From NCBI GenBank assembly GCA_019358935.1, contig JAHHIK010000001.1:96001-160000 (forward strand): 64,000 bases of DNA. Reading direction: 5' to 3'. The notes beneath the pieces were generated by a model, which searched no databases, was not told the DNA's origin, and worked only from the letters and a program-made list of their open reading frames with translations. This DNA is from Tolypothrix carrinoi HA7290-LM1. Its GTDB lineage: Bacteria; Cyanobacteriota; Cyanobacteriia; Cyanobacteriales; Nostocaceae. The position numbers were made by a program, and so were the translations under genes. Numbering within the stretch: position 1 is the first letter of the stretch; each line of letters opens with the position of its first letter. Shown in pieces: positions 1-64,000 of this stretch.

Positions 1-71
1 GACGCAAACGCCGTTCCGTCAACTTAAGCGATGACGGTATATTAGTTTCCACCTCCACTGAAGATAGCTGA
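1..71 (+). CDS. Possible 3' end of an upstream gene truncated by the window edge (..RKRRSVNLSDDGILVSTSTEDS*)
   Basis: Frame starting at base 3 is open to TGA at 69-71. It lies just upstream of an MbtH-like gene. Identity cannot be determined. Confidence 0.3.
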   Translation, partial: RKRRSVNLSDDGILVSTSTEDS

Positions 72-341
72 GAAAACATTCAAAACTAAAATCAACGAAT
101 TTATGACTTACACAAAAACCTCTCTAACTCTCAACTTCTGTGTCCTCCGCGCCTCTGTGAGTCCAGCCCCCGTCTTCTCCCAAAGGGAGAGGCTAGCGCC
201 AAGGCGGTTTCCGTCACGATGGGGGACTGGCGAACCCGTTCGCGCAGCGTCTCCCTTTGGGAGAAGGGCGGTTCGTTTTCCGTAACATAAGCGTAAGTAA
301 GTCTTAAAGTTTATCTTAAACCGTAAAGGAGCTAAAAAACC

Positions 342-563
342 ATGAATAACAACGAACAAAACGACGATACTATCTATCTTGTAGTAGTCAATCATGAAGA
401 ACAATATTCAATTTGGGCTAAATGGAAAAAAGAACTGCCATTAGGATGGAAAGCTGTAGGCAAAGAAGGCTCAAAAGATGAATGTTTAGCCTATATCGAA
501 GAAGTGTGGACTGATATGCGTCCCCTGAGTTTGCGTCAAGCTATGCAAGAAAAATCAACTTGA
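342..563 (+). CDS. mbtH: MbtH-like protein (NRPS adenylation-domain partner)
   Basis: Signature [12 protein letters not shown]...P.GW...[21 protein letters not shown], 73 aa. Confidence 0.95.
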
Positions 564-631
564 ATAATTACGTAGTGAGCGCTTCAGCGCTCAATAAAGC
601 ACTGAAGTGCTTACTACAATTTAAGAATAAT

Positions 632-1381
632 ATGAGCAAAATTCCAAAGATAATCCATCAGATTTTTTTTCTCGGAGAAGCAGCGGTACCTGAAAACTAT
701 CAGCGTTATCACCAAACCGTTCTGAAACATCATCCGAATTGGGAACACCGATTTTGGGATGAAGCACAATGCCATAAATTTATGGAAGAGAATTATTCCT
801 GGTTTCTACCAGTGTATGATTCTTATCCTCATAAAATTCAGCGTTGCGACGCCATACGCTATTTCATACTCCATCATTATGGGGGATTTTATATTGATAT
901 GGATATTGAATGCCTCAAACCAATTGACGATTTGCTAGAAGATTTTGAAATTGTTCTCTCAAAACTGGTTTGCTTCAGCAATGCGATTATGGGTAGTATT
1001 CCCGGACACCCACTTTGGCTAAATGTGTTTGATGAATTAATAAAACGTAAAGATAATCCAGCCGAAAACACAAATAACTTTTTTAAGAATACTATGCCTT
1101 ATTATGTGGGCTACAGTACTGGTCCAATTTTATTGAATGATTGCGTAGTAGCAGGTAAATTTCACGAAAGCAATACAGTTCGTGTTTGTCCGGGATACAT
1201 TTTTGAACCGGGTGCGCCAATGGAAATTAACGGTAAAATTTTCAAAAGTAAGCTAACGTCAGAGTCTTATACCATACACCACATGACCACATCTTGGCTT
1301 CCTGCTCACCACCAGATAACCAGAGTTATATTCGATATTTTTTTACAACCCTACTGGATGTTTCGCTCTTTACGTTCGTAA
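632..1381 (+). CDS. Glycosyltransferase, DXD sugar-binding (GT32/Och1-like) family
   Basis: IPKIIHQI, D.IRY.IL..YGG.YIDMD and Y.IHH...SW motifs. ATG at 632 preferred because the extension from 560 runs through a dispersed palindrome. Confidence 0.85.
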   Translation: MSKIPKIIHQIFFLGEAAVPENYQRYHQTVLKHHPNWEHRFWDEAQCHKFMEENYSWFLPVYDSYPHKIQRCDAIRYFILHHYGGFYIDMDIECLKPIDDLLEDFEIVLSKLVCFSNAIMGSIPGHPLWLNVFDELIKRKDNPAENTNNFFKNTMPYYVGYSTGPILLNDCVVAGKFHESNTVRVCPGYIFEPGAPMEINGKIFKSKLTSESYTIHHMTTSWLPAHHQITRVIFDIFLQPYWMFRSLRS

Positions 1382-1577
1382 AAAGGTATAAATTAAGGTA
1401 TAAATTTAGTAATTTTTTGTATTAGGTCATGTTGCTAGTTTGATGTAAGTTATCAACTTGTGTTTAGAGATACTCAATAAATCTCTAAAAAGCAAATATG
1501 TAGCAATCCAAAAAGCTCATAGCTAACAGAAGTTTTTGACTTCGCAGTTATCGTCAAAGAAGCGATAAACATCAACT

Positions 1578-1721
1578 ATGAAACGTGAAACCCTAGTAGA
1601 ATTAGTTGCCCGTACTGTAATTGAGTTTGAGAAACGCGAGGCACTGCTACAAAAACAACAAGAGTCGGTACAACAGCAAAAACAGGACAAACCTAAACCC
1701 CGCAAGTCCAAAGCTGCCTAG
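1578..1721 (+). CDS. Small 47-aa basic/coiled-coil ORF convergent with the recombinase (not in ORF track)
   Basis: ATG 1578 to TAG 1721: MKRETLVELVARTVIEFEKREALLQKQQESVQQQKQDKPKPRKSKAA. Its stop abuts the recombinase stop at 1723. Confidence 0.5.
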   Translation: MKRETLVELVARTVIEFEKREALLQKQQESVQQQKQDKPKPRKSKAA

Positions 1722-1722
1722 C

Positions 1723-3276
1723 CTAATATAAATGCAGCAATTTGACCGCAGTGACTTTGTTGCCATCTACCGTTATTTTTCTTATGCACCCTTTAAGTAA
1801 AGCTTGTTTATCTTGCGGTTCTAAACTTTGCCAATACCTCTGATTTGAAAATGCGACAACAATCCGTTCTTTGGCAATTAGGTATTGTTTAGAAGTGTCA
1901 CTTGTGGTAGCGATCGCATCCGCAATCTGCTTTAAAATATCTTCCTTCGCTTTTTCAATCGCTGGATTTGATGGTAAAGCATCGAGGGTATTCAAAGATG
2001 CCCGCAGAATCTTAACTTCTGCGGGTTCTTCTGTCACTTGAACTTCTTGCTCTACTAGTGCTGCTAACCTTTCAGCTTCTCGTACCAGCCATTCGATGAC
2101 TTGCTTTTCTAGTTCATCATTAGAAATCATCCGCTTGTTGTCGCAAGCTCCAGTCCGGTAAAAACTGCATTGGTAATGATGGCGAATTAATCCGGTGCGT
2201 TTTACCAATTTCTTCGATTGGCGACTGTAAGCAGCCCCACAATGAGCGCATTTAACTAAATTAGCAAATACGTTGGTATATTTCTGCTCGTTTGCCCAGC
2301 GATTATTGCGATTTTCTCGAATCATCGCTTTTACCCGCTCGTGTTCCTCACGGGTAATAATAATTTCATCGTGAGTTTCCCAGGCAACTTCCCACTCATC
2401 AAAGGGCTTGCGATGCCCTCCGCTGTACTGGACTGTATCATATGCCGTTCCCCCTGCATAGATCGGATTCACCAACTGCGATCGCAAACCAGAAACTGAC
2501 CATTTCAATCCGGTGTGCGGATAACGCAGATTTAGTCCAGAACCGCGAGTTTTATTAATATTTTCAATCGCTATTTCTTCTACTCCAAGTACATTATTTC
2601 TGTTATTTTTTGATTTTGAAACTGCCTGAGCCTGAATTCCAAAAATATCATGCAATTGTCTAGCAGTCTCTGACACTGTACCCACACTAAAAAAAATATC
2701 AAACACAAATCGCGCCAATTGGGAAACATTCATTTCTGACTTATTCGCAATTAAGCAAACGCACGGACGGTTATCTTTGACGTACTTCTGTCCATCTGTT
2801 ATATACCCTAATGGTGCGTTCCAATGTGGCTTTTTATTCGCCTTGCGAGTTTCGCGTTCTTTTTTTACCCGCATCGCTAACATTTTCACCTCATACTTTG
2901 CTGCTGCTAACCGCACATCAATTGTTAGTTCTCCACCAATACTCGACATTTCAAACGGCTCATCAATTGCTGTCGGTTGAATACCTTTTTTCTTTAAAGC
3001 ATCCATCAACCGATAAAACATTATTGATGACGACGTTAAACGGTCGATGCGGATAAATAACAACTTTGAGACTTTACCAAATGCGTTAGCATCCACATCC
3101 GAAATCAACTGCAAAAGACCTTTGCGCTTATCGCTAGTACGACTCTCGACATCGTAATATATTTTCGTGGCTCCAGCACTCCGCAAACGACGCATCTGTT
3201 TAATTAACGCCCCTTCATCCTCCGCTTGTTCTTCAGTCGATACCCTCGCATAAGCCCAAACTTCCATATACCGCAC
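1723..3276 (-). CDS. xisF: Large serine recombinase, XisF-like excisase (here associated with nifK)
   Basis: N-terminal YARVS catalytic motif, R.DR.. motif, recombinase domain, Zn ribbon CAHCG..HYQC..C, coiled coil; 517 aa. The symbol denotes the family only. Confidence 0.9.
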   Translation of the reverse strand: MRYMEVWAYARVSTEEQAEDEGALIKQMRRLRSAGATKIYYDVESRTSDKRKGLLQLISDVDANAFGKVSKLLFIRIDRLTSSSIMFYRLMDALKKKGIQPTAIDEPFEMSSIGGELTIDVRLAAAKYEVKMLAMRVKKERETRKANKKPHWNAPLGYITDGQKYVKDNRPCVCLIANKSEMNVSQLARFVFDIFFSVGTVSETARQLHDIFGIQAQAVSKSKNNRNNVLGVEEIAIENINKTRGSGLNLRYPHTGLKWSVSGLRSQLVNPIYAGGTAYDTVQYSGGHRKPFDEWEVAWETHDEIIITREEHERVKAMIRENRNNRWANEQKYTNVFANLVKCAHCGAAYSRQSKKLVKRTGLIRHHYQCSFYRTGACDNKRMISNDELEKQVIEWLVREAERLAALVEQEVQVTEEPAEVKILRASLNTLDALPSNPAIEKAKEDILKQIADAIATTSDTSKQYLIAKERIVVAFSNQRYWQSLEPQDKQALLKGCIRKITVDGNKVTAVKLLHLY

Positions 3277-3318
3277 CTCACAGCAATATATAAATATTAC
3301 CTGATAGTGAGCGCATTG

Positions 3319-3578
3319 GTTCTTTGCTGTTCACAGAACCCGTAGACTTGCTCATCGGTAACTCCTACGGTAAGTACCTGTGGCGCGATTGCAAAGTTCC
3401 CCTGGTTCGTATCGGCTATCCCATCATGGATCGTCACCACATGCACCGTTACGCCACCGTCGGTTATCAAGGCGTAATCAACTTGCTCAACTGGGTTGTT
3501 AACACCGTGTTCGAGGACATCGATCACAACACCAACATTCCTTCCAAGACCGATATTTCTTACGACTTAATTCGTTAG
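3319..3578 (+). CDS. nifK: 3' fragment of nitrogenase MoFe protein beta chain (interrupted gene)
   Basis: SLLFTEPVDLLIGNSYGKYLWRD..PLVRIGYPIMDRHH..GYQG..SYDLIR is the NifK C-terminus; it precedes nifE. Confidence 0.95.
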
Positions 3579-3600
3579 AAATTTCATCTTCGCCTGCCAC

Positions 3601-3760
3601 AAAAGGAAAAGGAGTAAGGTGACTGGGTAGTGGGTAGTGGGTAGTGGTTAGTAGCTAGTGGATAAATGTTGATTGTTAACCGTCAACGAACAAATAACAA
3701 TTAACAACTAACCACTATCCACTAACAACCCCCCAGCACCTACTTTTCCTTTTTCCTTTT
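3601..3760. repeat. STRR tract arranged as a long inverted repeat downstream of nifK
   Basis: AAAAGGAAAAGGAGTAAGGTG (3601-3621) is approximately complementary to CACCTACTTTTCCTTTTTCCTTTT (3737-3760). They enclose GTGGGTA/GTGGTTA and ACTAACC-type heptamers. Confidence 0.7.
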
Positions 3761-3783
3761 AGCTGTTTCTTGAGGTTTCTATT

Positions 3784-4134
3784 ATGAAATCTATAACTCC
3801 CGCTCACGAGCACAATCACACTCACGCTCATCCCCACCCTAATTTACGTCCACCCAAATATAAGAAACCCGGCTCATTTGATATTCTATCTCCTTTGCGC
3901 CGGATGGTGGATAACGCCCAACTTAAAAATGCTCGCATCGCTCATCTAATCTGCACAATCATTCCTTGCTGTTGCCCATTTGAGCGAAGCATAAACTTAT
4001 TTGGACGGATTTTACACATCCCCCCACTGTGCAAACTTAATCCCCTATACGATGAGTTTGTCGGATTGCGTTTCCGTGCCTTAGCTTATCTTACTGATGT
4101 ATGTGGCGAAGATGTCACAAAATATATTTGTTAA
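3784..4134 (+). CDS. Mo-dependent nitrogenase C-terminal domain protein
   Basis: A..IC..IP..CPFER.I.LFGR..HIPPLCKLNPLYDE.VGLRFRAL.YL.D.CGED motif; lies between nifK and nifE. Confidence 0.85.
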   Translation: MKSITPAHEHNHTHAHPHPNLRPPKYKKPGSFDILSPLRRMVDNAQLKNARIAHLICTIIPCCCPFERSINLFGRILHIPPLCKLNPLYDEFVGLRFRALAYLTDVCGEDVTKYIC

Positions 4135-4330
4135 TAGTTAGTGGTTAGTGGATATTGGTTAGTAGTTAGTGGGGATTTGAAGAGGGGAAAAGGGGAAAGG
4201 GAAAAGGGGAAAGGGGAAAGAATTATTACCAATGCCCAATGCCCAATGCCCAATGCCCAATGCCCAACAAACAACAAACAACAAACAACAACTAACAAAC
4301 AACAACTAACAAACAACAATTAACTACTTA
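4135..4330. repeat. STRR heptamer tracts (GTGGTTA, GGGAAAA, AATGCCC, AACAACT/A)
   Basis: Visible tandem 7-mers. Confidence 0.9.
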
Positions 4331-4357
4331 CAACTTCCATCCAGCGCGAGGAATGAA

Positions 4358-5887
4358 ATGAAAATTACCCAAGGCAAAATTAACGAGCTGCTCAGTGAAA
4401 CCGGATGCGAACATAACAGCCAGAAACATGGAGAAAAGAAAAATAAATCTTGCACGCAACAAGCACAACCAGGAGCAGCTCAAGGGGGATGCGCTTTTGA
4501 TGGTGCAATGATTGCCCTAGTGCCAATTACTGATGCTGCTCATTTAGTCCACGGTCCGATCGCCTGCGCTGGTAATTCTTGGGGAAGTCGTGGTAGTCTC
4601 TCTAGTGGTCCTCAGCTTTACAAAATGGGTTTCACCACCGATTTAAGCGAAAATGATGTCATCTTCGGTGGCGAAAAGAAGCTCTACAAAGCCATTTTGG
4701 AATTGCAACAACGCTACAACCCGACGGCGATATTTGTCTATACTACTTGTGTCCCCGCTTTAACTGGCGATGATATCGATGCAGTTTGCAAAGCTGCGGC
4801 TGAAAAAACAGGAAAGCCTGTTGTCCCCGTAGTTTCCCCAGGTTTCATTGGTAGCAAAAATCTCGGTAATCGCTTTGGCGGTGAAGCTTTATTAGAATAC
4901 GTTGTTGGTACTCGCGAACCTGAGTATACAACGCCACTAGACATTAATCTCATCGGTGAGTACAACATCGCTGGGGAAATGTGGCCAGTTCTGAAATTAT
5001 TTGAAAAACTCGGCATCCGCGTTTTGTCAAAAATCACTGGTGATGCTCGTTACGATGAAGTTTGTCACGCTCACCGCGCCAAGCTGAATGTAATGATTTG
5101 CTCGAAAGCGTTGCTCAACATGGCGAGAAAGATGGAAGAGCGCTACGGCATTCCTTACATTGAAGAGTCATTTTACGGTGTAGATGACATGAACCGCTGT
5201 TTGCGGAATGTTGCCGCTAAGTTAGGCGATGAAGATTTAAAACAACGCACCGAAAAGCTAATCGCTGAAGAAACCGCCGCTCTAGATTTAGCACTAGCTC
5301 CTTACCGCGCTCGACTCAAAGGCAAGCGAGTTGTCCTTTATACCGGAGGCGTAAAGAGTTGGTCGATTATCTCCGCAGCTAAAGACTTGGGAATAGAAGT
5401 TGTTGCTACCAGTACTAGAAAGAGTACGGAAGAAGACAAAGCCCGAATCAGAAAGTTAATCGGTAACGATGGCATCATGATGGAAAAGGGCAACGCTAAA
5501 GAACTGCTAAAACTAGTTAAAGATACGAAAGCTGATATGTTGATTGCGGGTGGTCGCAATCAATACACCGCTCTGAAAGCGCGGATTCCTTTCTTAGATA
5601 TTAACCAAGAACGCCATCATCCTTACGCAGCTTATGTGGGGATGGTAGAGATGGCAAGAGAACTGTATGAGGCTCTCTACAGCCCTGTGTGGGAGCAAAT
5701 CCGCAAACCTGCACCGTGGGATGAGGACATGGGGACAAGGAGACAAGGGGACAAGGGGACAAGGGGACAAGGGGGACAAGGGGGACAAGGGGGAATTTCT
5801 TCGTTGTCTTCCCCCTCTCCCACTCCCCCATCCCCCCCCTCTCCCACTCTCCCCCTCTCCCCCTCGGCTTCATTGGAGGATAGCTAA
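4358..5887 (+). CDS. nifE: Nitrogenase FeMo-cofactor scaffold NifE with repeat-derived C-terminal tail
   Basis: [33 protein letters not shown] and FLDINQER motifs. Confidence 0.98.
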
Positions 5888-7194
5888 TGGCGATCGTTAC
5901 TGTTCCTAACAAATCACTGACTGTTAATCCCCTGAAGCAAAGCCAAGCTTTGGGTGCATCTTTAGCCTTTTTGGGTTTAAAGGGGACAATCCCTTTATTC
6001 CACGGTTCCCAAGGCTGTACTGCTTTTGCGAAAGTTGTTTTGGTGCGACATTTCCGGGAAGCGATTCCCCTTGCGACGACAGCGATGACGGAAGTTACCA
6101 CTATTTTGGGTGGTGAGGAGAATGTCGAACAGGCAATTCTCACGCTGGTGGAGAAGTCAAACCCAGAAATTATCGGTTTATGTACCACTGGTTTGACGGA
6201 AACCAGAGGTGATGACATGGAGGGTTTCCTGAAGGAAATCCGCCAACGTCATCCAGAATTGGATCGTTTGGCGATAATTTTTGCCCCGACTCCAGATTTT
6301 AAAGGTGCGCTACAAGACGGTTTTGCTGCCGCAGTTGAAAGTATAGTAACAGAAGTTCCCCAAGAAGGTAAGACCAAACCAGACCAAATTACGATTTTGG
6401 CGGGTTCTGCTTTCACACCAGGGGATATACAGGAAGTAAAAGAGATTATCACTGCCTTTGGACTAAAGCCGATCTTTGTGCCTGACCTTTCCGCTTCATT
6501 AGATGGTCACTTAGATGATTCTTATAGTGCGATAACAGGTGGTGGTACGACTCTGGCAGAATTGCGAGAAATAGGTAGTTCGGCGTTTACTTTAGCGCTG
6601 GGTGAGAGTATGAGGGGTGCAGCAGAGATTTTACAACAACGGTTTGCTATACCCTACGAGTTGTTTAGTGAACTGACTGGTTTGGAAGCGATGGACGAGT
6701 TTTTACAAGCTTTGTCAGACCTTAGTGGTGTTAGTGTACCAGAAAAATATCGCCGCCAACGCCGTCAGTTACAAGATGCAATGTTGGATACGCACTTTTA
6801 TTTTGGTGCGAAGCGTGTTTCTTTGGCGTTGGAACCGGATTTACTTTGGTCAATAGTGCGTTTTCTGCAATCGATGGGGACGCAAGTACATGCTGCGGTG
6901 ACGACAACGCGATCGCCTTTATTAGAAAAACTCCCGGTCAAAAATGTAACTATCGGTGATTTGGAGGATTTTGAGGAATTAGCGGTAGGTTCTGATTTGC
7001 TGATGGGTAACTCTAATGTGAAAGCGATCGCGCTTCGTCTTTCAATTCCTCTTTATCGTTTGGGTATTCCGATTTATGACCGCTTGGGTAATGGTCAGTT
7101 TACCAAAGTTGGTTATCGAGGCACTATGCAGCTTTTGTTTGATATTGGCAATTTGTTTTTGGAGCTGGAAGAATCAAGGGTTATTGGTCATTAG
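5887..7194 (+). CDS. nifN: Nitrogenase FeMo-cofactor scaffold NifN
   Basis: NPLKQSQ.LGA..HGSQGCTAFAKV..RHFRE.IPL; start overlaps the nifE stop (TAATG). Confidence 0.98.
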   Translation: MAIVTVPNKSLTVNPLKQSQALGASLAFLGLKGTIPLFHGSQGCTAFAKVVLVRHFREAIPLATTAMTEVTTILGGEENVEQAILTLVEKSNPEIIGLCTTGLTETRGDDMEGFLKEIRQRHPELDRLAIIFAPTPDFKGALQDGFAAAVESIVTEVPQEGKTKPDQITILAGSAFTPGDIQEVKEIITAFGLKPIFVPDLSASLDGHLDDSYSAITGGGTTLAELREIGSSAFTLALGESMRGAAEILQQRFAIPYELFSELTGLEAMDEFLQALSDLSGVSVPEKYRRQRRQLQDAMLDTHFYFGAKRVSLALEPDLLWSIVRFLQSMGTQVHAAVTTTRSPLLEKLPVKNVTIGDLEDFEELAVGSDLLMGNSNVKAIALRLSIPLYRLGIPIYDRLGNGQFTKVGYRGTMQLLFDIGNLFLELEESRVIGH

Positions 7195-7252
7195 ACAAGG
7201 TGCATAAATCTTATTTTCTCACGCAGAGGCGCAGAGGCGCAAAGAAGACAAA

Positions 7253-7666
7253 ATGAAAATTGCTTTCACGACTAATGATAGGGTTCATATTAATGCTCAC
7301 TTTGGTTCGACGAAGGAAATTGATGTTTATGAAATCTCTGATGAGGGATATCAATTTGTCGAAACTCTCACGTTTGCGGGTGAGTTGAAAGAGGATGGTA
7401 ATGAGGATAAGTTAGCACCAAAGCTTGAGGCTTTAGCTGATTGTACGATTGTTTATGTGACGGCGATTGGTGGGAGTGCAGCAGCTCGATTGATCAAGAA
7501 ACATGTGACACCAATTAAAGCGCGATCGGAAGAAGAAGAGATTGCTGAGGTGTTGAATAAGTTGGTGACAACTCTCAAAGGAAATCCTCCACCTTGGCTG
7601 CGTAAAGCCTTACAACAAAAAACCTCTAATTTTGAAGATGGGTTGGAAGAGGAAGCAACTGTATGA
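7253..7666 (+). CDS. nifX: NifX
   Basis: MKIAF.T.D...INAHFG, IGGSAAARL and PPPWLRKA motifs. Confidence 0.97.
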   Translation: MKIAFTTNDRVHINAHFGSTKEIDVYEISDEGYQFVETLTFAGELKEDGNEDKLAPKLEALADCTIVYVTAIGGSAAARLIKKHVTPIKARSEEEEIAEVLNKLVTTLKGNPPPWLRKALQQKTSNFEDGLEEEATV

Positions 7667-8139
7667 CCGTAAATAATAGTGTTAATGGAACCGCTCAAAG
7701 CGATATTTTAAACGCACCTTTCCTGAAGACATTAATCAGCCAAATCCGGGGTCAAGATAGCTATGGATTTTACCGTAGTTGGTCGGATGAGTTGATTCTG
7801 AAACCTTTTGTTGTCACTAAACAAAAGAAACGCGAAATCTCTCTTGAGGGTGAAGTAGATCCGGCAACTCAAGCCCGGATTATGGTATTTTTTCGAGCTA
7901 TAGCTGCCAGTATTGAAAAGGAAACAAATCTCATTTCTCAAGTTGTGGTTGATTTGAACCATGAAGGATTTGGCTGGGTGCTAGTATTTTCTGGTCGTCT
8001 TTTGTTAGTTAAAAGAACTTTGCGAGATGCTCACCGCTTTGGCTTTGACTCTTTAGAAAAGTTGGCAGAAGAAGGAGAAAATCTAGTAGCAAAAGGTCTG
8101 GAATTAGCGAAAAATTTTCCGGAAGCTAGCAAATTGTAA
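7663..8139 (+). CDS. NifX-associated nitrogen fixation protein (DUF269)
   Basis: QIRGQDSYG, HEGFG, LRDAHRFGF motifs; follows nifX. Confidence 0.92.
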   Translation: MTVNNSVNGTAQSDILNAPFLKTLISQIRGQDSYGFYRSWSDELILKPFVVTKQKKREISLEGEVDPATQARIMVFFRAIAASIEKETNLISQVVVDLNHEGFGWVLVFSGRLLLVKRTLRDAHRFGFDSLEKLAEEGENLVAKGLELAKNFPEASKL

Positions 8140-8221
8140 GAAGTTAGGTAGAGACGTTCCGGCGGAACGTCTGTACAGGAGCAGCTCATCATTCATAACT
8201 TTTGTATAAAGGGAGATGCTT

Positions 8222-8436
8222 ATGGCGCAAGTGGAAGAAACAAGTGTTGAGGAGCTAAAAACTCAAATTAAACGCCTCAATAGTAAAGCAGGTCAAATGA
8301 AAATGGATCTGCACGATTTAGCTGAGGGTTTACCCACAGATTACAAAACACTTATGGATGTTGCTGCGAGTACTTATGAAATATATCGTCAGTTAGATGA
8401 ACTGAAACAACAAGTAAAGAAATTGGAGCAGCAAAA

Positions 8437-8440
<4 letters not shown>
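8222..8440 (+). CDS. CCE_0567/DUF683 family nif-associated small protein
   Basis: KMDLHDLAEGLP motif; lies between DUF269 and nifW. Confidence 0.88.
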
Positions 8441-8754
<314 letters not shown>

Positions 8755-8764
8755 GAGGTAAAAA

Positions 8765-9568
8765 TTGGTTAACCTGACGCCTACCGAGTTAGAACGTTAC
8801 AGCCGCCAAATGATGCTCCCTAATTTTGGCGAACTGGCTCAGAAGCGCCTTAAGTCAGCGACTGTTCTGGTTACAGGTGTGGGGGGATTGGGTGGTACGG
8901 CAGCGCTTTATTTAGCAGTAGCGGGTGTCGGAAAACTAATCCTAGTCCGGGGTGGCGATCTGCGACTTGATGATATGAATCGTCAGGTTCTCATGACGGA
9001 TGATTGGGTAGGTAAGCCAAGGGTATTCAAAGCACAGGAGACTTTGCAAGCCATTAATCCTGATGTCCAGATAGAAGCAGTTCATGATTATATCACCCCA
9101 GAAAATGTGGATTCGCTGGTGCAATCGGCGGATATGGCTCTCGATTGCGCTCACAATTTTACGGAGCGCAATTTGCTAAATGAAGCTTGCGTGCGCTGGC
9201 GCAAACCGATGGTGGAAGCGGCTATGGACGGTATGGAGGCTTATCTGACAACGATTATTCCTGGTGTGACTCCTTGTTTGTCTTGTCTGTTTCCCGAAAA
9301 ACCTGATTGGGATCGCCGTGGTTTTTCTGTTATCGGTGCTGTTTCTGGAACATTGGCTTGTCTGACAGCGCTGGAAGCTGTCAAGTTGATCACTGGGTTT
9401 AGTCAGCCTTTGTTGTCGCAATTGCTGACTATAGATTTTACCAGGATGGAATTTGCCAAGCGCCGTTCTCAGCGCGATCGCTCTTGTGCGGTGTGTGGTA
9501 ACAACGCACCCTGGCGATATGTGCAGTCCCAAGATATGGAAACTACCAGTATGGGGACTAGGGATTAG
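8765..9568 (+). CDS. hesA: HesA (ThiF/MoeB family)
   Basis: ERYSRQ, GVGGLG, two CxxC motifs; follows nifW. Confidence 0.95.
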
Positions 9569-9722
9569 GTAATGGGTAATGGGTAATGGGGATTTGAAGA
9601 GGGGAAAGGGACTCATGGGAAAAGCCGAATTACCAATGCCCAATGCCCAATGCCCAATGCCCAATGCCCAATTACCAATTACCAATTCCCAATTCCCAAT
9701 TCCCAATTCCCAATTCCCAATC
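9550..9722. repeat. STRR tract (GGTAATG / AATGCCC / AATTCCC)
   Basis: Tandem heptamers between hesA and hesB. Confidence 0.9.
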
Positions 9723-9779
9723 CTTCCGCACCAAAGACATTTTATCAGAACAATTAATCGCAACTTATCAGGAGATTTG

Positions 9780-10154
9780 ATGACTGTTACTTTGACAGAA
9801 AAAGCAGAATTTCGCCTGCGGTCATTTCTGGTCGGTTCTACACCCAGTAATAATGCAGTGGCGACTAAAGGTGTCCGTCTTTCTGTTAAAGATGGCGGTT
9901 GCAGTGGCTATGAGTATGCAATTGAGATCACCAGCAAACCACAACCAGATGATTTAGTGATTTCGCAAGGGGAGGTGCTGCTTTACGTTGATGCGAAAAG
10001 TGCGCCTTTATTAGAAGGTATAGTAATCGATTTCATCGACGGTGTGATGGAAAGCGGCTTTAAGTTTACCAATCCCAATGCAACTGGTAACTGCAATTGT
10101 GGCAAGTCATTTAAAGCTGGTGACTGTACGCCTAATGGTGTACCTTGCAACTAA
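9780..10154 (+). CDS. hesB: HesB / IscA-family Fe-S assembly protein
   Basis: GGCSGYEY and NPNA...CNCGKSF motifs. ATG 9780 follows GGAG; the upstream ORF extension is STRR. Confidence 0.95.
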
Positions 10155-10319
10155 AACAATTCAAAATTCATTCATGATAAAACCCACATCTGATAAGAAT
10201 TTTAGATTGGGTAGTTTGGATTTTGAATTTTAAACAACTACACAAGTAGGGAGTTTTTACATTCCACTTTTGTGGAGTCATTAAACCTGATTGTATTAAA
10301 GTCTGAGGAGAATCACGAA

Positions 10320-10619
10320 ATGGCTAGCTACCAAGTTAGATTAATCAACAAAAAGCAAGACCTTGATACAACAATTGAAATTGACGAAGAGACTACCATT
10401 TTAGACGCCGCAGAAGAAAATGGTATTGAGTTACCTTTCTCTTGTCACGCAGGTGCTTGCTCTAGTTGTGTTGGCAAAGTTGTTGAAGGTGAAATAGATC
10501 AATCTGACCAATCTTTCTTGGATGATGAGCAGATGGAGAAAGGATTCGCTCTACTTTGTGTTACTTATCCTCGTTCTGATTGTACGATTCGCACTCATCA
10601 AGAGCCATATCTCGTCTAA
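10320..10619 (+). CDS. fdxH: Heterocyst [2Fe-2S] ferredoxin FdxH
   Basis: [32 protein letters not shown], 99 aa; follows hesB. Confidence 0.95.
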
Positions 10620-10785
10620 AGTGTTGATTAGTTTTTAATTTCGCCTAATGTTGAAGTCGTAGCTTTATTAAAGCTATGGCTTCTTAATTATATTTATTTT
10701 TATTTGTAAATAGTTCGACTTAATTTGTAGTGAGCGCTGAAGCGCTCGTAATTATGAGCGCTTCAGCGCTCACTACGTAATGTAA

Positions 10786-11010
10786 ATGTTTATATTGTTG
10801 CGGGAGGGAGAGCAAGGAATTGTCACTTTCTGTAATAATCAGGACGAAATTATTTTAAAAAAACTGATATCAATGGAAGTGGTGCCAGGAACTATCATCA
10901 CTTTAGAAGAGAAACTCCCCTCTTTTGTCATCAAGGTAGGAAACAGGCGCTGGCAAATAGATAAGGAAGTCGCTTGTGCTATTTATGTGCGTGTTGCTAA
11001 TAGTGGCTGA
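10786..11010 (+). CDS. feoA: FeoA-family protein
   Basis: GEQGIV..KKLISM...PG..I.., A.AIYVR; usual position after fdxH. Confidence 0.75.
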   Translation: MFILLREGEQGIVTFCNNQDEIILKKLISMEVVPGTIITLEEKLPSFVIKVGNRRWQIDKEVACAIYVRVANSG

Positions 11011-11167
11011 TTATGATGTCGCGTTTTATTCGCCCTGACTCTGGAAGCCGCTGGTATGAACGCTCATCCGCTTCGCTTGGTGCGGACTGAAGAATAAGTG
11101 CAAGAGGGGAGTTTTAGCTATTAGGAAATAGCGGATATTTTTCCACAATTGAGGAATTCGTGAAGTT

Positions 11168-12124
11168 ATGAATGGGACGACACAGCAACGCCACTATCAA
11201 AATGTTTTACAAGTTTTTCAAGATTACTATCAGCTAACAAAGCCCCGGATTATTCCGCTGCTGTTGATTACTACGGCTGCTAGTATGGCGATCGCCTCTG
11301 CTGGAAAACTAGACCCTAGATTGCTGCTACTAACCATGATTGGTGGTACTTGTGCGACTGCTAGCGCTCAGACAATCAATTGTATCTACGATAGTGATAT
11401 TGATTATCAAATGGAACGCACGCGCCATAGACCGATGCCTTCTGGTCGCGTACAGCCATTACATGCTCTCATATTTGCGATCGCTCTGGCTTGTATTTCT
11501 TTCGCTGTGCTTGCAGTATTTGTCAATCTGTTAAGTGCTTTGTTAGCGATGTCTGGCATCGCCTTCTACGTGGGCATTTACACGCATTTGCTCAAACGCC
11601 ATACTCCTTACAATATCGTCATTGGCGGCGCAGCGGGTGCAATTCCGGCGTTGGTTGGTTGGGCAGCGGTGACAAATACCTTAAGCTGGACAGCATGGTT
11701 GATTTTTGCGATTGTGTTCTTATGGACACCTCCCCATTTTTGGGCTTTGGCTTTAATGATCCGCGATGAATATGCCAAGGTGGGTGTGCCTATGTTGCCG
11801 GTGGTTACTGATAATATTGCCACGGCGCGTCAGATTTGGGGATACACTTTGGTAGTTATCCCCAGCACGTTTTTATTAATTTATCCTCTTCACGCTTCGG
11901 GGGTAATTTATGGTGCGATCGCTTTGATTTTAGGGGCGATTTTTATCAAAAAAGCTTGGGTGCTGTTGCAGAATCCAGATGATAAACAACTAGCGCGATC
12001 GCTTTTTCTTTACTCGATTCTCTACATGATGTTGCTGTGTGCGGCAATGGTAGTTGATAGTCTACCCATCACCCATCATTTGATTGAGGCAATTTTAGCC
12101 CTGGCGAATAGAATTCGCGGCTAA
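11168..12124 (+). CDS. ctaB: Heme o synthase (protoheme IX farnesyltransferase, CtaB/CyoE)
   Basis: [29 protein letters not shown] and [10 protein letters not shown] motifs. Confidence 0.95.
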
Positions 12125-12129
12125 ACAAA

Positions 12130-12370
12130 CGTTCGCGTAGCGTCCCGCAGGGAAGTCCACCTACGTGGACTAATACCAAGTTGCACATCATAACCTCACC
12201 CCGATAAAGCTGTGCTTTATCTCCCCTCTCCTTAACAAGGAGAGGGGTAGGGGAGCCAGCGCCGTGGGCGGGTTTCCCGACTTGAGGCGACTGGCGTGGT
12301 GAGGTGATATCTATGAACGCAACTTTGAAACCCGCCTACGCGGGTTTTATCTGTGTAGACGCGAATTCTA
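12130..12370. repeat. Composite of small dispersed palindromic repeats, including an SDR-like unit at 12253-12297
   Basis: CCCCTCTCCTT/AAGGAGAGGGG, GTCCACCTACGTGGAC and AACCCGCCTACGCGGGTT palindromes, plus a GAGCCAG..CTGGCG unit repeated elsewhere in the window. Confidence 0.75.
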
Positions 12371-12398
12371 TTCACCCTTTTCACAACCCAATAAAGGA

Positions 12399-12869
12399 AT
12401 GATTATGACTCAACAAAACAGCTTTAATTTGAGCGCAACTACAAGCGAGTGGATGATAGCTAACAACTACGATCCAAAGAATTTAAATCAGCGCGGTGAA
12501 AATGGCGATACGGCTTTAATGAAAGCGACAAGAGAAGGAGTTTATGCAGTAGTTGAAGAACTAATTAATGCTGGGGCTGATATTAATGCTACAAATAATG
12601 ATAACAACAATGCTTTGTGGTTTGCTTGTTTTGGCAATCATTACGATTTAATTCGTTTATTGCTTGCTGCCAAAATTAATATCAACAACCAAAATGATAA
12701 CGGTGCAACTGTTTTGATGTACGCAGCATCAGCCGGAAAGACAGAAGTTGTGAAGTTGCTTTTGCAATATCACCCCAATCTAGAGTTGAAAAACTTAGAC
12801 GACTATAAAGCTGTAGATTTCGCTAGCAACGTAGATGTTTTAAGGATTCTGAAAAATGCAAGTAAATAA
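12399..12869 (+). CDS. Ankyrin repeat protein
   Basis: GDTALMKA, NNALWFAC, GATVLMYAA repeats. Confidence 0.93.
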   Translation: MIMTQQNSFNLSATTSEWMIANNYDPKNLNQRGENGDTALMKATREGVYAVVEELINAGADINATNNDNNNALWFACFGNHYDLIRLLLAAKININNQNDNGATVLMYAASAGKTEVVKLLLQYHPNLELKNLDDYKAVDFASNVDVLRILKNASK

Positions 12870-14145
12870 GATAACCGGGAAAGCATATCACGATGCTACC
12901 AAGCATTCTTACCTATCGGTGCAAATCGATCCAAATTATGTAGATTCGTCAACTCAACCGTCTTCTTTTAAATTTTATCCAAAGTTTTATCGCCGAATAA
13001 GTCTAGACTTTCTCAACAATTCTATCCATTCTTTTCTTTGGTTAACGAGTGCGATTACTCTGGAAAAGACGTATAAAAATACTGTCGATAAACTGCGAGT
13101 GAATCCATCAGCAGGTGCTTTATATCCTACTGAGGTTTACGTGCAGATTCGCGGAATACAAGGAATAGTCGATGGAATCTATCATATAGAAGTTGAGAAT
13201 AATTGTCTAGTACTTATCTATGAATTAATTGATGATGGATTAGAGGGTTATATTTTACCGAATAATCGTATCATCGGATTCATTTTTTTAATTAGTTGTG
13301 TTTATTATAGGTCTAGTTGGAAATATAAAGACAGGAGCATCAGGTATTGCTGGTTAGATAGCGGACACCATTTGGGTGCGATCGCGGCTTCAGCTTTTCT
13401 TCACGATAGAGATATACAACTAGTTTTCGATTTTGATAAACTTGCTCTCAATGCAGATTTAGGATTTGAGAATAAAGAGTTTATTACTGCTTGCGCGATT
13501 TCCGGAAATGTTCAAGATAAGAAGGTTCGACGCTTAAGGCTGAAAGTCCCTTTTGTTTGTGGAACTGATTATTTTGAACAGAATCAATTCATTGAGTCAG
13601 CTTATAAAGAAACAGCTTTGCAAAAAAGTTGTTTACAGGAAATCAAGCATCCTCAATTTAGCTTTGACAAGGATAGATTTTCTCAAGCTGTTTGGAACAG
13701 ACGCTCAATTAGGCGTTTTGAAAAACAGTTTATTTCCCAGGAACTTTATTTTAGTATTTTGCAGGAAATTAGGCAAGCAATACCAACAAAAAGTTTTGAA
13801 GAAATCGAAATTTACGCAGTTGTCCATCGAGTCGAGGGAATCAAAGCAGGGTTATACAAAGGAACGCATTTAGTCAAGGAGGGTAACTTTAGTGAGAAAA
13901 CAGGTTACTTGTGCGTTAATCAAGCGATCGCTTCATATGGTGCAGTAACTTGGTTTTTTGTTTCCAACTATACAAATTATCAAACTGCCATGCAAATTGC
14001 CGGATTTTTAGGACAAAGGCTGTATCTAGCAAGTAATTATTGGGGAATTCATTGTAGTGGAATTGGTGCTTATTATGACGATGAAACTCAGGAATTTCTA
14101 GAGACAGATAAAGATGTCCTTTACGCAATGGCAATTGGCATATAA
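12856..14145 (+). CDS. Nitroreductase family protein (SagB/ThcOx-like, two domains)
   Basis: R.NPSAGALYP.E.Y, RSSWKY..R, D.GH, RRSIR.F and GIGAY.D motifs. Confidence 0.88.
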   Translation: MQVNKITGKAYHDATKHSYLSVQIDPNYVDSSTQPSSFKFYPKFYRRISLDFLNNSIHSFLWLTSAITLEKTYKNTVDKLRVNPSAGALYPTEVYVQIRGIQGIVDGIYHIEVENNCLVLIYELIDDGLEGYILPNNRIIGFIFLISCVYYRSSWKYKDRSIRYCWLDSGHHLGAIAASAFLHDRDIQLVFDFDKLALNADLGFENKEFITACAISGNVQDKKVRRLRLKVPFVCGTDYFEQNQFIESAYKETALQKSCLQEIKHPQFSFDKDRFSQAVWNRRSIRRFEKQFISQELYFSILQEIRQAIPTKSFEEIEIYAVVHRVEGIKAGLYKGTHLVKEGNFSEKTGYLCVNQAIASYGAVTWFFVSNYTNYQTAMQIAGFLGQRLYLASNYWGIHCSGIGAYYDDETQEFLETDKDVLYAMAIGI

Positions 14146-14170
14146 CTGGACAAAATAAAGAGGCACAACT

Positions 14171-14539
14171 ATGACAAACTATTTCTGGCAAAATGAAGAT
14201 TCACGTCCAATGCAACCGACATCGGCAGATATTATACTGCGCCAGCAACTAGAGTATTCTATTAGCAAGTACTTTTATGAAGATTGCGATCGCTGTATTC
14301 AAAAATTATTATCCAGTTGTCGGTGGTATGTCACAACCCACGCTAATGCTTTGACTTTGGTGATTGAATGTCCAGACCAAGTTACTAACTGGCGTGTGTT
14401 ACAAAAAATTGTGCCAATGGCGACATTGCTACATAAAATTGTCAGCAGTGCTAAAATTCGCGTTTGTCCTCCAGAAAGCCAGGGAATGCCTTTTGAAATG
14501 AGGGTAGATGAATTATCAGTTTACAAAGATTGGGCTTAA
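14171..14539 (+). CDS. Conserved hypothetical protein (paralog of 32423..32794)
   Basis: Shares F..CDR....LLS.C.WY.TT.A..LTLVI..PD...W and FE..V.E.S.Y.DW with 32423..32794. Confidence 0.75.
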   Translation: MTNYFWQNEDSRPMQPTSADIILRQQLEYSISKYFYEDCDRCIQKLLSSCRWYVTTHANALTLVIECPDQVTNWRVLQKIVPMATLLHKIVSSAKIRVCPPESQGMPFEMRVDELSVYKDWA

Positions 14540-14596
14540 TTGGATGCGTGGATTTTGGATTTTAGATTTTGGATTAATAGTTTTTCCTATTACCCA

Positions 14597-15076
14597 TTAC
14601 CCATTAACCATTACCCATTCCTCAATCATTGCGGTGACTTCTGACAAAACAAAATCAGCAGAATGTTTGACAGCAGGACTTAATTCTAGTCCGAAGCCAA
14701 GATTTTCCGCTTCAATTAGGTAAACTGTCACCAATAAAGGAAAGTCATCTTTAAAGATTTTTCTACCAGCAGCTAAAGCATTATCCCAACGAAAATCGTG
14801 CAAGTTGTAACTGGGTTCCGGTAAAGTTTCCAATTCTTTTCCGGGAACTTTAAACACTGCACCGGGTTCGGAATTCGTTGAACTTGCATCAATAATTATT
14901 AATTGTTTGCTACCTCGTGCTTGAAACATAACTTCCATTCCAGCTGTTCCGCAGTCATAAATTTGCACATCAGGATGAGGATGTTTGGTAAGATATTGCT
15001 GTAGGCGTTGAGCAATTATTACGCCTACGGCATCGTCGCTGCGGTTGAGATTACCGCAACCAATGATTGTGAGCAT
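14597..15076 (-). CDS. hupW: Uptake hydrogenase maturation protease HupW
   Basis: IIGCGNLNRSDDAVG, DCGTAG, LHDFRWD; lies downstream of hupL. Confidence 0.93.
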   Translation of the reverse strand: MLTIIGCGNLNRSDDAVGVIIAQRLQQYLTKHPHPDVQIYDCGTAGMEVMFQARGSKQLIIIDASSTNSEPGAVFKVPGKELETLPEPSYNLHDFRWDNALAAGRKIFKDDFPLLVTVYLIEAENLGFGLELSPAVKHSADFVLSEVTAMIEEWVMVNG

Positions 15077-15161
15077 GGGATAATATTTTTGTTCTTAATA
15101 ATTAAGTTTCGCGCAAACAGTTTATTTTTAGTGTCCGGGTTATCCTTTCTGACTTTTATTC

Positions 15162-15194
15162 AGATCCCCGACTTCTTAGAGAAGTCGGGGATCT
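15162..15194. repeat. REP-like palindrome AGATCCCCGACTTC-n-GAAGTCGGGGATCT
   Basis: 14-bp perfect inverted repeat in an intergenic region. Confidence 0.8.
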
Positions 15195-15246
15195 TATTTC
15201 TCGTTTTTAGCAATCGGCTAGCAACGATTGGAGATAATGAAGCGAT

Positions 15247-15675
15247 TTAGCTGGAAATTTCTACATCATATTTTTTGGCAATTTGAGATAGTTTATCAAA
15301 CTGTTGTTGCGATGCTTCAGTTAAAATTGCTTCCGCCTTTTCTTGTTCGCTACCTTCTTTAGGAATTAAATACCTAATATAAAGTGAAACAAAATCGACT
15401 ATAGCCGCTACACCTGACAAAGCGTGTTTATCAGCTTGCTTTCCGGCAATTGCTCCTGCTAAACCAGTTCTAATTGGGTCTGGTTTAACTTTCATAAATT
15501 GATCCACAAGTTGATAAATATAGTCTCCTGTGGGTAATTTATCTAACTTACTTCTATCTGGAGTAAGCTTATATCCCGCTTCTTTTGCTTGCTCTAGGAC
15601 ACACCATTCTGTAAACTCTTGCAGTGCTTCTTCGGGAAGATGAGAGAGATGATTGTGTAATGCTAATTCAGTCAC
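15247..15675 (-). CDS. Hypothetical protein between hupL and hupW
   Basis: 142-aa ORF co-oriented within the hup region; no motif recognised. Confidence 0.7.
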   Translation of the reverse strand: MTELALHNHLSHLPEEALQEFTEWCVLEQAKEAGYKLTPDRSKLDKLPTGDYIYQLVDQFMKVKPDPIRTGLAGAIAGKQADKHALSGVAAIVDFVSLYIRYLIPKEGSEQEKAEAILTEASQQQFDKLSQIAKKYDVEISS

Positions 15676-15744
15676 AAGAATACCCGTGTAAATTTCAATG
15701 TTTTCTCGTTTTTTTGTTCTCAGTCTCTGACTGGGAACGATCGC

Positions 15745-17340
15745 CTAAGCAGTACGGAAACGCGCCAATTCTTCGCCTGTTTTCGCATCGTGAGCGTGAA
15801 CGGTGCAAACTAAGCAAGAATCAAACGATCGCGCGACATGTCCCACTTCCACCGGATCGGTAGGATCGAAAATCGGTGTTCCTACCAAAGCTTCTTCAAT
15901 CGGTCCCTTGATTCCTTCACCGTCACGCGGTCCAATATTCCAAGTGCTAGGAGCCATGATTTGATAATTCTTAATCTTGCCTCCTTCAATATCGACCCAG
16001 TGACACAGCGCTCCCCGTGAGGCTTCGGTTGCACCCCAGCCACGCCCATCTTTTTCTTGGGGTTTGATATACCAAGGATCGTTTAACTTAAATTCACGCA
16101 AACAGTGTTCGGCTTGGCGATATAACTTGACAATTTCGTGAACTCGTGCTAGCTGACGTAGATGGATGCTCGCACCGCCCATGTACTTGAATGCATCTAA
16201 AATGAATCCGTCATGGTGTTGCCAAGATTCGCCATGTTCGCCACCGGCGACTAACTGACGCGCTAGGGGTCCTGCTTCCAAACGTCCAAATTGTGCGTGG
16301 CTAACAGCACTAGACCAAGAATAAGCGTTGTCAAAGTCTTTGGTATTTTTTTGGCTTGGTTTGGTCGTGCGATCGAAGGGGTGAACGTCTGCCGTCCCTT
16401 CATCATACCAGGAGCGAATTGTATTTTCGCGGGTAAAGCTTTGATCCATCAAAACATGAGTATCGGTGAAGCTGTTATACACGCCACTCTTCATAATTGT
16501 GGCAGCATTTCGCCCTTCAATAGTCGGTTTTTGGTATCTATCTTCGTGAGGTAAATATCCCCAAGTAACATATTTCCCAACACCAACACCATACTTATCT
16601 AAACCGATTTCTAAACCCATTCGCCAATAAAAACCTAAGTCAGAATTTGCATGATTTGGGTTTTCATCTAGCCACGCCATGAAGTCATCATAAGTCTTAA
16701 TTTGTTCGTAGCGTTCTAATGAACAACCTAACCAAACTGGTTCTAACCAATTAGTGCGGAAATATTCCAAAATTGACCAGGCGCGGGTAACATCTGTTAA
16801 GGTGGGGGCGCACATCACCCCACCAGGAACCATGTAACTAGAATGGGGCCATTGTCCGCCAAATAATGCATAAATTTCTACAGGTTTGCTAGAAATTGTG
16901 ATGCCTATTTCATAAGATTTACCTGTGAAAGCGGCAAAGCGTCTGCAAGCTTCTTCATAAAAGCGACTGTGCTGATACTTTTTATTGGTCAAGTCGATAG
17001 CAAATAGACCATAAAAGTAGCGCGGGATGCTTTGAATTGTTTCGACAATTTGACCTAAGTTTCTCGCTAAAATAGCGTTGCGAGGAACTTCTGTTCCCCA
17101 AGCGGTATCTAATGCCCAAGCAGCGGAGGTGAGGTGAGAAGCACCGCAAATGCCGCAAACGCGAGGTGTGACAATTAATCCGGCTTGGGGGTCTTTGCCG
17201 CGCAAAATAACTTCAAATCCGCGAAAAAGTTCGGCATGAGTCCAGGCATTTACTACCTGTCCATCATCGATTTCTACGCGCACATCTAAATCGCCTTCAA
17301 CTCTACCGACTGGGGAAATATCTAATGTTTTGATTGTCAT
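15745..17340 (-). CDS. hupL: Uptake [NiFe] hydrogenase large subunit (uninterrupted, 531 aa)
   Basis: MTIKTLDISPVGRVEGDL, L1 motif PRVCGICG, L2 motif FDSCLVCTVH plus cleavable tail; ATG at 17340. Confidence 0.98.
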   Translation of the reverse strand: MTIKTLDISPVGRVEGDLDVRVEIDDGQVVNAWTHAELFRGFEVILRGKDPQAGLIVTPRVCGICGASHLTSAAWALDTAWGTEVPRNAILARNLGQIVETIQSIPRYFYGLFAIDLTNKKYQHSRFYEEACRRFAAFTGKSYEIGITISSKPVEIYALFGGQWPHSSYMVPGGVMCAPTLTDVTRAWSILEYFRTNWLEPVWLGCSLERYEQIKTYDDFMAWLDENPNHANSDLGFYWRMGLEIGLDKYGVGVGKYVTWGYLPHEDRYQKPTIEGRNAATIMKSGVYNSFTDTHVLMDQSFTRENTIRSWYDEGTADVHPFDRTTKPSQKNTKDFDNAYSWSSAVSHAQFGRLEAGPLARQLVAGGEHGESWQHHDGFILDAFKYMGGASIHLRQLARVHEIVKLYRQAEHCLREFKLNDPWYIKPQEKDGRGWGATEASRGALCHWVDIEGGKIKNYQIMAPSTWNIGPRDGEGIKGPIEEALVGTPIFDPTDPVEVGHVARSFDSCLVCTVHAHDAKTGEELARFRTA

Positions 17341-17539
17341 AATTCTCGGTAATTGGTAATTGGGCATTGGGCATTGGGCATTGGGCAATGGGCACGCTCG
17401 CAATAGGCAATGGGCACGCTCGCAATGGGCAATGGGCACGCTCGCAATGGGAATAAAAAGAAGCGATCGCGTATTTCCATGCCCGATGCCCCATGCCCCA
17501 TGCCCTATGCCCCATGCCCCATGCCCCATGCCCCATTCC
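17341..17539. repeat. STRR heptamers in the hupS-hupL spacer
   Basis: (TTGGGCA)n, (GGGCACGCTCGCAAT)3 and (CCCATGC)n. Confidence 0.92.
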
Positions 17540-18502
<963 letters not shown>

Positions 18503-19269
18503 CTCTGTTGTTTATCATGCCTAATTTAAGTGACGACGTTTGTCAGGTCAAGCTGTTTTTCAACCTCTATTTTTTAATCTTAGGTAGTTTTTGCTTGGTT
18601 TGTATATGATTAAATAAGATTTTCATTTTTGTATTAACTAAATACAATTCGCAATTTTTAAAAGGTTCTCGCTCGAACAGAATTTTTATTTAAATAGTAA
18701 TAGTATAGAAAACGGACTTATCAGTAGTCCAGATTTAAATTTGAGAAAAAGCTTGATAAACATGGCTTTTCAATTCATTGATCGAGTTTAAATGTAATGC
18801 ACATATACAAAATATAAGTTAATATATCTGAAAAAAATAGGAAAACAGGCAGAATGATTAAAGCTGATAAATTAATTAATATTTTGTTTATTTGACAATC
18901 AACAAAGACAAGAGATTAAGATATATTTAAAATGTTTGAAATCAACGTAAATATTTGCGGTTTTACTCTATGCTTCTAATCAATAGAGTCTATACCAACA
19001 AAAAATTGACTAATTGAATTGAAGGAGAATTCATTTTAGTTGAAAGAAGACTTGGTAATTGAAATTGCGGTTTACCCTAAGCCTAGTGGGGATCTTCGCG
19101 TTTTAAAAAGAGTGGTGAGGTAGTGTTCGGGAACAGCTTTGAATATCAGGGAACAACACTCCTGTTTCGGTTTGTATAACCCTTGATTGGACGCTTTGTA
19201 AAAAATGCGTCTCCGAGTCTTGCGGGCGTTGAAAGATTCAATTCCCAAACCGATGACAAAAGAGTGGTG

Positions 19270-20238
19270 ATGACCCCTAGTATTACAGATTCAGCTGTGA
19301 AAGCGGCGATCGCGGCGATCGCATCGGAATCAGCAACGACAGAAGAAAAAATCGAAATGCTGATTCTTATGGCGCAGTCCTTTGTGCAACAGCCCAAAAC
19401 AGCCCAAGATTTGCGGAATGCGGTTGGGTTGTATTATCGGGCGTATGAATTGTGCGCTGATGATTATCCTCTCCTCAAAGCCCGCGCTAAAGCGGGAATG
19501 GCACTTGGCTTACAGACAATTCCGGATGTAGGGTCACAATTGCTACTCCAAGCGAAAGCAGGTTATGAAGAAGCGCTGCCAATTTTGCAACAATTTGCCT
19601 CACCTGAGGAAGTAGCAGAAGTGCAGATGAACTTGGGGTTGGTGTTGCAGTCGTTGGTGCCATTTAATTTGGCGCGGACGACAGATAGCATCCAAGCTTA
19701 TCACGAGGCTTTGCGGGTATTTACCTGGCAATATTACCTACAACAATATGCGATTTTATACAACAATATAGCGATCGCTTACCTTTCTATGCCCTTAGCA
19801 TCAGAAAGAGAATACTTGCGTCAAGGCTTGGCTGTGCAGTCATTTGAGGTTGCATTGAAGCACATTAAGCTGATTGACCACCCCAGAGAATATGCGATGT
19901 TGCAGAATAACTTAGGCAACGCATTGCAATATTTAGCGAGTTCGCATCCACTAGAGAATATTTTACGAGCGATCGCTGCTTATGACGAGGCGTTAAAAGT
20001 GCGATCTGCTAAAGATACACCCTTAGAATACGCCAACACAATTTCTAACAAAGCTAATGCCTTATTCAACTTACCAGATGACCCAGAAAAACCAGAAGCC
20101 GGGAATTATAAAAATCTGTTGCGAGTTCGTGATTACTATCAAGAAGCTAGGGAAATATTTAATCAGCACGAACAGATAGAACAAGCAGAAATTGTCACCC
20201 AAGCTTTGCAAGAAGTGGAAATAGAAATAAATAGTTAG
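19270..20238 (+). CDS. TPR-repeat hydrogenase-maturation-associated protein
   Basis: TPR-like A..Q.NLG and YA..QNNLGNA repeats. Start uncertain (frame open from 19183; ATG at 19270). Confidence 0.85.
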   Translation: MTPSITDSAVKAAIAAIASESATTEEKIEMLILMAQSFVQQPKTAQDLRNAVGLYYRAYELCADDYPLLKARAKAGMALGLQTIPDVGSQLLLQAKAGYEEALPILQQFASPEEVAEVQMNLGLVLQSLVPFNLARTTDSIQAYHEALRVFTWQYYLQQYAILYNNIAIAYLSMPLASEREYLRQGLAVQSFEVALKHIKLIDHPREYAMLQNNLGNALQYLASSHPLENILRAIAAYDEALKVRSAKDTPLEYANTISNKANALFNLPDDPEKPEAGNYKNLLRVRDYYQEAREIFNQHEQIEQAEIVTQALQEVEIEINS

Positions 20239-20303
20239 GACTTATGAGTTAGAAGTTATAAATTAATTTTTACTCATCACTTTATGAATGAGGAAGAAAC
20301 AGA

Positions 20304-20540
20304 ATGATAGATTTGTTGTCCAGCTTGGTGTCTGGTGATATTAACCTAATTACATCATTAATATGGCTAGCAATAGCAGCAGGCTTATCTATAGTTGGAG
20401 GTGCGATTGGCGGGATAATTTTAGCTGGCAAAGATTTAGGTTATGAATTAGCCGCGATGACTGGTGGACTATTAGGACCCGCTGGTGTGATTCCTGCAAT
20501 ATTTTTCGGGTTAGTTGTACTGAATTTATTGAAAAATTAA
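20304..20540 (+). CDS. Small membrane protein of the hup/hyp accessory cluster
   Basis: Two hydrophobic segments; GGAIGG..LAGKDLG..LAA..GGL.GP. Confidence 0.8.
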   Translation: MIDLLSSLVSGDINLITSLIWLAIAAGLSIVGGAIGGIILAGKDLGYELAAMTGGLLGPAGVIPAIFFGLVVLNLLKN

Positions 20541-20551
20541 TCGGAGGCATA

Positions 20552-20776
20552 ATGTTTGTACTAGGGTGGTATTCTATTAAGTTATTTTTCAAAGGAAAGC
20601 TAATACGCGATACAGCATATTTTATCAAGCAAACTTCAATAGGTTTAATTATCGGTTTGCTGTTATTGCTATCAACTGCACAAGTTGAATTTCCTTTATG
20701 GCTATCAATAGTTATCTCTAGCTTATTTACTGGCGCAATTATGCCATTTTTACTCAAAGATTTTAAGATGAAGTGA
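20552..20776 (+). CDS. Small membrane protein of the hup/hyp accessory cluster
   Basis: Hydrophobic 74 aa ending MPFLLKDFKMK; GGAGG RBS. Confidence 0.78.
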   Translation: MFVLGWYSIKLFFKGKLIRDTAYFIKQTSIGLIIGLLLLLSTAQVEFPLWLSIVISSLFTGAIMPFLLKDFKMK

Positions 20777-20980
20777 GTTGTTAATTGTTGGTTGTTAGTT
20801 GTTATTTGTTAGTTGTTAGTTGTTGGTTGTTGACTAGTATCCACTATCTACTAACAACTATCCACCATCCACCATCCACTATCTACTAACAACTATCCAC
20901 CATCCACTATCTACTAACAACTATCCACCATCCACCATCTACTAACCACTAACAACTATCCACTATCCACCATCCACTAA
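20777..20980. repeat. STRR tracts (GTTGTTA; ACTATCC/ACCATCC)
   Basis: Visible tandem repeats. Confidence 0.9.
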
Positions 20981-20983
20981 ATA

Positions 20984-21835
20984 ATGACCAAGCTTGAGGA
21001 ATTAATTCAAGAAATCAACCGCTTTGAGGCAATTGTAGCTGAGTGGGATGAAAGCCAGCGCTGTGTAGTAGTCGGGCTAAAAAGAGCGATTGAAGCTTTA
21101 CATAAAGTAGCTTTAATGCGGTTGATTAAAAGTTTAAAAAAAGAAGAATCAATTTCCGCTTTACGTGATGCAGTAGATGATGAAGTGGTATACGGAGTAC
21201 TGCTGTATCACGAACTCGTAAAACCGCCAAAACCGCCTTTGTCACAACGCATTCAAACAGCCATTGATGAAGTTCGTCCTAGCTTAAAAAGTCATAACGG
21301 TGATGTGGAATTAGTAGCAATTAAATTACCTGATACAGTTGAAGTCAGGTTCATCGGAACTTGCAGTCATTGTCCGTCTTCAACTTTGACATTATCTCAG
21401 GGAATTGAACAAGCGATTAAAAAATATTGTCCAGAAATTACCAAAGTTATCGCCGTCGAGAAGAAACCTATTGTTAATAGTACTAATGGTTTAACCAGTC
21501 CATTTTCTCAAAATAGAAATCCTCCTTGGGTTAAGCTAACAATTGTTGATAAAGTTCCTGAATCTGGTGTTTTAGCAGTTAATTTTGCAGGTAATTCGCT
21601 GATTTTACATCGTCAAGGTGTTAAGATAAGCTGTTACAAAAATGCTTGCGCTCACTTAGCTTCTCCTTTAGATGAGGGTACAGTTGAAAATAATATTCTC
21701 ACCTGTCCTTCTCACGGATTTCAGTACAGGTTAGATACAGGAGAATGTTTAACAGCACCTGATGTTTCTCTACAGTCGTATCCTGTAAAGATTAAGGGTG
21801 ATAAAGTTTTTGTGCAACTCCTATTGAAAATATAA
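20984..21835 (+). CDS. NifU/NfuA-like domain fused to Rieske [2Fe-2S] domain
   Basis: VRP.L.SH.GDVEL..G.CSHCPSS (NifU-C) and NACAHL..CPSHGFQY (Rieske). Confidence 0.92.
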   Translation: MTKLEELIQEINRFEAIVAEWDESQRCVVVGLKRAIEALHKVALMRLIKSLKKEESISALRDAVDDEVVYGVLLYHELVKPPKPPLSQRIQTAIDEVRPSLKSHNGDVELVAIKLPDTVEVRFIGTCSHCPSSTLTLSQGIEQAIKKYCPEITKVIAVEKKPIVNSTNGLTSPFSQNRNPPWVKLTIVDKVPESGVLAVNFAGNSLILHRQGVKISCYKNACAHLASPLDEGTVENNILTCPSHGFQYRLDTGECLTAPDVSLQSYPVKIKGDKVFVQLLLKI

Positions 21836-21840
21836 AATTG

Positions 21841-23052
21841 ATGCATAGTCCAATTAAAATTATTCCAACATCAAAATTGAAACGAGAAGCAACAGAAATT
21901 GCCCAAAGATTACCTCTCTCTTTTCATGGTGCAAAAGTAATTTTAGGTAATAGTATTGAATCAGAAAGATTAGTGATACCTTTAGTACCTAGTGCTAGAG
22001 AAATGTTTGCGCCGCGTGGTGCATGTTTGCTATCTGAAACTGGTTCTTTGTGGGTGTCAGATACGGGACATCATCGCTTATTAGGATGGCGAAATTTACC
22101 CACTACAGACAATCAACCTGCTGATTGGGTAATTGGACAACCTGACTTTAATCATGAGGGACAAAATGCTAAAACTACACCAGGAAGGGCAACTTTAAGT
22201 GTCCCAACTGGGATTTGTGCTTGTGGGGAAGGTTTAGCAGTAGCGGATGCTTGGAATCACCGCGTTTTAATTTGGAAAAAGTTACCGGAAGATAACAATG
22301 TTCCCGCAGATTTGGTGTTAGGTCAAGCTAATTTTATTGACAACGAACCGAATCGGGGAAAGCAAGAAGCCGCAGCAAATACTTTAAACTGGTGTTATGG
22401 TGTTTGCTATTATCAAGGACGGTTATTTGTTGCTGATACGGGGAATCGTCGGGTTTTAATTTGGGATGAATTACCGTCAGAAAATGGTCAACCAGCGGAT
22501 TTAGTGTTGGGACAACCAGACATGCGATCGCGTAACGAAAATGGTGGTGCTAGTCCCTCAGCATCGAGTATACGTTGGTGTCATGATATCACCATTTGGG
22601 GAGATAATTTAGTTATCACTGATGCGGGTAATAACCGCGTAATGATTTGGCAAGGAATACCAACAGAAAATAATACTCCTTGTGCGGTGGTGTTAGGACA
22701 AAAAAGCTTTGATTTAGTCGAAATAAATCAGGGTGTTTATTTTCCTAATGCTAGTAGTTTAAGTATGCCTTATGGTGTGGCAGCTTGTGATGATTGGTTG
22801 TTAGTTGCGGATACTGCTAATTCTCGGTTGTTGGGATGGAAAATGCCAGAATCAATTATATCTTTGCAAGGTGCTGTTGCTGATGCGATAGCTGGACAAA
22901 TAGATTTTCAAAGTAAAGGTGAAAATCGCGATTTTGCATTGCCAAAACGAGATAGTTTAAATTGGTGTTATGGAATAAAAGTATGTGGCAATACTGCGGT
23001 AATAGCTGATTCGGGAAATAATAGAATTTTAATTTGGGAAATGGAAGTATAG
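21841..23052 (+). CDS. NHL-repeat protein
   Basis: Repeated L.V.D.GN.RVLIW..P....ADLVLGQ blades. Confidence 0.92.
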   Translation: MHSPIKIIPTSKLKREATEIAQRLPLSFHGAKVILGNSIESERLVIPLVPSAREMFAPRGACLLSETGSLWVSDTGHHRLLGWRNLPTTDNQPADWVIGQPDFNHEGQNAKTTPGRATLSVPTGICACGEGLAVADAWNHRVLIWKKLPEDNNVPADLVLGQANFIDNEPNRGKQEAAANTLNWCYGVCYYQGRLFVADTGNRRVLIWDELPSENGQPADLVLGQPDMRSRNENGGASPSASSIRWCHDITIWGDNLVITDAGNNRVMIWQGIPTENNTPCAVVLGQKSFDLVEINQGVYFPNASSLSMPYGVAACDDWLLVADTANSRLLGWKMPESIISLQGAVADAIAGQIDFQSKGENRDFALPKRDSLNWCYGIKVCGNTAVIADSGNNRILIWEMEV

Positions 23053-23123
23053 ATATTATCTCACGCATTCGGCGAAGCCGTTCCCGAAGGGTAGGCGCAG
23101 AGACGCAAAGAAGAAAAAGATTT

Positions 23124-25526
23124 ATGTCTATTGAGGAAATTAGGGTTTATGGCACTGTTCAAGGGGTAGGATTTCGACCTACTGTGTATCGTTTGGCGAA
23201 AGCTTGTGGGTTACGCGGGGAAGTTTTTAATGATGGTCAAGGTGTGTTAATTAGGGTATTTGGTAGTGATGAATCTATAACAGAATTTGTTCAAAGATTG
23301 CAGGAAGAATGTCCACCTTTAGCAAGAATTAGTCAACTGACACGAACTCCTTATCAGGGTGAATTTAGCTTTAATGATTTTGTCATTTCTACTAGTGTTA
23401 GTAACGCGGTAAAAACAGAAGTTACTCCTGATGCTGCTACTTGTCCGCAATGTCAATCAGAAATTTTTAATCCCCTTAGCCGTTGGTATCGCTACCCCTT
23501 TACTAACTGTACTCATTGCGGTCCGCGCCTAAGTATTATTCGCGCCATTCCTTACGACCGAAATAATACCAGCATGGCTGCTTTTGCCATGTGTCCAGAA
23601 TGTGCGAAGGAATACAACGATGTCGAAAACCGTCGATTTCACGCTCAACCAATTGCTTGCCATATCTGCGGTCCTAAAGTGACTTTAGAACGTGCAGATA
23701 ATAAGCCGATTACCGCTTTCATGTTCTCCATGCTGGATGATATTGATGCTGTTTGTACCTTGTTGCAAAAAGGCGAGATTGTGGCAATTAAGGGGTTAGG
23801 TGGTATTCATCTTGCTTGCGATGCGACGCAGGAAACAGCGGTGCAAAAATTGCGCGATCGCAAAAAACGTTACCATAAACCCTTTGCTTTAATGGCGCGA
23901 GACATAACGGTAATTGAAGAATATTGCACCCCCAGCGCCAAGGAAAAAGAATTATTAGAAAGTCCCGCAGCACCGATTGTTTTAATGCAAATAAAGGGAT
24001 TAGAAGACAGGGTGACAAGAGAAAAACTCTTAACTCCTAACTCCTCATTCCTAACTCCTAACTCTCTAGCACATTCTGTAGCACCTGGGCAAAATACTCT
24101 TGGTTTTATGCTACCTTATACGCCTTTACATCATCTAATTCTCAAACGAATGAATCGTCCGATTGTTTTAACAAGTGGCAATATTTCTGATGAACCGCAA
24201 TGTATTGATAATGAAGAAGCGCGGCAAAAGTTAGGGAAAATTGCAGATTATTTTCTTCTCCATAACCGCGAGATTGTTAACCGAGTAGATGATTCGGTGA
24301 TGCGGGTTGTCGGTGATAAAGTGCAAACAATTCGCCGCGCTAGAGGATACGCGCCAACACCGATTAATTTACCACCAGGATTTAACAACGTTCCTCATAT
24401 ATTAGCAATGGGTAGCGAGTTAAAAAATACCTTTTGTCTATTGCGAGATGGACAAGCAATTCTTTCTCAGCATTTAGGAGATTTAGAAAACGCTGCGGCT
24501 TTTAACGCTTATCAAAATACGCTAAATTTATACTTAAATCTATTTGAGCATAAACCAGAAATTATATCTCTAGATTTACATCCTGAATATCTTTCAACAA
24601 AACTAGGTAAAGAACTAGCAAACGCTAATCAAATAAAAGTTTATAACATCCAGCATCATCACGCCCATATTGCCGCTTGCATGGCAGAAAATAATATTCC
24701 TCTAGATAGCAATCCTGTTTTAGGAATCGCTTTAGACGGACTGGGTTATGGCGAAGATGGTACACTCTGGGGCGGAGAATTTTTGTTAGCAGATTATCGC
24801 CAATTTAAGCGACTGGCAACATTTAAACCAGTGGCAATGATTGGAGGCACACAAGCAATTTATCAGCCTTGGCGTAACACCTATGCCCACTTGATATCAA
24901 CCGATACTTGGGATAATTTAAAACAAAAATACGGCGAGTTAGAAATCTTACATTTTCTAGAAAATAAACCGCTGAAACTTCTCAATCAGCTAATCGAGAA
25001 ACAGATAAACTCTCCCCAAGCTTCATCAGTCGGGCGTTTATTTGATGCAGTTGCTGCTGCTATCGGTATTTGTCGCGAAGAATGTAGCTATGAAGGACAA
25101 GCAGCGATCGCAATGGAAGCCTTAGTCGATATCCATAGCTTAAATAATCATGAAGAAACGCAAATATATCCTTTTAAACTTGACATTTTAGATAGTATTT
25201 ATTGTATAGACCCATCTTCAATGTGGCAAGCCTTACTCCACGACTTGCAACAGCAGATTTATCAACCTGTCATAGCTACTAAATTTCACAAAAGTTTAGC
25301 TAACGCCATTGTAGAAATAGTCAAACATCTCCGTACAGAAAATGTAATAAATCAAGTCATTCTCACCGGAGGAGTATTTCAAAATAGTATTTTATTACAG
25401 CAAGTAACTAAACGCTTAGAAGCATTAGAAATAAAAGTACTAACTCACAGTTTACTACCCTCAAACGATGGCGGTTTCTCACTAGGACAAGCTGTTATTG
25501 CAGCCGCTAAATTAATAAATCCATAA
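23124..25526 (+). CDS. hypF: Carbamoyltransferase HypF
   Basis: G.VQGVGFRP, Zn fingers CPQC..NCTHCGPR, KGLGG.HL.CDA, QHHHAH and NDGG.SLGQ motifs. Confidence 0.97.
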   Translation: MSIEEIRVYGTVQGVGFRPTVYRLAKACGLRGEVFNDGQGVLIRVFGSDESITEFVQRLQEECPPLARISQLTRTPYQGEFSFNDFVISTSVSNAVKTEVTPDAATCPQCQSEIFNPLSRWYRYPFTNCTHCGPRLSIIRAIPYDRNNTSMAAFAMCPECAKEYNDVENRRFHAQPIACHICGPKVTLERADNKPITAFMFSMLDDIDAVCTLLQKGEIVAIKGLGGIHLACDATQETAVQKLRDRKKRYHKPFALMARDITVIEEYCTPSAKEKELLESPAAPIVLMQIKGLEDRVTREKLLTPNSSFLTPNSLAHSVAPGQNTLGFMLPYTPLHHLILKRMNRPIVLTSGNISDEPQCIDNEEARQKLGKIADYFLLHNREIVNRVDDSVMRVVGDKVQTIRRARGYAPTPINLPPGFNNVPHILAMGSELKNTFCLLRDGQAILSQHLGDLENAAAFNAYQNTLNLYLNLFEHKPEIISLDLHPEYLSTKLGKELANANQIKVYNIQHHHAHIAACMAENNIPLDSNPVLGIALDGLGYGEDGTLWGGEFLLADYRQFKRLATFKPVAMIGGTQAIYQPWRNTYAHLISTDTWDNLKQKYGELEILHFLENKPLKLLNQLIEKQINSPQASSVGRLFDAVAAAIGICREECSYEGQAAIAMEALVDIHSLNNHEETQIYPFKLDILDSIYCIDPSSMWQALLHDLQQQIYQPVIATKFHKSLANAIVEIVKHLRTENVINQVILTGGVFQNSILLQQVTKRLEALEIKVLTHSLLPSNDGGFSLGQAVIAAAKLINP

Positions 25527-25601
25527 GTCATATTTTAAATACTCTCTCTTTTCTTTCTCTGTGTTCTCTGTGCCTCTGCGGTTCGTTTAAGGACAATAAA
25601 A

Positions 25602-25850
25602 ATGTGTTTAGGAATTCCCGGTCAAATAATAGAAATAACCGACATAAATCAAAAACTAGCCCTTGTTAGCGTCGGTGGTGTAAAGCGTCAAGTTAATATT
25701 GCTTGCATCGTTAACGAACAGCATCCCGCCGAATCTTGTGTTGGAGATTGGGTATTGGTTCATGTTGGCTTTGCCATGAATCGAATTAACGAAAAAGAAG
25801 CGGCGGAAACATTAAAGTTATTGGACGAGTTAGCAGAAGCGATGGGTTAA
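25602..25850 (+). CDS. hypC: HypC
   Basis: MCLGIPG, GDWVLVHVGFA. Confidence 0.97.
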   Translation: MCLGIPGQIIEITDINQKLALVSVGGVKRQVNIACIVNEQHPAESCVGDWVLVHVGFAMNRINEKEAAETLKLLDELAEAMG

Positions 25851-25930
25851 GAATAAGCGCTGTTAGCGGAGCTTTCCCGTAGGGTAGCGCTTACTACGAG
25901 CAAATTATTAATCTCAAATTAAAAGTTAAT

Positions 25931-27112
25931 ATGAAATACGTTGATGAATTTCGCGAACCACAAAAAGCTGAAGCATTACTCCAGGAAATTGAAAGATTAT
26001 GTCAAATACTAGGAAAGCCTATCAAATTAATGGAAGTATGCGGTGGTCATACCCATTCTATTTTTAAGTATGGCATTGAAGAAGTTTTGCCGGACACAAT
26101 AGAATTAATTCACGGTCCTGGTTGTCCGGTGTGTGTGATGCCAAAGGGGAGATTAGATGATGCGATCGCTATCTCCCAACATCCCAACGTCATTTTCACC
26201 ACCTTTGGGGATGCGATGCGGGTTCCCGGTTCCACAACCAGCTTACTGCAAGCCAAGGCACAAGGCGCAGATATCCGCATGGTTTACTCTCCCCTAGATA
26301 GCCTGCAAATCGCTAGAGAAAACCCCGACAAAGAAATCGTCTTTTTCGCCCTTGGTTTTGAAACAACTGCCCCCAGCACTGCTTTCACCATCCTGCAAGC
26401 AGCATCCGCAAAAATTCATAACTTCAGCATGTTTTCCAATCACGTTCTCGTGATTCCTGCCTTGGAAGCACTGCTAGATAATCCCGATTTACAACTCGAT
26501 GGATTTATCGGTCCCGGTCATGTGAGTATGGTAATTGGCACTAACCCTTATCAATTTATTTCTCAACAGTATCATAAGCCAATTGTTATTTCCGGATTTG
26601 AACCTTTAGATATTTTCCAATCAATTTGGATGCTATTACAGCAGCTAGTTGAAAATCGTTGTGAAGTTGAAAATCAATATAACCGAATCGTAGAAAAACA
26701 AGGAAATATTGTAGCGATAGAAGCTATCAACGAAGTTTTTACAGTACGAGAAAATTTTGATTGGCGTGGCTTGGGAGACATTCCCAACTCTGGCTTAAAA
26801 ATTCGGACAAAGTATGCCCAATTTGACGCTGAACTTAAATTTACCATTCCTAATCTTAAAGTTGCCGACCATAAAGCTTGTAAATGTGGGGAAATTCTCA
26901 AAGGAGTATTGAAGCCTTGGGAATGCAAAGTATTTGGTACAGCTTGCACCCCAGAAACACCAATTGGAACTTGTATGGTTTCTTCTGAAGGTGCTTGTGC
27001 AGCTTATTACAAATATGGTCGCCTTTCTAAAGTTGCTAATAAAAATATACCGGAAAAATCACAGGTAACAATATCTCAAGAACCTCTCCCCGCTTGCGGT
27101 AATTCTCGATGA
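25931..27112 (+). CDS. hypD: HypD
   Basis: MEVCGGHTH, GPGCPVC, GFETTAP, CMVSSEGACAA. Confidence 0.98.
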   Translation: MKYVDEFREPQKAEALLQEIERLCQILGKPIKLMEVCGGHTHSIFKYGIEEVLPDTIELIHGPGCPVCVMPKGRLDDAIAISQHPNVIFTTFGDAMRVPGSTTSLLQAKAQGADIRMVYSPLDSLQIARENPDKEIVFFALGFETTAPSTAFTILQAASAKIHNFSMFSNHVLVIPALEALLDNPDLQLDGFIGPGHVSMVIGTNPYQFISQQYHKPIVISGFEPLDIFQSIWMLLQQLVENRCEVENQYNRIVEKQGNIVAIEAINEVFTVRENFDWRGLGDIPNSGLKIRTKYAQFDAELKFTIPNLKVADHKACKCGEILKGVLKPWECKVFGTACTPETPIGTCMVSSEGACAAYYKYGRLSKVANKNIPEKSQVTISQEPLPACGNSR

Positions 27113-27126
27113 AAGGATAAAGTTGT

Positions 27127-27342
27127 ATGCCATTTATCACAGTTCAAATTGCTAAAGGTCATTCTATTGAAAAAAAGCGCGAATTAGTTAAAGCCCTCAC
27201 TGATACACTCGTTGCTACTTTGGGTTCTAAGCCTGAGTGGATTACAATTCATATTGATGAATTTGAAAGGGAAAATTGGGCGGTGGGAGGTCAGTTACAT
27301 TCTGATAAGCATAGTGGCAGACATACAGAAAAAGACGTGTAA
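27127..27342 (+). CDS. 4-oxalocrotonate tautomerase family protein
   Basis: N-terminal (M)P, EKKRELV, NWAVGG; usual position after hypD. Confidence 0.9.
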   Translation: MPFITVQIAKGHSIEKKRELVKALTDTLVATLGSKPEWITIHIDEFERENWAVGGQLHSDKHSGRHTEKDV

Positions 27343-27433
27343 AGCTAGTCCATCGTAGGGTATGTTAGCGCGATTTGTAACCCACCTTAGGAAGGCTTAT
27401 TATTAAATAAGTCTATTAATTCAGTGGCAAACT

Positions 27434-28063
27434 ATGCTAAATGTTGCTCACCTAAACCTTTTCTGGATTGCAGCTATCGTCCTGATTATCACCCCAGGTC
27501 CAGATATGCTATATGTCATCGCCCGCAGTATAGGGCAAGGAAAGGTTGCTGGAATTGTCTCTGCTTTGGGGGTTTGTGTTGGTATCCTCGTGCATACCTT
27601 AGCAGCTGCTATTGGGCTTTCAGCCCTGTTGATGACTTCAGCCCTAGCCTACAACATCGTCAAATACGCTGGTGCTGCTTACCTAATATACTTGGGAATT
27701 CGTACTATTATAAGCCGTGAGGAGCAAGATACCTTAGCCAGTCTGCAGCGAATAAGTTTGACAACTACCTTTTCTCAAGGAGTGCTTTCAAATGTACTTA
27801 ATCCCAAAATTGCGCTTTTTTTTATAGCTTTCCTACCACAGTTCGTTGACACAACTCAAGGTGGAATTGCTTTGCAGATAGCCATTTTAGGACTAATCTT
27901 CGACGCAATGACTATGTTTTGTTTTGTATCAGTGGCTTTGTTATCTAGTTCTTTCGGAGACTGGTTACAGAATAACTCAAGTTGGAGACGTTTTCAGCGT
28001 TGGTTTACTGGTAGTGTTTTGGTTTGTTTGGGTGTACGTTTAGCGCTGCCAGAACAAAAATAA
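27434..28063 (+). CDS. LysE/RhtB family translocator
   Basis: TPGPD, KYAGAAYL.YLG, NPK.ALFF.AFLPQF. Confidence 0.93.
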   Translation: MLNVAHLNLFWIAAIVLIITPGPDMLYVIARSIGQGKVAGIVSALGVCVGILVHTLAAAIGLSALLMTSALAYNIVKYAGAAYLIYLGIRTIISREEQDTLASLQRISLTTTFSQGVLSNVLNPKIALFFIAFLPQFVDTTQGGIALQIAILGLIFDAMTMFCFVSVALLSSSFGDWLQNNSSWRRFQRWFTGSVLVCLGVRLALPEQK

Positions 28064-28109
28064 AATAGAAGTAAGGTGCGTTACATTATGCACCTTACTT
28101 CTATTTTAT

Positions 28110-28688
28110 ATGTCACAAACGTCAAGTATGAAAATACCAAGGACATACCGAATTAATAGTAAGCGCTGTATTCTTAGATGCGTCTGTGAGCAAGATATTT
28201 CACATGTATTCTCAGCTACACGCTTCCAAGGATTTAACGATGGGATGCTTTGGGAACCACCGCAATCAATCGAAGAACTTAACGAACCTTTTAAAAGAAG
28301 TCTTCAAGCTTGGGATTCTGGTTCAGCTTACACATTCACTATTGAATCTGCCAAAACTAGCGCATTTATTGGCAGAATTTCTATTAGAAAAGGCGAAACT
28401 GAAGGTGTTTGGAATCTTGGCTTCTGGACACACCCAGAATATCAACGTCAGGGTTACATGACAGAGGCTGCTAAAGTAATTATCGAGTTCGGTTTCACGG
28501 TTTTGGATGGCGATCGCATAGAAGCTTATCATGCTTTGTGGAATACGGGTAGTGAAAAAGTCTTAAAAAATGTGGGCATGAAGTTTGTTCGTTATATTCC
28601 GCAAGGCTTTCAGAAGCATGGTAAGTGGGTAGACGAGAATCTTTTGACAATTGAAAGAGAAGCTTTCCAAGCTTTAAAGGAAATTTAA
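28110..28688 (+). CDS. GNAT N-acetyltransferase (RimJ/RimL family)
   Basis: LGFW.HPEYQRQGYMTEA, N.GS.KVL.N.GM. Confidence 0.9.
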   Translation: MSQTSSMKIPRTYRINSKRCILRCVCEQDISHVFSATRFQGFNDGMLWEPPQSIEELNEPFKRSLQAWDSGSAYTFTIESAKTSAFIGRISIRKGETEGVWNLGFWTHPEYQRQGYMTEAAKVIIEFGFTVLDGDRIEAYHALWNTGSEKVLKNVGMKFVRYIPQGFQKHGKWVDENLLTIEREAFQALKEI

Positions 28689-28700
28689 ATCTTATTTAAT

Positions 28701-29792
28701 ATGAAACTTTCCCCCAATAGTTCAGCACAAAATCCCCTATTTCAAAAAGTCCCTCGCCGAGGTAAACTGCGAGATACTCATATTACTCTCGCGCATGGTA
28801 GCGGTGGTAAAGCAATGCGCGATTTAATTGATGATATCTTTATTAGTAATTTTGATAATCCAATTCTCTCGCAATTAGAAGACCAAGCAACCTTCAATTT
28901 AGCAAGTTTCACGCAACACGGAGATAGACTCGCTTTCACCACCGATTCTTATGTTGTAGACCCTTTATTTTTTCCTGGCGGTGATATAGGAGAATTAGCA
29001 ATTTATGGTACTATTAATGATTTAGCGGTGAGTGGTGCTAAACCTTTATATCTCACCTGTAGTGTAATTTTAGAAGAAGGATTACCTGTAGAAACATTAC
29101 GGCGTGTCGCTACAAGCATGAAAGCAGCCGCGCAGAAAACTGGTATACAAATTGTGACAGGTGACACAAAAGTTGTGCAGCGCGGTGCTGTAGATAAGTT
29201 GTTTATTAATACTGCTGGTATTGGCGTAATTCCGGCAGAAGTTGCTATTTCGGCACACAATATTCAACCGGGAGATGCGATAATTATTAATGGTGAATTG
29301 GGCAATCATGGCGCTGCTATTTTAATTGCCCGTGGAGAATTGGCATTAGATACTGATATTGAAAGTGACTGTCAGCCGTTACATGATTTAGTTGAAACTA
29401 TCCTTAATGTTTGTCCCGGAGTTCATGCAATGCGGGATGCAACACGCGGCGGTTTGGCTACAGTATTAAATGAATTTGCTGTTAGTTCAAATGTCGGAAT
29501 TCGCCTGGATGAAAAGTCTATCCCAGTACGTGAAGAAGTAAAAGGTGTGTGCGAAATTCTCGGTTTAGATCCGTTGTATTTGGCGAATGAAGGTAAGTTA
29601 GTTGTAGTGGTGAAAGGTGATAATGCTGACACTGTTTTATCAGCTATGAAGTCTCACCCAGCCGGAAAAGATGCTTGCATTATCGGTGAAGTTATTTCCT
29701 CACCTCCGGGAATTGTATTATTAAACACTATTTTTGGTGCTGAACGCATTGTTGATATGCTTGTGGGCGATCAGTTACCACGGATTTGTTAA
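28701..29792 (+). CDS. hypE: HypE
   Basis: HGSGG, FTTDSYVV.PLFFPGGDIG, RDATRGG and C-terminal PRIC. Confidence 0.98.
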   Translation: MKLSPNSSAQNPLFQKVPRRGKLRDTHITLAHGSGGKAMRDLIDDIFISNFDNPILSQLEDQATFNLASFTQHGDRLAFTTDSYVVDPLFFPGGDIGELAIYGTINDLAVSGAKPLYLTCSVILEEGLPVETLRRVATSMKAAAQKTGIQIVTGDTKVVQRGAVDKLFINTAGIGVIPAEVAISAHNIQPGDAIIINGELGNHGAAILIARGELALDTDIESDCQPLHDLVETILNVCPGVHAMRDATRGGLATVLNEFAVSSNVGIRLDEKSIPVREEVKGVCEILGLDPLYLANEGKLVVVVKGDNADTVLSAMKSHPAGKDACIIGEVISSPPGIVLLNTIFGAERIVDMLVGDQLPRIC

Positions 29793-30045
29793 GTTATGAT
29801 GATGATTTCATAGAATTTATTAAGTTTTTATATAGATATTTGTAGTCAATCGGACTTTTTCATCAAAAGGCTATTGATAGGATTTGTGATAGATAAGCAA
29901 TCAAAAGTTAGTTTTTTGGTGAATTAAGTAATTTTTTTATTAGTTATACAAGCTTAATTTCAGAAACGTACCGATTTTTTCGGGTGCGTTACTGCGTTAA
30001 CGCACCCTACATCTGATTTTAAAAAAGAGCGATCGCTTGAGTTTT

Positions 30046-30387
30046 ATGCACGAAATAGGAATTACTCAAAATGTCGTAGCAATTGTAGCTGAATACGCTA
30101 ATGGTGCAAAAGTGCGACGAGTCTTATTAGAAATTGGCAAGCTTTCAGCTATTATGCCTGATGCCGTATCTTTTTGTTTTGATGTCTGTTCTCAAAACAC
30201 AGTTTTAGAAGGGGCAATATTAGAGATATTGCAAATTCCCGGTTTAGCAAGATGTCGTCAATGTGGTGCAGAAATTTCTTTAGAAAAGCCCTTTGGTGTC
30301 TGTAATTGTGGAAGTAAGCAACTAGATTTAATAGCTGGCGAAGAATTAAAAATTAAGGAAATAGAGGTAGATGAAGTATGTGTGTAA
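30046..30387 (+). CDS. hypA: HypA
   Basis: MHE start, CRQCG..C.CGS, GEEL. Confidence 0.95.
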   Translation: MHEIGITQNVVAIVAEYANGAKVRRVLLEIGKLSAIMPDAVSFCFDVCSQNTVLEGAILEILQIPGLARCRQCGAEISLEKPFGVCNCGSKQLDLIAGEELKIKEIEVDEVCV

Positions 30388-31244
30388 CTTGCGGCTGTTC
30401 TGATGATGCTGAAGCTAAAGTTTCTAATTTGCAAACGGGTACAGTAATGACAATTCAGCCTCAAAGTGAAACTCACCACCATCATACTCATGTGTTACCT
30501 GATGGCAAGGTTGTCACCCATTCCCACAGTCACGATATTAACGAAGTATCTCAAATTCATGCCAAAATACATGGCAGAACTATATCATTAGAACATGAAA
30601 TTTTATCAAAAAATAATTTGATAGCTGCCCAAAATCGCGGCTGGTTTAAAGGTAGAAATATTCTCGCATTAAATTTAGTCAGTTCTCCGGGTTCGGGAAA
30701 AACAACTCTTTTAACTCGGACAATCAATGATTTAAAACAAAAGTTATCTCTTAGTGTGATTGAAGGCGATCAAGAAACTACTAATGATGCGGAAAAAATC
30801 AAAGATACAGGCTGCAAAGTCGTCCAAGTAAATACGGGAAGTGGCTGTCATTTGGATGCAGCAATGGTAGAACAAGGTTTGCAACAACTCAATCCACCTC
30901 TTGATTCAATAGTGATGATTGAAAATGTTGGCAATCTTGTTTGTCCGGCTTTATTTGATTTAGGAGAACAGGCAAAAGTTGTAATTTTATCGGTGACAGA
31001 AGGAGAAGATAAACCAATAAAATATCCCTATATGTTCCGCGCTAGTGAGATAATGATTTTAACAAAAATTGATTTGCTGCCTTATGTGAAGTTTGATGTG
31101 CAACGCTGCATAGAATACGCCAAGCAAGTCAATCCGCAAATTCAGATTTTTCAAGTTTCGGCACAGACTGGAATTGGTTTAGATAATTGGTATGAGTGGC
31201 TATCCCAAAAAGCAGTAAATTTATCTACATTAGTTTCTACTTAA
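30378..31244 (+). CDS. hypB: HypB
   Basis: MCVTCGC, His-rich segment, SSPGSGKTT, CHLDA, ENVGNLVCP. Confidence 0.97.
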   Translation: MCVTCGCSDDAEAKVSNLQTGTVMTIQPQSETHHHHTHVLPDGKVVTHSHSHDINEVSQIHAKIHGRTISLEHEILSKNNLIAAQNRGWFKGRNILALNLVSSPGSGKTTLLTRTINDLKQKLSLSVIEGDQETTNDAEKIKDTGCKVVQVNTGSGCHLDAAMVEQGLQQLNPPLDSIVMIENVGNLVCPALFDLGEQAKVVILSVTEGEDKPIKYPYMFRASEIMILTKIDLLPYVKFDVQRCIEYAKQVNPQIQIFQVSAQTGIGLDNWYEWLSQKAVNLSTLVST

Positions 31245-31263
31245 TTGCTGCAAATCGGGGTGT

Positions 31264-32421
31264 ATGTCACAGAAAAAAGCGGCTTTAAACTTCGTAATCT
31301 TACTCGGTATTGTCAGCCTTTGCGCTGATGCGACTTATGAAGGGGCGCGTAGCATTACGGGGGCTTATCTTGGGGTTTTGGGCGCTAGCGGTACTGTGGT
31401 GGGGCTGGTAGCGGGTTTAGGTGAGTTAATTGGTTATGGCTTTCGCTTAGTTATCGGTTATGTCAGCGACCAGACGCGAAAATACTGGGGAATCACTACA
31501 CTCGGTTATTTTATCAATACGGCAGTTGTACCGCTTTTAGCTTTTGCTGGACGCTGGGAAGTTGCTGCGGGGTTGATGATTGCCGAACGCACCGGCAAAG
31601 CGATTCGCACTCCTCCACGAGATGTGCTGCTTTCCCATGCTGCTAGTCAAGTCGGCAGGGGGTTTGGCTTTGGCTTGCATGAAGCGATGGATCAGATCGG
31701 TGCTGTGATGGGACCGTTGGCGGTGGCAGCGATGCTTTATTTGCAAAAAGGTTATCGAGGTGGCTTTGCAATTTTGATTGTGCCAGCAATACTAGGGTTA
31801 ATTGTGCTTTTGGTGGGACAACGGCTTTATCCAAATCCCCGCGATTTTGAAGTGGAGACACCAACACTCCAAGGTGAAGGATTGCCACGAGTCTTTTGGA
31901 TTTATCTTGCTGCTGTTGCACTGATTGCAGCCGGGTATGCAGATTTTCCCCTCATTGCCTATCACTTCCAGAATAAAGCGATCGCTACTAATCAAATCAT
32001 TCCTTTGCTTTATGCTGTAGCTATGGCTGTTGACGCTGTAGCCGCAATTATTTTTGGGCGTTTGTTTGACCGTAGTGGTATTTCTATCCTGACGATCGCA
32101 GTTTTTTTGTCGTTCATGTTTGCCCCCTTAGTGTTCTTAGGAAGCAGCAATTTTGCCTTCATGGGAATGATTTTGTGGGGTGTGGGAATGGGGGCACAAG
32201 AATCGATTATGAAAGCTGCTATTGCTGGGATGGTGCCAATGGATAAACGCGCTTCTGCTTATGGTATCTTTAGCGCTGGCTATGGCTTATCCTGGTTTTT
32301 TGGTAGCGCTTTAATGGGAATTTTGTACGATCGCTCAGTCATGTCGCTAGTTGTCTTTTCAGTCATCAGCCAACTTGCAGCAATTCCCATTTTTCTGCTG
32401 CTAAGAAGATACCGCGCATAA
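31264..32421 (+). CDS. MFS transporter
   Basis: Multiple TM segments; ER.GK.IR.PPRD and G.LFDR.G motifs. Confidence 0.9.
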   Translation: MSQKKAALNFVILLGIVSLCADATYEGARSITGAYLGVLGASGTVVGLVAGLGELIGYGFRLVIGYVSDQTRKYWGITTLGYFINTAVVPLLAFAGRWEVAAGLMIAERTGKAIRTPPRDVLLSHAASQVGRGFGFGLHEAMDQIGAVMGPLAVAAMLYLQKGYRGGFAILIVPAILGLIVLLVGQRLYPNPRDFEVETPTLQGEGLPRVFWIYLAAVALIAAGYADFPLIAYHFQNKAIATNQIIPLLYAVAMAVDAVAAIIFGRLFDRSGISILTIAVFLSFMFAPLVFLGSSNFAFMGMILWGVGMGAQESIMKAAIAGMVPMDKRASAYGIFSAGYGLSWFFGSALMGILYDRSVMSLVVFSVISQLAAIPIFLLLRRYRA

Positions 32422-32422
32422 G

Positions 32423-32794
32423 TTAAAGCCAATCTCGATAAGCTGAGATTTCGTTGACGCTAATTTCAAACGCACCCCCTTTGCCAAATGGGGGATAAAC
32501 GCGGATGTTAGCGTTACTAGAAAACCGTTCTAATCGATTGCCAAATTGAGGAATGTTGCTGACTATATGCCAGTAAGATACTATGTCAGGACTGTCAATT
32601 ACCAAGGTCAAACTATCGGCATTTGTAGTGATGTACCAGTGACAGTTAGAGAGTAATGTTCGGGTAATGCGATCGCACGCTTGATAAAAGCATCTGCCAG
32701 TAGATTGTTCTAACTCTTGATGCAGCATTCTATCAAGTTTCGTTACCTCTGTTGGTGGTAAATCATCCGCAGGTAATGAGGGTGGTTTACACAT
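32423..32794 (-). CDS. Conserved hypothetical protein (paralog of 14171..14539)
   Basis: See 14171..14539; overlaps the stop of the LLM gene. Confidence 0.75.
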   Translation of the reverse strand: MCKPPSLPADDLPPTEVTKLDRMLHQELEQSTGRCFYQACDRITRTLLSNCHWYITTNADSLTLVIDSPDIVSYWHIVSNIPQFGNRLERFSSNANIRVYPPFGKGGAFEISVNEISAYRDWL

Positions 32795-33791
32795 AATTTT
32801 GCACCTCCTGGTTGTAGCGAGTCAAACTCTCAAGGTTTTTTTGCAAGTCAAAAGACGAGGGTTTGAGTGTCAGCGTGCCTATATTTAATTCATCCTGAAA
32901 TTTTTTGATTTTGTCGCGACAAGTAGCCACATCACCAATAATCGAATTCTCAATCAAATAGTCTTCATCAAAACAAATGTTGTCGCGGTCAAATGATTTG
33001 ACTTTTTGATTGAGACTGCCTTGCATGAGTTGGGCAGAATTGGCTTTCATTTTCAGGCTGTATTTGCGGATAAAAGGCATTGCTTCATTCACCGCTTCAT
33101 CGTATGTCTTAGCAGCAAAAAAGAAGCGTGCCAGCATGAGATTTTCAGCACCGCTAGAATTTAAGGCACGATATTTGGCAACAGTATTCTTCAATCTATT
33201 CAGTGAAAACGGCGGTCCCCCCATCAAACCGAAAAAATGTTTTGCAGCAAAGGCTACCCCGTCATCATCGCCAGTTGCTACAAACACGGGAATTTTTGGT
33301 TGCAATGGTTTCGGGTAAATTGTCAACTTTGCACATTGATAATATTGCCCGTTAAAGGTTACGTCCCTTTCATATAACAACTGCTGAATCATCGCCATCG
33401 CTTCTAACATTTTCGGGCGAGATTCACTCGTTCCTGTAGCAAAATGTTTGTTTTGTTGCGGAAACGGTCCACCTTTGGCAATTCCAAATATTAATCGCCC
33501 ACTACATAAATTATCCAATGTAGCAATATCTTCCGCTACTCGAATCGGGTTATGAAACGCCAGCAACACCGCTCCAGTTCCTAATCGAATTGTGGAAGTA
33601 ACGCCCGCTAAATGCGCCAGCAAGACTAACATTGATGAACTGATATTCAATTCATTGAAATGATGTTCGCTCACCCAAGCTTCGTTAAAGCCGAGGTATT
33701 CGGCATGTTTCACCAGCGCGACTTGTTCAAAGATGGCGCGATGGGCATCCTGGTAGGGATTTTCATAATTACAAAACAGTCCAATTTTCAT
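32787..33791 (-). CDS. Luciferase-like (LLM class) flavin-dependent oxidoreductase
   Basis: MKIGLF, AE.LGF..AWVSEHHF, IRLGTG..L..HNP.RVAED.ATLD.L..GR. Confidence 0.93.
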   Translation of the reverse strand: MKIGLFCNYENPYQDAHRAIFEQVALVKHAEYLGFNEAWVSEHHFNELNISSSMLVLLAHLAGVTSTIRLGTGAVLLAFHNPIRVAEDIATLDNLCSGRLIFGIAKGGPFPQQNKHFATGTSESRPKMLEAMAMIQQLLYERDVTFNGQYYQCAKLTIYPKPLQPKIPVFVATGDDDGVAFAAKHFFGLMGGPPFSLNRLKNTVAKYRALNSSGAENLMLARFFFAAKTYDEAVNEAMPFIRKYSLKMKANSAQLMQGSLNQKVKSFDRDNICFDEDYLIENSIIGDVATCRDKIKKFQDELNIGTLTLKPSSFDLQKNLESLTRYNQEVQNYV

Positions 33792-33808
33792 GGCGATCGC
33801 TATTATTT

Positions 33809-34144
33809 CTAAGTTGCGACCCAATGCAAATCTAACCACAAGCGTGGATGTGCCTGCTTTAGTTTTGACATCGGATCGCGTAGCAGTCGTGAGGCATTCA
33901 AAAACACCACCTGAACTAACCCCATGTTGTCTGCTACTTCTCTAAGTACATCTTTTTTAGCTTGCACATAAGTCAATATTTCCGCAGAGCAATAAATCCC
34001 TATGTATTGCAAGCGTTTAGGAGGTCGTCCCCAATAACAGGTGATGACTTTCACATAACAGCCGTCTAACAATTCCCCTAATTGTGGGTAATAATTTTCC
34101 ACGACTCTTATGAATTCTTTGGCTAGGATATCTTCAGTAATCAT
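33809..34144 (-). CDS. Hypothetical protein
   Basis: Co-oriented ORF; start uncertain (34144 or further upstream). Confidence 0.7.
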   Translation of the reverse strand: MITEDILAKEFIRVVENYYPQLGELLDGCYVKVITCYWGRPPKRLQYIGIYCSAEILTYVQAKKDVLREVADNMGLVQVVFLNASRLLRDPMSKLKQAHPRLWLDLHWVAT

Positions 34145-34472
34145 TACAAAACATATTTTCGTAGCGCTCATCACATATGTTAATATAACACATATCTTGT
34201 CAACCAAAGCTGACAAAAAAGGCATTTTTTATGAATGTTTTATAATCACAATTAAACAATAGGAGGTATGCTTTTAGCAATACCTCCTATCAATTTGATA
34301 TAGCACCCAAACTTTTTTAAACTTGCCTGTGACTGGAAAAATAATCAAATGTAGCGGCAATCCAGCCAAGGCAGTTAAATAATTTAAATTGATTATTTCA
34401 GGAAAACATCAGAATTGCCATGTGGAAAATTTATGATTCCAAGTTTTCACTCATAACAATCATTAATTCTGA

Positions 34473-34784
34473 TTATCGAGCATTACGCTCTGACACCAAA
34501 ACCTCTGCTACCAATTCTGGCAAATCCATGAGGTCAACATATCCATCTGAACCACGCATAGGAGAGATAAATGTATAGTTGGGGTCACACTCTCCATTGT
34601 CGTAGACTTGAATAAACCACCTATCAGGAAATCCGGCGATGCCAAGTTCTACAATGTACCAAGACTCGCCAATCAAACGAGAGTTAAAGATTGTAAACCA
34701 CTCTCTATTTGGTTCGGAAATGTTCCAATCTGCCATCAGGAACTCTAACGCGATTTGTCCGGCATCTATTGAAGTCAATAGCAT
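34473..34784 (-). CDS. Hypothetical protein
   Basis: 103 aa with AAGGAG RBS, coupled to the upstream ORF. Confidence 0.75.
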   Translation of the reverse strand: MLLTSIDAGQIALEFLMADWNISEPNREWFTIFNSRLIGESWYIVELGIAGFPDRWFIQVYDNGECDPNYTFISPMRGSDGYVDLMDLPELVAEVLVSERNAR

Positions 34785-34786
34785 TT

Positions 34787-35050
34787 CTACTCCTTATTTG
34801 AAACTTCAGGATACAATCCTAATTCCTTCGCTAGCTCACGCGCAACAAAAAATAAAAACTCGGCACCATCTTGATTTCCTTCGTGAGCAAACATAGTTCC
34901 TACTTGCATCATTGTCTGCACCAAGCCAGCATCAATTAATTTTGGCTCTTGCTGTAAAACTTCTGGTTCCTGACCGTTAGGACACTTAAGTAGCTTATCA
35001 ATTAAATCAAAATACAGGTTTTGGCGTTGTTCTTGGGTTTGTTCTGTCAT
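34787..35050 (-). CDS. Hypothetical protein (LL.CP.GQE..VL family)
   Basis: 87-aa co-oriented ORF. Confidence 0.75.
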   Translation of the reverse strand: MTEQTQEQRQNLYFDLIDKLLKCPNGQEPEVLQQEPKLIDAGLVQTMMQVGTMFAHEGNQDGAEFLFFVARELAKELGLYPEVSNKE

Positions 35051-35077
35051 GATTACTTTTGTTGATGCGCGAATTGT

Positions 35078-35491
35078 TTATTGCTCGATGCTTTGCTGCC
35101 AAAGTCTTTCTAACATTTCTATCTGTTCTTGCAAAACCGCAGCTCGATATACAAGATACCTATCGTAGAAAAGAATTCCCAAGCCAACACAAATAGGGAA
35201 AAATAAGAAAAACCATTCCAACATAGTGGCAATTTTATATTGCTCAACAGTAGTTAGTATTTCTTGGGCAGGATTGGGTTTTGTATCTTCTTGCTTAGTA
35301 GTTAATAACCTTTGTTGCAGTGCTTCGTCAGCAGTATCTGTACCAATTTGATTAACTGCATAAGTTGAATTCTTTATTTCTAATAATTCGATATGTCGTC
35401 CCCAAATTATGCCAAATACTACTACTCCTGGAGAAAGCACTGCTAAAGTTACTAAACAAACTGTGATAATATTTACAATTCTGGATCTCAT
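35078..35491 (-). CDS. Hypothetical membrane protein (2 TM)
   Basis: Two hydrophobic segments and C-terminal QIEMLERLWQ; first gene after a long AT-rich promoter region. Confidence 0.75.
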   Translation of the reverse strand: MRSRIVNIITVCLVTLAVLSPGVVVFGIIWGRHIELLEIKNSTYAVNQIGTDTADEALQQRLLTTKQEDTKPNPAQEILTTVEQYKIATMLEWFFLFFPICVGLGILFYDRYLVYRAAVLQEQIEMLERLWQQSIEQ

Positions 35492-35822
35492 CTTGACTCT
35501 TCGTTGCAAGGCAGTATCTACCCAGCGAGCAAATATTTTTTACGGTTTATACAAGCACTAAGCTTTGGCAAATAAAAGTCTGGCTGAAGCGTGCAAAATA
35601 TAAATATCCGAAGTAAGAAAGCACTACTGACAGGAATGACGCATATCTTTCCCTTATCTACAACAGGGGGTTAAGAAGTCCCCCCTCGTTCTTTAGGTTT
35701 GCACCATCAGAATGTCGGGGGGTAGAGGGGAATCTCTGCGTAAATCCTATAAGTTTTATATCAGTCGTCTCTGCACACAACTATTTATCTGTGTGGATTA
35801 AGATTATTAAATTAATTAGATT

Positions 35823-36020
35823 TGTACTCAAAGCCTGCAATTCTTATCTGATAAGACTTATAAAAATTTTTTGGGGTATGGGTACTAGTATTTTTGGGTT
35901 GGGGTACTAGTATTTACGTTCTGGGGGTTCTAGCATTTTTGTACTCAACATCAAACCCATCCAGGCTTTGATTAAACACTGTTTTTGAGCTAATTTCACA
36001 CAAGAGTTCTGTTGTACTCA
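35823..36020 (-). promoter_or_regulatory. Three TGAGTACA motifs (CnfR/nifB-type cis element candidates)
   Basis: TGTACTCA on + at 35823-35830, 35940-35947 and 36013-36020, upstream of the minus-strand operon. Confidence 0.6.
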
Positions 36021-36490
36021 AAGCAAATCATATTACTTGGTAAATATACACGCAATTAACTTAAAATGAATCAAGAAAACATTAATATTATATAAAATAT
36101 TTGCGTCTCTTATCTAGAGAATTTTAAAAATCATCTAAACACTACAGAAATAACCTCCATTGATTTATAAAATACTTTGTTAGTAAGCCAGAGTTGTGAA
36201 AGCGACGAACAATTCCCACTCGCATCACACAACTCAACAGCCCGATTCTCACTCAACCCTTGCCCACTCTAACCAGTCTGCTCAAATATTTGAAATTTTA
36301 TGGGTAAGTTAGAGTATATAATTTATATATGTTTATACATACACTTGCACCGAAGAGTGCAACTTACATCAACAACTCATTCAAAGAAAGAAATTAGTAA
36401 ATTCAAATCGTGGCACACATATAGACCACTAACTGTAAGAAAATAAAATGTGTGACACTTTACTAAGTTTATAATTTTAGGAGTTAATTC

Positions 36491-37450
36491 GTGCGGATAG
36501 CTAAAGACGTAACAGAACTTATTGGACGGACTCCTTTAGTTGCTCTGAATAAGATCCCCCAAGCTGAAGGATGTGTAGCCCGAATTGTCGCGAAGCTGGA
36601 AGGAATGAACCCAGCCTCTTCAGTCAAAGACCGCATCGGCATCAGCATGGTGCAGCAGGCAGAAACAACAGGCTGGATTACGCCAGGAAAAACCATTTTA
36701 GTTGAGCCGACCTCTGGTAATACGGGGATTGCACTCGCAATGGTGGCAGCAGCGCGTGGCTACAGTTTGATTTTAACGATGCCAGAAACGATGAGTTTAG
36801 AAAGACGCGCCATGCTACGCGCTTATGGTGCTTCTTTGGAGTTAACTCCAGGGGCAGAGGGAATGCGAGGCGCAATTCGCAAAGCGGAGGAAATTGTCGC
36901 TAAAACTCCCAATGCTTTTATGCTGCAACAGTTCCGCAACCCGGCAAATCCAAAAATTCACCAAGAAACTACCGCCGAAGAAATTTGGGAAGATACAGAC
37001 GGGGAAGTGGATATTCTCATTGCTGGGGTAGGTACTGGTGGGACGATTACTGGAGTTGCGGAAGTAATTAAAAAGCGCAAGCCAAGTTTTCAGGCGATCG
37101 CTGTTGAACCCAGCAATAGCCCCGTCCTCTCTGGTGGTGAACCAGGACCGCATAAAATTCAAGGCATTGGTGCCGGATTTGTCCCCACTATTCTCCGTAC
37201 CGAACTGATTGACGAAGTGATTAAAGTCAGCGACGATCAGGCGATGGTTTATGGACGGCGTTTGGCGAAAGAAGAAGGATTGTTATCTGGTATATCCTCT
37301 GGTGCTGCTTTATATGCAGCAATTCAGGTCGCTAAACGTCCAGAAAACGCCGATCGCTTAATCGTCATGATTCAGCCTTCCTTTGGCGAACGCTACCTCA
37401 GCACCCCGATGTTCCAAAACTTGGAAGCCGAACCTGCGGCTGTCCGTTAG
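36491..37450 (+). CDS. cysK: Cysteine synthase A
   Basis: [40 protein letters not shown]. Confidence 0.97.
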
Positions 37451-37633
37451 GGAGACAGGGGGACAGGGGGGACAAGGGAGACAAGGGGGACAAGGGGAGC
37501 CAGCGCCGTGCGGAGGTTCCCTCCGTTGAGGCGACTGGCGTGGACAAGGGAGAATTTGCTTCCTCATCTCCCTCATCTCCCTCATCTCCCTTATCTTCCC
37601 CCACTCCCCCACTCCTTCACTCCCCCACTCTTC
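37451..37633. repeat. GGGGACA/CCTCATCTC/CCCCACT tracts with an embedded SDR-like unit (37497-37541)
   Basis: Visible tandem repeats between convergent genes. Confidence 0.85.
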
Positions 37634-38098
37634 CTAATGGTTACACTTACCTTGCTGATGGTGTTGATGATCGTGACCGTGGGCACAGCCTTGTAGGTCT
37701 TGGTTCATGAGTTTTTCGCTCATTTCTTGGAGGGATTCATCCGCAGCGGTTAAACCAATCCAAGCATTGATTTTTTCCACATCGAAACCGGCTTCGCGGC
37801 GATCGCCTACTTGAATTAAAGGACGCCGAATTAACAGCGGATCGCGCAGCATCAATATTAAAGCAGTTTGTGCGTCTAGTTTTTCTGGATCTACCTCACC
37901 AGATTTTACCGCTGGGGCGGCGCGGTTTATCCACTCAACCACAGGGCGATCGCCAAAAAAGGAGCGCAAACGCTCAACTGTCCAAGGTTCAGTTAACAGA
38001 TTATACGGCACAACTTCATGACCTGCGGCTGTCAGCAGAGTTTTCTGTTTCGTATTGTTTTTGCAGCCTGGTTTTTCATAGAAAATTATCCTTGCCAT
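37634..38098 (-). CDS. Nitrogenase-associated protein, ArsC/Spx family
   Basis: FYEKPGC.NN.KQK.LL..AGH, P.LIRRPL. Confidence 0.9.
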   Translation of the reverse strand: MARIIFYEKPGCKNNTKQKTLLTAAGHEVVPYNLLTEPWTVERLRSFFGDRPVVEWINRAAPAVKSGEVDPEKLDAQTALILMLRDPLLIRRPLIQVGDRREAGFDVEKINAWIGLTAADESLQEMSEKLMNQDLQGCAHGHDHQHHQQGKCNH

Positions 38099-38425
38099 TG
38101 AATTATCTCCTTAATAATTAGATAGATTAGGACTTACGCATTCTCTTTTGCTCTGTTGGTGTTCTTGGCAGTTCGTTCAAGCCATTATCAAAGAATGCAT
38201 TACGTAAGTGATTTGGATATAGCAATCCTATCTAATTTGGAAAAAATATTTTTGAGAAACGAACCGCAGAGGCACAGAGAGAACAGAGAAAGAGTAAGAG
38301 AGAGTTTGACGCTATTATTTGGGATTGCTATATAAACAAAAATCAGTTGAATAGATAGTTACCACCCTAGTGAAATTTTAATTAATATAATTAACTGGTT
38401 GCCATTAATATTTATCAAATATTAA

Positions 38426-39037
38426 TTAAAACTTTTTCGCAGTTTGAGTACTTATGTCAAACTCAAATCTTTCCTTGGGGTCAGTTTCGCCATAAATATT
38501 AAAAGTAACAGTTGGTTCATCACCCACCGCTTCTACGCTATGAATTGCATCGGGAGTAAAGCTTATAATATCTCCTGGTTCTAAAGTTATGTCGCCTGTA
38601 GTTTCAATTTTATCTGGAAATTCTGCATTAGGACTGCGTTGCCAACAAGTAGTTTTTTCTTGTCCTTTTAATACCGCTACTACTCCCCAAGTTCCGTGGT
38701 TGTGAATTGATGATTTTATTCCTGGTAAAAATGTTACTACTTGCACTGTTAAAGGAAAACCTAATTCATCATACAGTAGTAAAACAGAAGTTCCAGTTTC
38801 CGGAGAAGGCTGTAATTTTTGACTTTGCACCCAATAGGAATTAGTAATCAATCGCCTTACCAACATCCGAATTTCTGGAAGGCGGCTTGATTCGTCGTCA
38901 ACGTTATTAAGAACATCTTCTACCTCAGTTATAAACCGATACAGGCGATAATTCTCTCTTAATAAATCCCATTCTCTAGCTGATTTACATGCTTGATACT
39001 GACCGTCTCCGGTTACAAGCCAATCTTTATTTTTCAT
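38426..39037 (-). CDS. Cupin / cysteine dioxygenase-like protein
   Basis: S.IHNHGTWG.V.VL.G.E, IHSVEA, IYG. Confidence 0.8.
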   Translation of the reverse strand: MKNKDWLVTGDGQYQACKSAREWDLLRENYRLYRFITEVEDVLNNVDDESSRLPEIRMLVRRLITNSYWVQSQKLQPSPETGTSVLLLYDELGFPLTVQVVTFLPGIKSSIHNHGTWGVVAVLKGQEKTTCWQRSPNAEFPDKIETTGDITLEPGDIISFTPDAIHSVEAVGDEPTVTFNIYGETDPKERFEFDISTQTAKKF

Positions 39038-39112
39038 AATTTTCAGTATTTGAAGATAGGTTGTGTTTTGTAGTGAGCGCTGTCTTCGCTAAAGCGCTTA
39101 CTACGAAGATAA

Positions 39113-39601
39113 TTATTCTTCATCTTCTTCGGCTGGGCGTGTCAAAATATCAAGTATAAGTCCCCCACCAAATTCTTTTTTATCATCAACTTCTTTGACT
39201 CTGGCACTTATTTCTTTAGCTTGTTCTATCTCTCCCAGCTTTGCTAATACTAATCCAGAAGCGGCGTAAGCGGTTAAATATAGCCTAATTGAGGGGTTAT
39301 CTTTGCGACTAACTAATATTGGCTTTAGTTGTTGCCAATCATCAGGTAGATTTTCGTGATTATGAATTTTCTTTATAACTTTGACTGCCATTTGCAGTGC
39401 TAGTAGATAATTATTTTTATAGTAAAAATATCTATATGCGGCAATTAAAACGTCTATATTATCTTGTGTTTTAGCTAAAGCTTCCTGCATATACTTTTCT
39501 GATTCGGCGGTATTTTCCCAGCTTTTCGCGGCTAATATCAATAAATTCTTGATATCTTCTGGAACTTGAAACCATGAAAACGCTTCTGAGTCAATTTTCA
39601 T
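39113..39601 (-). CDS. Hypothetical (TPR-like) protein downstream of coxC
   Basis: Helical; AYRYFYYK, YL.AYAA..LVLA.LG. Confidence 0.75.
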   Translation of the reverse strand: MKIDSEAFSWFQVPEDIKNLLILAAKSWENTAESEKYMQEALAKTQDNIDVLIAAYRYFYYKNNYLLALQMAVKVIKKIHNHENLPDDWQQLKPILVSRKDNPSIRLYLTAYAASGLVLAKLGEIEQAKEISARVKEVDDKKEFGGGLILDILTRPAEEDEE

Positions 39602-39614
39602 AAAAAAATCCTTG

Positions 39615-39810
39615 ATGGGGAATGGGTAATTGGTGAGCCAGTGCGTTGGGCGGCTTTGCCGACTTGAAGCACCTGGCGAACCCCGAAGGGGTAATGGCTA
39701 ATGGGGAAAGAAATAGGAAAAAGGAAAAGAATTATTACTACGTTCCTACTCCCAATTCCCAATTCCCAATTCCCAATTCGCAATTACCTATTACCTATTA
39801 CCTATTACCG
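39615..39810. repeat. STRR tracts with SDR-like unit (39635-39690)
   Basis: GGTAATG/AATTCCC/ATTACCT heptamers; GAGCCAGTGCG..CTGGCGAACCCCGAAGGG. Confidence 0.85.
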
Positions 39811-39812
39811 AT

Positions 39813-40409
39813 TTAAAACAAGGTGAGAATGTACAGCAAGGAGAAGAGAACAATCCAGATGATGTCTACAAAGTGCCAGTATATTTCTGCCATTTCAATA
39901 CCAACGTGCTTGGTAGCAGAATAGTGACCGGGACGACGCGATCGCCACAATACACCTAAAATTAATAACAGTCCTATAAACACGTGCAAACCGTGGAATC
40001 CTGTCATTAAATAAAAACAGTTGGAAAATACGTTGGTCGTCATGCCGTATCCTAAAGTTAGATACTCAACAACCTGACCAAGTAAGAAAACTGCTCCCAT
40101 AATTGCAGTGATGATGTACCACCGCTGCATTCCTTTGACATCATTCCTTTTAATTGCTGCGTCACCAAAATGAATGACGAAACTACTAGAAACCAGAATG
40201 ATAGTGTTAATTGTCGGCAATAAAAGCTCTACTTCGGTGTTTTCTGGGGGCCAAACTTCCGTTATTCCTCGAAAGAACAAATAAGCCGCAAAAAAGCCGC
40301 CAAACATTAAAGATTCAGAAGCAAGAAAGGTCAATAATCCCAATACTCGCAAATCTTGATGTTCGCTGTGTTCTGCGTGATGTTCTGCATTTGATGTTGC
40401 GATCGCCAT
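39813..40409 (-). CDS. coxC: Cytochrome c oxidase subunit III (cox2-type operon)
   Basis: FL.SE...FG, NT.IL.SSS, TGFHGLHV, YWHFVD; start uncertain. Confidence 0.95.
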   Translation of the reverse strand: MAIATSNAEHHAEHSEHQDLRVLGLLTFLASESLMFGGFFAAYLFFRGITEVWPPENTEVELLLPTINTIILVSSSFVIHFGDAAIKRNDVKGMQRWYIITAIMGAVFLLGQVVEYLTLGYGMTTNVFSNCFYLMTGFHGLHVFIGLLLILGVLWRSRRPGHYSATKHVGIEMAEIYWHFVDIIWIVLFSLLYILTLF

Positions 40410-40479
40410 ATTGTTGCAGCTTGAATAAATTTCCAAAAAGAAATCGTAATAAGCGCTATAAGCGCTTACTACGAACTAA

Positions 40480-42171
40480 CTAAGCACTAACTTCGGTCGC
40501 ACCAGATGACGGCAGTTCAGCGCTATGATTATCGATGCCGTAGTCGTAGGGACCGTGAGTGACAACGGGCAATACTTCCCAGTTTTCTACTATTGGTGGT
40601 GAACTGGTTGTCCATTCTAAAGTCAAAGCTTGCCAAGGATTATCACCGGCTTTTGGTCCAGCAATCCAACTCCAAATGACGTTGATGGTGAAGGGAATCA
40701 CTGAAGCTGCCAATATAAAAGAACCAACAGTACAAACCTGATTGAGGCTGATAAATTGCGGATCGTACATGGCAACTCTTCGAGGCATTCCTTGCAAACC
40801 CAACTCATGCATCGGCAAAAATGTCAGATTAGTGCCAATGAAGGTGAGGACGAAGTGAATGCGACCCCAAGTTTCATTCATCATCCGTCCGGTCATTTTC
40901 GGGAACCAATGGTAAATCCCGGCGTAAATACCGAATACGGAACCACCAAATAATACATAGTGGAAGTGCGCCACTACATAATATGTGTCGTGTACGTGAA
41001 CATCAAAGGGGGCTGTTCCCATCGTCACACCGCTTAAGCCACCCATGACAAACATGGATAGCAAGCCAATAGCGAATAGCATGGCGCTGGTGAAGCGGAT
41101 TTTACCACCCCAAAGGGTTGCTACCCAACCGAAAATCTTTACGCCAGTGGGAACAGCCACGATGAGGGTGGAGATGGTGAAGAACATCCGCATCCAACCG
41201 GGTGTACCGCTGGTAAACATGTGGTGTACCCAGACGAACAAACCGACAACGCAGATAGCTACGCTGGAATAGGCGATCGCCTTATACCCAAAAATCGGTT
41301 TGCGAGCGTGTACTGGTATCACTTCGGACATAATGCCGAAAATTGGCAGAATCATCAAATAAACTGCCGGGTGCGAATAAAACCAGAATAAGTGTTGGTA
41401 AATTACCACATTACCGCCAGCATCTGGTTTAAAGAAGGAAGTACCAAAGTTGATGTCAAACAACAACAGCACCAAACCTGCTGCTAATACAGGTGTGGAA
41501 AGAAGCGCCAAAATAGCGGTTGCTAAAGTTGCCCAACAAAATAAGGGAACTTGATCCCATCTCATGCTAGGGACTTTCATCTTCAAGATGGTGATGACAA
41601 AGTTCACCGAACCCAAAATTGAAGAAGTTCCCACCAAAACGATCGCTAAAATCCACATCGATTGTGCGGTGTTAGCGGTAACTAAACTTAAAGGTGGGTA
41701 AGCAGTCCAGCCAGATTGGGAACCGCCAAAGAAGAAACTACCGAGAATTAATGCGCCGGCTGGTGGATTTAGCCAAAAGGCGATCGCATTCAACTTCGGG
41801 AAAGCCATATCTCTAGCACCAACCATCAACGGCACCAGATAATTACCAAATCCCCCAATTGCACTCGGTACAATCCACAGAAAAATCATGATTGTTCCAT
41901 GATTCGTCATGAAAGCGTTGTACAAATTGGGATCGAGGAGGTCTGCATCCGGTGTCGCTAATTCTGCACGCATAGCAACAGCCATCAGTCCCCCAATGAG
42001 ATAGAAGACAAATGCTGTAACTAGATATTGGATGCCAATAACTTTATGGTCAACATTAAACGTGAAGTAGTCGTACCATTTCCACGCTTGAGGATGGATC
42101 GTATGGGCACTCACCAATTGATTTTTATTGTCTTCGTGTGGAGTATTCGGTGGAAATTCTACTTGGGTCAT
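40480..42171 (-). CDS. coxA: Cytochrome c oxidase subunit I (cox2-type operon)
   Basis: DHK.IG, WFYSHPAVY, WVHHMF, HDTYYVVAHFHYV, GMPRR. Confidence 0.98.
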   Translation of the reverse strand: MTQVEFPPNTPHEDNKNQLVSAHTIHPQAWKWYDYFTFNVDHKVIGIQYLVTAFVFYLIGGLMAVAMRAELATPDADLLDPNLYNAFMTNHGTIMIFLWIVPSAIGGFGNYLVPLMVGARDMAFPKLNAIAFWLNPPAGALILGSFFFGGSQSGWTAYPPLSLVTANTAQSMWILAIVLVGTSSILGSVNFVITILKMKVPSMRWDQVPLFCWATLATAILALLSTPVLAAGLVLLLFDINFGTSFFKPDAGGNVVIYQHLFWFYSHPAVYLMILPIFGIMSEVIPVHARKPIFGYKAIAYSSVAICVVGLFVWVHHMFTSGTPGWMRMFFTISTLIVAVPTGVKIFGWVATLWGGKIRFTSAMLFAIGLLSMFVMGGLSGVTMGTAPFDVHVHDTYYVVAHFHYVLFGGSVFGIYAGIYHWFPKMTGRMMNETWGRIHFVLTFIGTNLTFLPMHELGLQGMPRRVAMYDPQFISLNQVCTVGSFILAASVIPFTINVIWSWIAGPKAGDNPWQALTLEWTTSSPPIVENWEVLPVVTHGPYDYGIDNHSAELPSSGATEVSA

Positions 42172-42294
42172 AATTTTTCCTTTGTCCAACCGCTTCTTTG
42201 AAGTCACGCATTCGATAGTCCAAGATGTTTTGACTAATGACCGTTGACTCTTGACTCTTGACTAATAACCGTTGACCATTGACTCTAGAGTTAC

Positions 42295-42676
42295 CAAAAA
42301 AATGGGTCTAAAGCCTCGCCCTTTAGTGACTCCTTTTTGTTGACGGCGAATTGAAAACAGTGGTACTATTTCATACGGAGGTTAGGGTATTCAACCTCTG
42401 AAAACACCCAGTAGCCGAGAGGCAATGTACCTTGAAAATTAGGCTTAGTGGGTTCCACAAGGTAATGCTCTTGTGGGTAAAAAGTCTAGGCAACAAGCAA
42501 CAGATACCAAAGTTTTGAGGATCTCACAGTACCGAGGGGCACTCGGAAACTGGCTTCTGTAAGGGAGTAAAACGCTTTTGGAGAGATGCTCCTCTGGTGT
42601 GAAATAGGTAACTGTTTCATAGTAAGAGCGCTCATTGAATTAAGAATCTCCGTACCTAAAGGTCGGAGAGTGTCAA
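42295..42676 (+). mobile_element. 382-bp non-autonomous IS200/IS605-family derivative (MITE-like) inserted in the coxB 3' end
   Basis: Inserted 3' of TTAC (42291-42294) and ends in TCAA (42673-42676). Subterminal hairpins at both ends, no TSD, no tnpA/tnpB ORF. Removing it restores coxB ..MGISSVTLESMVNGY*. Confidence 0.85.
42340..42369 (+). promoter_or_regulatory. Sigma70-like promoter inside the IS605-derived element
   Basis: TTGACG-N18-TACTAT with TG upstream of the -10. Confidence 0.5.
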
Positions 42677-43657
42677 TGAACTAATCCCCATATCATGAGC
42701 GTAGGGAGCAAGAAACTCTGAAGCTGATAATTCGGCTGGTTTGACTGCAACAGCTTGATTGAGTTCTTGGTTTTGAGCAATTTTGTTTTCTGTCAGCCAG
42801 CTATCATACTCATCTTTTGTTTCCACAATTACTTGCGATCGCATTGAACCGTGATAGCCACCGCATAATTCTGTACAAACTATCGGATATGTACCCGGTT
42901 TAGTAGCGACGAATCGCAATTGAGTAGGGATACCGGGAATTGCGTCTTGCTTCAATCTAAATTGCGGTACCCAGAATGAGTGGATAACATCTGTTGCGGA
43001 CAAGTTGATTTGTACGTCGGCACCAACTGGAACGTGTAATTCTCCAGAATTAACGCCACTTTCGGGATAGTTAAATATCCAAGCAAACTGCATCCCGGTA
43101 ACATCAACAACTAAGTCGGCAACTTTGCCTTGTTCAGTCGGAGTTCCACCAATGCCAATTTTCCGCGCACCTGCTGGGGGTACTGGTACTTCCAAATCCG
43201 AAGCTGAGGCATCACTCAATGTAGCTGCGAGTGCGGTTCCCGGCATCTGAGCAACATGAGATGGAGAATGGCTCATAGCCATCATATGTCCGGGTGCTTC
43301 AATTCCGCCCATGCGCGTAAACACATCAACACTGTATATTCCTAAGCAAAGGACAATGATTGATGGAACTGCCGTCCAAAAAACTTCTAAAGGAAGATTG
43401 CCCTCAATATGGACACCATCAGTATCATCACCTTTGCGGCGACGATATTTAACCGCAAAAATTAAGATGGTTCCTTCTACTATCAAAAACAGAGCGATCG
43501 CAATGCTGAACATGATGTTGAAAAACCCGTCCACCAAAGGCGCTTGTGCTGAAGCTTGCACCGGCAGTAAACTATGGTTTTGACCAAGCCAGATGCTTAA
43601 AACTGTGACGAATGCCCCAGCAACTAAAGTTAATAATGAAACAGGAATTTCTTGCAT
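42656..43657 (-). CDS. coxB: Cytochrome c oxidase subunit II (CuA); last 6 codons and stop supplied by the IS end
   Basis: DVIHSFW and CTELCGGYHGSM CuA motif, two TM helices; ATG 43657 (MQEIPVS). Confidence 0.96.
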   Translation of the reverse strand: MQEIPVSLLTLVAGAFVTVLSIWLGQNHSLLPVQASAQAPLVDGFFNIMFSIAIALFLIVEGTILIFAVKYRRRKGDDTDGVHIEGNLPLEVFWTAVPSIIVLCLGIYSVDVFTRMGGIEAPGHMMAMSHSPSHVAQMPGTALAATLSDASASDLEVPVPPAGARKIGIGGTPTEQGKVADLVVDVTGMQFAWIFNYPESGVNSGELHVPVGADVQINLSATDVIHSFWVPQFRLKQDAIPGIPTQLRFVATKPGTYPIVCTELCGGYHGSMRSQVIVETKDEYDSWLTENKIAQNQELNQAVAVKPAELSASEFLAPYAHDMGISSLTLSDL

Positions 43658-44182
43658 ACATACCTGCTGTGTACAACATCGTGTTTGTGTGATTTTCTTT
43701 CTTTTTACCCCAGGATTCATATCCTGTATTGATGTATATCCTAGGCAGGAAAGAAAATAGTTTTCTCGCTTGTGAGAGCATCACAACAAGCAGATTTTTT
43801 TGCTTTCACCTATATATTTTCTCTGTTTATTATAGAGAATCCGGGAAAAATCTCTATATTTCTTAATATGTTTTGTCCGGCAAAGCTACAACAAAATTTT
43901 TGCTTATAGTTAACTATAAGCATTCACAAATCAAGTCTCATGATGAAGCATAAAAGAAAAAAGTCAAAAGCATCACCACCGATCTAGGCTATATTAGCAG
44001 CAAGTTTAAATTTGTTAATAGCTGACATTTTTCGATTTCTAGATTGTTTTACTGGTAACTTTTTGCGTACCGCTAAATATTCAGCATTCCCCTTTTGGGT
44101 TGGTCGAGTATTAGATAGGTGGTGGCTTGCCTTTCGGCAAGCGCATTTTCCGGCAATAGCGCTTGAAAAAAGCGCAGAAACC

Positions 44183-44476
44183 TTAATTTACTAAGGCAAC
44201 ATGGGTGTAGCAATTCTTTGGACAAATTCTTGCACAAGCCTCACAACCAACACAGTTTTCTGGATTAGCCACTGTCATTATTTTGCGTTCGATTTCATCA
44301 TCATCTTCATCTTCTACAAGTTCGCCTTCTTCGTTTAGCGCTGCCAAAGATAGTACATTATGCCCGCAAATTTTAAAGCATCTGCCACAGCCAATGCACT
44401 TTTCTTGATCGATATCTTGAGCAAATTTAGGTGTCCAAGTTTTACCGCCAAATGTCAAGCCTGTTAGTTGTGCCAT
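44183..44476 (-). CDS. fdxB: nif-specific ferredoxin III
   Basis: CIGCGRC..C, acidic linker, CVGCEAC...CP; divergent from cnfR. Confidence 0.92.
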
Positions 44477-45504
44477 GAATCTACCTCAGCAATTTTGCTT
44501 ACTAATCTATCTGGACTCTTATTCTCATCCTAACTTAATCTTAATTAGCTGGCTTTATTATTCACAAATGATTATTTTCTCTATCAATTTTTGATGACTT
44601 TTACTTATTTTTTTGAGTTTTTTAAGTTATTTGAAACTTTCTAATTGAAACTTTTTACCAATAATTTAAATTAGACGTTGACTGATATCATGCTTATATC
44701 GCCTGATTCTGCCGATTTAAAGTGAGACGCGAGATTTATCAGAGCAGTCGATTGCTGAAGACTCAAATTCCTTATTTACTGACAAATAGAAATAAATAAC
44801 TGATGTTTAATTTGACAATTTTTGGTAAACTTTGTCTGACTGATGATAGTGTTTGTAGAGAAATATGCGTTACCAACTAAAAATAATAAATAGTGTTTAG
44901 ATATACATAATTGCTTTTGTATTAGCTTATGTATATCCGGAATCTATATTGGGCAAAGTAAATGATGTGAAATTTACTTTTTAAGCGATCGCCTACATAA
45001 CTAAATACAAGCTCAATATCATATTTTGGATTCTTTCCATCAATTCAACACATTTAATTTGTCATTAATAACTGTAAATTAGCTAACAAAATAATTACTA
45101 AATTTAATTATTAATAATATTAATAAGTGCGATACAACCTATCACTAAAAAGCTAAATGTTCGTTAATAACAATTATGAATTTTTATTATGTTCAACAAG
45201 CAAATGTTTATATATATCCGATGATGTAAGATATTAAAAAATATTTCTAAGCTCCGAAGTGAACAACGTTATCTTAAGATTAGTGAAATATATATTTAAT
45301 AAATAAGTAATATTAGGCTTTAGTTAAAAGCGTTTATAGCATTCAGTTGGATGCAAAGTACTTAATATGGATGTTTCTTGATTAATTTGGCAAGATAATA
45401 TTCTTGCAGTCGAAATATTGTGGTGGTGAGTATTAAAGAAAGTAAATACATCCATTCTTAGACTTGAGCCAGATATCGAGAGCGAGTAGAGTGGCAATTG
45501 CCGT

Positions 45505-47097
45505 ATGCCTTATACAATTCCTAACAACAGTTGCGTTGGATGTGATAACTGCCGTCCTCAATGTCCTACAGGTGCGATCAAAATAGAGAACGATGAGTAT
45601 TGGATCGACCCTTGTCTTTGTAACAATTGCGAAGGTTATTACCCTGAACCGCAATGCGTGATTGCTTGTCCAACAAAGTCACCGATTCCTTGGCAAGCGA
45701 AAAAGGGAAGATGCAAAGTTGAACCTAGAGATGCCACAAGTTCAGATTTGTTTGCCAATGGGAAGAGTAACCCGTTTGCATCAGCGATCGTCATTTGGGA
45801 AGCTTGCAACGTGTTGGCACAGCGAACATCCTTACCTTGGCAAATCGATGAACAAGGTTTCTTGTGTTATGGCAGACAAGTTAACCAAGGTAAGGGAGCG
45901 ATCGCATTTCACATTACCGATCCATTTAAAGTGAGTGAAAAAGCAACAGAGTTACAGGCAATTGAAGCACTTGATATCAGAGCTGCTTGCATCCATCTAA
46001 TTTTTGCTGCTTATGCTACAGCTTGCGAGCAACCTTGGGAGCAAGAGTTTGCGATCGACGATCGCCAAATCGAGAAATATTTAGGATTAGAGAAACGCAA
46101 AGACTTGAGTAAAAACGCCAAACTCGCTCTCATGAAAAATATTGTACTGCAAGCTTGCTCGCTGATTGCTACCATTGACTGGCCCCAACAAGGTCGAGTC
46201 AAAGGCTTTTCAATTACAGGCAGTCGCTTGTGGCACATAGTAGACATTCAGCACTATTTTCAAGAAGATAATCTGGGGTGTAAATATCTAGTCGGGCTAA
46301 CTTTTAAAGTCAAAGCCGGCATTTGGACGCGGTATTTCTTAAATAAACAAGGATGCAAAGAGCGAACTGCATTTTATCAATATCGCAGTCTGCCCAAATC
46401 TTTGTTAAGCACAATCATGAGCATTTGGCAACAACATGAAGGTGCAGCGCGATTAATGCTATGGCTGCTATTTAAAACTAAAATGGGCACTTCCCAACGC
46501 ATCACCGTTCCCACCTTGCTGAAAGTTGCTTACGGTGAGGAAAAAGTCAACCACGCAACCAGACATAAAGAAGAACGCAAGCGACTGCTGCGAACCTTTG
46601 AAAGCGACTTGGAAATTCTCCATCATTATGGAATTAAAGCAGTTTTCGACCCGATTACTTATCCACCAGAAATTCAACCTTTGTGGGCAAAGTTGATTGA
46701 TATTCCCGAAGATCCAGAAGAAGCATTAGAATTTTGGACTAATGACGGTGGTGCTGACACTCGCTTGACAGACACAGGTCCCCGTGGTAAGTGGAATTTG
46801 CTGATGAACGCTCGAATTTTGTCGTTTGAACTACCTCCAGAATGGGAGCAGCAAATGCCAAAATCTCAGAAAAATCAGCGACAAACTGTTACTAAAACCA
46901 GAAAAAAGATAAAAACTACCGGCGATTTGCTTGGGGAACAAATTTTACAAGCGCGAAAAAATCTCAATCTCTCCCAAAGAGAATTAGCAAAGTTGACAGG
47001 TAAAAGCCAAAGCTGGATTCGAGATGTCGAAAATGGTCGCTTAAAAGCGAAGTCAGAAGACCAAGCAGTATTAAGGAAAGTGTTGAATATGGGGTAA
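45505..47097 (+). CDS. cnfR: CnfR/PatB transcriptional activator of nif genes
   Basis: N-terminal 2x[4Fe-4S] (CVGCDNCRPQCP..CLCNNC..C...CP) and C-terminal XRE HTH (LSQRELA..GKSQSWIRDVENG). Confidence 0.96.
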   Translation: MPYTIPNNSCVGCDNCRPQCPTGAIKIENDEYWIDPCLCNNCEGYYPEPQCVIACPTKSPIPWQAKKGRCKVEPRDATSSDLFANGKSNPFASAIVIWEACNVLAQRTSLPWQIDEQGFLCYGRQVNQGKGAIAFHITDPFKVSEKATELQAIEALDIRAACIHLIFAAYATACEQPWEQEFAIDDRQIEKYLGLEKRKDLSKNAKLALMKNIVLQACSLIATIDWPQQGRVKGFSITGSRLWHIVDIQHYFQEDNLGCKYLVGLTFKVKAGIWTRYFLNKQGCKERTAFYQYRSLPKSLLSTIMSIWQQHEGAARLMLWLLFKTKMGTSQRITVPTLLKVAYGEEKVNHATRHKEERKRLLRTFESDLEILHHYGIKAVFDPITYPPEIQPLWAKLIDIPEDPEEALEFWTNDGGADTRLTDTGPRGKWNLLMNARILSFELPPEWEQQMPKSQKNQRQTVTKTRKKIKTTGDLLGEQILQARKNLNLSQRELAKLTGKSQSWIRDVENGRLKAKSEDQAVLRKVLNMG

Positions 47098-47170
47098 TAG
47101 CTGTGTAGAGATGCGATACTTAGTGTCTTCAGCTAAAACATTAATATTAAACTAATCCCATTAATATTCA

Positions 47171-47740
47171 TTACGGAGTCACCTTTAACCACCCAAAAAT
47201 ATCACCTACCGTCAACTCTAACCCCTGACAGAACTCTGGCACCGGTAAAACACCATCAATTTCCTCAAAAGGTAAAGGTTGTCGTCCCGCAGGATAAGCA
47301 GCAATGAATCGCTCATCAGGGTCAATTAACCAACCCATTTGAGTTCCGTGGTTAAGAGCGTGTAAGATTTTTTTTGTAACTTTTGTATGGCTTTGTTCTG
47401 GGGAAAGAATTTCGATTATCCAGTCGGGTGCTGCGGCAAATGTATTGGCAATATCACCATTTTCGTCTACAGGAAGCCTTGCCCAAGAGAATACAGCGAC
47501 ATCGGGAACTATAGAACGTCCAGAAAAAGTGCAACGTAATTCTGGAAAAGCCCAACCAATTTTTTGTACTTTTATAACAGAATTGATTGTGGGACAGAGT
47601 TCTCCTTGAATAGTGCTATGTTTTCCTTGAGGCATGGGTTTTTGAATGATTTGACCGTCGATGTATTCTAAGCTTGGCTTAGTTTCTGATAGTGCGAGAA
47701 ATTCTTCTAGGGTCAATATTTTATTTGGTGCTTGTACCAT
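47171..47740 (-). CDS. Uma2 family endonuclease
   Basis: LTLEEFL, EYIDG.I..KPMP..KH, PD.A.F, PDW.IEILSP, WLIDP. Confidence 0.92.
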   Translation of the reverse strand: MVQAPNKILTLEEFLALSETKPSLEYIDGQIIQKPMPQGKHSTIQGELCPTINSVIKVQKIGWAFPELRCTFSGRSIVPDVAVFSWARLPVDENGDIANTFAAAPDWIIEILSPEQSHTKVTKKILHALNHGTQMGWLIDPDERFIAAYPAGRQPLPFEEIDGVLPVPEFCQGLELTVGDIFGWLKVTP

Positions 47741-47805
47741 TGTTATCCTAGCCTCAATTTCTGATAATTTTTTTACATCATCAGAACTTTTGTCAGCAAA
47801 ATAAG

Positions 47806-48234
47806 TTATTTATTTGTAGACGAAACATTATTCAAGCGATCGCGAATTGCCGTTAATTGTTCTTGATTATTCACCGGCTTACGCGGTGCTGGCAATTCTG
47901 TATTGGGCCAATTGAGTAAATCATTACACGGACATAATTCAGGTGGCATTCCCAAGCTTCGCATCGGTACTGGCATCGTACAACGACTGCAATGGCTCAT
48001 TTCCCAACTCGGTGTCAGCAGTTCGGCAATAGTTTCTTGCGTACCTTCTAAGTAACAGTCGCCTGTTTCTGGTGAGATAATTTGCTGCCAGCAATTTTCA
48101 AATTCCTGACTGTAGCGATCGCCTTGAATAACTGATTCCGGCAACAGACTTGCCGAACCATTATTTGTCATCACCTTTTTGCCTAACTGAAACCAGTAGG
48201 CGAGGTATTGTTTTACTTCGTGTTTGGTTGCCAT
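47806..48234 (-). CDS. Conserved hypothetical protein
   Basis: YLAYWFQLGK, CYLEGT, CSRC..CPC Cys motifs. Confidence 0.8.
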   Translation of the reverse strand: MATKHEVKQYLAYWFQLGKKVMTNNGSASLLPESVIQGDRYSQEFENCWQQIISPETGDCYLEGTQETIAELLTPSWEMSHCSRCTMPVPMRSLGMPPELCPCNDLLNWPNTELPAPRKPVNNQEQLTAIRDRLNNVSSTNK

Positions 48235-48290
48235 ACCACAATATTAAGCTTGCGACATCAGATTTCTAATTTTGAATACTTAATTTTCAA

Positions 48291-48875
48291 TTAAGATTTT
48301 GGTGGTAACGGGGAACCGAGAACACTGAGATTAAGAACATGACCGCCAGTGACTAAATAAACAGCTTCGCACAGATGAGCTAATTGGCGGATTAAAGAAC
48401 CCAGGCGATCGCGAAAATTTCTCCCAACCGGATAAGCCGGCACCACACCCCAACCTGTTTCTTCTGCCACAAATATCATATCAGCCGCAACCAAATCCAC
48501 CGTTTCTAACAATTCTGCAACCGTGTTTTTCCAGATTGCATCCTCCTGAGAGAGTAGATTAGCTACCCAAGTTCCCAAAGAATCTACCAACAGACAGATA
48601 TTTGGTTGAGCATCCGCAAGAGTAGCAGATAATTCTATCGGTACTTCCAGTGTTACCCAATCTTCAAGACGGCGTTTTTGGTGTTGGGCAATGCGTTGAT
48701 TCCACTCTGCGTCCGCTGAGTTTTGCGTGGCAGTGGCAATGTAAACAACTGCTTTGCCTGACTGCATTGCGAGAATTTCTGCCCATTCACTTTTACCAGA
48801 TCGTGCAGGTCCGGTCACGAGGATGACTTTACCCAAAGCTTTTTCCTTAGTATCTTTAATTAATAGTGGTGGCAA
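48291..48875 (-). CDS. cobU: Bifunctional adenosylcobinamide kinase/guanylyltransferase
   Basis: VTGPARSGKS P-loop, YIATA, RI..H..RR, E.GWGVVP, R.FRD.LG; start uncertain. Confidence 0.93.
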   Translation of the reverse strand: MPPLLIKDTKEKALGKVILVTGPARSGKSEWAEILAMQSGKAVVYIATATQNSADAEWNQRIAQHQKRRLEDWVTLEVPIELSATLADAQPNICLLVDSLGTWVANLLSQEDAIWKNTVAELLETVDLVAADMIFVAEETGWGVVPAYPVGRNFRDRLGSLIRQLAHLCEAVYLVTGGHVLNLSVLGSPLPPKS

Positions 48876-49055
48876 TTTCTTACTTTGAATTTTTTCACTA
48901 CCAAAGTGGGATTTTTGGTACTAAATAACTTTTAAGAGATAAAATTAGCACCAGCATTATTTAATGCCACTCGTGGCAAAAAAAGAAAAATCCCATTGAG
49001 ACACTTCTCAATCATTAGAACACCACTGGGGACAGAATAAGTCAGGTAATTTTTT

Positions 49056-49841
49056 ATGAAAGCAGGCTTAAAACGCATTGAGGCAACTCTACACGATTTG
49101 GGAACTAACGGCACAGCCTCAGCCGAAGCTAGTTCTACAAAGCAGTCTTTCTCTTTTCGGATCAGCGTTGGAAGTAGCGAAGCTACAGCAGATGCTGTTT
49201 CATCAAAAGAAGATCTTCGCGAAGCAGACGCACCTGAGTTTGGTACAGAATTTGAGAATCATTCTTATCATCATAACTCTGTGCAAACCTTTCCCACACA
49301 AGACAGCGATGGCAGATCGCCGGCACTACCCAAGTTCAAAACTCCCAGCTTCACAAGCCATCGCAACGCAGCTAATCCCGCATTAGCACTTAATTTGTTG
49401 CAAGAAATTCAAGAAAGCGTTTTTCTTTGGCAAAAAGAATTGCAAAATATTGTCAAACAAATTCAAGATATTTACATAGAAGGTCCGATTGTCAATGGCT
49501 GGTTAGAGTCCCAGGCACGAGAAAGCGAACCGGGGGGAACCGCAACCCTGCGTCATGCGGAAGTCGATCGCCTGATGGATTATGTAGAAGAAATTTGCGC
49601 GGCTCAAGAAAACGTATCGTATCAATCAGCGCGTACAGGCTACCGTCTTTGCGGTTTAGATTCCTCCGGTCAAGTGTGGTCGCGTCCATGTCCACCCGAT
49701 CAAGTACCGATCGTAAGTATGGCGATCGCTCGTTACCAAAAGTTACGCCAACTCCTAGGACGCAAGCAATATCTAGAAACTAGGCTTAGTCAACTGGCGG
49801 AAACTCTGGTAGTTTTACACAGTCATATTCAACAAGCATGA
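49056..49841 (+). CDS. Conserved hypothetical protein
   Basis: 261-aa ORF with coiled coil and EGPIV.GWLES motif. Confidence 0.8.
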   Translation: MKAGLKRIEATLHDLGTNGTASAEASSTKQSFSFRISVGSSEATADAVSSKEDLREADAPEFGTEFENHSYHHNSVQTFPTQDSDGRSPALPKFKTPSFTSHRNAANPALALNLLQEIQESVFLWQKELQNIVKQIQDIYIEGPIVNGWLESQARESEPGGTATLRHAEVDRLMDYVEEICAAQENVSYQSARTGYRLCGLDSSGQVWSRPCPPDQVPIVSMAIARYQKLRQLLGRKQYLETRLSQLAETLVVLHSHIQQA

Positions 49842-49914
49842 AGTTTTAACGATTATTTCCGAAAAAACTCGGTTGGTGAGTCAGGAATTTTTGGTATAGA
49901 TTTAGCACAAGAGC

Positions 49915-50085
49915 AGACAGTTAGTTAGTGGTTAGTGGTTAGTGGTTAGGAGAATGGAGTAAAAGTTAAAAGGGGCAAATTTGGGAGTTAGTGGTGAAAA
50001 ATTAACAACCAACAACCAACAACCAACAACTAACAACAAACAACTAACAACCAACAACTAACAACCAACAACTAACAACCAACAA
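49915..50085. repeat. STRR tracts (GTGGTTA; AACAACC/AACAACT)
   Basis: Visible tandem heptamers. Confidence 0.9.
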
Positions 50086-50090
50086 TTTCT

Positions 50091-51020
50091 ATGCCAGACC
50101 CGCAAATCTCTGCCATTATCTGTACTCACAATCGAGATACCTATTTAGGTGCTGCTATAGATAGCCTTTTAAAGCAAGAGTTTGCCGCTGGCTTTGAGGT
50201 GGTGGTAGTCGATAATAACTCAAGCGATCGCACACGCGAAGTTGTAGAACAAAGGTTATCCGATCCGCGTTTGAAGTACGTTTTTGAACCGGTGCTTGGT
50301 TTATCTGTCGCTCGCAACACTGGTGCAAAAGAATCTAGGGGGGAAATTCTCGCTTATTTGGATGACGATGCGGTTGCAAGCTCACACTGGTTGCAAATAT
50401 TATATTCTGCCTATGAAAATAACTCTAAGATCGCGATCGCTGGTGGCAAAGTCACTTTATTATGGCCCCAAGGAATCCAACAACCACGTTGGCTATCTCC
50501 CGGACTAGCTGCCAATTTGGGAGCATACGACTTAGGGGACAGCATCGTTTACATCGAGCAGCCCGGTTTAACTCCCAGAGGCTTAAATTACTCGATACGC
50601 CGCAGCTTTCTCAACGAAATTGGCGGTTTTGACCCTAATCTCGGTCGAGTAGGTAAAAACTTATTATCTAATGAAGAACTGCAAATGACAGAACTTGCCC
50701 TTCAACGCGGTTGGCAAGTTGCTTATCTTCCCGATGCTCTAGTTGCTCACAATGTCGCTCCAGAACGCCTCAATCGCTCCTGGTTTTTAAACCGAGGCTG
50801 GTGGCAAGGTATCAGTGAGTGCTATCGAGAACAACTTGCCGGTAAAGCCGGTATCGGTCAATTGCAGCGCGGCAGCGAAAGGTTTTTACGCGGCTTGTAT
50901 AAATCATTGCAACATTTAAGTGACCCAGCAGAACGCTTTGACAAACTTGTGTATGCCTACGGTCAGATTGGTTACTTAAATGCCGCTATTCAGGGTCTTT
51001 TATCATCAAATAACAAATAG
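50091..51020 (+). CDS. Glycosyltransferase family 2
   Basis: IICTHNR, VVDNNSSD, GLS.ARN.G, YLDDD, GGFD. Confidence 0.93.
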   Translation: MPDPQISAIICTHNRDTYLGAAIDSLLKQEFAAGFEVVVVDNNSSDRTREVVEQRLSDPRLKYVFEPVLGLSVARNTGAKESRGEILAYLDDDAVASSHWLQILYSAYENNSKIAIAGGKVTLLWPQGIQQPRWLSPGLAANLGAYDLGDSIVYIEQPGLTPRGLNYSIRRSFLNEIGGFDPNLGRVGKNLLSNEELQMTELALQRGWQVAYLPDALVAHNVAPERLNRSWFLNRGWWQGISECYREQLAGKAGIGQLQRGSERFLRGLYKSLQHLSDPAERFDKLVYAYGQIGYLNAAIQGLLSSNNK

Positions 51021-51035
51021 AAATAACTACTTAAT

Positions 51036-51977
51036 ATGTCAGCAAAAATACCAGTTTCCGTATTAATTCCCGCAAAAAACGAACAAGCAAATTTACCAGC
51101 TTGCCTCGCTAGCGTCGCTGTTGCCGATGAAGTGTTTGTTGTAGACTCTCAAAGTACCGATAAAAGCGAGGAAATTATTAAAAGTTACGGTGCAAACCTC
51201 GTGCAGTTCCACTTTAATGGACGCTGGCCCAAAAAGAAAAATTGGTCTTTAGAAAATCTACCTTTCCGTAATGAATGGGTGCTAATTGTCGATTGCGATG
51301 AGCGCATCACCCCCGAACTTTGGGATGAAATTGCTCAAGCAATTAAAGATGATGAACACGATGGTTATTACCTCAATCGCCGCGTATTTTTCTTAGGTAA
51401 ATGGATTCGCCACGGCGGTAAATATCCTGATTGGAACCTGCGTTTATTTAAACACGCCAAAGGTCGCTACGAAAATCTCAACACTGAGGATATTCCCAAC
51501 ACTGGCGATAATGAAGTTCACGAACACGTTATTTTACCGGGGAAAGTCGGCTATCTGAAAAACGATATGCTTCATGAAGACTTCCGCGATTTGTTCCACT
51601 GGTTAGAAAGACACAATCGCTATTCCAACTGGGAAGCGCGTGTTTATTTGAATATTCTCACAGGTAAAGACGACAGCGGCACTATTGGCGCAAATTTATT
51701 TGGTGATGCAGTGCAACGCAAGCGCTTTTTGAAAAAAGTTTGGGTGCGTCTGCCATTTAAACCATTTTTGCGATTTATTTTGTTCTACATTATTCAGCGC
51801 GGCTTTTTGGATGGCAAAGCTGGATATACCTACGCCCGCTTGCTGAGTCAATATGAATACCAAATTGGCGTGAAACTTTACGAATTACGCAGTTGTGGTG
51901 GACAACTAAATACTACCAGCGTTCCCAAAGTGGTGTCACCATCCCTCAAGCCGGAAATTCAACAAACGGCAACTTAA
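51036..51977 (+). CDS. Glycosyltransferase family 2
   Basis: IPAKNE, VVDS.STD, WVL.VDCDE, VHEH. Confidence 0.93.
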   Translation: MSAKIPVSVLIPAKNEQANLPACLASVAVADEVFVVDSQSTDKSEEIIKSYGANLVQFHFNGRWPKKKNWSLENLPFRNEWVLIVDCDERITPELWDEIAQAIKDDEHDGYYLNRRVFFLGKWIRHGGKYPDWNLRLFKHAKGRYENLNTEDIPNTGDNEVHEHVILPGKVGYLKNDMLHEDFRDLFHWLERHNRYSNWEARVYLNILTGKDDSGTIGANLFGDAVQRKRFLKKVWVRLPFKPFLRFILFYIIQRGFLDGKAGYTYARLLSQYEYQIGVKLYELRSCGGQLNTTSVPKVVSPSLKPEIQQTAT

Positions 51978-52120
51978 GGGATTGGGAATGAGGCATCGGG
52001 CATCGGGCATCGGGCATGGGAAATAGATTTGACTTTATTCTCACGTTCCCAATTACCTTTTTCCCAATGCCCATTGCCCAATGCCCATTGCCCAATGCCC
52101 ATTGCCCAATTCCCAATCCA
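51978..52120. repeat. STRR tracts (GGGCATC; CCCAATG/CCCATTG)
   Basis: Visible tandem heptamers. Confidence 0.88.
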
Positions 52121-52127
52121 AAATTTG

Positions 52128-52724
52128 ATGTCTCAGTTGAATGTGAGTAAACAACCGTCGGTAGTTGATGCAGAACCTTTTGTAGATTTACGCAAGTATG
52201 ACCAATCCTGGTTTGATCGGGGTCGTCCGGGTTGGTATATTTTATTTTGGTGGTTTGTACAAGCGATCGCCTTTCCACTGACTCCTCATCCTTTTAGTGG
52301 TTTGCGTTGCGCTATACTCCGGCTGTTTGGCGCAAAAGTCGGCAAAGGTGTATTAATTCGCCCTACCGCTCGCTTCACGTACCCCTGGAAAATCAGTATT
52401 GGCGATTATAGCTGGATTGGTGATGATGTCGTTTTATACAGTCTTGATGAGATCCACATCGGCTCACACTGCGTAATTTCCCAGAAAAGTTATTTATGTA
52501 CTGGTACTCATGACATCAAAGATCCAGCCTTTGGACTGAAAACAGCAATTATCACCATTGGTAATGGCGCATGGGTAACAACAGATTGTTTTGTTGCCCC
52601 AGGAGTGACAATTGGCGCTAATGCCGTAATCGGCGCTCGTAGCAGTGTTTTAAGTGACATACCCGCAGGACAAGTTTGTTGGGGAAATCCCTGCCGTCCC
52701 AGGTATGCGCGGGAGAGAAAGTAA
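52128..52724 (+). CDS. hpsU: WcaF-like hexapeptide acetyltransferase (hormogonium polysaccharide HpsU-like)
   Basis: DL..YDQSWFDRGRP, LRLFGA..G, YPWK..IGD.SWIG, SQ..YLCTG.HD; follows two GT2 genes. Confidence 0.75.
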   Translation: MSQLNVSKQPSVVDAEPFVDLRKYDQSWFDRGRPGWYILFWWFVQAIAFPLTPHPFSGLRCAILRLFGAKVGKGVLIRPTARFTYPWKISIGDYSWIGDDVVLYSLDEIHIGSHCVISQKSYLCTGTHDIKDPAFGLKTAIITIGNGAWVTTDCFVAPGVTIGANAVIGARSSVLSDIPAGQVCWGNPCRPRYARERK

Positions 52725-52780
52725 GGCGAATGGGAACTAGCACCTAAAAGCGGTCTAAAATTACCTCTATTCAAGACTGC

Positions 52781-53176
52781 CTAAGCAGTAGTATATTCGT
52801 TCTCCGTAGTTCCGATTATCCCAGCTTCCTGCGTTTGTTCTGGTTGAGCCAGTTTGCTAATATACTTATCACCCCAATCACGCATCAACAGCAAAATTGG
52901 CTCTAAACTTCGACCGAACTCGGTCAATGAGTATTCCACCTTAGGTGGAACTTCGGCGTAAACAGTGCGCTTTACTACCCCATCCCGCTCTAGTTCCCGT
53001 AACTGTAGTGTGAGCATCCGTTGGGTACAACCTTTAACCATTCGCTGAAGTTCATTGAAGCGTTTGGTTCCCTCCAAGAGGTGAAATAGAATAACTCCCT
53101 TCCACCGTCCACCGATCACATCAAGGGTTGCTTCTACAGAACAACCATATCGGCAATCATACTGCCTGTTTTTCAT
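52781..53176 (-). CDS. HxlR family transcriptional regulator
   Basis: C.VE.TL..IGGRWK, RFNEL, LT.QLRELE.DG, VPPKVEYSLT. Confidence 0.94.
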   Translation of the reverse strand: MKNRQYDCRYGCSVEATLDVIGGRWKGVILFHLLEGTKRFNELQRMVKGCTQRMLTLQLRELERDGVVKRTVYAEVPPKVEYSLTEFGRSLEPILLLMRDWGDKYISKLAQPEQTQEAGIIGTTENEYTTA

Positions 53177-53444
53177 AGCTTATCTGCACAGGATAAATTT
53201 TGATACTACTGCACAAAAATGTGCGTACTTGGCAAGTTTTAGGATAATTCACATAATCAAAGTATAGTTCTCCAACACTGCTTTGTTTGTAGCAATAGAA
53301 AGCGGCAGAGCTAGTTCAGCTTTCAGTAAGGAATTTGCAAGTCCCTCTGTTTTTAGTTTTGGATCGTATCGATCCGTTATTTTGTGCTGTCGATACAGCA
53401 CATATTAAAGCAACGTTGTATACATCAATAAATTAGGAGGGAAC

Positions 53445-54467
53445 GTGAAAGCGATCGCTGTTTATCAGTCTAAAAAAACCACCGATTCTAACTGCTTTGC
53501 TGAGGTTGATATTGACCAGCCTAAACCTAGTGCCAAAGATTTACTCGTCAAAGTCAAGGCAATATCGGTTAACCCAGTAGATTATAAAGTTAGAGCATCC
53601 CTCTTAGAGCGGCAAAGCACACCTCGAATTCTCGGCTGGGATGCAGCTGGCATTGTGCAAGAAGTTGGAAGTGAGGTATCTTTGTTCAAACCTGGAGATG
53701 AAGTTTATTATGCTGGTAGTATTACTCGTCCCGGATGTAACAGTGAATTTCACTTGGTGGATGAGCGAATTGTCAGTCAAAAGCCAGCTAATTTGTCATT
53801 TGAGTCAGCAGCAGCACTTCCCCTGACGGCAATTACTGCTTGGGAAGCATTGTTTGAAAGATTGGGTATCGAGCCTCGAAAAACTTCAAGCAATCAAGCT
53901 AGTAAAATTTTAGTTATTGGTGGAGCTGGGGGAGTTGGCTCAATTGCGATTCAATTGGCAAAACAAGTGGCTGGATTGCAGGTTATTGCAACTGCATCTA
54001 GGCAAGAATCAATTGATTGGTGCATGAAGATGAAAGCAGATTACTGTATCAATCACCATAATAAATTCACAACGGAACTGGAAAAAATTGGTATTTCGCA
54101 AGTCGATTATATCCTTTGCTTAAATAACACAGATGGTCACTGGCAAAACATGGCAGATGCGATCAAACCACAAGGGAAAATCTGCTCGATTGTAGAGACG
54201 GATCATCCTCTAGACATGAACTTAATCAAAAATAAGAGTGTAACTTTTGTTTGGGAATTAATGTTCACTAAATCAATATATGAGACAAAGGATATGCAAT
54301 CTCAGCATGAATTATTGAACAACGTTGCACAACTCATTGAGCAGGGAGTTTTACAAAGCACGATGACGGAAAATTTTGGTTCACTGAATATTACCAATCT
54401 AGCGAAAGCTCATGCTCGACTCGAATCTGGAGAAATGATTGGTAAGTTAATTCTCTGGTGGAATTAA
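53445..54467 (+). CDS. Zinc-type alcohol dehydrogenase-like / quinone oxidoreductase (MDR)
   Basis: SVNPVD.K, LGWDAAG, AAALPLTAITAWE, GGAGGVGS, WELMFT. Confidence 0.93.
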   Translation: MKAIAVYQSKKTTDSNCFAEVDIDQPKPSAKDLLVKVKAISVNPVDYKVRASLLERQSTPRILGWDAAGIVQEVGSEVSLFKPGDEVYYAGSITRPGCNSEFHLVDERIVSQKPANLSFESAAALPLTAITAWEALFERLGIEPRKTSSNQASKILVIGGAGGVGSIAIQLAKQVAGLQVIATASRQESIDWCMKMKADYCINHHNKFTTELEKIGISQVDYILCLNNTDGHWQNMADAIKPQGKICSIVETDHPLDMNLIKNKSVTFVWELMFTKSIYETKDMQSQHELLNNVAQLIEQGVLQSTMTENFGSLNITNLAKAHARLESGEMIGKLILWWN

Positions 54468-54640
54468 CAGTTAGGCAAACTCTTGAGAGCGATCGCCTCT
54501 TGATGAACTTTTGCTGTGCCAGTGATGGGATTTTGTCAGAAACTAGCTTTCAAACTGGCGCAACCATAAAATAGGCATGTATTTTACATTGGTTTACTGC
54601 CTTTTTCTGCCAGAAAGCGTCAAAATCCCATTTCCTCTGC

Positions 54641-56017
54641 TTACGTTAATCCCAACCAAGAGAAGAGATTTTGCCACCAAGAACTACTCACCTGACCAAC
54701 AAGTTTCATTTTTTTGCGAATGTCTTGAATATTCCAATTAGTTAATTTAGCAAGAGTTTGCGCTTCTTTTTCAAAACGCTTGCCCAAAGACCGTTTGTAT
54801 TCTCTTCCCGCTTGACATGTAACTTCACCTGTAAACGGGTGTTGCAAAACGTAACGTCCTTGAAAAGATTCGCGGTTAGAGGTTTGCTGAAACATCAAGT
54901 CTTCCGGGAATTTGTCGCGGGTGTAGCGGACATGCAAGCGAGAAATGAAAACGCTACTAGAAGGGCTTGGTGGACGAAAGCGACGGGGTGCGGGTGCGTT
55001 TACCCCAAAATCATTATCTAGCCAAAATACGCCCGCTTGCTTGAGTTCCTGCTGGCTGAGAGGTTCGGCAGAACAAGGATCGCAATTACTCATATCCCAA
55101 GCATATTCTAAAAATGCCACTTTTCTATCTTCTTTGATGTAAGAAGTTTGAAACATGGATTTATAAAAGTCGCTAAATTCATCTTTGACAAATAAAGGAA
55201 TATTGTCACCTGAAGGAACTTTCACTGTCCGGTAATTCGTAATTTCTGCCTGTCCTTTGGGCGATAAAATGTAGACAATCAAATCTTGTTCGGTTGTGGC
55301 GTTAATCATGCCCAAACGAATTGGCAGCATGAATTTAGGTGAAGAGTAAGAAATTTGCAAAGGACGCAGAAACTGATAGCCAGATTCCTCAAATTTATCT
55401 AAGTTGACTTTAGCAACAAAGAATTTCATTGAGGAACGAATGTAAGGCTGAAGTAGCTGTTTTGCCCCTCTAGGAATTTTATAACCGTTGCGGTTCAACC
55501 AAGTTTCCAGTCCGCCAGATTCTTTAGCGCTAAGAATTACAATATCGTATTCGCCAACGTTGAAACGCGCTTCGACAGTCACACCTAAATTGTCAGTACT
55601 CCTGGCATTTCCTACCCGATTTCTTGGTGCTGCCATTGGTGCAGGTAAAACCCCTCCTCTTTCTTCGTAAACTGGCGCACAGGGGTCAGAGTCAAAATAT
55701 TCTACCAATCGTGGAGCGCTAAAAGCATCTAGGCGCTCAATAATTTTCGCTTGGGCAACGCGCACTTGCTCTTTTTGTAATACTGTCGGTACAGGCACGA
55801 CAATTGCAAAATCTTTTACTTCGCCCTGAAAGTCATTTGCCATCGTCAAGACAGTGCGATCGCCTTCTCGCGCAATTACCACCTGAGAAGCTTTGTTATA
55901 CAGTTTTGCATCAGCTTTAGCAACATAAAATCCACAAAATGCCCAAGCCGCCGGCGTAAAACAAAATACAGCAACAAATGTTAGTACTAAAGAAATTAAC
56001 AATCGAAAAGGTTTCAT
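54641..56017 (-). CDS. DUF2330 domain secreted protein
   Basis: Signal peptide then AFCGFYV, FA.VVPVP, L..WL..NGY, P.RLG. Confidence 0.85.
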   Translation of the reverse strand: MKPFRLLISLVLTFVAVFCFTPAAWAFCGFYVAKADAKLYNKASQVVIAREGDRTVLTMANDFQGEVKDFAIVVPVPTVLQKEQVRVAQAKIIERLDAFSAPRLVEYFDSDPCAPVYEERGGVLPAPMAAPRNRVGNARSTDNLGVTVEARFNVGEYDIVILSAKESGGLETWLNRNGYKIPRGAKQLLQPYIRSSMKFFVAKVNLDKFEESGYQFLRPLQISYSSPKFMLPIRLGMINATTEQDLIVYILSPKGQAEITNYRTVKVPSGDNIPLFVKDEFSDFYKSMFQTSYIKEDRKVAFLEYAWDMSNCDPCSAEPLSQQELKQAGVFWLDNDFGVNAPAPRRFRPPSPSSSVFISRLHVRYTRDKFPEDLMFQQTSNRESFQGRYVLQHPFTGEVTCQAGREYKRSLGKRFEKEAQTLAKLTNWNIQDIRKKMKLVGQVSSSWWQNLFSWLGLT

Positions 56018-56345
56018 GTTTGTTAGTTGATAGTTGATAGTTGATAGTTGTTAGTTGATAGTTGATGGTTGTTAGTTGATGGTGAGTCAGTGCGTTGGGG
56101 AGGCAGTGCGTTGCGGAGGTCACGAGCGTTGAAGCACCTGCCGTCGGGTTTCCCGACAGTCACGCATCTGACGAACCCGAAGGGTTGATGGTTGATAGTT
56201 GATAGTTGATAGTTGATAGTTGATGGTTGATGGTTGGAAAATACTACTAACAACTAACCACTAACAACTAACCAATAACAACTAACCACTAACCACTAAC
56301 AACTAACCACTACCCATTCCCCATTCCCCATTCCCCATTCCCCAA
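56018..56345. repeat. STRR tracts with nested SDR-like units (56084-56184)
   Basis: (GTTGATA)n, (ACTAACC/ACTAACA)n, (CCCCATT)n. Confidence 0.88.
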
Positions 56346-57172
56346 GAAAATCGCGGTGCTTTCCACAAGGTATCTAGCAGGATAGTCAAAGGGGCAAGGG
56401 CAAACAGTGCCCAAAAAACTGCGGTGGAAACAAAAAAATAATTCCGCAGAATAAAAGTTAATATGGCGATGCACATTGCCCAAATCACACGCGCAATTCG
56501 AGCATTGGGAATTGACCGGGGGTCTGTTACCATAAACAGGGCAAATAGCAGCAACGATCCACTCATCAATCGATGCCAGTAAACATCCCAAGTCCAGCCC
56601 AACCAAAAATTGCGAATTGCTTCCATAAAAGCGTATGTAATTAAAAAAGCAGCTGTTGTATCCCAACGTCCGACTCGCTTGAGAATCATGCCACCTGTGC
56701 CGGCAAATAACAGCCCATACCACCAATCATCACCCCATTGTCCCGGTGAAACCCAGGCATCGGGGGTTAGTAATAAGGCACAAATGATACCAGCGTTGGC
56801 GGGATTAAAGAAATGTTTATCGCCGACTTTGAAGACAAATTTACTAGCGATCGCCACAAATCCAGCTAAAGCCATTGTCGTCCAATCATCAGCCCGTAAA
56901 AGTAAGCTAAGTCCCAACGCAGTAATTAGAGGACTCCGAAAGTTTGTTTTTTCTTCTTTGTCTGTTGCAAATGACTTTTGACTCGTACAGACGCGATATA
57001 TCGCGTCTCTACAACTCTTGACTAATGACAAAAGCCATTGCGTTGATACACAGGTTGCGATCGCCACTACAATCAACTCTGGTCGCAGCGTCCAGTCTCT
57101 TGTACCAATTCCCAAAACTAGGAATAAGGAAAGAAATAAAATTTGATAATCTCGTATATCTTTGAGCAACAT
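56303..57172 (-). CDS. RnfD/NqrB-like membrane protein
   Basis: D.R.YQI, SKF...KH.FNPA, LFA.FM.TDP; the C-terminus runs into STRR. Confidence 0.82.
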   Translation of the reverse strand: MLLKDIRDYQILFLSLFLVLGIGTRDWTLRPELIVVAIATCVSTQWLLSLVKSCRDAIYRVCTSQKSFATDKEEKTNFRSPLITALGLSLLLRADDWTTMALAGFVAIASKFVFKVGDKHFFNPANAGIICALLLTPDAWVSPGQWGDDWWYGLLFAGTGGMILKRVGRWDTTAAFLITYAFMEAIRNFWLGWTWDVYWHRLMSGSLLLFALFMVTDPRSIPNARIARVIWAMCIAILTFILRNYFFVSTAVFWALFALAPLTILLDTLWKAPRFSWGMGNGEWGMGSG

Positions 57173-57381
57173 TGCTCCTTAACTCAGGGATTTCCCCTAA
57201 ACTTAGGTGTGTCACCAATCTAAACGCGTAGATGCGAAAATCATGCTGCCGTTACAAATTTTGTTACAGTTAAGTTAGATATGGCTATTAATTAGATTAA
57301 TTAGTTATTTATTTTACATAATACAATACCGTAAATTTTCTTATAGTAAGCCTTACAAAATCTAAAATTGAAAGACTTAAG

Positions 57382-58059
57382 ATGCAATTCGCTTCTTTAT
57401 ATCCGCTTGTTTACCGAATTCTCAAACCAACGTTTCCTAAGTGTCTTTGGTGTGGCGATCCAAATTCTAAAGCGATCGCACTCACGTTTGATGATGGTCC
57501 CCATCCTCAATACACGCCGGAACTTTTAGCCGTTTTAGACCGCTATAATATTAAAGCTAGTTTTTTTTGGTTGGGTGTTTGCGTCAATCGAAATCCGGCG
57601 ATCGCTAAAACAATATGCGATCGCGGTCACTGGATCGGATTGCATAACTACGATCATCGCAATTTCCCGATGCTTTCCCCAACTGAACTTCAGCAAAGCT
57701 TAGAAAAAACCCAAGCTGCAATTTATAATGCTTGCAATTTACCACCCTCACAAGTACGTGATGTCCGACCCCCCAACGGCTTCTTTACACCGGAAACTTT
57801 AAAAATCTTACATCGGTGGAATTACCGAGCAGTTATGTGGAGCGTTGTACCAGAAGATTGGGTAAGACCAGGAGTCGCTACTGTAGTGCAGCGAGTTCTC
57901 CAGCAAGTAGAAAACGGCTCACTGATTGTTTTGCATGATGGCGCTTGCGGCGGACAAGATGTTGGCGCTACAGCAGAAAGCCTGATTCCCCAATTGCTAC
58001 AACAAGGCTATCAGTTTGTGACAGTTGATACTTTATGGCAGCAAGTCGCACTCAGGTAA
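57382..58059 (+). CDS. Polysaccharide deacetylase (NodB/CE4)
   Basis: LTFDDGP, H.IGLH.Y.H, RPP.G, DW, IVLHDG. Confidence 0.94.
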   Translation: MQFASLYPLVYRILKPTFPKCLWCGDPNSKAIALTFDDGPHPQYTPELLAVLDRYNIKASFFWLGVCVNRNPAIAKTICDRGHWIGLHNYDHRNFPMLSPTELQQSLEKTQAAIYNACNLPPSQVRDVRPPNGFFTPETLKILHRWNYRAVMWSVVPEDWVRPGVATVVQRVLQQVENGSLIVLHDGACGGQDVGATAESLIPQLLQQGYQFVTVDTLWQQVALR

Positions 58060-58319
58060 TAATCACCTATAAGATGAGTGGTAGCGCCAATAGTTAACGC
58101 TTAACATTCCCGCTTTTATTGCTATCTATGAACGCGCTGCCAAGTAATACCCTTTTAGAGTAGAATAATAATATGGCAACGGTGTCCCACATACATTTTA
58201 ATTTAGGTAGTATACGCACTTTGTCACTTGCACGAAAAGTGCCAATAGTCAAGCAATTAAGTACCAACAATAGTTGGCTGGTGCTTATGACCGAAGAAAT
58301 TAAGAATGAGTGAATTTAC

Positions 58320-58679
58320 TTAAGATACGTTGGAGTTGCTTCTAGCGACTTTGCGTTTGTGAGCTACTTCAGGTTGGGGTGTGCTAGCAAGCGTTGGCTC
58401 GTCAGTTCCCAATAGGTCATGTATCTGGTTTAAAGATGTTGGTGTTTTTGCCGAAATCTCTTCTGGTGATGCACTTACGTACTCAATCAGGTCTTCTACC
58501 TTGCAGTTCAGAGCTTGGCAAAATCTCACGATTCTTTCAATATGGTCTGTTCCAGTCCTGCCACTCTCCCAGTTTTGGATCGTGCTTTCAGTCACTCCGA
58601 CAAGACGTGATAGCTCAAGCTGGGTCAGCCCTGCTTTGTCACGCAGAAAGGCGATTCTTGGTTTTGCTTTCTGTTTCAC
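58320..58679 (-). CDS. XRE-family HTH transcriptional regulator, divergent from the tandem array
   Basis: LR.KAGLTQ.ELS.LVGV..STIQNWESG. Confidence 0.9.
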   Translation of the reverse strand: MKQKAKPRIAFLRDKAGLTQLELSRLVGVTESTIQNWESGRTGTDHIERIVRFCQALNCKVEDLIEYVSASPEEISAKTPTSLNQIHDLLGTDEPTLASTPQPEVAHKRKVARSNSNVS

Positions 58680-59060
58680 AGCTACAGCACTTTATATTTT
58701 AACTTATAGTCGTAGATCCTAGCACCAAAAAAAACCAGCGCCCAGGAATTTCCCAAAAAAAACTTTTGCCCAAACTCTTGACACCCCCAATAACTTTGGT
58801 TAAAACTATTGGGTATGAGATTAGCCTCTTTTAGAGTCCGATTATAAAGGACAGATAAAGCGCACGCATTCAACTTGAAAAAAACTTTCAGAAAAATCCG
58901 GAATGATGCGACTTTGATTTGAATCTCATAACATCAAACGACAGCGTAAAAACCCTGAGAACTCCTCAAATTTTAAGTATGTATACGCAAATTGAGTCAC
59001 AGGATTTATAAGTCAGTTTGAACCAACTACAACATACAAATAATCAGGTCTAGAAATATT

Positions 59061-59438
59061 ATGTTGAAGAATTTCGCTTTTGGTTTACTGGCTGCAACTT
59101 TGGCGATCGCTCCTGGTGCAGCAGCATTTGCAGGTCAAGGTCAAAGCAACGTGCAAGTTACCACACAAGACGGTGCAGCAATCGATGGTAGCACCAACGC
59201 TCAAAGCTCCACAAGCACCAACGTGCAACAACAAATTCAAAACGCACAGAAAAAAGCTGGTGCTTATCGTCCTGGCAGATACTACAACCCGGCTTGCAGA
59301 GGTGGATCAACTGCTCAATCTCAAGGTTCTGTACAACGTACAAGCCAAAGCGGTGCTGCAATTGGCGGTTCTGTGAATGCTCAAGATAGCGTTACAACCA
59401 GCAATCAGCGTCAAATTTTAGCTGCCGGCTGCCGCTAA
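59061..59438 (+). CDS. Secreted Q/N/S/T-rich two-repeat protein, copy 1
   Basis: Sec signal ending AFA, two 34-aa repeats, 2 Cys. Confidence 0.9.
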   Translation: MLKNFAFGLLAATLAIAPGAAAFAGQGQSNVQVTTQDGAAIDGSTNAQSSTSTNVQQQIQNAQKKAGAYRPGRYYNPACRGGSTAQSQGSVQRTSQSGAAIGGSVNAQDSVTTSNQRQILAAGCR

Positions 59439-59561
59439 TTACTGCATAAGTTCCGATGGCGTTACCTACTTAATAAAAGAATCACGCTAACGATTCCACA
59501 AGTCAAATAACGCCTTCTTTTTCATCAACAACACATACACAAATATTTAGGTATAAAAACA

Positions 59562-59936
59562 ATGTTGAAGAATCTCGCATTTGGTATCTTAGCCGCAGCA
59601 ATCGCGATCGCTCCTGGTGCAGCATTTGCCGGTCAAGGTCAAAGCAACGTGCAAGTTACCACACAAGACGGTGCAGCAATCGATGGTAGCACCAACGCTC
59701 AAAGCTCCACAAGCACCAACGTGCAACAACAAATTCAAAACGCACAGAAAAAAGCTGGTGCTTATCGTCCTGGCAGATACTACAACCCGGCTTGCAGAGG
59801 TGGATCAACTGCTCAATCTCAAGGTTCTGTACAACGTACAAGCCAAAGCGGTGCTGCAATTGGCGGTTCTGTGAATGCTCAAGATAGCGTTACAACCAGC
59901 AATCAGCGTCAAATTTTAGCTGCCGGCTGCCGCTAA
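59562..59936 (+). CDS. Secreted Q/N/S/T-rich two-repeat protein, copy 2
   Basis: Mature part identical to copy 1. Confidence 0.9.
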   Translation: MLKNLAFGILAAAIAIAPGAAFAGQGQSNVQVTTQDGAAIDGSTNAQSSTSTNVQQQIQNAQKKAGAYRPGRYYNPACRGGSTAQSQGSVQRTSQSGAAIGGSVNAQDSVTTSNQRQILAAGCR

Positions 59937-60059
59937 TTACTGCATAAGTTCCGATGGCGTTACCTACTTAATAAAAGAATCACGCTAACGATTCCACAAG
60001 TCAAATAACGCCTTCTTTTTCATCAACAACACATACACAAATATTTAGGTATAAAAACA

Positions 60060-60434
60060 ATGTTGAAGAATCTCGCATTTGGTATCTTAGCCGCAGCAAT
60101 CGCGATCGCTCCTGGTGCAGCATTTGCCGGTCAAGGTCAAAGCAACGTGCAAGTTACCACACAAGACGGTGCAGCAATCGATGGTAGCACCAACGCTCAA
60201 AGCTCCACCAGCACCAACGTGCAACAACAAATTCAAAACGCACAGAAAAAAGCTGGTCGTTATCACGGTGGCAGATACTACAACCCGGCTTGCAGAGGTG
60301 GATCAACTGCTCAATCTCAAGGTTCTGTCCAACGTACAAGCCAAAGCGGTGCTGCAATTGGCGGTTCTGTGAATGCTCAAGATAGCACCACAACCAGCAA
60401 TCAGCGTCAAATTTTAGCTGCCGGCTGCCGCTAA
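60060..60434 (+). CDS. Secreted Q/N/S/T-rich two-repeat protein, copy 3
   Basis: Linker RYHGGRYYNPAC, tail AAGCR. Confidence 0.9.
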   Translation: MLKNLAFGILAAAIAIAPGAAFAGQGQSNVQVTTQDGAAIDGSTNAQSSTSTNVQQQIQNAQKKAGRYHGGRYYNPACRGGSTAQSQGSVQRTSQSGAAIGGSVNAQDSTTTSNQRQILAAGCR

Positions 60435-60558
60435 TTACTGCATAAGTTCCGATGGCGTTACCTACTTAATAAAAGAATCACCACTAGATTCCACAAGTCA
60501 AATAACGCCTTCTTTTTCATCAACAACACTCACACACAAGTAAATTAGGTTTAAAACA

Positions 60559-60933
60559 ATGTTGAAGAATTTTGCTTTTGGTATCTTAGCTGCTGCGATC
60601 GCTATTGCTCCGGGTGCAGCATTTGCCGGTCAATCTCAAAGCAACGTGCAAATTACTGAGCAAAACGGTACAGCAATCAATGGTAGCACCAACGCTCAAA
60701 GCTCCACCAGCACCAACGTGCAACAACAAATTCAAAACGCACAGAAAAAAGCTGGTCGTTATCACGGTGGCAGATACTACAACCCGGCTTGCAGAGGTGG
60801 ATCAAGTGCTCAAGCTCAAGGTTCTACTCAAATTACACGCCAAAGCGGTGCTGCGATTGACGGTTCTGTGAATGCTCAAGATAGCGTTACAACTAGCAAT
60901 CAGCGTCAAGTTTTAGCTCGTCGCGGCTGCTAA
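60559..60933 (+). CDS. Secreted Q/N/S/T-rich two-repeat protein, copy 4
   Basis: Variant repeats, tail RRGC. Confidence 0.9.
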   Translation: MLKNFAFGILAAAIAIAPGAAFAGQSQSNVQITEQNGTAINGSTNAQSSTSTNVQQQIQNAQKKAGRYHGGRYYNPACRGGSSAQAQGSTQITRQSGAAIDGSVNAQDSVTTSNQRQVLARRGC

Positions 60934-61035
60934 TTATTCTATCAAGTTATCAGGCGTTGCTTACCATTATTTGATGAACATACAACGCCATTTCTCTCAT
61001 CAACCATACACACACAATTAATCAAGTCTAAAAAT

Positions 61036-61410
61036 ATGTTGAAGAATCTTGCATTTGGTATCTTAGCCGCAGCAATCGCGATCGCTCCTGGTGCAGCATT
61101 TGCCGGTCAAGGTCAAAGCAACGTGCAAGTTACCACACAAGACGGTGCAGCAATCGATGGTAGCACCAACGCTCAAAGCTCCACCAGCACCAACGTGCAA
61201 CAACAAATTCAAAACGCACAGAAAAAAGCTGGTCGTTATCACGGTGGCAGATACTACAACCCCGCTTGCAGAGGTGGATCAAGTGCTCAATCTCAAGGTT
61301 CTGTACAACGTACAAGCCAAAGCGGTGCTGCAATTGGCGGTTCTGTGAATGCTCAAGATAGCGTTACAACCAGCAATCAGCGTCAAATTTTAGCTCGTCG
61401 CGGCTGCTAA
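61036..61410 (+). CDS. Secreted Q/N/S/T-rich two-repeat protein, copy 5
   Basis: Linker RYHGGRYYNPAC, tail RRGC. Confidence 0.9.
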   Translation: MLKNLAFGILAAAIAIAPGAAFAGQGQSNVQVTTQDGAAIDGSTNAQSSTSTNVQQQIQNAQKKAGRYHGGRYYNPACRGGSSAQSQGSVQRTSQSGAAIGGSVNAQDSVTTSNQRQILARRGC

Positions 61411-61535
61411 TTACTGCATAAGTTCCGATGGCGTTACCTAATTAATAAAAGAATCACCACAAGATTCCACTGACTCAAATAACGCCTTCTTTTTCATCAA
61501 CAACACTCACACACAAGTAAATTAGGTTTAAAACA

Positions 61536-61901
61536 ATGTTGAAGAATTTTGCTTTTGGTATTTTGGCTGCTGCGATCGCGATCGCTCCTGGTGCAGCATT
61601 TGCAGGTCAAGGTCAAAGCAACGTCCAAGTTACCACACAAGACGGTGCTGCAATCAATGGTAGCACCAACGCTCAAAGCTCCGTCAGCACCAACCGCCAA
61701 CAACAAATTCAAAACGCACAGAAAAAAGCTGGTGGATACCGTGGCAGCTACTACAAGCCCCGCTACCCCAAAGCTAACACAAACCAATCTCAAGGCTCTG
61801 TCCAACGTACAAGCCAAAGTGGTGCTGCGATTGATGGTTCTGTGAATGCTCAAGATAGCGTAACCCGCAACAACCAAACCCAAAATGTTCGCGGTCGCTA
61901 A
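61536..61901 (+). CDS. Secreted Q/N/S/T-rich two-repeat protein, copy 6 (Cys-free)
   Basis: Linker GYRGSYYKPRYPK, tail VRGR. Confidence 0.9.
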   Translation: MLKNFAFGILAAAIAIAPGAAFAGQGQSNVQVTTQDGAAINGSTNAQSSVSTNRQQQIQNAQKKAGGYRGSYYKPRYPKANTNQSQGSVQRTSQSGAAIDGSVNAQDSVTRNNQTQNVRGR

Positions 61902-62003
61902 TTATTAATTAAGTTCAATGGCGTTGCATACATTACTTAACAACAGACAACGCCCGCATCGCTCATCAACAACACTCACACACAAATATTAAGGTTTAAA
62001 ACA

Positions 62004-62369
62004 ATGTTGAAGAATTTTGCTTTCGGTATTTTGGCTGCTGCTTTAGCTATTGCTCCTGGTGCAGCATTTGCAGGTCAAGGTCAAAGCAACGTGCAAGTTA
62101 CCACACAAGACGGTGCTGCAATCAATGGTAGCACCAACGCTCAAAGCTCCACAAGCTCCAACCGCCAACAACAAATTCAAAACGCACAGAAAAAAGCTGG
62201 TGGTTACCGTGGCAGCTACTACAAGCCCCGCTACCCCAAAGCTAACACAAACCAATCTCAAGGCTCTGTCCAACGTACAAGCCAAAGCGGTGCTGCGATT
62301 GACGGTTCTGTGAATGCTCAAGATAGCGTAACCCGCAACAACCAAACCCAAAATGTTCGCGGTCGCTAA
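62004..62369 (+). CDS. Secreted Q/N/S/T-rich two-repeat protein, copy 7 (Cys-free)
   Basis: Nearly identical to copy 6. Confidence 0.9.
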   Translation: MLKNFAFGILAAALAIAPGAAFAGQGQSNVQVTTQDGAAINGSTNAQSSTSSNRQQQIQNAQKKAGGYRGSYYKPRYPKANTNQSQGSVQRTSQSGAAIDGSVNAQDSVTRNNQTQNVRGR

Positions 62370-62472
62370 TTATTAATTAAGTTCAAAGGCGTTGCTAATT
62401 AAAGTTTAACTCAAACAACGCCCTTTCCAAACAAAAACAACACTCACACACAAGTAAATTAGGTTTAAAACA

Positions 62473-62838
62473 ATGTTGAAGAATTTTGCTTTCGGTATTT
62501 TGGCTGCTGCGATCGCGATCGCTCCTGGTGCTGCATTTGCAGGTCAATATCAAGGCAACGTGCAGTCTACCACACAAGACGGTGCTGCAATCAATGGTAG
62601 CACCAACGCTCAAAGCTCCGTCAGCACCAACCGCCAACAACAAATTCAAAACGCACAGAAAAAAGCTGGTGGTTACCGTGGCAGCTACTACAAGCCCCGC
62701 TACCCCAAAGCTAACACAAACCAATCTCAAAACTCTAGACAAGGTACACACCAAAGCGGTGCTGCGATTGACGGTTCTGTGAATGCTCAAGATAGCACAA
62801 CCCGCAACAACCAAAGCCAAAGTGTTCGCGGTCGCTAA
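62473..62838 (+). CDS. Secreted Q/N/S/T-rich two-repeat protein, copy 8 (Cys-free)
   Basis: Variant of copy 6. Confidence 0.9.
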   Translation: MLKNFAFGILAAAIAIAPGAAFAGQYQGNVQSTTQDGAAINGSTNAQSSVSTNRQQQIQNAQKKAGGYRGSYYKPRYPKANTNQSQNSRQGTHQSGAAIDGSVNAQDSTTRNNQSQSVRGR

Positions 62839-62952
62839 TTATTAATTGAGTTATTAGGCGTTGCATTCATTGAAGGAATCAGCCAAATTATTCTGCTTCT
62901 AGAGCAACGCCTGCTCGAAATCACTAAGAAATTTCAAATCGGATTCAAAAAT

Positions 62953-63303
62953 ATGTTGAAGAAAACTTACGCTTTTAGTCTTTTAGCCGCAGCAATGATT
63001 ATAGCACCATCTGCTGCCTTCGCAGGCGATTCAGGTACTCGCCAAGAGCTTAATCAAAGTGCTACTTCGATTAACAACAGTCGAGTCGATCAAAAAGCTA
63101 GCCAAACTAGCTACCAGTACCGCACCAATGGAGCAGGTTCTCGCTACGGCAACAAATACTGTGGAGGAAACCAGCAATCACAACGCTCAAATCAGCGTAT
63201 TGACCAAAATGGTGTAGCGATCAATGATAGCGTTGTCAGCCAACGTGCCGACCAAACAAACTTGCAACGTCAAGCTGGTGCCGCTCAACGGTACTGCCGC
63301 TAA
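62953..63303 (+). CDS. Secreted Q/N/S/T-rich two-repeat protein, divergent copy 9
   Basis: Same signal and Q spacing but divergent sequence; 2 Cys (KYCGG, RYCR). Confidence 0.88.
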   Translation: MLKKTYAFSLLAAAMIIAPSAAFAGDSGTRQELNQSATSINNSRVDQKASQTSYQYRTNGAGSRYGNKYCGGNQQSQRSNQRIDQNGVAINDSVVSQRADQTNLQRQAGAAQRYCR

Positions 63304-63585
63304 AGCACTTGTGTTATCAGCTTAAGCTATCAAGTTTCAAACTTAAAATGCTGTGGCTGCTGACTAAACCCTTGATTAATTCTACTGCCACGAGAAAGGC
63401 GTTGTTAAATAATTCTTGCAGCGCCGGGATCCGATAAGCAAATTGCTTTTAAGTCGAATTAGTCTGGAGTGCGATCGTGTGGTGTGGTGTGGTGCTGACA
63501 GCTTTTTAACAGGGGTATTACCGATTTGCTAGCTTGCGAAGCAGAAAAAAAAATCGGTTTTTTCTATTAGGAGAGTGATTAAGTT

Positions 63586-64000
63586 ATGTTTCCCAAACAA
63601 ACAGTTTCATTACTAGCAGTCTTGTCTGCGCTAATTGCATTACCAAGTGGAATTGCCAGAGCCGGTGACATTTTCGTTCAAACTGATAACGTTCAAGTCT
63701 CGGTTGGCAATGACAGCGGTATCCGGATTAACAACACTCCCACACACAGGTTCAAGTCTCCCCGTTGGCTTTCTGCACCGATCGCATCACCTCGCAGCAT
63801 TGTCACAGCAGGTAACACGATAGTTGAAACTGACGACGTTATGGTCGATGTTGATGACTACGATGACGACGACGATATCAGGGTTAACACAACTCCCAGA
63901 AGAACTATTATTCGCACTCCAGCGCGGATTTATCGACCAAATAATGTTCGGACTTACGGAATTTGGAAAAACCCCCGCTCAACTCCGTCTATGAAATGTA
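63586..64000 (+). CDS. Secreted hypothetical protein, truncated by the window end (not in ORF track)
   Basis: AGGAG then ATG 63586; MFPKQTVSLLAVLSALIALPSGIARA|GDIFVQTDNVQVSVG..DDYDDDDD..; frame open to 64000. Confidence 0.8.
   Translation, partial: MFPKQTVSLLAVLSALIALPSGIARAGDIFVQTDNVQVSVGNDSGIRINNTPTHRFKSPRWLSAPIASPRSIVTAGNTIVETDDVMVDVDDYDDDDDIRVNTTPRRTIIRTPARIYRPNNVRTYGIWKNPRSTPSMKC

Follow-up and report, generated by a model that had tools for sequence, protein, structure and literature searches.

In Pseudomonas one operon for Fap (FapB/FapC) combines genes for a major repeat subunit and a minor one with a set of accessory genes, and the secreted repeats are Q/N-rich. Curli subunits contain roughly five repeats, each some 22 residues long, with CsgA being acidic, and the cyanobacterial gas-vesicle protein GvpA is a cytoplasmic, hydrophobic protein without a signal peptide. 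The curli repeat motif is given as Q-x-G-x-x-N (PMC3521004). Seven tandem gvpA genes are present in Anabaena sp. 90 (PMC3542288), and the long beta-hairpin of GvpA forms lateral antiparallel sheets (PMC12397347). In Synechococcus elongatus PCC 7942 biofilm formation depends on an operon of four small secreted paralogues, EbfG1-4. Of these, EbfG1-3 assemble into amyloid-like fibrils and EbfG4 is a differentiated member at the cell surface or in the matrix; the proteins have a double-glycine leader and are exported via the C39-peptidase transporter PteB with EbfE (PMC9981879). In the cyanobacterial tubular (CT) pilus of Microcystis aeruginosa the pilin, MrpC, has a signal peptide and a body of two long beta-hairpins and polymerises via lateral antiparallel sheets; its fold is described as having no known relatives and its export route as unknown (PMC12397347).

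We analysed a 64,000-nucleotide window of the Tolypothrix carrinoi HA7290-LM1 genome, in which positions 59061-63303 contain nine tandem same-strand ORFs of 116-125 aa (Table 1). The initial annotation described a nine-gene tandem array with a Sec-type signal and two 34-aa repeats (A and B) per gene, and this is confirmed by the ORFs and their alignment. The products resemble bulk components of a fibre or sheath layer outside the cells, and we tentatively favour a reading of the nine genes as coding for subunits of a self-assembling beta-sheet material of the extracellular space or envelope of sheathed heterocystous cyanobacteria, a plausible account that still falls somewhat short of probable.

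Table 1. Coordinates of the array genes, spacers and adjoining genes (window positions unless a locus is given).
Feature	Coordinates	Strand	Description
XRE-family helix-turn-helix regulator	58320..58679	-	Pfam HTH_31, HTH_26, HTH_3, E about 1e-10; divergent from array
Copy 1	59061..59438	+	class I, two Cys, AAGCR end, 125 aa
Spacer	59439..59561	+	inverted repeat GGCGTT[A/G] ... [T/C]AACGCC, then C/A-rich leader before next start codon
Copy 2	59562..59936	+	class I, 124 aa
Copy 3	60060..60434	+	class I, 124 aa
Copy 4	60559..60933	+	class I, RRGC end, 124 aa
Copy 5	61036..61410	+	class I, RRGC end, 124 aa
Copy 6	61536..61901	+	class II, Cys-free, VRGR end, 121 aa
Copy 7	62004..62369	+	class II, 121 aa
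Copy 8	62473..62838	+	class II, 121 aa
Copy 9	62953..63303	+	terminal class III, two Cys, 116 aa
Seven like-built spacers	59937-60059, 60435-60558, 60934-61035, 61411-61535, 61902-62003, 62370-62472, 62839-62952	+	
D1	63586..64000	+	170 aa, signal peptide, internal repeat, C-terminal Cys pair; extends 98 bases past window
D2	L010:1133-1519		just outside window; 128 aa, four Cys
D3	L010:1681-2229		just outside window; 182 aa, N-terminal hydrophobic segment, Q/N-rich tract, beta-rich C-terminal part

Tandem Repeats Finder reports a period of 498 bp at 59024-62796 (7.7 copies, 87% matches, score 4562), and all nine family matches in a whole-genome search (7.96 Mb) are array members. At the protein level copies 2-9 are, in turn, 97, 94, 84, 93, 79, 80, 73 and 44% identical to copy 1. 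The nine copies fall into three classes in fixed order: five with two Cys (1-5), three Cys-free (6-8) and one divergent terminal member (9), the Cys pair of copies 1-5 and 9 flanking repeat B. Class II forms a clade of 13 rows (support 100/99). Class III is the last family gene wherever the array is seen and is an old clade across genera (12 rows, support 100/100, from Tolypothrix-like genomes, Stigonema, G592 and G621). In the Spirirestis array the classes follow the identical 5+3+1 order, and copy 2 there is the closest relative of copy 4. With 5-7 tandem copies in each of four closed or near-closed genomes, arrays are the rule among holders, and they are a conserved feature, not an artefact of assembly. 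The nine-fold dosage proposed initially holds as a count of genes but not as equal doses, there being three conserved classes and, past 63303, three further secreted-protein genes (D1-D3). When the eight spacers and the upstream region were aligned and five spacers folded, a 7-9-bp stem was predicted in all five, with z-scores of -0.6 to -2.8, and the stems are therefore weak on energy alone.

The signal, judged by eye to be of the Sec type, has a basic n-region (MLKN/MLKK), a 14-15-residue hydrophobic core and A-x-A ahead of the mature Gly, and ends in APGAAFA in seven of the nine copies, APGAAAFA in copy 1 and APSAAFA in copy 9. Repeats A and B have 19 of 34 residues in common. The positions listed in the initial annotation as conserved Gln (2, 4, 8, 12, 24, 32 and 34) hold throughout for repeat B in all nine copies, as does an additional Gln28 in repeat B of copy 9; in repeat A only 8, 12, 24 and 32 are invariant, and 2, 4 and 34 therefore fail in copy 9. 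Of the 15 repeat Gln in copy 2, 14 fall on even positions; this was equalled in only 9 of 20,000 within-repeat shuffles, a test that overstates independence because the two repeats are homologous. The proposed Gln ladder is not universal, since one distant genus has mostly Asn or Thr in place of these Gln. The description as secreted-type, Q/N/S/T/G-rich, imperfect-repeat proteins is borne out; the repeats are Pro-free, with every Pro of the mature proteins in the linker, and there is essentially no hydrophobic core (L, F, M and W total 0-2 per mature protein).

The mature proteins have a pI of 9.9-10.7, a net charge of +5 to +8 and a GRAVY of -0.82 to -1.45, with Q/N/S/T/G/A making up 63-72%. 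Proteins with so few hydrophobic residues and such a charge could stay soluble or disordered rather than polymerise, and net positive charge should oppose self-association without polyanions. The main rival explanation is that these are abundant secreted matrix proteins, cationic and hydrophilic, which remain soluble without forming an ordered polymer and either cover or cross-link the anionic polysaccharide of the sheath or retain water, protecting against desiccation in the manner of hydrophilins. The composition speaks for it, and we regard it as unlikely while giving it serious weight.

The conservation of the family bears on this. Among 226 unique family proteins (95-140 aa), repeat positions 8, 12, 16, 24 and 32 are conserved in 209-224, and the repeats are nearly gap-free, with a linker variable in length and sequence. 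The mirror register proposed initially (12/24, 4/32, 2/34; i+j=36) is supported both by co-variation and by a turn-centred Cys pair. Mean co-variation peaks on the anti-diagonal i+j=36 (0.0766, rank 1 of 43 sums), and the top 15 pairs include four with sum 36 and two with sum 38, signals that may be inflated by the pooling of repeats A and B and of related sequences. Exactly two Cys are present in 155 of the 226 proteins and flank repeat B in all 155; their span is 41-50, and the midpoint lies -0.5 to +1.5 residues from the turn centre in 151/155. Two low-confidence AlphaFold runs each give two long hairpins, E2-15/E21-35 and E59-75/E81-97 in one (pLDDT 54.5), and E10-17/E21-35 and E70-77/E81-95 in the other (pLDDT 48.6). 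Such low confidence would fit disorder in the isolated state, as expected of a soluble matrix protein. However, position conservation, the fixed 34-residue repeat, the Cys pair and the co-variation together indicate a defined fold; disordered protectants usually tolerate indels. A lateral hairpin sheet, as in the CT pilus and the gas-vesicle wall, is as compatible with these data as curli-like cross-beta stacking.

Family matches occur in 111 of 389 genomes of the host's family (Nostocaceae), representing 29 of 68 genera, and are absent from the other 278. Many of the named holders, among them Tolypothrix, Hassallia, Spirirestis, Scytonema, Stigonema and Brasilonema, live in terrestrial or subaerial habitats, a further point for soluble protectants. 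With dN/dS of 0.16-0.55 in 7/7 ortholog pairs, the family is under purifying selection, fairly relaxed at the upper value. Codon usage was scored with a training set of 6 phycobiliprotein and 16 ribosomal-protein genes. Against a background of 2,519 long ORFs, eight of the nine copies lie at or above the 99.5th percentile and copy 9 at the 97.1st; because the copies are paralogues, this is a result for one family and not nine tests. The array median is reached by only 0.36% of 124-codon background fragments, and D1, D2 and D3 stand at percentiles 31.6, 78.8 and 17.5. Codon usage of the kind seen in highly expressed genes thus lends independent support to the earlier suggestion of a bulk structural protein, although such a bias would fit any abundant protein, soluble ones included. 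Family sequences in contigs from three RNA libraries (three studies) point weakly to transcription, as DNA carry-over is possible and depth cannot rank genes.

The XRE protein is a candidate local regulator of the array. Its gene adjoins the array in L011, L013, L014, L015, L022, L023 and L024, as well as in L046, L047, L048, L050 and L051, and is absent beside the L049 array. D1-D3, which match no Pfam family at E ≤ 0.01 (D3 has two sub-threshold matches), lie downstream in 9/9 loci with sufficient downstream sequence and also in L046, L048, L050 and L051. At L049 the array, the terminal class, D2 and D3 are located behind a TPR gene, without XRE and without D1, and it appears from this locus that the module is kept when its surroundings change. 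Three ordered classes with dedicated accessory genes exceed the needs of a simple coat protein, which argues further against a soluble matrix role.

The beta-hairpin variants are small, basic and disulfide-stapled, and stand in tandem beside a dedicated regulator, as might be expected of secreted bioactive peptides, either Sec-dependent bacteriocin-like or signalling, made from a multi-variant precursor array; cyanobacteria keep such arrays for ribosomal peptides. We nevertheless consider this most improbable. The leader is an ordinary Sec leader and not of the double-glycine or Nif11 type, the 'core' shows strong conservation instead of hypervariability, the surrounding genes include none recognisable as a modifying enzyme, a C39 transporter or an immunity-like gene, and the phycobiliprotein-like codon usage points to mass production. 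The less polar face would also be a poor membrane-active surface because it includes Asp, Arg and Asn.

A location outside the periplasm is putative, because no outer-membrane export or assembly machine is recognisable in the locus, D1-D3 are unmatched, and CsgE, CsgF and CsgG were not found in the genome (99.65% complete). The proteins could be structural components confined to the envelope, either in the periplasm or associated with the outer membrane, lining for example the peptidoglycan, the outer-membrane face or the continuous periplasm. They carry only a Sec signal, disulfides suit the periplasm as well as the exterior, and a polysaccharide deacetylase and an MltA-type lytic transglycosylase are encoded nearby. 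These neighbours, however, belong to a general synteny block that also holds the unrelated PIN and CemA genes and therefore say little; the module occurs in different surroundings at L049, and absence from so many genomes is unexpected for a core envelope part. On these grounds a purely periplasmic role seems improbable.

Returning to self-assembling subunits, we envisage that Sec exports the precursor and that cleavage occurs after A-F-A, giving a mature protein of ~100 residues, basic and very hydrophilic, with an Arg/Tyr/Gly-rich linker between two 34-residue strand-turn-strand units. Each unit would fold back, as a hairpin or an arch, at the G-A-A-x-x-G-S turn, presenting Gln/Asn/Ser on one face and Val/Thr/Ala on the other, and in most members a disulfide would staple the open end of the second unit. 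Subunits may then join edge-to-edge or stack to form sheets, fibres or tubes. The conserved gene order and the codon bias suggest that classes I and II supply the bulk of the building material, that class III, conserved and less codon-biased, is a minor subunit such as a nucleator, cap or anchor, that D1-D3 act in assembly or anchoring at low abundance, and that the divergent XRE protein controls expression. More speculatively, the Arg/Tyr linker, being cationic, probably serves to bind the anionic polysaccharide of the sheath.

By database comparison the family is undescribed, with no match in Pfam or NCBIfam and none at E ≤ 10 among PDB chains searched by sequence, which may not include the CT pilus entry. 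The initial observation that the repeat matches neither the curli nor the Fap consensus is supported for the curlin Pfam model (PF07012), and no other library family was matched. PF07012 was not matched at E ≤ 10 by five window proteins (all three classes) or by 12 diverse relatives, nor anywhere in the genome, and Q-x-G-x-x-N occurs in 0/9 array proteins. One UniRef record, itself among those 12 relatives, is automatically named 'Curlin-associated protein', with no PF07012 match at E ≤ 10. Array proteins have no library match to Fap, for which the libraries may not hold models, and no GvpA Pfam match at E ≤ 10. The array as a true curli- or Fap-family functional amyloid, distantly homologous, would be suggested by that record name and by a likeness of composition (Sec signal, Q/N/G-rich imperfect repeats, Q-x-G core), but the missing model, motif and CsgE/F/G, and a 34-residue unit present only twice per protein, leave this barely credible. 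Membership of the curli or Fap family is largely refuted.

As to organization, the array resembles curli CsgA/CsgB in Sec export, in Q/N/G-rich imperfect strand-turn-strand repeats, and in having a major subunit gene beside a conserved minor paralogue with small accessory secreted proteins (PMC3521004); it differs in its two 34-residue units and in being basic, disulfide-stapled and multi-copy. Like EbfG1-4, it is a cyanobacterial set of small secreted paralogues with a differentiated member, but it has a Sec signal with an A-x-A site and no C39-type transporter nearby, and the EbfG hotspot motif is by reading absent from its repeats, with no sequence relation (PMC9981879). GvpA, a small protein with a long beta-hairpin, resembles the array in that its gene is repeated in tandem, in identical or near-identical copies, to raise dosage (PMC3542288). 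The array locus has no C39 peptidase or outer-membrane barrel gene, in which it departs from Fap. Secretion, Q/N-rich major and minor repeat subunits and accessory genes are shared with that system. In contrast to the CT pilus, whose pilin has one gene and one paralogue and whose cluster includes an O-GlcNAc transferase and a methyltransferase (PMC12397347), arrays of this family have 5-9 copies, neither enzyme gene adjoins the present one, and the proteins stop directly past the second hairpin in the low-confidence AlphaFold models. MrpC is nonetheless like the array proteins in being small, cyanobacterial and Ser/Thr-rich and in carrying a signal peptide; two long beta-hairpins make up its body, as predicted for the array proteins, and its cluster also has a paralogue resembling the pilin, together with other 'cell surface' genes (PMC12397347).

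The nine open reading frames of the array (116-125 aa each, all on one strand) occupy a tandem unit of 498 bp that TRF detects in 7.7 copies (87% matches, score 4562), and the ORFs, the repeat unit and the identities between copies together confirm the array of nine secreted-type repeat proteins described in the initial annotation. Protein identity to copy 1 is 73-97% for copies 1-8 and 44% for copy 9; at the DNA level copies 1-8 are 79-97% identical to one another and 54-56% identical to copy 9, and no two copies are the same. Genome-wide, nine family matches are present in the 7.96-Mb, 99.65%-complete genome and all lie inside the array, nine being the number as assembled and thus provisional for this strain. 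Judged by eye, each precursor starts with a basic n-region followed by a 14-15-residue hydrophobic core, A-x-A and Gly, and the signal ends in APGAAFA in seven of the nine copies, in APGAAAFA in copy 1, and in APSAAFA in copy 9. The GCGATCGC octamer, which we take to be the HIP1 palindrome that is over-represented in cyanobacterial genomes, underlies the hydrophobic core (…AIAIAP…) in copies 1 and 2, the two copies read for it.

The mature proteins (92-101 aa) are composed of repeat A, a linker, and repeat B; the two 34-residue repeat sequences are as first written, have 19 of 34 residues in common, and are free of Pro as had been noted, every Pro of the mature region being in the linker. The Gln positions proposed for the repeats (2, 4, 8, 12, 24, 32 and 34, and 28 in copy 9) stand except in repeat A of copy 9, which has no Gln at 2, 4 or 34. 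In copy 2, 14 of the 15 repeat Gln are on even positions, a bias equalled by 9 of 20,000 shuffles, and the mean Kyte-Doolittle values of the two repeats (-2.36 and -1.86 on the even face, +0.48 and +0.15 on the odd) make the former strongly polar and the latter mildly apolar. The residues Q/N/S/T/G/A account for 63-72% of the mature composition and Gln alone for 16-17%, with a pI of 9.9-10.7, a net charge of +5 to +8, and a GRAVY of -0.82 to -1.45. This extreme hydrophilicity and positive charge call for caution about self-assembly, and they keep the main rival to it in play, a soluble cationic matrix or protectant protein, which we regard as rather unlikely. That these small proteins are a family of bioactive peptides is very improbable.

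Features of the array locus and of related loci. Positions are window coordinates; L010 is the sequence that continues past the window end, and L049, L054 and L056 are loci of other genomes.
Feature	Position	Description
DUF2330 protein and RnfD/NqrB-like membrane protein	54641-57172 (-)	458 aa and 289 aa; conserved pair
XRE-family regulator gene	58320-58679	divergent from array, upstream
Array, copies 1-9	59061-63303	nine tandem genes
GCGATCGC octamer	59100-59112, 59600-59612	copies 1 and 2
Spacers with inverted repeat GGCGTT[A/G] ... [T/C]AACGCC	59439-59561 and seven more (59937-60059 ... 62839-62952)	about 20 nt past stop codon, in every spacer
Copy-bridging contigs	62400-62871	from libraries X18, X19, X20 and X24; join one copy's end to next copy's start ('goes back 436/464')
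D1	63586 to 98 bases past window end	170 aa, internal repeat, C-terminal Cys pair
D2	L010:1133-1519	128 aa, four Cys
D3	L010:1681-2229	182 aa, N-terminal hydrophobic segment, Q/N-rich tract, beta-rich C-terminal part
D1 paralogue	L010:6398-6763 (-)	121 aa, secreted; about 3.4 kb past window end
GGQ-repeat protein	L010:8306-10714 (+)	802 aa; 12 GGQ triplets in a run, then Ser/Pro-rich tract
TPS-domain protein	L010:10829-14311 (-)	1160 aa; 10 kb downstream of array
Array of G384	L049:8833-12748	six proteins of 115-116 aa, a seventh variant, one terminal type
Distant family members	L056:1501-1851 (+), L054:1468-1818 (-)	acidic, Cys-free, 116 aa

The nine genes are not equivalent and fall into three classes. 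Class I (copies 1-5) has two Cys, one in the linker directly before repeat B and one C-terminal; class II (copies 6-8) is free of Cys and ends in VRGR; and class III, the terminal copy 9, is divergent and again has two Cys. The order of class I, class II and a single class III gene recurs in other assemblies, with 5+3+1 genes in Spirirestis rafaelensis, 2+2+1 in [Scytonema hofmanni] UTEX 2349, at least 3+2+1 in Plectonema radiosum NIES-515, and at least 1+1+1 in Tolypothrix brevis; a Stigonema MAG has 4+1 on a 5.45-Mb contig. In a maximum-likelihood tree of 51 complete copies from 12 loci, built after exclusion of partial ORFs and of duplicate loci of the same genomes, the terminal class is a single clade (12 rows, support 100/100) that takes in Stigonema and two further genomes (G592 and G621), and class II is a clade (13 rows, support 100/99) nested in class I of Tolypothrix-like genomes. 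The differentiated last gene is therefore old and retained, and the abundant classes duplicate within lineages. In the array of a further genome, G384, most of the conserved Gln are replaced by Asn or Thr, and length, turn and Cys pair are kept.

Conservation and Cys statistics were compiled for 226 unique family proteins of 95-140 aa. Repeat positions 8, 12, 16, 24 and 32 are each conserved in 209-224 of them, and the repeats align nearly free of gaps, whereas the linker differs between members in both sequence and length. Hydrophilin- or LEA-like proteins combine high hydrophilicity and Gly content with disorder and a tolerance of indels; the GRAVY of the array proteins fits such a class, but the gap-free repeats and position-specific conservation do not. 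Of the 226 proteins, 155 have exactly two Cys, 66 are Cys-free and 5 have a single Cys; in all 155 two-Cys proteins the pair brackets repeat B with a span of 41-50 residues. Its midpoint lies -0.5 to +1.5 residues from the predicted turn centre in 151 of the 155 and within 3 residues in all, as would be expected of a disulfide that staples a strand-turn-strand unit at its open end. Such a putative disulfide implies an oxidising compartment. A reading in which the array proteins are retained in the periplasm is, in our estimation, unlikely.

Co-variation was examined as mutual information with APC over 341 unique repeat instances (effective number 82), repeats A and B being pooled. The signal peaks on the anti-diagonal i+j=36 (0.0766, rank 1 of 43 sums) with 38 second, and four of the top 15 co-varying pairs have a sum of 36 and two a sum of 38. 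The fold-back register of the initial annotation, which had paired positions 12/24, 4/32 and 2/34, is thus the top anti-diagonal, with a signal that pooling and sequence relatedness may inflate. Conservation, Cys placement and co-variation fit a beta-hairpin and a beta-arch alike. Two AlphaFold predictions, made with 19 and 42 sequences, each contain two long hairpins at a mean pLDDT of only 54.5 and 48.6, respectively, and these models are only consistent with the other three lines of evidence. Homo-oligomer predictions for four mature copies with the A3 alignment gave 0.30, 0.36 and 0.60 in separate runs, which straddle the mark of 0.42, with controls at 0.00-0.01. With the pLDDT-54.5 model as query, Foldseek returned no PDB match at E<=0.001. 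A wide VIA-align search gave a best Z of 8.3 to a gasdermin-like fold and to MACPF and gasdermin pore hairpins, followed by levivirus coats; a top Z of this size is the stated noise level of the tool and reflects only the presence of two long hairpins. The CT pilus is absent from its best 50 rows, which is uninformative. The pore-hairpin matches prompted a membrane-pore reading, which was rejected in view of the Asp, Arg and Asn on the less polar face.

In the spacers, the 5' arm of the inverted repeat changes from A to G together with a T-to-C change in the 3' arm, and its loop varies (20-45 nt); a T-rich stretch comes next in some spacers, and then a C/A-rich leader. Fold z-scores are modest (-0.6 to -2.8), and the inverted repeat may mark or protect transcript 3' ends. 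In a consensus scan of 58600-64000, promoter-like sites numbered 7, with 7.0 expected, and a single terminator-like site turned up where 7.2 were expected, so the scan is uninformative on transcription units.

The array is followed by three genes for secreted proteins (D1, D2 and D3). No Pfam family was found for these at E<=0.01, with two sub-threshold matches for D3; their relatives are exclusively cyanobacterial hypothetical proteins, and D3 matches only hypothetical clusters in the ESM Atlas. The order XRE-array-D1-D2-D3 is retained in all loci of close relatives with enough flank and is also present in four other genomes (G391, G340, G592 and G621), but this conservation is largely general synteny, as the PIN, MltA and CemA genes are retained too. 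More telling for a module are G384, in which the array, a terminal-class gene, D2 and D3 lie behind a TPR gene with XRE and D1 absent, and a further genome (G578), in which one family-like gene is followed by D1-like and D2 genes. D2 was considered as a diverged array-family copy or carrier of a template repeat, which was dropped (hhalign probability 0.8%), and as a lipoprotein, which was ruled out: in four orthologues the Cys is preceded by G, G, T or Q, and these do not fit the lipobox rule.

The array neighbours encode XRE, polysaccharide deacetylase, PIN, MltA or CemA domains, or none. Upstream of the polysaccharide deacetylase gene, the DUF2330 and RnfD/NqrB-like pair is ordinary, with no evident link to the array. 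Downstream, the D1 paralogue (38% identity) adjoins the CemA gene, a place conserved in four other loci (L011, L013, L015 and L026), and the GGQ-repeat protein has no Pfam match. The TPS secretion domain of the 1160-aa protein is of the filamentous-haemagglutinin type (E 4.8e-57), and the protein has Gly/Asn-rich, beta-helix-like repeats. Small relatives of the array family elsewhere carry the automatic name 'filamentous hemagglutinin', which probably reflects compositional likeness only.

A profile search of 1.84 billion representative proteins gave 39 clusters at E<=0.001, 12 of them at E<=1e-10, all with a signal peptide and two repeats, or three in clusters P0108, P0115 and P0117. Scattered automatic names apart, the records are annotated as hypothetical. 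Named holders are Tolypothrix, Hassallia, Spirirestis, Plectonema radiosum, Scytonema, Brasilonema, Aetokthonos, Rivularia, Fischerella sp. PCC 9605, Stigonema and Cyanomargarita, genera of sheathed, false- or true-branching or tapering heterocystous cyanobacteria. Whole-genome searches gave matches in 111 of 389 genomes of the family to which the window belongs (29 of 68 genera), mostly 2-11 per holder genome, where matches are not to be read as copy numbers. The initial annotation had asked whether such arrays are conserved across cyanobacteria, and four closed or near-closed genomes have tandem copies (G391, 6; G439, 5; G340, 7; G384, 7), so the arrays are not an assembly artefact. Across the loci and the closed genomes, arrays of 5-9 copies are resolved gene by gene. 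In an even sample of 300 other genomes of the order, the broader A3 profile found more distant members in 17 and the narrower A2 profile in none, the latter being a limit of sensitivity rather than absence as the sample is the same. The distant members at the two loci read, which belong to other cyanobacterial families, are single dispersed genes and not arrays; among the genomes with distant members, G238 has 14 matches spread over many contigs.

Codon usage was scored as a per-codon log-ratio of 6 phycobiliprotein and 16 ribosomal-protein-operon genes, with 2,519 ORFs no shorter than 300 aa as the reference background. Eight of the nine array genes are at or above the 99.5th percentile and copy 9 is at 97.1, with D1, D2 and D3 at 31.6, 78.8 and 17.5, respectively. 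Among background fragments of 124 codons, only 0.36% score as high as the array median, and the preferred codons AAC, ACC, GGT, TAC and ATC shift in the same way as in the reference set. As the copies are paralogues this is one observation on the family, and it agrees with classes I and II as abundant subunits, class III as a minor one, and accessory proteins made at low level. In all seven ortholog pairs dN/dS is 0.16-0.55, so selection is purifying but not strict. Contigs at least 85% alike to copy 8, copy 9 and D1 are present in RNA libraries X19, X20 and X24 from three studies and in X18, a library whose kind is guessed; these are no proof of expression given possible DNA carry-over, and contig depth cannot rank genes. 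The copy-bridging contigs from these libraries span a tandem-array spacer in relatives and would mean co-transcription if the material is RNA.

The most likely explanation, held tentatively, is that the array encodes a family of self-assembling beta-sheet subunits that belong to the sheath or envelope. The bulk subunits would come from classes I and II, and a minor nucleator, cap or anchor from class III, with D1-D3 as putative helpers and the XRE protein as candidate regulator. A polymer, if there is one, could stack as a curli-like cross-beta fibre or form a CT-pilus- or GvpA-like lateral sheet. A more specific proposal, which we consider possible but doubtful, is a new cyanobacteria-specific fibre or sheet system of disulfide-stapled double-hairpin subunits, in which two abundant classes and one terminal, nucleator- or cap-like class would be assembled by three dedicated secreted helpers into a scaffold for the firm sheath of false- and true-branching heterocystous cyanobacteria. 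Such a system would add a third extracellular protein polymer to two others of cyanobacteria, the amyloid of EbfG and the tubular pilus, and would have no sequence relationship with curli or Fap. The protein part of the sheath, and how filamentous cyanobacteria build firm extracellular layers, are poorly known, and the array family is a concrete, previously unannotated candidate. As Tolypothrix sp. NIES-4075, [Scytonema hofmanni] UTEX 2349 and Fischerella sp. PCC 9605 are culturable holders, the question is directly testable. If the proteins polymerise, they would be a new minimal two-hairpin building block with major/minor subunit logic built in, of interest for functional-amyloid biology, pilus biology and protein materials; if they do not, soil-crust and subaerial cyanobacteria would still have in them a major secreted product that calls for an explanation.

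None of the libraries and papers searched describes the family. For the array proteins and relatives, nothing in Pfam or NCBIfam at E<=10 rose above sub-threshold noise, a profile of 19 members matched no PDB chain at E<=10, and the ESM Atlas held only unnamed or auto-named ('filamentous hemagglutinin') cyanobacterial clusters, none with a Pfam family, which are probably distant members of the family itself. No paper on it was found in the literature on cyanobacterial amyloid and curli, the sheath, and the Tolypothrix exoproteome, subscription journals and supplements being outside the search.

The array proteins resemble curli subunits in their Sec signal (by eye) and Q/N/G-rich imperfect repeats, and in the CsgA/CsgB-like major-plus-minor-subunit logic of the array. 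The curlin model PF07012 has no match at E<=10 in copies 1, 4, 6, 8 and 9, none in 12 diverse relatives, including a UniRef record auto-named 'Curlin-associated protein', and none in a six-frame search of the genome, with a positive E. coli control. CsgG, CsgE and CsgF (PF03783, PF10627, PF10614) likewise have no match in the genome, with E. coli controls positive. The minimal curli repeat is X6-Q-X-G-X2-N-X10 (PMC3521004). The Q-x-G-x-x-N core is present in none of the nine array proteins; instead, Q-x-G-x-x-I is found twice in eight and once in copy 9, in agreement with the original view that the repeat is unlike the curli consensus. Every sequence-based curli criterion that can be applied appears to fail for the family. 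No Fap-named match was obtained in Pfam or NCBIfam at E<=10, libraries that may hold no Fap subunit model. The Fap operon includes a C39 peptidase (FapD) and an outer-membrane barrel (FapF), whereas the array neighbours include neither. True curli or Fap membership is an extremely improbable reading. No chaplin was matched, and rodlin_AB in NCBIfam was matched by copy 9 only, at E=1.3 and 9 bits against a cut-off of 75.

Closer parallels come from hairpin and paralogue systems of cyanobacteria. GvpA, a hairpin-based wall protein, is encoded in Anabaena sp. 90 by as many as seven genes in tandem (PMC3542288); the array proteins have no GvpA Pfam match at E<=10 and, unlike cytoplasmic GvpA, carry a signal peptide. 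EbfG1-4 is a four-paralogue operon in which three products form amyloid, with double-glycine leaders and a C39-peptidase transporter (PMC9981879), whereas the array leader is Sec-type, A-F-A then Gly, and a C39 transporter is absent from the locus. The CT pilin MrpC of Microcystis has a signal peptide, two long beta-hairpins that form lateral antiparallel sheets, an adjoining pilin-like paralogue, and an export route that is unknown (PMC12397347). Both AlphaFold models of the array protein have two hairpins, at low pLDDT and in a register that the Cys pair and co-variation support; the models end 4-7 residues past the last strand with no C-terminal helix, unlike the helix-turn-helix 'hook' of the pilin, and no O-GlcNAc transferase or methyltransferase adjoins the array as in the pilin cluster. 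About 7-9 kb upstream, separated from the array by unrelated genes, are two GT2 genes. As to homology with the CT pilin (BH695_0841), the family profile matched no PDB chain at E<=10, in a PDB copy that may lack the pilus entry. By analogy, the closest functional counterparts of the array would be CT pilin MrpC, GvpA and EbfG1-4.
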